DNA of 63,719 bases, counting the filler, from Octopus bimaculoides (Eukaryota), in the NCBI RefSeq assembly GCF_001194135.2. It is 6 parts of 6 records of this genome, joined end to end, with 100 filler letters (N's around TTAATTAATTAA, not from the genome) between each part and the next. Parts side by side here need not be neighbours in the genome. Positions count along the whole stretch, not along the records: positions 21,713 to 35,099 come from NC_069008.1; positions 35,200 to 39,725 come from NC_068989.1; positions 39,826 to 46,519 come from NC_068995.1; positions 46,620 to 58,955 come from NC_069009.1; 2 more parts are not named here. One strand, written 5' to 3'. Made by a program: the position numbers and the translations under genes. The notes below the pieces were generated by a model. That model ran no database searches and was not told the DNA's origin. It saw only the letters and a program-made list of their open reading frames with translations. This document shows, piece after piece, positions 1-63,719 of the stretch. Within the stretch, counting starts at the first letter, position 1. Each line of letters starts with the position of its first letter.

Positions 1-10095: not shown

Positions 10096-11161
10096 AGAAT
10101 TAAAAAATATATATATATATATGTATTCCTTCTTTACAATGTATGTATAATTATTTTACGTCTGTCTCGCTGATAGCTTGCTATGTGTCAGCTGATGCAA
10201 AAAATATTTCGACGAAGAGAAACCGATTCCATTCTGTGTTAACTCGGAGCTGACACGTGTGTCCAAGAATTTCTCTCATATCTTTTGCAGCGACGCGTTT
10301 AAAATTGTTGTCCCTGATCACATGTCAGTTTAGGACTGGTAAATTTTTATAATTGATCCAACATAATGAGCTGAAGTTACTTAGTTTGCGAAATGAATTG
10401 GAAATATGTGAGAAATGCTTGAACAACAAAATAGAAAACAGTAAACGAACGATCAATACGTAACTTAGGCTTTTGGTGGGGCAGAGGAAGGAAAGAATGA
10501 GAGATTAAAGATTGGCTCTCCGTCGCTTGCGACGATGAACGTTCCAGTTGACACGATCAACCGAATAGCCTACTCGTGAAACTATAATGGGCAGGTGGCT
10601 GAGCACTCCACAGAAACGCGTATCCATAACGTAGTTTTCAGGAAGAGTCAGCGTGACGTAGAATGTGACCGCGTCGGACAAAATGCTTAGCGGTATTTCT
10701 TCCGGTTCATGCTGGGGCACCGCTTTGAATGTTTAGTTGATTTTTTTCCATCGCCTAGTACTCACTTTATCGGGCTTTTAGCGGACCGCTAAGTTACGGG
10801 GAGATAAACACACCAACAGTGATTGTCAAACGGTAGTGCTGGGGGTGGGGACAAACTCAGACACAAAGACACACACAAAGACATACATACATACGACGGG
10901 CTTCTTTCAGTTTCCATCTACCAAATCCTTGCCCAAGTTGCCATGCAGTGGGATTGAACCCGGAACCATGTGGTTGGGAAGCAAGCTTCTTACCACACAG
11001 CTATACCTGTGCTTATTGGAAAGAAAAAAAAGGAAAAGAAACATCAAAAGCCGGATTAACGAAAGCCTTTGGATTCCGTTGGAAATGTGACAAAAGATGT
11101 GAAGTTTGACCAGATATGGGTGATATATACACATACATATATAAATATGATATATATATAC

Positions 11162-11206
<45 letters not shown>

Positions 11207-11291
11207 TGTGTGTGTGTGTGTGTGTATACACACACAACATAGAAGAACAGAATGAGATAAGTGGAGTAAGAACACACACGAAGACGAAAAG

Positions 11292-11336
11292 TGTCGCTAA
11301 AGAGGTCACAGGTGTGTGACGAACGATTTCCAGACA
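11292..11336 (+). ncRNA. Degenerate hammerhead (same family as 47371-47410)
   Basis: CTAAAGA-G-GTCACA-GGTG-TGTGAC-GAAC: stem II is intact but both core boxes are mutated. Confidence 0.45.
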
Positions 11337-12451
11337 ATGGACATGAGTGAGAATAAGAACAGTAATAAACGAGTGAAGAACGACTATATAGTGTGTGTGT
11401 TTATTTGGCAAAAAACCCAAAAAAAACGACCGTCCCGAAATATAATATCTATTTCAACACACGATTTCACATCAGGAATTTTGCGACACAAAATCCATAA
11501 ACATGTATATATATGTATATATATATATATATATATANNNNNNNNNNNNNNNNNNNNNNNNNNNNNNNNNNNNNNNNNNNNNNNNNNNNNNNNNNNNNNN
11601 NNNNNNNNNNNNNNNNNNNNNNNNNNNNNNNNNNNNNNNNNNNNNNNNNNNNNNNNNNNNNNNNNNNNNNNNNNNNNNNNNNNNNNNNNNNNNNNNNNNN
11701 NNNNNNNNNNNNNNNNNNNNNNNNNNNNNNNNNNNNNNNNNNNNNNNNNNNNNNNNNNNNNNNNNNNNNNNNNNNNNNNNNNNNNNNNNNNNNNNNNNNN
11801 NNNNNNNNNNNNNNNNNNNNNNNNNNNNNNNNNNNNNNNNNNNNNNNNNNNNNNNNNNNNNNNNNNNNNNNNNNNNNNNNNNNNNNNNNNNNNNNNNNNN
11901 NNNNNNNNNNNNNNNNNNNNNNNNNNNNNNNNNNNNNNNNNNNNNNNNNNNNNNNNNNNNNNNNNNNNNNNNNNNNNNNNNNNNNNNNNNNNNNNNNNNN
12001 NNNNNNNNNNNNNNNNNNNNNNNNNNNNNNNNNNNNNNNNNNNNNNNNNNNNNNNNNNNNNNNNNNNNNNNNNNNNNNNNNNNNNNNNNNNNNNNNNNNN
12101 NNNNNNNNNNNNNNNNNNNNNNNNNNNNNNNNNNNNNNNNNNNNNNNNNNNNNNNNNNNNNNNNNNNNNNNNNNNNNNNNNNNNNNNNNNNNNNNNNNNN
12201 NNNNNNNNNNNNNNNNNNNNNNNNNNNNNNNNNNNNNNNNNNNNNNNNNNNNNNNNNNNNNNNNNNNNNNNNNNNNNNNNNNNNNNNNNNNNNNNNNNNN
12301 NNNNNNNNNNNNNNNNNNNNNNNNNNNNNNNNNNNNNNNNNNNNNNNNNNNNNNNNNNNNNNNNNNNNNNNNNNNNNNNNNNNNNNNNNNNNNNNNNNNN
12401 NNNNNNNNNNNNNNNNNNNNNNNNNNNNNNNNNNNNNNNNNNNNNNNNNNN

Positions 12452-12499
<48 letters not shown>

Positions 12500-13728
12500 G
12501 CATGTATGTATATATTACAGACACGTATGTGTGTATATTATGTGCGTACATGTTACAGACATATATTTGTATATTATGTGTGTGTATACACACACACACA
12601 TATATATATATTTATATTTATATATACACATATATACATACATACACATAATATACAAACGTGTGTCGGTAATATATACATATTTATCTATATGAATATA
12701 TACATGCATATATATATCTTCACACGAACATGCACATACACACATATATATATACACATCTATCTATATATATGCGTAAGTGCATGTATCCGTACATACA
12801 CATATATACACGCATATACATACAGTATATAATAAGGTATGAAACAAATAGTGATACAAAATCATTTTGTAGCCGTCCATGTCGTTGCTGCTGTTGTTGT
12901 TGTCGTTGTTGCTGTTGTTGTAGTTGGTGGTGTTGGGTGTGGGGGGTAGGGGGGGTGATGCTGTTAATGTTGACGTTCCCACCAAAACGTGTAGCCTCAT
13001 TAACGGTGCTGCTGTCCAGGCGATGACAGGTGCTGCCACAGGAATACATTCGTATCAGACACAGAGTCTGTAGACAATTGTTACTGGAATTTACTTCCCG
13101 CATATCCCACCCCTAACACCACCCCTATAACGACTCAACCACGCCGCCACACAAACCACAGCTTTACTACATTGCAACACCACTAGACCAATGTGAAAAC
13201 CTTTACGTGATTTCCCCTTGTTAGAAACAGCAGCCTAATCCCTCTTAAATTCTACCCCTACCGTCACAAAACGGTGTGGAGCGGTGTATTAAACAAGAAA
13301 AGACGAGAGTGTCATGACTGGAACGTCTTTCATCGTAGTTTTTTTCGATCAGTGTTGACTTTTGCATTAAACAATAAGATTAAAAGCTATTAATTCTCTC
13401 ACAAATTACAGCCAGCCCTACAGTCGTAAAACCATAAACAGTACATTGGACAAAATATGGAATGGCCACGGCTGGATTGTTTATAATCATAGTTCTCCTC
13501 GATTGGTACTTGACTTTGGGCTAAACAGGATAAGCTCCCTACTTTTTCTTAAATTACTGCTCTACAGTCGTAAAAACTGTAAGACAGCATTGGTCAAAAT
13601 GGAATGGTCACGACTGGAACGTCTTCAGTCATAATTGTCTTTGGGCAAAACAATAACAGGAAGAAGTACTGCCATAAGATTTTTCTTGAATGAAGCGCCT
13701 AGTCATACAGCTATAGTTATCTGTATAA

Positions 13729-13941
13729 TCTTTTCTACTCTAGGCACAAGGCCCGAAATTTTGGGGGAGGGGGCCAGTCGATTAGATCGACTCCAGTATG
13801 CAACTTGTACTTAATTTATCGACTCCGAAAGGATGAAAGGCAAAGTCGACCTCGGCGGAATTTGAACTCAGAGCATATAGACAGACGAAATACCTCTGAG
13901 TATTTCGCCCGGCGTGCTAACGTTTCTGCCAGTTCGTCGCC
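13729..13941 (-). mobile_element. tRNA-derived SINE (family C), full length
   Basis: Minus strand GGCGACGAACTGGCAGAAACGTTAGCACGCCGGGCG...GAGTTCAAATTCCGCCGAGGTCGAC... Further copies at about 19193-19394, 42050-42246, 43164-43400 and 43426-43638. Confidence 0.8.
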
Positions 13942-13959
13942 TTCAAGTATTTGTGCAAT

Positions 13960-14600
13960 ACTATCGTCTGATGATAACAAAATTACGAAATGGTTTCATG
14001 CTAGACCGGGAGAGGTAAATCCAGCAATGGTCCGAAATAACTGAATGAAACGGTATGGCCTGGATTCCTTTCCACTGGAGGTCTGAAAGCCTCACATTTA
14101 GTTTATAGGCCTCAGAGATGCTGGGGAAAAAGAGATGAAATTCATAGATACACATTTTAAATCTAAGAGGAGCAAGGCTGGCTCAATTTTTTCAACCCAA
14201 TTATTTTTTCCCTGTCTTCACGAGCGCAGGTATAATTGTAGCTCACAGGTTGACTGCGCAATAATTATAAGGGTGAGCTCCTGCCCAATGGTGTTTCCTT
14301 CCCACAATTCAGAAGTTTCCCCCACACACAAACAGTATACAAGACTATACAAATTGCATGACATGATTACAGATTTGAAATTAACCCCCACCCTCCCCAT
14401 CACCACTCCACAACCCATCTATAAAACTCTAACCCCCACCTCCATCATACAGTAAGATATAAACACTGAAGTTGACTTTTTAGGCACCGGCTAAGAGGGG
14501 CCAGTCCCGGCGACAAAACTCCGACGGGCTCAGAGAGCCAAACGTCTTTCACTTTTGTGTTTGGTGTATGAGTTTTCATCTATGAACTCCGTTCCGTTTT
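13960..14600 (+). mobile_element. Degenerate Penelope-like remnant with two decayed hammerhead motifs
   Basis: C-rich tail at about 14380-14450. Hammerhead-like CTGATGA..GAAA at 13968-13990 and CCGACG-GGCTC-AGA-GAGCC-AAA-CGTC at 14521-14546. Confidence 0.35.
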
Positions 14601-14799
14601 TTCCTGCTACTTTCCTAAGACTCATTAACCGGGATTGACACTTTCCAGCTGGCGGTACGGGCCATACCGTTCTACTAAGTCATTTCTGACGATTGCTGGA
14701 TTTACCTCTCCATATCTGACATGAACCATTTGGTAATTTGGTTACCATGCGAATAGGATATTATATAGATAAGACATGCATACAAACACACAGACACAC

Positions 14800-15345
14800 A
14801 CACGTATAAACATATACATACAGAATGGTACAAGAACGCAAAAACATCCAGACAGGTGATACAAGAAAGGGACAAAACATACAGAAAGACGATACAAAGA
14901 AAACACGGACCTGTCATTCGGAGTTTTCTCTCTTCAGTCGAGATCCAGATTATCGTTGCAATTTCGGCTAGTTATTCTCGATATTGCTCCAATCTGGCCA
15001 GCCCCAAGGAGAAACTAAGCTAAGAGCATTAGATTCCTTGGAAGAAAGCAGCGAATGTATACAAAAACAAGGACGGAAAAAAAAACGAACAATGTTACAC
15101 AAATACAGTAGGAATAATAACAGGACATAACAACAGACGTCTTTCGACTAAGGACGAATAAAATTAAGCTGGTGTAGATGGAAATAAGGCCTTACAGCCG
15201 GGATACAAGATTTCACAGGCACAGGAAGAAATAACGATGTTGCATGCACAACGGCCGCCTAAAAAAAGAAAGGTCAGACTTGGCCGAACACCGGTCACGT
15301 GGGAAGAGACGAGAGAGAGGTAGAGGCAGAGAGACAAAAGAATTA
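14800..15345. repeat. Dispersed ~500-bp repeat, second copy at about 49595-50075
   Basis: Shared CTCCAATCTGGCCAGCCC...ACTAAGCTAAGAGCATTAGATTCCTTGGAAGAAAGCAGCGAATGTATA and CACCGGTCACGTGGG. Confidence 0.8.
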
Positions 15346-15834
15346 GAGAGGGGCGAGAAAAAATGATCGGGACACAGTGGTATAAGTTACGGTATCAAAT
15401 GGATTTTATGCTTAAGTCTGAAGGTCAACGTTCGATTGCGTCAGAATAATACCTCAGAAATCTATACTTGCATATATTATACAATATAGCAATACTTTAG
15501 AGATCGAATATCGATAAAACAATCATAAATTTATGTAATATAATAATTTGCTCACTACATCCTCCTTGCGAATAATTACATGGACTCTAAATATTTTTAT
15601 GAATTTTCAAAAGTATAATCTGTAAAAGCTTAGGTCTCTGATATAAAGACATATCTAATAGCCTGAATCTGTTGATGAACCTAATAGAGTAAACGCCAGG
15701 ATTAACACCCAAATGAAATTGCTGAACACACGCACAGATACACACGCACAGATACACACGCACAGATACACACGCACAGATACACACGCATGTATTTATG
15801 TATGTATGTATGTATGTATGTATGTATGTATAGG

Positions 15835-15985
15835 CGCAGGCGTGGCTGTGTCTTTAGAAGTTTGCTTACTAACCACATGGTTCTGGGTTCAGTCCCACTG
15901 TGTGGTACCTTGAGCAAGTGTCTTCTACTACTATAGCCTCGGGCCCACCAAAGCCTTGTGAGTGGATTTGGTAGACGGAAACTGC
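15835..15985 (+). mobile_element. SINE family A, 5' half
   Basis: GGCGCAGGCGTGGCTGTG...GGGTTCAGTCCCACTG...GTGAGTGGATTTGGTAGACGGAAACTG. Confidence 0.75.
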
Positions 15986-16977
15986 AGAGAATTCTCTGAT
16001 ACTTTATAAATGAAAGACTCCAATTTCCTGTATTCCGATCGATAACCTGATTGTTTCATTGATATCAGATCTCAAGAGTTTATGTATGTATGTATGTATG
16101 TAAATGTGTATGTATGTATATATGTATGTATATATATANNNNNNNNNNNNNNNNNNNNNNNNNNNNNNNNNNNNNNNNNNNNNNNNNNNNNNNNNNNNNN
16201 NNNNNNNNNNNNNNNNNNNNNNNNNNNNNNNNNNNNNNNNNNNNNNNNNNNNNNNNNNNNNNNNNNNNNNNNNNNNNNNNNNNNNNNNNNNNNNNNNNNN
16301 NNNNNNNNNNNNNNNNNNNNNNNNNNNNNNNNNNNNNNNNNNNNNNNNNNNNNNNNNNNNNNNNNNNNNNNNNNNNNNNNNNNNNNNNNNNNNNNNNNNN
16401 NNNNNNNNNNNNNNNNNNNNNNNNNNNNNNNNNNNNNNNNNNNNNNNNNNNNNNNNNNNNNNNNNNNNNNNNNNNNNNNNNNNNNNNNNNNNNNNNNNNN
16501 NNNNNNNNNNNNNNNNNNNNNNNNNNNNNNNNNNNNNNNNNNNNNNNNNNNNNNNNNNNNNNNNNNNNNNNNNNNNNNNNNNNNNNNNNNNNNNNNNNNN
16601 NNNNNNNNNNNNNNNNNNNNNNNNNNNNNNNNNNNNNNNNNNNNNNNNNNNNNNNNNNNNNNNNNNNNNNNNNNNNNNNNNNNNNNNNNNNNNNNNNNNN
16701 NNNNNNNNNNNNNNNNNNNNNNNNNNNNNNNNNNNNNNNNNNNNNNNNNNNNNNNNNNNNNNNNNNNNNNNNNNNNNNNNNNNNNNNNNNNNNNNNNNNN
16801 NNNNNNNNNNNNNNNNNNNNNNNNNNNNGAAGAGATCTTAGGCCAACAGGACAGTGAAAACAAACAAGAAGAGCTGCTGAGCCTAAATGAGGTTGTGGTG
16901 GCGAACGCGTAAATCAAGCTTGGACAGGAGACAAACAAGAACACGTCTTCCTTGTTCCAGCTTCATACATACATACA

Positions 16978-17009
<32 letters not shown>

Positions 17010-17184
17010 AGCGCACTTGCAAAATGGTGCCGTCAATATCAGACGATCGGGTATAGAAAACCTTTTTAAAAAGGGCTTTTTCAACGTTTTTCTCCTACAA
17101 TTGCGCCAATTCCGCTAACCTAAATCAGTAACTGAATTTTTCCTTCTGTACCGTATTTCAGATTTGTACGATCATACGTTTTAA

Positions 17185-17360
17185 TAGGTATGTATGTGTG
17201 TATGTATGTATGTATGTATGTATGTATGTATGTATGTACGTACGTATGTATGTATGTATGTATGTATGTATGTATGTACGTATGCACGTACGTATGTATG
17301 TATGTATGTATGTATGCATGTATGTATGTATGCATGTATGTATGTATGCATGTATGTGTA
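17185..17360. repeat. (TATG)n microsatellite with TACG/TGCA interruptions
   Basis: Directly visible. Confidence 0.95.
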
Positions 17361-17475
17361 TCTTTCATCCTTTCGGGCTATTCATTTCTATATAATGGAA
17401 AACAGATTTGTCTTTGTTAACTAATCCGAGAGCTTCCACCCTTAATTGGGTTAATACAGACAGAGAGACAGAAAG

Positions 17476-17506
<31 letters not shown>

Positions 17507-17715
17507 CAACAACAACAACAACAACAACAACGTCCATTGTATAAGGAGCTCTACACCAACAAAAATTGTGGTTAAGAAGTCCGCTTCACAATCGTACGGT
17601 TTCAGGTTCAGTCCCACTGCACAGCATCTTTTACTATTGCCCCGAGCCGACAAATGCCTTGTGAGTGGATTTCGTAGACGGAAATTGAACGGATCCCGTC
17701 GTATGAGTGTGTGTG

Positions 17716-17797
<82 letters not shown>

Positions 17798-17802
17798 GAG
17801 AG

Positions 17803-17879
<77 letters not shown>

Positions 17880-18080
17880 TATGGGGGTTTAGTTTACAGG
17901 TGATCTAAACGATTAGGTACGTTACCTAACGGATTACTAGGGTTTTCTACAAGATCGGAAAGTTGAACAGTGAACTTTGATGCTTCTTTTTTCTTCCCTT
18001 TCTTCATCTCCCTATTCCTTTACCTCTGTCCTCTACGTCGTCATTTCATTAACCTATACGCTTCTCATTTTCCCTCTTTA

Positions 18081-18137
18081 TCTCCGATGACGGTATATCC
18101 CACCATATTCTGGGATATCCCAGAAACAGCTGTAAGA
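18081..18137 (+). ncRNA. Type I hammerhead with U4>C change (family shared with 51026-51081)
   Basis: TCT-CCGATGA-C-10/11-bp stem II-A-GAAA-palindromic ACAGCTGT-A17-AGA. Confidence 0.55.
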
Positions 18138-18230
18138 CTGAATTTTTTTCCAATAATAATATTGTATTTGACATGAGATGTTCACATTGCCTTAACGTTT
18201 GTTGTCCTCTTTAACAATTATATATGTATG

Positions 18231-18261
<31 letters not shown>

Positions 18262-19530
18262 NNNNNNNNNNNNNNNNNNNNNNNNNNNNNNNNNNNNNNN
18301 NNNNNNNNNNNNNNNNNNNNNNNNNNNNNNNNNNNNNNNNNNNNNNNNNNNNNNNNNNNNNNNNNNNNNNNNNNNNNNNNNNNNNNNNNNNNNNNNNNNN
18401 NNNNNNNNNNNNNNNNNNNNNNNNNNNNNNNNNNNNNNNNNNNNNNNNNNNNNNNNNNNNNNNNNNNNNNNNNNNNNNNNNNNNNNNNNNNNNNNNNNNN
18501 NNNNNNNNNNNNNNNNNNNNNNNNNNNNNNNNNNNNNNNNNNNNNNNNNNNNNNNNNNNNNNNNNNNNNNNNNNNNNNNNNNNNNNNNNNNNNNNNNNNN
18601 NNNNNNNNNNNNNNNNNNNNNNNNNNNNNNNNNNNNNNNNNNNNNNNNNNNNNNNNNNNNNNNNNNNNNNNNNNNNNNNNNNNNNNNNNNNNNNNNNNNN
18701 NNNNNNNNNNNNNNNNNNNNNNNNNNNNNNNNNNNNNNNNNNNNNNNNNNNNNNNNNNNNNNNNNNNNNNNNNNNNNNNNNNNNNNNNNNNNNNNNNNNN
18801 NNNNNNNNNNNNNNNNNNNNNNNNNNNNNNNNNNNNNNNNNNNNNNNNNNNNNNNNNNNNNNNNNNNNNNNNNNNNNNNNNNNNNNNNNNNNNNNNNNNN
18901 NNNNNNNNNNNNNNNNNNNNNNNNNNNNNNNNNNNNNNNNNNNNNNNNNNNNNNNNNNNNNNNNNNNNNNNNNNNNNNNNNNNNNNNNNNNNNNNNNNNN
19001 NNNNNNNNNNNNNNNNNNNNNNNNNNNNNNNNNNNNNNNNNNNNNNNNNNNNNNNNNNNNNNNNNNNNNNNNNNNNNNNNNNNNNNNNNNNNAATGACAA
19101 CAGCGAAAACAATAATAACGAAAGCAATAACGACATCAAATCCAATCATTTCATTCGGAAGGATAAGACTAGGAAGGACCCCAGGAAGATATTCTTTTCT
19201 ACTCCGAAATTTTGGCGGGGAGGGGGCTACTCGATAAGATCGACCCTAGTATGAAACTGGTACTTAATTTATCGACTCCGAAAGGATGAAAGGCAAAGTC
19301 GACCTCGGCGGAATTTGAACTCAGAACGTAAAGACAGACGAAATACCGCTAAGCATTTCGCCTGGCGCGCTAACGTTTCTCTCCGCTCGCCACCTTGATT
19401 TCAGGAAGATATTGTGCCAGACATATGAAGGACTCATAAGGAAAGATGGCATCTCGTTAATAAAAAAAGGAAACCGAAAAAGACAGGATCTTAATTTTGC
19501 TTTTGACAAAACACTCACATATAAATGTAT

Positions 19531-19592
<62 letters not shown>

Positions 19593-20948
19593 CTTTTACT
19601 TGTTTCAGTCATTACTCTACGGCCATACTGGAGCATCGCCTTGAAGAATTTTTAGCTGAATGAATCAACCCTAATACTTGTCTTTTTTTTAAGCCTAGCA
19701 TTTATTCTATCGGTCACTTGTGCCGAACTGCTCTCTCTCTCTCTCTGTCTCTTTCTCTTCTTCTTCTCTCTCTCTCTCTCTCTAGTCCCGTCAATCTCCA
19801 TAGGTCCTACAGGTGTCCACAGCGATAGTAAAGCTAGACTCCTCTGCATTTACTGTTGGTAGTGTTTCCTTTTCTCTTTTTTACGATTTTATGTTCAGCA
19901 TCGAGATGAGAAAGTCACTATGCATTCTATAGTCTTTGTGTGAAAAATCCTAAATGTTAAATTTTATTTTAATTTGAATCCACCTGAAGAGAGCTGGGTT
20001 TTTTTTTTACATGATGTAACTGACTTGTTCATCAATAAAAACACATCTGAAACAATTGTAGTGAGCCTCAGCCCATTTGTGTAATTATTTATACTACACC
20101 ACACTCGGAACCTTCCCTTCGTTTGGATCTTGAGCCTAAAGGGGACCATGGACTGCATGCCGGCGTATACTCTTGTGATTTTACATATACATCGAATGCA
20201 TTTGATCTATGTTTGTAGATGTATGCGTAACTGGAACGACACATCCGATTATGCTCCAGTAAGTACGTGAGTGTCCTTACACAGTGTTGGTGCGGCTGTC
20301 AATTCATTACAGTTGTTTTAAGCGACTCCTTTAATTGATTAATGAAAACGTTGCATCATTTGAAAGAAGCCGTTCTCGTCAGATGACCGCTTAGATTTCA
20401 AACATATAGGATACAACCATTCCCTTACCATGTTCACAATGATAATGGAACTCAAATTATTTACATTGTTTCTTTTGTCATATATGTGGCAGAATGAGTT
20501 TAGAAAATAATACATTCCTTGTTAAGTGTACCAATATATATANNNNNNNNNNNNNNNNNNNNNNNNNNNNNNNNNNNNNNNNNNNNNNNNNNNNNNNNNN
20601 NNNNNNNNNNNNNNNNNNNNNNNNNNNNNNNNNNNNNNNNNNNNNNNNNNNNNNNNNNNNNNNNNNNNNNNNNNNNNNNNNNNNNNNNNNNNNNNNNNNN
20701 NNNNNNNNNNNNNNNNNNNNNNNNNNNNNNNNNNNNNNNNNNNNNNNNNNNNNNNNNNNNNNNNNNNNNNNNNNNNNNNNNNNNNNNNNNNNNNNNNNNN
20801 NNNNNNNNNNNNNNNNNNNNNNNNNNNNNNNNNNNNNNNNNNNNNNNNNNNNNNNNNNNNNNNNNNNNNNNNNNNNNNNNNNNNNNNNNNNNNNNNNNNN
20901 NNNNNNNNNNNNNNNNNNNNNNNNNNNNNNNNNNNNNNNNNNNNNNNN

Positions 20949-20989
<41 letters not shown>

Positions 20990-21310
20990 GCAATAATAAT
21001 GGGACTCCGAGGAGATGGAGTATCCTATATATTATATTTTATAATATTTTATAATATGTATTAATCATTCTGGATGTTCCATCGAAATGAACATAGGTCA
21101 ATTTCATTATTATTGTTATTATTATTATTATAATAAAGTATTTTCAACGGATCAGTTTTGAGCTCTATTTAAAGTTGACATATATATTTATATAAGGGCA
21201 TTACTACAGAATAATGCCACACACTGGACACCCCAAATAAACACATTTAGTACTAAATGCGAGGAAAGCAACCAACAGAAGAAAACCAACTTTCTTTTAA
21301 TATATATATA

Positions 21311-21612
21311 TCATCATCATCATCATCATCGTTTAACGTCCGCTTTCCATGCTAGCATGGGTTGGACGATTTGACTGAGGACTGGTGCAACCGGATGGCT
21401 ACACCAGGCTCCAATCTAATTTGGCAGAGTTTCTACAGCTGGATGCCCTTCCTAACGCCAACCACTCAGAGAGTGTAGTGGGTGCTTTTACGTGTCACCC
21501 GCACGAAAACGGCCACGCTCGAAATGGTGTCTTTTATGTGCCACCCGCACAAGAGCCAGTCCAGGGGCACTGGCAACGATCTCGCTCGAAAACCCTACAA
21601 GGCCAGTCAGGC
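21311..21612 (-). mobile_element. RTE-type LINE 3' end with (GAT)n tail
   Basis: Near-identical reverse complement of 29293-29582. Confidence 0.8.
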
Positions 21613-21656
21613 NNNNNNNNNNNNNNNNNNNNNNNNNNNNNNNNNNNNNNNNNNNN

Positions 21657-21668
21657 TTAATTAATTAA
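21657..21668. other. Assembly linker TTAATTAATTAA inside a 100-bp gap (also 35144-35155, 39770-39781, 46564-46575, 59000-59011)
   Basis: Each is 44 N + TTAATTAATTAA + 44 N; the 12-mer places stop codons in all six frames. Confidence 0.95.
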
Positions 21669-21829
21669 NNNNNNNNNNNNNNNNNNNNNNNNNNNNNNNN
21701 NNNNNNNNNNNNGTTGTTGGAATTCCAATGAAGGGGCCTTGGATCTAGGTTAGAAACCGGCTCTTTCCCAAATGACAAGAAATTTTGAAGTCAAACTGAA
21801 TAATTACATACAAAGTCCCCTCTCGACCC

Positions 21830-22115
21830 AAAATAACGTGGGGGCGGAACAATGTTTTTGACAGGGCTATTAGAGAAAAGAAATAGGCTTGGAAGGACTG
21901 GAAGACCGGTGGTAACAGGGAATTGTATCAGATTGCCAGAAGGGAAGCTAGGAGACAGGTTTACTTAGCCAGAGGGGAAGCAGATAAGAAAAAAATTGCC
22001 AATGTCCTGCGCCGTGAGGACCAAAGATTTGAGATATTTCGTTTTGCAAGACAGTGTGTGAGAGAGAATCGTGATGAAAAATGTGTCCACATGGATGATG
22101 GTTCACTTGCACATA
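21830..22115 (+). mobile_element. RTE-type LINE ORF2 internal fragment
   Basis: Translates as DRAIREKK*AWKDWKTGGNRELYQIARREARRQVYLARGEAD...REDQRFEIFRFARQCVRENRDEKCV, resembling the RTE inter-domain region before the RT. Confidence 0.65.
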
Positions 22116-22220
22116 TTTAACCGGTATTTTCTTTTACCCAAAGCCTAGAACTTTTCGGCATCCCCTTGTATAGATAGATAGATAGATGTGTGTGTATATA
22201 TAAATATATATGAAGAGAGT

Positions 22221-22591
22221 GGAGGCGCAATGGCCCAGTGGTTAGAGCAGCGGACTCGCGGTCATAGGATCGCGGTTTCGATTCCCAGACCGGGCGTTGT
22301 GAGTGTTTATTGAGCGAAAACACCTAAAGCTCCACGAGGCTCCGGCAGGGAATGGTGGCGAACCCTGCTGTACTCTTCCACCGTAACTTTCTCTCACTCT
22401 TACTTCCTGTTTCTGTTGTGCCTGTAATTCAAAGGGTCAGCCTTGTAACGCTGAATATCCCCGAGAACTACGTTAAAGGTACACGTGTCTGTGGAGTGCT
22501 CAGCCACTTGCACGTTAATTTCACGAGCAGGCCGTTCCGTTGATCGGATCAACTGAAACCCTCGACGTCGTAAGCGACAGAGTGACAACAA
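22221..22591 (+). mobile_element. tRNA-derived SINE (family F, head type 2), full length
   Basis: A box TGGCCCAGTGG, B-box-like GGTTTCGATTCCC. The 3' body is shared with 8011-8160 and 10510-10670. Confidence 0.75.
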
Positions 22592-22854
22592 GCAATCACA
22601 TCCCTTCTCCGTCTCCACTGCTTTCTATCATTTTGTCACACCCACAAGTCCGAGTTCACATGACGTCAACACTGCTTATCTCCTCTTTACCGGAAATGCA
22701 GGCTTTAATGTCTTCAATGGCCGTCTTCGATCAGACGCTTCGTCCAAATGAATCACTTCGTCTTATCTCTATGCCTTGTATATATAAATTTTACAGATCA
22801 GAAGCGAAGTAAGTTCCAATCGCAATTCTACGTGCCGATTTATTCAATTTGTTT

Positions 22855-22994
22855 ATTTATTGATCCCCGTTAATCTTCCCAGTTGTACATTGCAAGGGAC
22901 ACTACGATATAAAGTCTTATATATATTACGTTCACATTGTATATTGTGAAGTCTACTGTCGCTGCTAATATATACATATACATACATACATACA

Positions 22995-23026
<32 letters not shown>

Positions 23027-23075
23027 CATATATACATACATAAATACATACATACATACATATATACATACATAC

Positions 23076-23118
<43 letters not shown>

Positions 23119-23134
23119 NNNNNNNNNNNNATAT

Positions 23135-23198
<64 letters not shown>

Positions 23199-23600
23199 CA
23201 AAGAATATATATATGCATGTATACACACATGTACATACATCTACATGTGTATATAGATGCATATCAGGGTACAGGACGTTAGAACAATGAACTACAGACA
23301 ACGGAACGAACACATAGGAAAATAGATAGCCACTTGGAATAATTCCTTCGTCAGCTGCCTCTATTCTAACTAGACGTTTCGAAACAAATAATAAATGAGT
23401 ATATGCATATATACGTACAAGTACTTGCATACCTACATCTACCTGTGTATATAGGTGCATATCTGGGTACAGGACATTACAAACAAAACGTAGACAAAAA
23501 AATAATAATAACCAGAGTACAGAAAACACACAGGCCACATAGAAAACATTTTCCTTCATCAGCTGCCCCCATTCTAACACAGGCGTTTCGAAGAGTTACA
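22855..23600. repeat. Tandem copies (~208-bp period) of a dispersed repeat
   Basis: TACATCTAC.TGTGTATATAG.TGCATATC.GGGTACAGGAC.TTA and TTCCTTC.TCAGCTGCC.C.ATTCTAAC...CGTTTCGAA each occur twice; a fragment also lies at about 7300-7370. Confidence 0.7.
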
Positions 23601-23846
23601 TATATATGGTGGTTGTCTAGAGTTTGACCACCTCCTGCACCTACACCTTAAGCCCTTTCGTGGCGTCTGATGTGGCTTTTTAAACCAGACAATGTTTTGA
23701 AAAAACACCCACACAGATTGCACCTCTGATTTGAACTACCAATACCTGCAGGTATATAGTTTTAGGGAAAAGAACCATCGATGAAAATCCACTGTCACAT
23801 AGAGAAAAATAATTGAGTTTTTACCTGTAATTTTGGATTTTATCCC

Positions 23847-23899
<53 letters not shown>

Positions 23900-24625
23900 G
23901 TATGTATGTATGTATATATATTTATTTATTCACGCATATGTTATTTTTCCGACGTCAATCTTAAACTGTCATATCGTATCCTACTTCCCAGTTGTACTAA
24001 CTGATCATTCTGAAGCATTCTACAGCAATATCTAGCATACAAAAGATCGTCGATTTCAGCAGAACGTCTGCTGTAAAACTTTTATAAAGTCTCTATCTTC
24101 TTTGTTTTGTAGTCCACATAACATTCACTTGTCATCTCCCTGTGTTTTGTCTACAACAAAATATATGTGCCACCATGAGAGAACTCATTGATAAACAAAC
24201 ATTCAAGCGGTGAGTAGAAAATATATCTGCATTGCATCTAACATGTAAACAGACGTCTTTGATATTTAAGACAAGCAGCTGAACCAGAATTCTGTTGAGA
24301 TCCACTTTGCCTGTCAGACTTTAGGAGATAATAAACGCTGTACCACTGAATTACTGGTTTCTCGTTGTTGAAAGGCGCTGAACTGGCAGAAATAGTGGAA
24401 CACCGCACAAAATAAATTGCGGGATTTGTTCTATGTAGCTCTTTATGTTCTAAGTTCAAAACTTGAAAGCTCAAATTTGCCTTTCATATCCCCGGATTCT
24501 ATAAAAGAAATGATGCGTCAAGTATATATGTGGTCTTTGTAATTCTCTGGCCACTTTTCCACTAAAATTGCTGATCCTCATGAATAAATATATGTCAGCT
24601 TTTTAAGACTTGCTCAAGAATTAAT

Positions 24626-25816
24626 ATGGAGAACCTTAAACTAAAAGAGACTCCTACTACTTCTGTTTTTAACAAAATAGATACAATTCAAGATGCAGGC
24701 AGAGATGATACAGATACTGTTGGTGAGACAGACAGAGACGAGAAACCTGTAATTAGTGAAACATTTAGTATAGAAAGATCGTTACAGGGAAATATTACTG
24801 AAATTGAATATAGATGTGATGTCTGTAATAAAACGTTCATTTCAGAAAGTGAAGTCTTCATACACAAAGAAATGCATAATAAAGGGAAGCCCTATCACTG
24901 TGAAATATGTGGGAAATATTTTGCTTATAACAGTTACTTAATTAGTCATCAAAGAATCCATACCGGAGAGAAACCGTTTCGTTGTCAAATATGTGAGAAA
25001 TCTTTCACTCAAAATTCTCATCTTGTTATCCACATACGTAGTCACACTGGAGAGAAACTGTTTCACTGTGAGATATGTCTGAAATCGTTTGTGTCAAATA
25101 GTAATTTGACGAAGCATAAAAGAATACACACCGGAGAAAAACCTTATGATTGTCAAATATGCAATAAGACATTCACTCAGAAATCTCACTTGGTGAATCA
25201 TGTCCGGAGCCATACTGGAGAGAAATTGTTTCCGTGTGAACTGTGCGGGAAATCGTTTGTGTCTAACAGTAATTTAGCAAAGCATGAGAGAATCCATACT
25301 GGAGAAAGGCCTTTCCATTGTGATATCTGTGGGAAATCGTTCTCTGATAATGCTAACCTTGTGGTTCATGAGAAAATACATACTGGCGAGAAGCTGTTTG
25401 ACTGTGATATTTGTGGTAAAGCATTCTTTACTAATTCTAAACTTACAATCCATAAACGTAGTCATACTGGTGAGAAGTTGTTTCATTGTGTTATATGTGA
25501 CAAATATTTTGTGTCGAACAGTGTGTTAACAAAACACAAAAGAATCCACTCTGGAGAAAGACCTTTCCATTGTGAAATATGTGAAAAATCTTTTGGTTCA
25601 AACAGTGACTTGAACCGGCACAGAAGGATACACACTGGAGAAAAACCTTTTCACTGTGATATATGCGGGAAGTCTTTTACTCAAAATACTTGTCTTGTTA
25701 TCCACAGTCGCAGCCACGCCGGAGAAAAACCTTACCATTGTGAAGTGTGTGGCAAATCTTTTGTTGATAAAAGTAATTTAAACAGACACAAACAAACTCA
25801 CACTTGGCCAATCTAA
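24626..25816 (+). CDS. C2H2 (Kruppel-type) zinc-finger protein, 396 aa, 12 tandem fingers, acidic 61-aa N-terminus
   Basis: Uninterrupted ORF with 12 CxxC-x12-HxxxH units joined by TGEKP/TGERP/TGEKL linkers. No KRAB/BTB/SCAN domain recognisable. The true start may lie in an upstream exon. Confidence 0.93.
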   Translation: MENLKLKETPTTSVFNKIDTIQDAGRDDTDTVGETDRDEKPVISETFSIERSLQGNITEIEYRCDVCNKTFISESEVFIHKEMHNKGKPYHCEICGKYFAYNSYLISHQRIHTGEKPFRCQICEKSFTQNSHLVIHIRSHTGEKLFHCEICLKSFVSNSNLTKHKRIHTGEKPYDCQICNKTFTQKSHLVNHVRSHTGEKLFPCELCGKSFVSNSNLAKHERIHTGERPFHCDICGKSFSDNANLVVHEKIHTGEKLFDCDICGKAFFTNSKLTIHKRSHTGEKLFHCVICDKYFVSNSVLTKHKRIHSGERPFHCEICEKSFGSNSDLNRHRRIHTGEKPFHCDICGKSFTQNTCLVIHSRSHAGEKPYHCEVCGKSFVDKSNLNRHKQTHTWPI

Positions 25817-25854
25817 AGTGTACAACATCACCTTCACGTTTGTAAACATTGAAC

Positions 25855-26144
25855 AGAGTGAAATATGTAGGAAGGAGTTCATTACAACGGGTTACTTAAA
25901 AAAAGATACAGCTACCCATCATCATCATCATCATCATTACCATCAACATCATCTTCATTTAATGTCTCTTGACCATGCTGGCATGAGTTGGATGACTTGA
26001 CCAGAGCTGGAGTCTGATTTGGCTGGGCTCAGACTGGAGACAAATCTCCATCATTGGGAAATATTTTCTCAATAAGTGATTTGAGGATACAAAAGAATGG
26101 ACACTGGAGAAAAACCTTGCTGCAAGAAATGTGGGGAATATTCT
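25855..26144 (+). pseudogene. Two or more decayed zinc-finger units downstream of the ZNF stop codon
   Basis: SEICRKEFITTGYLKKD at about 25855-25910, and GKYF..SDLR.YKRMDTGEKPCCKKCGEYS (frameshifted) at 26056-26144. Confidence 0.55.
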
Positions 26145-26324
26145 AAGAATAATGGCGGGTGGCACATAAAATACACCAGTTTGAGCCTGGCCGTTGGCAG
26201 TACCGCCTGACTGGCCTTCATAGGATTTTCGAGCGAGATTCTTACCAATGCCCCTGGACTGGCTCTTGTGCGGGTGGCACATAAAACACACCAGTTTGAG
26301 TGTGGCCGTGGCCAGTACCGCCTG

Positions 26325-26524
26325 ACTGGCCTTCGTGTCAGTGGCACGTAAAAGCAACCACTACACTCTTGGAGTGGTTGGCGTTAGAAAGGGCATCCAG
26401 CTGTAGAAACTCTGCCAAATCAGATTGGAGCCTGGTGTTGCCATCTGGTTTCACCAGTCCTCAGTCAAATCGTCCAACCCATGCTAGCATGGAAAGCGGA
26501 TGTTAAACGATGATGATGATGATG
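26325..26524 (+). mobile_element. RTE-type LINE 3' end with (GAT)n tail
   Basis: GTGGCACGTAAAAGCA...GGAAAGCGGATGTTAAACGATGATGATGAT. Confidence 0.8.
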
Positions 26525-26532
26525 AATGGCTG

Positions 26533-26777
26533 AACCCTTTAGCATTCAGATTTCTCTGTCAAACTCTAATGTTTATTTATTCAGATTTTTTTTCTTTTTA
26601 ATTAATTGTGTATTGTCTTGCAGCTTTGAGATTTCAATGATGTAATTGCTTATTTTTACTTCTTACACTGACATTGCCGGGTAAGTGTAAGATACCTGAT
26701 TTGGCTAGTTTGAACATAAAAAAAAAAAAACATTGAATATTTTGTTTGGATATGACTGGTTTGCATGTTAAAGGGTT
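26533..26777. mobile_element. piggyBac-like MITE
   Basis: Ends AACCCTTTAGCAT ... ATGTTAAAGGGTT; same family as 28321-28521. Confidence 0.6.
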
Positions 26778-26959
26778 TAGGACATACTCGACCGAGAACC
26801 CATATTGTTGAAATATATGGGAAGAAGTCATTTCTAAGTAATTCACAAACAAAGCTAAACTGGAGAGAAGCCATATCATTGTAATGTGTGTGGGACATGG
26901 TTTTCCCATGGCAATGATATAACAAGACTCATTATGATTTGGGATATCATTTGTCAATC

Positions 26960-27250
26960 ATCATTATCATTTAATGTCCATCATCCATGCTGGCATGGGT
27001 TGGATGGTTCGACCAGAGCTGGAAGGCTGCACGAGACTCTAGTCTGATTTGGCATGATTTCTATGGCTGGATGCTCTTCCTAACGCCAACCACTCAGAGA
27101 GTGTAATGGGTGCTTTAATGTGCCACCGGCACAGGTACCATTTGCATGACACCGATATCTGCCACGACTGCCATTTTACTTGGCTTGATGGGTCTTCTTC
27201 TTAAAGATGACATTATGCCAAAGGTCTCGGTCATTGCCTCCGTGAGGCCC
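26960..27250 (-). mobile_element. RTE-type LINE 3' fragment (ORF2 C-terminus plus 3' UTR)
   Basis: Minus strand LGLTEAMT / DRDLW motif, followed by the same 3' UTR as the other RTE copies. Confidence 0.65.
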
Positions 27251-28193
27251 AACACTTGAAAGGAGCTCGGTCACTTTGCCTCCGTGAGGCCCAACACTTG
27301 AAAGGAGCTCGGTCACTTTGCCTCCGTGAGGCCCAACACTTGAAAGGAGCTCGGCCACTTTGCCTCCGTGAGGCCCAACACTTGAAAGGAGCTCGGTCAC
27401 TTTGCTNNNNNNNNNNNNNNNNNNNNNNNNNNNNNNNNNNNNNNNNNNNNNNNNNNNNNNNNNNNNNNNNNNNNNNNNNNNNNNNNNNNNNNNNNNNNNN
27501 NNNNNNNNNNNNNNNNNNNNNNNNNNNNNNNNNNNNNNNNNNNNNNNNNNNNNNNNNNNNNNNNNNNNNNNNNNNNNNNNNNNNNNNNNNNNNNNNNNNN
27601 NNNNNNNNNNNNNNNNNNNNNNNNNNNNNNNNNNNNNNNNNNNNNNNNNNNNNNNNNNNNNNNNNNNNNNNNNNNNNNNNNNNNNNNNNNNNNNNNNNNN
27701 NNNNNNNNNNNNNNNNNNNNNNNNNNNNNNNNNNNNNNNNNNNNNNNNNNNNNNNNNNNNNNNNNNNNNNNNNNNNNNNNNNNNNNNNNNNNNNNNNNNN
27801 NNNNNNNNNNNNNNNNNNNNNNNNNNNNNNNNNNNNNNNNNNNNNNNNNNNNNNNNNNNNNNNNNNNNNNNNNNNNNNNNNNNNNNNNNNNNNNNNNNNN
27901 NNNNNNNNNNNNNNNNNNNNNNNNNNNNNNNNNNNNNNNNNACACTTGAAAGGAGCTCGGTCACTTTGCCTCCGTGAGGCCCAACACTTGAAAGGAGCTC
28001 GGTCACTTTGCCTCCGTGAGGCCCAACACTTGAAAGGAGCTCGGTCACTTTGCCTCCGTGAGGCCCAACACTTGAAAGGAGCTCGGCCACTTTGCCTCCG
28101 TGAGGCCCAACACTTGAAAGGAGCTCGGTCACTTTGCTTCCGTGAGGCCCAACACTTGAAAGGAGCTCGGCCACTTTGCCTCCATGAGGCCCA
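27237..28193. repeat. 42-bp minisatellite (at least 10 visible units, gap in the middle)
   Basis: Unit CACTTGAAAGGAGCTCGG(T/C)CACTTTGCCTCCGTGAGGCCCAA starts at 27253, 27295, 27337, 27379 and 27943, 27985, 28027, 28069, 28111, 28153. Confidence 0.97.
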
Positions 28194-28320
28194 ATGCTCA
28201 TAGGGTGCTCTTTACTTGACACCAGCATCTGCCACGACGACAACTTCACTTGGCTTGCACAGGTCTTCTCAAGCGCAGCATATCACCTTAGGTCTCAGCC
28301 ATTAGCCATTGCCTCTGTAA

Positions 28321-28521
28321 CCCTTTAGCATACAGATTACTCTTCCAAATGTTCTACTTATTTATTCACATTGTTTTGAATCAATCCTGCATTATCTCAT
28401 AGCTTTGAGATTTCAGTGATGTGATTGCTATTTCAGAGAACGAAACTGTAGGGTAGGTGTGACAGGCCAGATCTGGGCACATTGATTTGGGTCGAAGATG
28501 GTTAGTTTATTTGCTAAAAGG
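28321..28521. mobile_element. piggyBac-like MITE
   Basis: GTAA|CCCTTTAGCA ... TGCTAAAAGG|TTAA: CCC...GGG-type ends with a TTAA-like TSD. Partial copies at about 29050-29210 and 29640-29830. Confidence 0.6.
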
Positions 28522-28653
28522 TTAAAGTAAAAAGTATTTTTCCATGACATTCAGCCAAGTGTTGCAGGTGATGCCATAGGCCGGTCCTTGTTCAAAATAG
28601 ATTTGTGGTAATTACCCATTTAGCAATAAAATTACCCTGTAATGCTTATTTAC

Positions 28654-29042
28654 TCTTTTACTTGTTTCAGTCATTTGACTGCGGCCATGCTGGAGCACCG
28701 CCTTTAGTCGACGAATCGACCCCGGTACTTATTCTTTGTAAGCCTAGTACTTATTCTATCGATCTCTTTTGCCGAACCGCTAAGTGACGGGGACATAAAC
28801 ACACCAGCATCAGTTGTCAAGCAATGCAAGGGGGACAAACACACACACACACATATATACATATATATATATACATATATACGACGGGCTTCTTTCAGTT
28901 TCCGTCTACCAAATCCACTCACAAGGCTTTGGTCAGCCCGAGGCTATAGTAGAAGACACTTGCCCAAGATGCCACGCAGTGGGAATGAACCCCGAACCAT
29001 GTGGTTGGTGAGCAAGCTACTTACCACACAGCCACTCCTGCG
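28654..29042 (-). mobile_element. SINE family A, full length (~390 bp) with internal (TA)n/(TG)n
   Basis: Minus strand head CGCAGGAGTGGCTGTGTGG (A box), GGTTC-type B box, central microsatellite, 3' end ...GACTGAAACAAGTAAAAGA. Confidence 0.88.
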
Positions 29043-29292
29043 ATTCACATTATTTGGAACTAATCATGTATCATCTTGTAGCTTTGAGATTTCAATGTTG
29101 TGATTGTTTATTCTGAGAAGGACATTCTAGGATAGACATGAGAGGTCAGATAAGGTCAGTTTGAATATAAAACCAGTATGGTTGGTTTAAATGCTAAAAG
29201 TTTAAAGTAAAAAATATTTCAAACTGTTTTTCCATGGCATTCAACCAAGTGTGGCAGGTGAGGCTAGAGGCCTGGTCTTGTTTTCATCTCCT

Positions 29293-29549
29293 TAGCGAGA
29301 TCGTTGCCAGTGCCCCTGGACTGGCTCTTGTGCGGGTGGCACATAAAAGACACCATTTCGAGCGTGGCCGTTTTCGTGCGGGTGACACGTAAAAGCACCC
29401 ACTACACTCTCTGAGTGGTTGGCGTTAGGAAGGGCATCCAGCTGTAGAAACTCTGCCAAATTAGACTGGAGCCTGGTGTTGCCATCTGGTTTCACCAGTC
29501 CTCAGTCAAATCGTCCAACCCATGCTAGCATGGAAAGCGGACGTTAAAC

Positions 29550-29582
<33 letters not shown>
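29293..29582 (+). mobile_element. RTE-type LINE 3' end with (GAT)n tail
   Basis: Near-identical to 21311-21612 (reverse) and ends in a (GAT)n run. Confidence 0.8.
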
Positions 29583-29583
<1 letters not shown>

Positions 29584-30319
29584 GGGCTGCTGTCCTTGTT
29601 CAAGGTGGAAATAATAGGTAATTAACCAATTAACTTTGAGATTATTCTGTCGAATGTAACGCTTATTTATTCACATTGCTTTCAATTAATCATGCGTTAT
29701 CCTGTAGCTTCAAGATTTCAATGATGTGATTGTTTATTTTTAGAATGACATTGTAGGGTAGGTGTGAGAGGTCTAATCTGATCTATTTGAACATAAAACA
29801 GGTAGAATATTTGGCACTACTTAAATACAGAGGTCCTGATGCCTCTATGTAATGATATGTTTTTACAGTGCACACTCGTTAAACATGAATTTAATTTCTA
29901 TATATTCTAATATATATATATATATATATATTCTAATTGCTATCTTACCCCTCCAATTAGAATATATAGAAATTAAATTCCTGTTTGGTTCACTGGACTG
30001 TTGATTAACAGCCTAGTCAAGATGGTATTTTCTTCGTCTCCTACTCTTGTTTTTGCACACATTTACAAAATGACTTTCTGAAATGAACTTCCATTATGCA
30101 GCTGAGGAGTACGTTTTCATTGCACATCTTATGTAGTGTTCTCACTACATAAATAAACGACGTTTGTACGAAACGTACGTACTGCTATAACCTAATGCAT
30201 TTTTGTTGCTTTTCTTCAAATTTTATTCACCAAATCTCTTGATTTTGTTTTTGGTTTTTACCCTACCAAATTCTGGTGCCTCAAACATTTTAAGTACCAC
30301 ATTTAATCTTTTGATTAAA

Positions 30320-30364
<45 letters not shown>

Positions 30365-30369
<5 letters not shown>

Positions 30370-30530
30370 AGCTTCTTTCAGTTTCCATCAACCAAATCCA
30401 CTCACAAGGCTTTCGTCAACCCAAAGCTATAGTAGAAGACTCTTGCCCAAGGTGCCATGCAGTGGGACTGAACCCAGAACCATGTGATTGGGAAGCACAA
30501 GCTTCTTACCACACAGCCACTCCTGTGCTT
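30365..30530 (-). mobile_element. SINE family A, 5' half
   Basis: GCTTCTTTCAGTTTCC...CTTACCACACAGCCACTCCTG. Confidence 0.75.
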
Positions 30531-30749
30531 GTTTGCTCAATGTTTATTTTCTGGTCAGTCCAAATTATCCTTTTTCAAAATTGATTCAGGACTGGAAATA
30601 CTAATTTATTAATCTTTTTTGTTACCTTATTTCTGTTGAAAAACACAGCCTTTGTTGCAATTAGTTTTGAAAATAAAAAAGAATTTAATAAAATAATATT
30701 GTTATTAATTCGTTTTGCAAGATTTTGGCAAAAATAAAAATAATAATTC

Positions 30750-31142
30750 GAAATATTGCATTTCTTAATCTCTCGGAGAGACTTATACGGTAGCAGCACA
30801 ATAAAGTTATGGTTTGTTGCCCACTTAATGTGGCAATCCCAGGAAAGGGAAGAATACTACTGCTATTTAGTCCCAGGAAACATCATTTCTTGTTGGCTAC
30901 ATGACACAAGTCCCTTTCCTGGGACTGCCACATTAAATTGGCAACAAACCATCACTTTATTGTGCTGCTACTGTATAAGTCTCTCAGAGAGATTCAGAAT
31001 TTCAATATTTCTCATTTTGTAGATCAGTAAATTTGTTTCACTTGAAATTCTATAAGCTTTCAACAGTGAATAAGCATCGACAGCTAGCAAGCCAAGCTAC
31101 TCCAGACTGATGGAGGGCAATGACTCTGAAACTAGTCTCTCG
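30750..31142. mobile_element. Inverted pair of hammerhead-bearing ~350-nt repeat units
   Basis: 94-bp arms at 30750-30843 and 30918-31011 are inverted at roughly 88% identity (by eye). The right copy continues into a hammerhead and is homologous to 57169-57487 (reverse). Confidence 0.7.
31102..31142 (+). ncRNA. Minimal type I hammerhead with A9>G
   Basis: AGA-CTGATGG-AGGG/CTCT stem II-GAAA-palindromic ACTAGT-C17 (GUC)-TCT. Confidence 0.55.
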
Positions 31143-32214
31143 ATACTGGGTTTGTTGGGTGGAGGTGGTGTTCATCTCCGCTGTTTGAAAACTTTAGGAT
31201 ACAGAATATTGTTATTATTAAGCTGGTGTTTGAAACTTAATAGGAAATTTTAATAGGAAGCTTTTAATTTTACTAGGGAGCTAGAAGAGATGCTGAATAA
31301 CAGGTATATTTAGGAAGAGAATCACAAAGAAAGAGGTTTGAAGATGTTCTACAATGTAAGGACCAGAAACAAGCTGGATTAAGCCCCACTGAGGCCCTAA
31401 GTACTCAAAAAGATTTTGGTAACTCCCATAAAAGATTATGCAATTCAAATATAAACAATAACAAACCGTGAAATAAATTTTTATATTTTAAAACGAAACA
31501 AAACGGTAAGAGGGAAAATAATGTTTATTTTTGTATACTTCCGCTTTATTTAGATTTGAAAAGTTTCCTCCTACTTTTTTGAATTGCAAAGTCTTTGAAT
31601 CAGATCCTCAAAATTAATAATCTTAGGTAACACATCTGTATCTATACTTAGTAGAGATAAAGGCAGCTTGAATATTACTTTAGCAAGTTTAAAGTGATTT
31701 CTTTTGTGCTCTAAACCATTTACCATTTCTGTGGTGCCCCCCCACTTTCCCTTGATTCCTTAAGCACGTACTTATTCTGCTTAATGGTTAATCCAGTGCT
31801 GTCCATCAGGAATGCTTAAAATATCTTGCAGGGTAGATTACAGCCTAGTCACCCATACAGTTTATCAGATACAAGAATGTCTGGTTCTAATGTCAGCATC
31901 AACTTTTACAAGGAATGCTTTAGAAGGAAGTAATTAGATACGTCTAAAGATGGCTGGACCAGAAAGAGTTTTAGCTTAATTAGGAAAAGACAGCACTAGA
32001 TTAACCATTAAGCGAAATAAGCACATGCTGAGGGCATCACAGAAATGGTAAATAGTTTACGGTACAAAAGAAATCACTTTAAGCTTTGTCAAATATTATT
32101 TGAAATGGTTTATATGATCGGAAACATAATTTCAAGTGTTCATGATGTCATGGCAATAAAAAAGGTAAGAGAAAACTTTTCATGTGCATGAGCAACAGAG
32201 TATGACTATGTGTA

Positions 32215-32445
32215 AAGAAAAATTGGGCTTAAGAATCACCAGATGTGGTGTTCAAGGAAGAAGACTGCTGGTTGGGTCATGTGAGACATAATGAAACACC
32301 AATTGCTAAATGTTGATGGAACCTGAAGTGGAAGACCTAGAAAGATATAGAATAAAGTAACAACGACTTGCCTCAGGATGTTGAGCCTCTCAGAGTGGAT
32401 GACAAACGACCAAGATGATTGGTGATTCACAAGGCTTGTCCATAT
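32215..32445 (+). mobile_element. Degenerate RTE-type LINE ORF2 C-terminal fragment
   Basis: GLRITRCGVQGRRL.WLGHVR...SGRPRK...LSLSEWMTNDQDDW motifs. Confidence 0.55.
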
Positions 32446-32749
32446 CAGTAAAAACGAGGTCCTAAACCTGTAACATTTATATCCGTGCCATTGAATATCT
32501 GTGGTGAAGGCTTTACCTATCACACCTTCACCATGGCTTATCTTCCTGTCACCATCAGTACATAGACATTTAGAAAGGGCTCATAAACATTGAGTAATAA
32601 GGTAAACATGTGTGAGTATTTATAGGAAAAAATTACCCTCTTTCATCAAAATGATGGGTGAGGGTCATATAGACGGTTAATTGGTTGTCATTAGAGCATT
32701 AGATGGAATGCCATGCATTTTTTAAAGCCATTTCTTAAATAGAAATACA

Positions 32750-33058
32750 GTATGAATGCCCCATTGTATGAGCTGAGACACGTGCAAATCTTGAAGTACA
32801 AGCAGAAATCCGTAGTACGAGCAACACAAATTATCCCATCTTTCAGGTAATTCAGTGAATAAAATCAGTTTACATATTTCGTTTGCATTCTGTTTTAAAA
32901 CCCCTAAAAAATTATTTTTGTGTGGTTTTTCGGAAGCTGGAACGGATTTATTATATTCTAGTTAAATTCAATGGGGAAATTGGTTTGTAAAATGAGTAAA
33001 TCATAAGACGATCTCTGTCAAGGAACAAATTAAACTCGTACTGCGAGGTATCACTCTT
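32750..33058. mobile_element. Tigger/pogo-like MITE remnant
   Basis: Right end GGAACGGATTTATT...AATGGGGAAATTGGTTT...GGAACAAATTAAACTCGTACTGCGAGGTATCACT resembles Tigger termini; the left end is weak. Confidence 0.4.
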
Positions 33059-47257: not shown

Positions 47258-47531
47258 TGTTGTTGTACTTGGGGATAGTCATATTGCCAGTTTAGGCAAT
47301 AAAAACACACGCACCATTTGGCTGATAGTTAGCAAGGTGGGACACACATAAGAAAGAAGAAAGCAAAATACCACTGATGAGGTCACAGAAGTGTGACGAA
47401 AGAACTCTGGCCGAAATAGGATTAATGTAATGTAATGTAATATAAAGCTGAAGCAAATTAACACCAAATATACAGTGCGTGTGTTTTTATTGCCTAAACT
47501 GGCAATATGACCATCCCCAAGTACAACAACA
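47258..47531. repeat. 57-bp inverted repeat (one mismatch) enclosing a hammerhead
   Basis: Arms at 47258-47314 and 47475-47531. Confidence 0.9.
47371..47410 (+). ncRNA. Minimal type I hammerhead, complete core
   Basis: CCA-CTGATGA-G-GTCACA/GAAG/TGTGAC-GAAA-GAAC-T-C17 (CUC)-TGG. Stem III has only 2 bp with a 2-nt loop. Confidence 0.6.
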
Positions 47532-47682
47532 TATATATGTAATGTTATAATAAAAACCCACAAGTCTTGTTAACAAGTTGCATTTTACAAGACTTGTGAT
47601 TTTTATGACATCATCTTTACTCGCTTAGCTGACTGAGTGTTATTCTTCTTGATGAAGCCTTACCACATAAAAAATATATATA

Positions 47683-49177
47683 AAGGGTGTCTTGAAATTA
47701 AGGCAAACGAAGTTTTGGGCTTTAATAACTATCAATAAATGTGATAAGATATGAAAATTATACATCATTATAAAAGCTTAGTATATCTCCTTTTTGTTTC
47801 AGACTAAATAAATTAAGATTTATAAATTAGATAATGGCTGTAGATCAAAATACAATCATAACCCTCCACAAAAGTGATGAAAGTAATGCAGCTATAGCAA
47901 AAAAACTTAAAATTAACCAAACATTCTGGAAAATTGTCAAGAATTGTCTTCAGGGTTTGCTTTTGGCCCTTCTCATTATACCTCCTTTTCTCCCTCTCCC
48001 CCCCTTTCCTACAGCTTCTCTACTTCCTCAGCACCCCTTCTCATCATTATGCACCTCACATACCCATAGGAGACCCATACACTGCTCTTTTTTTCACTGA
48101 CTCCCTCAGCCTTTCTCTCCATCCAAATTTATTCCTCTCTTTCAGTCACCCTAACCCTTTCTCATTCTCTCCCCTTCTAATATAGGATTACCCTAGACCG
48201 CTGATCCATCTGGACATTGCCAAAAAAGAAGTGTATGGACTCCTCAGCTTATGAAAAGTACCAGAGAAAAGATATGGCAAAATCCTCATTGTTCTGTCAG
48301 AAAACTGGCTGTCACAGCAGAAATAAGCTGAACATCGATGTATCAGGTGCTAAAGGAGGATCTCAGGACCCATCCCCTAAAACATGATGCACTGTCATGA
48401 TCTCATGCAAGTTTATATGTCCATGAGACTGGAGAGAAGTCGTCTTATCCTGCATCACATTACTGAAAGCATGCTGCCCAACTTGGTTTTCACTGATGAA
48501 AAGAAATTTGACATCAAACAGACAGTAAGCCATCAGAATGACCAACTTTGGAGTGCATCTGCCTCTTTCGAGGGTAGACTCATAATTTGACATCAAAATC
48601 TACAGTCAGTTATGGTTTGGGTGGTTGTGACAGCCACTGAAAGGTCTCTCCTCGTTTTTGTGCCCTCGGGTTTTAAAATTAGCACTCAGGGATATGTTAG
48701 TGACATTCTGGAGGCTGAACTGCTTCCATGGGTGAATGAGCACTTTGAAGGTGCATCTTGGAGCCTCCAACAGGACTTGCCACCATCCCACAGCTCCAAA
48801 TAGACACAACACTGGATTCAGAAAAATATTCCGTCACTCATAGGCAAGGTTGTATGGCCCTCAAGAAGTCCCAATCTCAACCTGTTGAATTTTTCTATTT
48901 GGTCCATTTTGGAAACAAGGGTCTCCAGCACTTCTCATGCTTTGTTTGATGCTCTGCAAGCAAAACTGTGCAGGAACAGTTGCGTGCCACGTGTGAAGCA
49001 TTTGTACCTAGACTTAAGGCTGTGATTCAAAACAGAGGTAGTTACATTGAATAAATGTGGTAGTGTCATAATTGTGTTTCCCTTACCATTGCATTGAAGC
49101 ACTTGGACCCAGAATATAACAATATTTGGTGTGGCAAAACTGAAAACACTTGGTCGACTTAATTTAGGGACACCCTG
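47683..49177 (+). mobile_element. Defective maT (DD37D) Tc1/mariner-superfamily transposon with ~240-bp internal insertion
   Basis: TA|AAGGGTGTCTTGAAATTAAGGC ... GACTTAATTTAGGGACACCCTG|TA. N-terminal HTH at 47834, FTDEKKF, QQD-37 aa-(D>N) within SPNLNLLNF. Stops and frameshifts present. Confidence 0.85.
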
Positions 49178-49293
49178 TATATGCAGGCAAATCAAAAAAA
49201 AAAAAAAATGCAAAAATAACAATAGTCAAAAGGACACACACAGTGAATGCATTAGGTTGACACTCAGTTTAAGATGGAAAAAAGAGGTGGAGT

Positions 49294-49320
49294 GATGTTT
49301 TGAGCATGATTCTTCATCAG
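49294..49320 (-). ncRNA. Decayed minimal hammerhead
   Basis: CTGATGAA-GA.ATCATGC.TC-AAAA-CATC, consistent with CpG decay of GCTCGAAACGTC as seen at 55870-55881. Confidence 0.35.
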
Positions 49321-50639
49321 AAAGAAGAGAAAAGGTCTGGAGAGAATAGAAAAAAATAGTCCTAATATATATATATATACATACATACATACATACATAT
49401 ACATATATTATCCATCTAAAGGTCATGGATCAGTACATTATATATACATACATATAAACAATAAACTAGATAGAGAGATTCAATTGACAATCTAATAATT
49501 TATTTATGTTATAATGCAACATAATATACTAATATAACATTAAAAAATCATTAAAAAACCAAAATAGCCAACAATTTATTTTGACTTATATACATCCAGA
49601 CAGTTAGGTGATGCAAAAAAGCGACAAGAAAACATCCAGATAGACAATACAAGGAAACAAGGACAAGTCAATAGGAGTTTTCTTTCCTCAGTCGAGTTCC
49701 AGATTATCTTTGCAATTTTGGCTGGTTATACTCGAGATTGCTCCAATCTGGCCAGCCCTAAGGGAAAACTAAGCTAAGAGCATTAGATTCCTTGGAAGAA
49801 AGCAGCGAATGTATATAAAAAAAAAAAAACGAAAAAAAAAAAACAGAATGTTACACAAATACAAAAAAACAGGACATAACAACAGCTGTCTTTTGACTAA
49901 GGACGAAGTAAATTAAGCTGGCGTGTGTGGAAGTGAAGCCTTACGGCAAGGATACAAGTTTTCACAGGCACAGAGAGGAATATAGATGTTGCACGGATAA
50001 CGGCCGAACCAAGAAAGAAAGGTCAGGCTTGGCCAAACACCGGTCACGTGGGGGGAGAGAAGAGAGAGAGGTAGAGGCAGAGGGACAGTAGAAATAAGGA
50101 GGGACAAGAAAAAAAAAAATGAAAGAGACACAGTGAAGTGAAAGAGGAGGGAAAGTGAGCATGAAGAGAAGGCCAGGAAATGTGAGAGAAGGGGAACAAA
50201 AGAACGAAGAGTGGAATGAACGAAGGAAGCGTGAAAGGGCTGATAGAAAGAAGGAAAGAATAGAAAGAATAATAGAGTCGTACAAAATTTAGATATATAN
50301 NNNNNNNNNNNNNNNNNNNNNNNNNNNNNNNNNNNNNNNNNNNNNNNNNNNNNNNNNNNNNNNNNNNNNNNNNNNNNNNNNNNNNNNNNNNNNNNNNNNN
50401 NNNNNNNNNNNNNNNNNNNNNNNNNNNNNNNNNNNNNNNNNNNNNNNNNNNNNNNNNNNNNNNNNNNNNNNNNNNNNNNNNNNNNNNNNNNNNNNNNNNN
50501 NNNNNNNNNNNNNNNNNNNNNNNNNNNNNNNNNNNNNNNNNNNNNNNNNNNNNNNNNNNNNNNNNNNNNNNNNNNNNNNNNNNNNNNNNNNNNNNNNNNN
50601 NNNNNNNNNNNNNNNNNNNNNNNNNNNNNNNNNNNNNNN

Positions 50640-50679
<40 letters not shown>

Positions 50680-50681
<2 letters not shown>

Positions 50682-50810
50682 ATAATAAATCTCTGAGTGA
50701 GTAGCAGCATGACATCATGAAGTATATTTGCCACCTAAATGTGGCTGATCCATATGGGACAATGCTATTCTACTTTATAGCCCCAGGAAGACATCTCCTC
50801 CAGCTGGTGG
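50680..50810 (-). mobile_element. Diverged fragment of the ~350-nt hammerhead repeat family
   Basis: AATCTCTGAGTGAG TAGCAGCA...AAATGTGGC...TTTATAGCCCCAGGAAGACATC resembles 30765-30890. Confidence 0.45.
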
Positions 50811-51025
50811 TTTAGTTCACAGGTAATCTAAATGATTAGGTATGCTAGGTAAGTGTTGTAATGGACTACTAGAGTTCTAGTGTTATAACTGAGATGGTTA
50901 TGGAGTTATGGAGCCATTGCAGATTTCTGATGCAGTGGATATATGATTGTTAAAGAGAACAACAAACATTATGGCAAGGCAAACATCTCAAATCATATAC
51001 AATATTATTACTGGAAAAACTCAAA

Positions 51026-51081
51026 GTCCTACAGCTGTTTCCAGGATATCCCCAATTATGGGATATTCCGTCATCAGAGAC
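51026..51081 (-). ncRNA. Type I hammerhead, complete core
   Basis: GTCT-CTGATGA-C10.1...G11.1 (about 10-bp stem II)-GAAA-palindromic ACAGCTGT-A17 (GUA)-GGAC. Confidence 0.7.
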
Positions 51082-51154
51082 AAATAGGGAAAAATAGGGA
51101 AAATGAGAATGGTGTATATTACCGAGATGACAGCATAGAAGAAGGGAGTAAAAG

Positions 51155-52481
51155 AATTTCCTTTATCTTCCCTTTGATGTCTTCTGATACTGTTCCCAAG
51201 AACCCAACAATAATTGGCACTATCTTCACCTTCTTCATTTTCCAGAGCCAGGCTCATACTTAAGAGGGTGGTATCTTTTCACTTTCCTTCTTGACTATTC
51301 GTGGGTCAAAGGAGCATACAATATCAACTATGTAGCATATACGGTGCACCTTGTCTACCACTACTAGGTCTGGTCTGTTATGCTCTAGCATCTAATCTGT
51401 TTGGATTGGGAAATCCCAGAGGATTTTGCTAGTCTTCAACTCTGCCACTCTCTGTCGTTTCTGTTCATACCACATTTTGCCTCTCTTTAGCCCCCATTTT
51501 TTTCACAGTTTCCAATGTAGCATTTTCACTAAGTGGCCGTGTTGCAACAACTTGTAGTGGTTTTGGGCAAATCTAGGGCATTCGTTTGTGATATGGACAA
51601 TGATTTCATTCACTCTATTGCAGATGTGGCGCAGTGGAGACACTTGCTCATTCCTAAGGTTGACCCTCCAGTTCGTAGCCAAAGCTTGGCCTTGCGCTGT
51701 CAGCATAATGCACTCAGTCTCTTTTTTTAGTGTTCCTTTCATCAGCCGATCCCACCCATTTTTTCCAGCAACTTCTGTTGTGGCTGCATGGAACTGATTG
51801 TGTAGTCCCTTCTTGCGTAATTCTTCTTCATGCCCTTTTTGCACTTCTTCCTTTGTTTTCCCTTTTTTCTCTGCTTTTAATACTTCCTTGTTCCTAACTG
51901 TTACTAGCAAAGTTTCCTTACTTTGCGCCAGGTATCTCATTAAACTCTCGAGTTCGATACNNNNNNNNNNNNNNNNNNNNNNNNNNNNNNNNNNNNNNNN
52001 NNNNNNNNNNNNNNNNNNNNNNNNNNNNNNNNNNNNNNNNNNNNNNNNATGTTTCTGGCATTTAGCTTTGAGGCCAATATTTTCTCACCCGCCGCAGGTA
52101 CTCTCTTTTTGTTTTTTTCCTTCATGTCATTATATTTGCTTCCATCTGCCTCAAGTATTCCCAGTATTTATAGCTGGATTGAGGTTGAATTTCATCACTT
52201 GGCAATCATATGCCCTCTGTCTTGGCCAGCTTTCCTCACCTCATCACCATCGTAGCACATTTTGGGAGTCCAAACTCTATCAATGGAGAAAATCCACACA
52301 GACTGGACTAGGCTGTCCAGTTCTGCTTCAGTTTCTGTGAATAGCTTCAGGTCGTCCATGAATAGCAAGTGGTTCAGTTTTCCCTTATATACCCCAACTT
52401 CATTTTCTGTAGAATTTCACCCAATGGGATCATTCCCAGCATAAATATCAGTGGGGACACGCTGTCACATTGGAAGATTCC
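51155..52481 (-). mobile_element. R4/Dong-clade non-LTR retrotransposon fragment (RT C-terminus, CCHC-like region, REL endonuclease), degenerate
   Basis: GIFQCDSVSPL, HLLFMDDLKLF, LKKETE...AQGQALATN, HITNECP, ILWDFPIQTD..HNRPDLVV, VPIIVGFLGTV. Confidence 0.75.
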
Positions 52482-52494
52482 TATTATTATTATT

Positions 52495-53288
52495 GTTCAG
52501 TAGTTTTATTTTTATAATGTGCTTTCACTTCACTACTGAGTGCAGCTCTGTGTGCCTTGGGTATGTGCTATAGTTTGCTGTGATGCTCTTATGGTTACTG
52601 TATTGAAAGTGTTTTGCGTAGGATGTGTGCAGTGCCCAGTAGTGCAATTTTCTGTATGTTATATATATTTGTAAGTCCTGGTGTTTTTGTTATGTATTTG
52701 TCTGAATATTTTTTTATTATACCTAGGTTACCTACTATGATAGGAATTGTTTCTGTTTTTAGATTCCACATTCGAGTTACCTCTATTTCCAGGTCTTTGT
52801 ATTTTGAAAGTTTTTCCATTTCTTTTAGGGAAACGTTGTCATCTGCTGGTATTGATACATTAATTAGAAAGCATTTTTTTTCTTCATGATCTTTGACAAC
52901 TATATCTGGTCTATTTGCCTTAATTTCTCTATCTGTGTGTATTGACATATCCCAGAGTATGGTTGCTTTCTCGTTTTCTGTGACCTTTTCTGGCGTGTGT
53001 TTATACCATCTTTTTTCTGTTGTTATTCCATAGTGTTGGCATAGCATCCAGTGTATATAGGTCCCAGCTCTGTCGTGTCTGTGAATATATTCCTTCTTAG
53101 CCAGGACTGGGCAGCCAGAGATAATGTGATTTATNNNNNNNNNNATACCATCTTTTTTCTGTTGTTATTCCATAGTGTTGGCATAGCTTCCAGTGTATAT
53201 AGGTCCCAGCTCTGTCGTGTCTGTGAATATATTCCTTCTTAGCCAGGACTGGGCAGCCAGAGATAATGTGATTTATTGTTTCTTGTCC
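52495..53288 (-). mobile_element. 5'-truncated R4/Dong-clade retrotransposon (zinc-knuckle end, REL endonuclease, 3' UTR) flanked by (TAA)n
   Basis: ETINHIISGCP..., NRPDIVV...INVSIPAD...KEMEKLSKYKDL...LGTAHILRK. (ATT)n at 52483-52494 and 53290-53400. Confidence 0.85.
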
Positions 53289-53327
<39 letters not shown>

Positions 53328-54591
53328 CTTTAATGTTATTATTATAATAATTGTTATTATCATTATTATTACTATAATCATCATCATCATCATCATTATT
53401 GTTTTCATATACTATTTCCTGTTTATATCCTGTGTGAGAAAGCCAAATTGTAAAAGTGAGAGTATGAATTGAAAATATCTACATTTGCCAAAAGTTGTAT
53501 AATTCTACTTGAAATACCTTAAGCTAAAGAATTAATAATGGATGGGGTGTTATTGGAAAATTTGCTAACATATTTAGTGATTTTACATGGTTTTCTGTAT
53601 GGATAGCAGAGTCTGGATTTTAGGTTTAACGAGACATCTAAAAAGTTAACTAATTTCGTACCAAGTTCAAAAGTTAAGTCTCAGTTAAAGTTATAGAACA
53701 ATTTCTTAATTTTTTGGCACATTCTTTCAAGTATAACTTTGCTATTAGTGAGTCTGACAAAGACAGTGTCATCTCTATATAGACCACCATGAAGATCTGG
53801 GAAATCACTTGCCAGCAATGCAAAAGGTAGATTCCTACAATATTGGTAAACTGGGCTAAGTCACTCAATCCTCTTACTATATCAAAATTGTCAGGGGTGT
53901 TGCTTCTCGTCCACAGTCTACCTTCAAATTCAATTATAGTTCTAGCTAATAAAATAATTTCAATCTTATCTTTAGTAATGGGTGGGAAGTTTCTTGCATA
54001 AATTAGGGCCTTGTTTAGGAGTGTGTGGGATATATTTGAATAGTATGCATCTATATCAAATTGAAGGAACGAGTACTTCTATTCTGTAATAATGTAAACC
54101 AGGTTATGACTTAGTTTAATTTCTGGAGTAAATTTAGGTATGATCAGTTGGCTTAGTAAGTCTACCCTAGATAAGATCATGCCTAAACTTACTCCAAAAA
54201 TGCATACTTGCATGGTATGCTATATTGAAGGAACTAACCCCTAAATCCTGTGTATCTCTGCCCTTCACCCTTTGTCCTTTAGCTAGCGAATCCTAAACCC
54301 TGAGCCTAGACCTAATTGGCTTGTATGTTTTTATTTTTCTTCACCCTTACCTTTGCTTTCTTTATTATTTCTTTCTTTAGCCTTAATTTATATTAGGACC
54401 TCGCCTTGCTACCCACTGCTCTAAGCCTACTATGATGAAATATCACCTACACCCCACTCCAGCCTATGTTAGAACCAGTCTAGCAGACACCTATCTCATC
54501 TGGGTCCTTAGATATCATATTACACACTTTCAAGAATTATATTCTTAACCTGCTGTATTCTTGGGATATTATTTTGTTTGTAAAATTACAT

Positions 54592-54677
54592 TTCAGCTGA
54601 TGATTACGGTTTTTTTGTAATGGAGTAATGTTCTCATTCTTCTCTTGAAAAGATGCGTAAGAAACAGCTGTAATGAG
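54592..54677 (+). ncRNA. Type I hammerhead with long loop II, complete core
   Basis: CTGATGA 54597-54603, stem II TTACG/CGTAA closing a 47-nt loop, GAAA 54661-54664, ACAGCTGT palindrome, GUA triplet. Stem I opens with an A-G mismatch, then 4 bp. Confidence 0.55.
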
Positions 54678-54752
54678 CTGACAATTATCCATTGTGTGCT
54701 ATTATTTATTTATTTATGTGTGTGTGTATGTATGTATGTATGCCATTCTCTG

Positions 54753-54986
54753 TACATCGGACAAACGGTGCGCCGCTTGGTCGACCGATTCGCGGAACAC
54801 CTCTGAGACATCAACGTTTGCAATGACACCCTGGTGTCACGCCATTTCCGCTCTGCCGGTCACTCCTTGCAGCAACACCTGTCCGTATTTGGATTGTCCA
54901 TGCACAGGGGCCATCCGGACTCCCGTTTGCGCCGTGAACAGGGATTAATCTTCTCTCTTTGCTCCTTTACGCCACATAGGCTCAAC
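54753..54986 (+). mobile_element. Penelope-like element GIY-YIG endonuclease C-terminal fragment
   Basis: YIGQTVRRLVDRFAEHL*DI...RHFRSAGHS...RLRREQGLIFSLCSFTPHRLN followed by a C-rich tail. Confidence 0.75.
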
Positions 54987-55862
54987 TCCCCTCCCCTCTT
55001 CATCTAACCCCTCCCCCTTTGCCATCCCTCCTACTTCCTCCCACCCNNNNNNNNNNNNNNNNNNNNNNNNNNNNNNNNNNNNNNNNNNNNNNNNNNNNNN
55101 NNNNNNNNNNNNNNNNNNNNNNNNNNNNNNNNNNNNNNNNNNNNNNNNNNNNNNNNNNNNNNNNNNNNNNNNNNNNNNNNNNNNNNNNNNNNNNNNNNNN
55201 NNNNNNNNNNNNNNNNNNNNNNNNNNNNNNNNNNNNNNNNNNNNNNNNNNNNNNNNNNNNNNNNNNNNNNNNNNNNNNNNNNNNNNNNNNNNNNNNNNNN
55301 NNNNNNNNNNNNNNNNNNNNNNNNNNNNNNNNNNNNNNNNNNNNNNNNNNNNNNNNNNNNNNNNNNNNNNNNNNNNNNNNNNNNNNNNNNNNNNNNNNNN
55401 NNNNNNNNNNNNNNNNNNNNNNNNNNNNNNNNNNNNNNNNNNNNNNNNNNNNNNNNNNNNNNNNNNNNNNNNNNNNNNNNNNNNNNNNNNNNNNNNNNNN
55501 NNNNNNNNNNNNNNNNNNNNNNNNNNNNNNNNNNNNNNNNNNNNNNNNNNNNNNNNNNNNNNNNNNNNNNNNNNNNNNNNNNNNNNNNNNNNNNNNNNNN
55601 NNNNNNNNNNNNNNNNNNNNNNNNNNNNNNNNNNNNNNNNNNNNNNNNNNNNNNNNNNNNNNNNNNNNNNNNNNNNNNNNNNNNNNNNNNNNNNNNNNNN
55701 NNNNNNNNNNNNNNNNNNNNNNNNNNNNNNNNNNNNNNNNNNNNNNNNNNNNNNNNNNNNNNNNNNNNNNNNNNNNNNNNNNNNNNNNNNNNNNNNNNNN
55801 NNNNNNNNNNNNNNNNNNNNNNNNNNNNNNNNNNNNNNNNNNNNNNNNNNNNNNNNNNNNNN

Positions 55863-55975
55863 GAGCGTAGCTCGAAACGTCAAAGACTTTCCGTATTCCC
55901 GAGCGTCATACTAATACATCCTTTTGTTGTTTACACCACCTGTCCTCGTCTGTTGTTGTTTTTTTCGTAAATTCG
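55863..55975 (+). mobile_element. Penelope-type terminal repeat with 3' half of a hammerhead (5' half in gap)
   Basis: GAGC-GTA-GCTC hairpin, GAAA at 55874-55877, CGTC (ACGT palindrome, GUC triplet). Confidence 0.5.
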
Positions 55976-55976
55976 C

Positions 55977-56011
<35 letters not shown>

Positions 56012-56015
<4 letters not shown>

Positions 56016-56892
56016 GTCTGATCAATAAGTATCCGGATTGTTGCCATAGTAACAAAGCTAAAGCATGCAGAGTGAAGCTGCTGGCATACATTGACCAGGC
56101 CCTGCTATGCATGTGCACCAAGTTTTGTTGTTCTAGCTCACTTCCACTGCTTACAGCAGTGCTTGGAAGGAACGTGTGTAGTGTATGATCATCGCATTGA
56201 CCATGACAGAGAAAGTTTTCGTGGCGATACCTGCTCAGAGGCCTATGCAAGGTTGCAGAAAGTGTATGGAGAGGAGTCTATGAGTCACTCACAGGTATAT
56301 GAGTGGTTCAGATGTTTCCAAGATGGCCAAAAACATGTTGATATTGATGAACATTCTGGGAGACCCACAACCAGCAGAACTGAGAAAAGCATTGCAGCGG
56401 TGTGAGCAACTGTGAGGGGAAATCATCAAATAACCATCCTTGAGTTATCAGAGGATGTGCAGATTAGTTGCAGTTCAGTTCGGTCCTTTATCACTGAAGA
56501 TTTGGGAATGAGATGTGTCTGTGAAATTTGTGTCAAAACTGCTTTCAGCTGACCAAAAAGACACTCAGGTTTCAGTTGCACAAGATCTCCTTGATTGTGT
56601 TGAGAACAATGGCAAAAACCTTTTTGAAAACTTTGCATAGGCCTCTGAACAGGTCTCACCAAGCATTTGGTAAAATTTGATGCAGATTCTCTGCTCAACT
56701 TTCTCTGTCATGGTCAATGTGATGATCACATGCTACACACGTTCCTTCAAATCACTGCTGGAAATAGAAGTGAGCTAGAGTGTTAAAACTTAGTGCACAT
56801 CCACAGCAGAGTTCAAAGTCAATCTGTGGCATGCAGCTTTATTCTGCATGCTTTAGCTTCATTACTATGGCAACAGTCCAGATACTTATCAA
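56012..56892 (+). mobile_element. Non-autonomous mariner derivative with long inverted arms
   Basis: TA|TGAGGTCTGATCAATAAGTATCC... Transposase N-terminus CSEAYARLQKVYGEESMSHSQVYEWF...DEHSGRP. 56630-56892 is an inverted copy of the first ~250 bp; the right terminus is in a gap. Confidence 0.8.
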
Positions 56893-57168
56893 NNNNNNNN
56901 NNNNNNNNNNNNNNNNNNNNNNNNNNNNNNNNNNNNNNNNNNNNNNNNNNNNNNNNNNNNNNNNNNNNNNNNNNNNNNNNNNNNNNNNNNNNNNNNNNNN
57001 NNNNNNNNNNNNNNNNNNNNNNNNNNNNNNNNNNNNNNNNNNNNNNNNNNNNNNNNNNNNNNNNNNNNNNNNNNNNNNNNNNNNNNNNNNNNNNNNNNNN
57101 NNNNNNNNNNNNNNNNNNNNNNNNNNNNNNNNNNNNNNNNNNNNNNNNNNNNNNNNNNNNNNNNNNNN

Positions 57169-57487
57169 GTATATTGTCAACTTAATGTGACAATCCCAAT
57201 AAGGGAACACACTACTGCCGTTTAGCCCTAGGAAGCTGGACCGCTTCCTGTCGGCCTTGACACAATTACTGTGTCCTTAAGTTTGCGAAGGGGAGACAAG
57301 CTCCTCCACCCAGCCTAGCCAGCATTCAGGGACATGTTTCTGAGTCTTTGCTCGTCATCAGCCTGAAGTAGCTTGCCAGCTGGATAGAGAGGCCTGTCTC
57401 TCCTTCGCAAACTTATGTAAATCATAGTGAAGTTCATTCACTGATCAGCAAAATTAGAAATATAATATTTCTAAATCTCTCTGAGAG
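57169..57487 (-). mobile_element. Near-complete monomer of the ~350-nt hammerhead repeat (candidate non-LTR retrozyme)
   Basis: Homologous to 30750-31142 and 34966-35099; contains a rod-like hairpin with a hammerhead. Confidence 0.65.
57325..57367 (-). ncRNA. Minimal type I hammerhead, complete core
   Basis: Stem I TTCAGG/CCTGAA (6 bp), CTGATGA, C-GAG/CTC-A stem II, GAAA, palindromic ACATGT, GUC triplet (cut between + 57331 and 57330). Confidence 0.7.
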
Positions 57488-57501
57488 TGGATTTGGTAGA
57501 C

Positions 57502-58675
57502 TATAACGAAAGGAAGACCCTGGTAAAATATGATACCAGAAATAAGTACATTGAGGGCGCCTTAAAAGAACACCCCACCACAGAGGTGTTTCAACAGCGC
57601 AAGGACTTGACAGAGAGGTGTGCTTGGATAGGAGAAGGTCTTTACAAGCAACTGAAGGACAGGCATCCAAAGACCATCAGAAGTATCCCGGACATTCCAG
57701 ATTATCTGAAGAAGGAGGAGGAGGAAAGGGCTGCCTCACGTGTAGTGAGGTCAGCCCCAACATCACCAGTTAAAGGAAAAGATAATGAGTAAATAGAACC
57801 CTTGCTTTTCCTTGTTTTTAATGACTACACTTAACCTTGGGTGTTTGAATGTGCATGGTTTGAGCTCGAAATGGAAGCAAGCTTGTTTCCTCGACAACCT
57901 CAGATCATACGATATGCATGTGATGGTTGCTGCAGAGACAAGCCTTCTTGCCCCTCCTGAATGGCTATGAGAAAATCATGTCTCCTAGCCAGACCGGAGG
58001 GCAAGGGGCTGTAGTAGTACTGGTCCAAAAAGGCTTGGCTCTGCAGACAAGTACAGTCTATCTAGACCTAGAAGGTGGGCTGGTCGTCCTTCAGGCTGAT
58101 TGGGATCTATGCACCTTGTGCTAGAGGATTTCAAACTGATTTTTATCGGCGCCTAGAGAACTTTCCCATGACGTCGAAGACATTAGTGGTGTTAGGAGAC
58201 TATAACGCTATCGTTGACGCATGCATCGATAGCGTTGGCTCGATCGATGGGAAAGTGAACTCACGTCTCGTAGATCTGCTTAAGCGTTTTCAGTTGGCAG
58301 ATCGTTATAGACTTGACCATCCGAACGTCCCAGAATGGACCTGGATGAGTGGCAACAGAAGGTTCAAGTCTTACTTACATAGGATAATGATAAAGACTAG
58401 AGATAAGTCTAGTTTTAGCTGTCCACAGCTTGTCCAAGTAGCTTACACTGACCGATGTAGATAATACAGTTAAGAGAGGATCCGGCTACTGGAAGCTGAA
58501 CAAGTCTATTTTGACTTGTGAGGCATACCGTAGCCGGATTAAAGAATTAGTACAGATGGCATTAACCGGCGGTGTGGTTAATAACTGATGGTGGTTTGCC
58601 CTCAAGAGAGACATTCGTTTTGAGCCTATTAGGTTTCAGAATAGAAGGGCAACTAGTTAAGGCGTTGATGTTGAG
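57502..58675 (+). mobile_element. L1/Tx1-clade LINE fragment (ORF1 C-terminus plus ORF2 APE endonuclease), degenerate
   Basis: GCLNVHGL, IGIYAP, VVLGDYNA, DRYRLDHP...WTW, GSGYWKLNKSIL. Probable ORF1 stop at 57792. Confidence 0.75.
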
Positions 58676-58679
58676 CTCT

Positions 58680-58722
58680 GAGAGTGGATTTGGTAGACAG
58701 AAACTGAAAGAAGCCCGTCGTG

Positions 58723-58765
<43 letters not shown>

Positions 58766-58955
58766 CTGTGTGTCTGTGTTTGTCCCCCCAACATTGCTTG
58801 ACAACCGATGCTGGTGTGTTTACGTCCCCGTCACTTAGTAGTTTGGCAAGAAAGACCGATAGAATAAGTACTAGGCTTACAAAGAATAAGTCCTGAGTTC
58901 AATTTGCTCAACTAAAGGCAGTGCTCCAGCATGGCTGCAGTCAAATGACTGTAAC
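58680..58955 (+). mobile_element. 5'-truncated SINE family A
   Basis: GAGTGGATTTGGTAGACAGAAACTGAAAGAAGCCCGTCG, (TG)n, then the 3' half to CAGTCAAATGACTG. Confidence 0.85.
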
Positions 58956-59055
58956 NNNNNNNNNNNNNNNNNNNNNNNNNNNNNNNNNNNNNNNNNNNNT
59001 TAATTAATTAANNNNNNNNNNNNNNNNNNNNNNNNNNNNNNNNNNNNNNNNNNNN

Positions 59056-59087
59056 GAAAGCACGTTATAAAAATAAAACTACTGAAC
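59056..59087 (+). mobile_element. 3' terminus of a second copy of the R4/Dong element at 52495, followed by (AAT)n
   Basis: 31/32 nt identical to the reverse complement of 52495-52526; about 165 bp of (AAT)n-like sequence follows. Confidence 0.75.
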
Positions 59088-59122
<35 letters not shown>

Positions 59123-59160
59123 CAACAACACCAACAACAACAACAATAATAATAATAATG

Positions 59161-59227
<67 letters not shown>

Positions 59228-59749
59228 TAATAATAATAATAATAATAATAAAAACGATGATGATGAGGAGGAGGAGGATGATGTCGATGATGATGATGAT
59301 TTCTTTTTGAATCACACAGGGTTTACATTAAGAAAAGCATTAAGGATGGTAGGGAACAAAGCATTGAATATGCGTGTATGTAATTGCGAGGGTTTGCGTA
59401 TAAACAGGTGTAACAAAAAAAGGTAATAACATTTTAATAATAAGAGGAATCTTCGAGGGCCGCTCATGAGAAAACCCCATAAAAGAACGACTGCCCTGAT
59501 TTCTAGGGCAGTTGCCTTTTCTCGGTTCCTTATTTCCGATTTACAGGCGTATGCTCTGGGCTGGTCCATTCACTAGCACCGTGATCTCTCACCCACCTTT
59601 CAACAACATGGCTGGAAGGCATCACTTCTCACTCCTATATATCCCCTTCAAGTAAAACTTAAAGAAGTTGATGAGGTATTGGCCAAAGAGGAAAGTATTT
59701 GTCTTCAGCCCCTTCAATCTCGCCCACCATACATCTTTCGCCATGACCA

Positions 59750-62700
59750 CCAGGCAAATAGAAAATGCCTTCATTGCCCTCATTCGTGCAATCTCATTTT
59801 TTTAGAGGCTTGTACATCTTAATCTTTTCTAGTTCTTTATGATCCACTCGTACACCTCCAGATATGACAATACCTATGATCTTGATTTCCTTCATCAATT
59901 ATCAACTACAACACGCCTGGTCTCCGAGCATCAGTCACTGAATTATGCTGGATTGTGAAGTCAAACAAGATCTAATACTTATTATCCACGCCTAGTTTTT
60001 GCTCGTATCATTTCAATGTACTTCTTACACAATTTCCAATGAACCTATCTAGTTACGTTATCATGCTTCCGTTTGTATTCCTTTTGAACCAATTTATTAC
60101 ATTCACTCTCAATATGTGAGACTGTTTCATTTTTTTCTAATGTTACACATTCTACAAATGGGCGATTCACTACCCTTATTTATTTGGAACTTGATGTAAT
60201 TAGTTACAAGGTTTGCACCTGAGCACTGCATATCACTGCCACAGTGCATCCGTTCAAATCGCTTTTCTTTAGCCACTTTCAAGTGTTGGTCTTGCATTTC
60301 CCTTTCATTTCTCTGGGGTGTTGCCTATACATCGCTTTTACTTTTCTGTTCGATCTTTGTTCTCTATGTTGTTTCTTAGATGCTTTGGGTGTGTCACATT
60401 TCCACTAGGTATCGTATTGCTATTTATAACAGCAAACGTTCAGTCTACTGTTTGATGTACCATCCCAGACTATTTTCCTCATTGACAACACAGATCATGT
60501 ATCCTATGAGACCTCTTCATCCTTTTTATCGAGGCGCATACAGTTTATCAAAATTGCTTGTAGAGTGCAATATCTTGTTCATTGTCATCACTATCCTAGC
60601 TCTTCTATTCGTTTCCTCAAGTTCATTCTTCGTCCATCTAACACTTACGCCACATTGCATTAAGGAGACAGCCCATGTATTCAATACCCTGATCTTGTTC
60701 TTTCCAATGAGTCTTCTCTCCATAATTAATTTTGGTTCTCCAGAGGTATTCTCGCCAAAAGCTTTCCTTTATCTCTCCTTGATTTTGTCAGACTACAAAT
60801 TACCCAAGTACTTGTATCCATCCACCTCAACATCTTTAATCCTCTTGCAGTTGGATAGTTCTAGACTGTCAGATGACAATACTTTGCCTTTTTTTATAAG
60901 CACACTACGCTTTTTAATCCCAAATTTCATCCCGATATCCTTACTGAGTATCTGCACGGTTGAAACCAGACCATTTATTTCTCGCTCCCTTGTACCGAAG
61001 ATCTTTAAGTCATCTATATACAACAGGTGATTCAGCTTTTTTTCTACTTTTCAAGGTGTACCCAGATGTCACTTTCCGTAATATCAGCGTGAGGAGAATC
61101 ACACAAATCACGAACATCAATGGTGACAGACTATCTCCCTGAAATATGCCTATCCTGATGTCAACCTTCGCCAAAACTTCTCCACATAATGTTAACTCTG
61201 TATTCCCGTTCTTCATTGATGTGATAAAATTCAAAATGCTATTAAACACCTGTACAACTCAAGACTTTCTAAAATCCATGAATGGGAGACCATGTCATAA
61301 GCTTTCTTATAATCGATCCACGCCGTATCAAGATTAGCATATCTTTTCTTACAGTCGTTCAACATCATCTTGTCTATCAAATGTTGGTCTTTTATCCCTC
61401 GGCTTTTCCTCCTTCATCCCTTCTGTTCCACTTGCAGCTTGTCAATCATTTCAAGGAAGCCATACATACAATTAGATATTATTTCTGTCATCAACTTCCA
61501 CATCAAGAGGAGGCAGGATATTTGCTGGTAATCAACCACAGCATAAACTGTACCGGGGTCCTTTTGGCAAAGAATCGTTTTCATTGTGGTCGTCCACTTC
61601 AGGATTTCTACCCCATTGTTGACCATTTCATTCATTCGCACAGCTATTCTTCTGTGTAATACTGGGAAATTTTTCAGTCAGTACCTTTGTACCGTATCTA
61701 GGCCAGGACATTTCCAATTTGGAACCTTTGTTTTCTTACTCGGTCACCATTTCAGTTGTTATCCTTACATTCTTCACTTCCTTTTCTTTTCCCAATCTTA
61801 ATTCATTCAACCATGAAGCATCATCTTTCGTATAATTTCTTCAATTATCTCATCATATGTTACTCCAAGACCTACTTTCTTCAGCGACAGGTTTCTAACT
61901 GCAATTAACCTTTCCGTTCAGCTACTGATAAACCTTTTTTCTGATCCTGTTGGAACAATCTACTGATCTTATATTGTCCAATTCTATGATCATATCTCTT
62001 AATTTTTGTCGCTTTAGCCTGCAGTCATTGTTTCAGTTCTTCAAGGACTAAATTTAACCCGTTTTTCTTGAACTTATATTTACGTTCTAGTTCCTGATGT
62101 CTATCCTTTTTCGTGATTTCACTTTGTTTCTTTCTTTCCAGGATGTTAATATGTTTTCCTAGTTCGTTCATTGATGATTGCATTACCCTTCTTTTTCACC
62201 AAGTCACTTTTGCTACATTTCCTCTTTTACGGTTTGGATCCCTCCTATGTAAATGATACAAGCTTTAATCAATCTATTCGTTCCAGTTATATTACTTGTC
62301 TTCATTTCTTTCAATACTTTATTCGCCTTCCGAGTCTACTCCACGAACAAGGTTCTATCTACTACCTTGAATCTATTTACTTCCACATCCAGACTTTTCT
62401 CAATGATACCCGTCATATATTCGATCATTCCTCTGTCCTCGTTGCTCAGTCCCTCTACATTCTCAAAACTAAAACCAGTATCATTCTCCTGAACTCCTTC
62501 ATTCAATACAACCTCAAACATTCTCTGTAGCCACTTCATCTTTACTCACTGAATTTTTCAATCGTCACGCTCTTATTAATCTTATCGAGCTCTAATGCTG
62601 TTAACCACCCGTTCTTCCTTATTATCCTTGTCTGGTCACACAGTCTTTGTTCCGTAATATCTAAGCTCTGCGTCTCAATCCAGATGTTATGCATTCTCTT

Positions 62701-62900
62701 TCGATATCCCCTTATAGGCTTCCCTTCATTATCAACGGGTCTGTTCAATAAACTAACATTCCAGGATAGCTATATTCATCGCCTTAGACTATTTTGTTCT
62801 GATAGTCGTATAGTGACGACAGGATCTGTGCTACCCTCCCACAGGGCACCTGCCAAGCAAGAGGTCCGTCACCTGAAGTTCTGTCCTCATTTACGCATTT
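59750..62900 (-). mobile_element. Near-full-length degenerate R4/Dong-clade non-LTR retrotransposon
   Basis: N-terminal GYRKRMHNIW...EQRLCDQ...KNGWL, GIFQGDSLSPL, YIDDLK, YKYLG, HDNV...HWKLCKKY, RRP-like REL start. Many stops and frameshifts. Confidence 0.85.
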
Positions 62901-63678
62901 CTTTGCATTCTTTTATCCATTACTCTCATAGAGAGGAAAGAAGTGACGGTGTTACAACCACCAGTGTTTTTATCGGGACGCTGTCTCTAGAGAGGTTTGT
63001 CTCAAAAGACTGAAAGGGACCCTCAAAAGTTTAAGTAAGCTACCCTGCGATGGACACCAACCTTGTTCTCTGAGCTCCACAACTAGAGAAATCTATTGTT
63101 CATAATTATTATTATCACTGCTGTCTTAACCGGTAATGGCTTAATCGGCAGCATAACTAATGGAGAAATGTTACTTCGTTGGCCGTTCACTTCTCAGAGT
63201 TCATCCGCACTTAGACTGGTCTTGTTTTTCATCCCGCAGGGTGACCAAATGATAATAAAACATCAGTCACCGACAGTCTGATATTTATAATTCGATTTCA
63301 GTTCAATCATGGTGGTGGCGAAGCGATGAGTAACGTGTACCTGAATAAATACAGTACACGAATTCATGTAATGAAAAGAAAGAAGAAAAAAGGAAGAACG
63401 AAGAAAAAAGGGGAAAGAGTGATGACAGAAGAGCATATGGGCTGCATTGTACGAGAGTAAACAATAAATAGGGATTGGGGGGAGGTCGGGTGGGCACATC
63501 GGCATCGAGTAATGTTGGGGGAAATGTGTTGCTGAGCCAGGGAGGGACAAAAGTTTGAAGACAGAGAGCCAAAAACTTCCTGAGCTTACGTAATTAAAGT
63601 AGAAAGTCTGGAGTTGTTGTCGGGAAACAACACCATTGCTACTAATCGACAAGTCTGAAAACAATGTGTGTGCGTGTG

Positions 63679-63719
<41 letters not shown>

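Follow-up and report, generated by a model that had tools for sequence, protein, structure and literature searches.

Dispersed pieces of a repeat carrying a hammerhead ribozyme motif lie in a 63,719-nt stretch of the Octopus bimaculoides genome (GCF_001194135.2; six joined parts, hereafter the window, to which all copy counts are limited), and they raise the question of whether they belong to a non-LTR retrozyme and which machinery inserted them. We argue that they come from a non-coding repeat of 350 nt, present in many copies and bearing a type I hammerhead motif, and that this repeat is likely to be a non-autonomous retroelement dependent on Penelope, that is, a non-LTR retrozyme. The basis of this reading is a unit that closes in both DNA and RNA, one intact hammerhead, a common 3′ end and one head-to-head inversion. 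The initial annotation had proposed a retrozyme family mobilized by a Penelope-like reverse transcriptase (RT), which is supported by the closed unit, the type I hammerhead and the insertion marks described below; the high interest that it attached to the family, as possibly undescribed in this lineage, overstates the novelty, as elements of this kind have already been published.

Copies of the repeat and their hammerheads

Blastn searches and alignments within the window recovered one repeat family in five pieces, all at the positions first noted. Along the RNA, the blocks and arms follow the order A, 5′ arm, hammerhead, 3′ arm, B and C. The most intact copy (57169–57487, minus strand) comprises 319 of the 350 nt, from A to B, and is bounded by an N gap at 57168 and by a different repeat from 57488; both blastn and alignment confirmed the original reading of B, hammerhead and A on the plus strand, the hammerhead itself lying on the minus strand. 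Its block B (57169–57240, minus strand) contains two small hairpins that are conserved in the five copies, and positions 57169–57236 are 90% identical to 35030–35097 and 78% identical to 30812–30879 by blastn. Both sides have changed at four of the ten pairs of these hairpins, with a covariation term near zero. A general repeat search of the window was dominated by microsatellites.

A second minus-strand copy (34964–35099), containing B, C and the first ~35 nt of A, ends in (TA)n and reaches an N gap on its 5′ side. The diverged piece suspected near 50690–50810 is indeed present as a minus-strand copy of B, C and the start of A (50690–50811), which scored 79.5 against 34964–35099, the best of 1000 shuffles reaching 46.5. 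The two remaining pieces adjoin. A 5′-truncated plus-strand copy (30911–31212) runs from mid-B through C, A and the hammerhead to the 3′ arm, crossing the C–A unit junction, and is 72% identical to 57487–57262 (163 of 225 positions). Its head-to-head partner (30745–30910, minus strand), composed of B, C and the first ~35 nt of A, begins in unit coordinates within ~4 nt of the point where the plus-strand copy ends and is identical to it at 113 of 129 aligned letters. Read on the plus strand, 34964–35099 and 30745–30910 both give A–C–B, the order previously reported for 34966–35099 and 30750–30910. The inverted copy had likewise been recognized correctly as inverted and as bearing its own hammerhead, but it extends to 31212 rather than to 31142.

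The hammerhead of the most intact copy (57325–57367, minus strand) is of type I and has an intact core; it is built from a 6-bp helix I, CUGAUGA (from 57361), a helix II of 3 bp over a C–A mismatch with a 6-nt loop, GAAA, a palindromic 2-bp helix III and GUC, with a predicted cut after C57331. That of the inverted copy (31101–31143, plus strand; core 31107–31137, predicted cut after 31137) is degenerate, with CUGAUGG in place of CUGAUGA and a C–C mismatch in helix I. A structural descriptor retrieved both motifs, the intact and the core-mutated, among three hammerheads in the window, compared with 0.02 per shuffle (four of 200 shuffles, one match each), while Rfam recognized no hammerhead family in the whole window at E ≤ 1 or in 57169–57500 at E ≤ 10. 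Helix I is predicted to extend into a long stem of ~55 bp (57272–57420, minus strand), retained with different letters in the 31050–31200 copy; eight of 36 predicted pairs are altered on both sides in this comparison of two sequences. The 57169–57487 copy folds at −134.9 kcal/mol (z −9.6), a stability equalled by none of 100 shuffles, and its active hammerhead fold, which RNAalifold did not recover from the copies, lies ~7.5 kcal/mol above the minimum-energy fold.

The first pair of helix I is G–C in one copy and A–U in the other, and the two partner sites vary similarly in reads (60 of 178 at 57330 and 55 of 159 at 57362, as site-wise rates with linkage within reads unseen). Among the 40 listed variant sites, out of 128, none falls within the 31-nt core (57331–57361); 15 break a predicted pair, eight keep one, four make up two compensating pairs and the other 13 lie at unpaired positions. 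The descriptor excess, the pair swap and the core free of listed variants were counted in favour of the retrozyme reading as signs of selection on the ribozyme. Since helix III is a 2-bp palindrome, a lone ribozyme is predicted to be weak and cutting to need two units folding together. By analogy with mussel, coral and axolotl elements, we lean slightly towards a scheme in which 350-nt monomers would be released in this manner and could be circularized by a host ligase.

The view that the repeat contains no ORF holds: the longest stop-free frame in 57169–57487 is 40 codons, and the copies often carry 1-nt insertions, seen at 57207 in 31 of 140 reads and at 57210 in 22 of 115. A coding reading of B–C, based on an FLGLN...WDCH-like frame, was rejected because of stops and of the frequent 1-nt insertions.

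Closure of the unit and its transcripts

Sequencing evidence was drawn from four of 24 listed public runs; two insect-metagenome runs with a word share of 0.06 were not counted as evidence, and the family motifs had no match in two metagenome scans. The closed order and the ~350-nt monomer had originally been deduced by joining copies, and are now seen directly in reads and contigs that join 57487 to 57169 across the 31 letters of linker C (319 + 31 = 350 nt). This joint is carried by 12 of 516 aligned RNA reads (12 starts; a further 14 reads fall on three adjacent joints), by one of 33 contigs of the RNA-type run X16 (306 nt over B–C–A–hammerhead, with 10 differences) and by three of 2266 DNA contigs of run X2; in run X15 it is found in none of 119 contigs, and eight loose ends read into C. 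The arm-to-B link, the remaining part of the closure, is supplied by the window copy at 57169–57487. The matched breakpoints at 30745–31212 constitute evidence of closure independent of the reads: the two halves total ~468 nt, or 1.3 units, and the meeting of their breakpoints within ~4 nt implies a template longer than one unit.

The unit junction is thus observed and the 1.3-unit template deduced, and consecutive ribozyme-bearing units are absent from the records seen: there is no 350-nt tandem array within 24000–63719, no record with two tandem hammerheads was seen among the aligned reads and contigs, and no listed contig spans the unit. Because the 57487–57169 joint occurs in DNA as well as in RNA, it is no demonstration of circles; a back-splice junction at GUC would be non-discriminating, since re-ligation would restore the tandem genomic sequence.

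The 350-nt repeat is transcribed, with 516 of 12,895,792 RNA-seq records aligning at a likeness of at least 80% (~40 reads per million) and without strand bias; read-through or DNA carry-over could contribute to this signal. RNA ends do not accumulate at the predicted cut site in the fragmented paired reads, which is a weak negative. Most RNA reads diverge mid-unit, and longer forms may therefore exist. Of the aligned RNA reads, 76% continue into unlike sequence; 118 reads depart from the window copy at 57372 and 69 at 57454. The loose parts of contigs measure 255–469 nt, and a 551-nt contig extends 469 nt beyond the 5′ arm and, as far as listed, does not rejoin A. Depth over 57378–57443 drops at least tenfold in X24, X16 and X2 and less in X15 (summed contig depth is not usable as a copy number), and no joint bridging 57372 to 57454 is present in reads or contigs, so that the 350-nt form is established only for a subfamily.

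Insertion marks and Penelope remnants

The insertions look Penelope-made in their shared 3′ end, (TA)n and head-to-head inversion. Two copies end ~35 nt into A and the third (50690–50811) ~15 nt earlier. Of these three visible 3′ ends, those of 34964–35099 and 50690–50811 lie at or near (TA)n, and that of 30745–30910 adjoins an AT-rich run. Since a single locus defines where A starts, an optional tail of 30–40 nt, as in Penelope-like elements, is a deduced feature here. An inverted 5′-truncated copy and a partial tandem are both present at 30745–31212, and three opposite-strand joints occur in DNA contigs. A 13-nt direct repeat shared by 30695–30707 (plus strand) and 31205–31217 is a candidate target-site duplication, lying 38 nt off the end of the left copy; 12 of 5000 shuffles reached this length. 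In the parts of the literature considered here, Penelope elements natively show inversions, (TA)n targets and a 3′ end that is fixed (PMC8557442), in structures that match the present copies, and internal priming (PMC11167929) is comparable to their shared internal 3′ end. The circular permutation proposed earlier holds in that the unit closes, and is better explained if copies of a longer-than-unit template end at a common 3′ point and are truncated to varying extents on the 5′ side than if they start at random on a circle.

In the mechanism that we propose, source loci arranged head-to-tail would give rise to transcripts longer than one unit. An endonuclease/reverse transcriptase of the Penelope type would introduce a nick into DNA that is AT-rich or made of (TA)n and would begin cDNA synthesis preferentially at an internal position, ~35 nt into block A; the 3′ end would thereby be fixed, and the 5′ ends would vary. 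The inverted locus at 30745–31212 would result if one RNA were primed twice. Counting against this explanation, insertion of a lizard Penelope element did not need ribozyme cleavage, according to the portion of PMC11167929 considered.

A second hammerhead element (50805–51170, minus strand; core from 51077), with a long helix II and a helix III in the style listed for Hydra-clade Penelope elements, lies directly upstream of the diverged copy and has a further copy at 17882–18218. On the same strand, ~2.3 kb upstream of it, is a broken Penelope-type RT fragment (53430–54080, minus strand), ~2.6 kb from the 50690 piece, with LINE fragments in between. This fragment is 42% identical to homolog P0001 over 86 aa, was unrecognized by Pfam and resembles the Hydra clade by eye when set against the Hydra-1_Obim rows; it is taken as context only, outside any established link to the 350-nt unit. 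A GIY-YIG remnant in the window is a weak match (E 0.21), no adjacent RT and GIY-YIG ORF lies beside the copies at 30745–31212, 34964 or 57169, and no autonomous element with the same ends as the repeat was found. A candidate Penelope ORF after 31212 was rejected, there being no such frame; by eye, the closest remnant of coding sequence resembles hAT.

The order at 50690–54080 is RT fragment, LINE interruptions, Hydra-style hammerhead, then B–C and (TA)n. Tentatively, the retrozyme and a Hydra-clade Penelope element, of which this region would be the remnant, might have a common 3′ B–C module and form a SINE/LINE-like pair with a common RT recognition end and different ribozymes; insertion would then proceed from uncut longer-than-unit RNA with fixed internal priming, and with twin priming at 30745–31212. 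The sharing of B–C is seen at one locus, and the 17882–18218 copy stops just short of B, so the B–C adjacency at 50805 may be a separate insertion. If true, the shared module would name the mobilizing partner of an animal retrozyme.

Alternative origins and relation to known elements

The leading alternative, though unlikely, is that most of the pieces are pseudo-LTRs and 3′ ends belonging to an autonomous Penelope-like element of greater length, with A as its 5′ start and the 350-nt unit as a minor internal-deletion derivative. The exit of most reads at 57372 and 57454 with no bridging joint would fit such an element, but, judged by eye, the 30-letter loose ends look like the 5′ arm present in the window and the sequence that follows A there, as those of a diverged subfamily would, and two subfamilies ~28% apart keep the A–arm–hammerhead spacing and both close arm-to-B. 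Similarly, the inversion, fixed 3′ end and (TA)n are native to Penelope and its protein remnants lie nearby, but the copy ending at 31212 is not followed by a frame for an RT or an endonuclease, and a 6-bp helix I with a short helix II is canonical for repeat-borne hammerheads, as opposed to the long helix II of the minimal Penelope ones in the sections considered of PMC4209133. Far less probable is a satellite-like repeat spread by DNA-level processes (recombination or extrachromosomal DNA circles) with the hammerhead as a relic: the unit junction is present in DNA, RNA processing is not seen and any tandem array would yield permuted fragments, but the common 3′ end, variable 5′ ends, (TA)n, matched inversion breakpoints and candidate target duplication are marks of retro-insertion, and the ribozyme core has no listed variants. 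The 30745–31016 palindrome, a long inverted repeat, is scarcely credible as the terminal inverted repeats of a MITE or fold-back DNA transposon, as its arms stand head-to-head without a spacer at one locus only, the other three copies are unpaired, blastn and the joints give no terminal inverted repeats on every copy, and an order that closes into a tandem unit largely refutes it.

The retrozyme reading places the repeat beside units of 350–390 bp in Mytilus galloprovincialis and 330/350 bp in axolotl (Cervera and de la Pena, 2020; PMC7229834). By the descriptions in the text considered, it resembles them in having a type I hammerhead whose helix III is short and palindromic, a 350-nt unit that encodes no protein, RNA with strong self-pairing, a heterogeneous family of multiple copies, a similar GC content (44.8% in 57169–57487, compared with <45%) and a mismatch at the base of helix II (C–A here, U–U in axolotl); it differs in that dispersed, truncated and inverted copies are seen rather than arrays, and cleavage and circles are predicted only. 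Animal retrozymes have been proposed as non-autonomous Penelope derivatives from a sample of 31 vertebrates, three insects, one anthozoan and no mollusc (Li, Clavereau and Pollet, bioRxiv 10.64898/2026.07.22.740005). As far as the consulted portion of that preprint goes, its families have the same proposed origin and partner and commonly include solo and truncated copies; those termed 'active' have two consecutive hammerhead-bearing units, unlike anything seen here, and one of nine dimers cleaved in vitro. The repeat is also similar to the pseudo-LTRs of EN+ Penelope-like elements, notably of the Hydra clade, in the portions considered of PMC8557442 (Craig et al., 2021), PMC4209133 (Cervera and de la Pena, 2014) and PMC11167929 (Frangieh et al., 2024), in having a copy that is both inverted and 5′-truncated, a partial tandem, an apparently fixed 3′ end, a preference for (TA)n and a hammerhead close to the 3′ end, but its 350-nt unit has no ORF and its hammerhead is unlike the one given for Hydra-1_Obim. 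The supplement text of PMC8557442 as available, in which line breaks could mask a match, contains none of five short motifs of the family.

No cephalopod retrozyme report was found in the literature, although the supplements of PMC7229834 and of the preprint could list one; the main text of PMC7229834, in the form available, contains neither 'cephalop' nor 'Octopus', and 'ribozyme' does not occur in the available text or supplement of an octopus repeat paper (PMC13282606), its repeat library aside. The repeat would extend non-LTR retrozymes to octopus, a gain that is incremental since the class and the Penelope hypothesis have already been published. Its copies record an insertion route, and so bear on the machinery that moves animal retrozymes and on the form of the template, be it circular or an uncut multimer.

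Unit order and RNA reads of the repeat

All five pieces of the repeat family proposed in the initial annotation were recovered by blastn (bounded here at 57169-57487, 30911-31212, 30745-30910, 34964-35099 and the diverged 50690-50811), and the unit assembled there by eye exists: a joint leads from position 57487 to 57169 through 31 further letters, giving 350 nt. The hammerhead lies on the minus strand in the 57169-57487 copy and on the plus strand in 30911-31212, and the RNA order is therefore A, 5' arm, hammerhead, 3' arm, B and C. Among public reads and contigs aligned to 57169-57490 at 80% likeness, from four of the 24 listed runs, the joint occurs in 12 of 516 RNA reads, one of 33 contigs of the RNA-type run X16 and three of 2266 contigs of the DNA run X2; the contig run X15 holds only loose ends running into C, the linker that the 31 joint letters resemble in the window copies. 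The X16 contig bearing the joint spans 306 nt of the 350-nt unit and shows ten differences. Since the joint is also present in DNA, it is no evidence for circular RNA.

RNA reads of the repeat amount to about 40 per million, and those aligned to 57169-57490 display neither strand bias nor a visible pile-up of ends. Judged by likeness, most derive from diverged relatives, 316 of the 516 being less than 90% alike to the 57169 copy. In 76% the read continues into unlike sequence, with departures chiefly at 57372 and 57454; by eye, the 30-letter stretches left loose there look homologous to the window's own sequence, which suggests another subfamily. Longer forms, including an ORF-bearing parent, may also exist: one 551-nt contig runs 469 nt onward, with no return to A among the joints listed. 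No joint bridging 57372 and 57454, and no tandem of two hammerheads, is present in the runs compared.

Hammerheads and insertion marks

The 57169-57487 copy carries a complete type I hammerhead (minus strand, predicted cut after 57331) comprising a 6-bp helix I, CUGAUGA, helix II (3 bp, above a C-A mismatch), GAAA, helix III (2 bp, palindromic) and GUC. The same C-A letters occupy this helix II position in one hammerhead of the PMC8557442 supplement. Helix I is prolonged as a stem some 55 bp long, and the copy folds with a z of -9.6. The value for the 30911 copy is only -1.4, but this copy retains the outer stem with changed letters. Its hammerhead at 31107 is probably decayed, having a CUGAUGG core and one mismatch in helix I. 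In the window, a structural descriptor returned three hammerhead matches, against one match each in four of 200 shuffles; Rfam missed the hammerheads in searches of the window and of the 57169-copy region. At 47366-47415 (plus strand), a loose pattern matched a further hammerhead-like motif, the third, with CUGAUGA...GAAA and a helix I that is short; the strict descriptor missed it. This motif is flanked on either side by inverted segments (about 47200-47330 and 47450-47570).

The 3' ends of two copies lie about 35 nt into A and that of another some 15 nt before this point, and (TA)n adjoins two of the three visible 3' ends. At 30745-31212 two copies are joined head-to-head: the plus copy stops at 57262 in unit coordinates, and its minus partner begins at most about 4 nt away, a coincidence of breakpoints with a chance of about 3% for that margin on a 350-nt unit. 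Taken as a single event, this locus would derive from a 468-nt template of 1.3 units with its 5' part inverted. Twin priming, as in L1 elements, has this geometry; our search found no literature linking twin priming with the pseudo-LTRs of Penelope-like elements. A 13-nt direct repeat (30695 and 31205), reached in 12 of 5000 shuffles, is a candidate target duplication and lies 38 nt off the left copy's end. According to PMC8557442, Penelope-like elements form partial tandems and inverted copies truncated at the 5' side, carry a tail of 30-40 nt and insert at (TA)n targets.

Genomic setting and a possible partner element

The window is animal DNA, probably of an octopus by its short repeats and composition, rich in microsatellites and with gaps, and contains LINE, mariner and Penelope remnants. 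It also contains five genes for tRNA-Pro(TGG), spread over the two strands inside 5.7 kb (1252-6904), an open frame of 410 codons that encodes 12 zinc fingers of the C2H2 type (24584-25816, plus), minisatellites with 42-bp and 71-bp units (27226-28194 and 37213-37838), an inverted duplication within a remnant that is hAT-like by eye (31670-32100) and a mariner HTH_48 fragment (56076-56405; E 5e-9).

A second hammerhead element (50805-51170, minus; core at 51077, long helix II) leads directly into the diverged piece 50690-50811. On the same strand, with LINE fragments between, lies a broken Penelope-type RT, Hydra-clade-like by eye (53430-54080; 42% over 86 aa to P0001). The intervening remnants (51200-53400, minus) are two fragments of restriction-like-endonuclease LINEs, presumably R4/Hero-like from their motifs, with a weak zf-RVT match. 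At 54730-55046 (plus) a Penelope-like element has left a broken C-terminus of its GIY-YIG domain (Pfam E 0.21), followed by a pyrimidine-rich tract reaching an N gap; related DNA lies at 20297-20404. Helix III of the second hammerhead element is in the style of the Hydra-clade entries of PMC8557442.

Judged from the single locus 50690-51170, the remnants at 50690-54080 could be one interrupted Hydra-clade element sharing its 3' end with the retrozyme; a retrozyme fragment could equally have inserted at the end of the second hammerhead element. The other copy of that second family (17882-18218; 82% identical over 158 nt) comprises an inverted and a direct piece, joined, with microsatellites either side and a CCGAUGA core, and its inverted piece ends just before B, in favour of insertion.

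Class and proposed mechanism

The repeat has a closed non-coding unit, an intact ribozyme motif, RNA reads and marks of insertion. Retrozyme units of 350-390 bp are already published for a mussel (PMC7229834), and a Penelope derivation of animal retrozymes is proposed in a 2026 preprint (bioRxiv 10.64898/2026.07.22.740005); no report of such a retrozyme in octopus or other cephalopods turned up in the literature searched, and supplements, Dfam or Repbase could hold one. By analogy, self-cleavage is predicted to need a dimer because helix III is palindromic and of 2 bp (PMC4209133), and the unit RNA is predicted to circularize (PMC7229834). Activity of the ribozyme is not to be assumed, since only one of nine Xenopus dimers was cleaved in vitro in the 2026 preprint. 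Internal priming of uncut RNA at fixed sites is demonstrated for a lizard Penelope (PMC11167929); here, a Penelope-type enzyme probably copies RNA longer than one unit. The 350-nt repeat shares four defining features with non-LTR retrozymes and behaves as they do; it is probably one of them.
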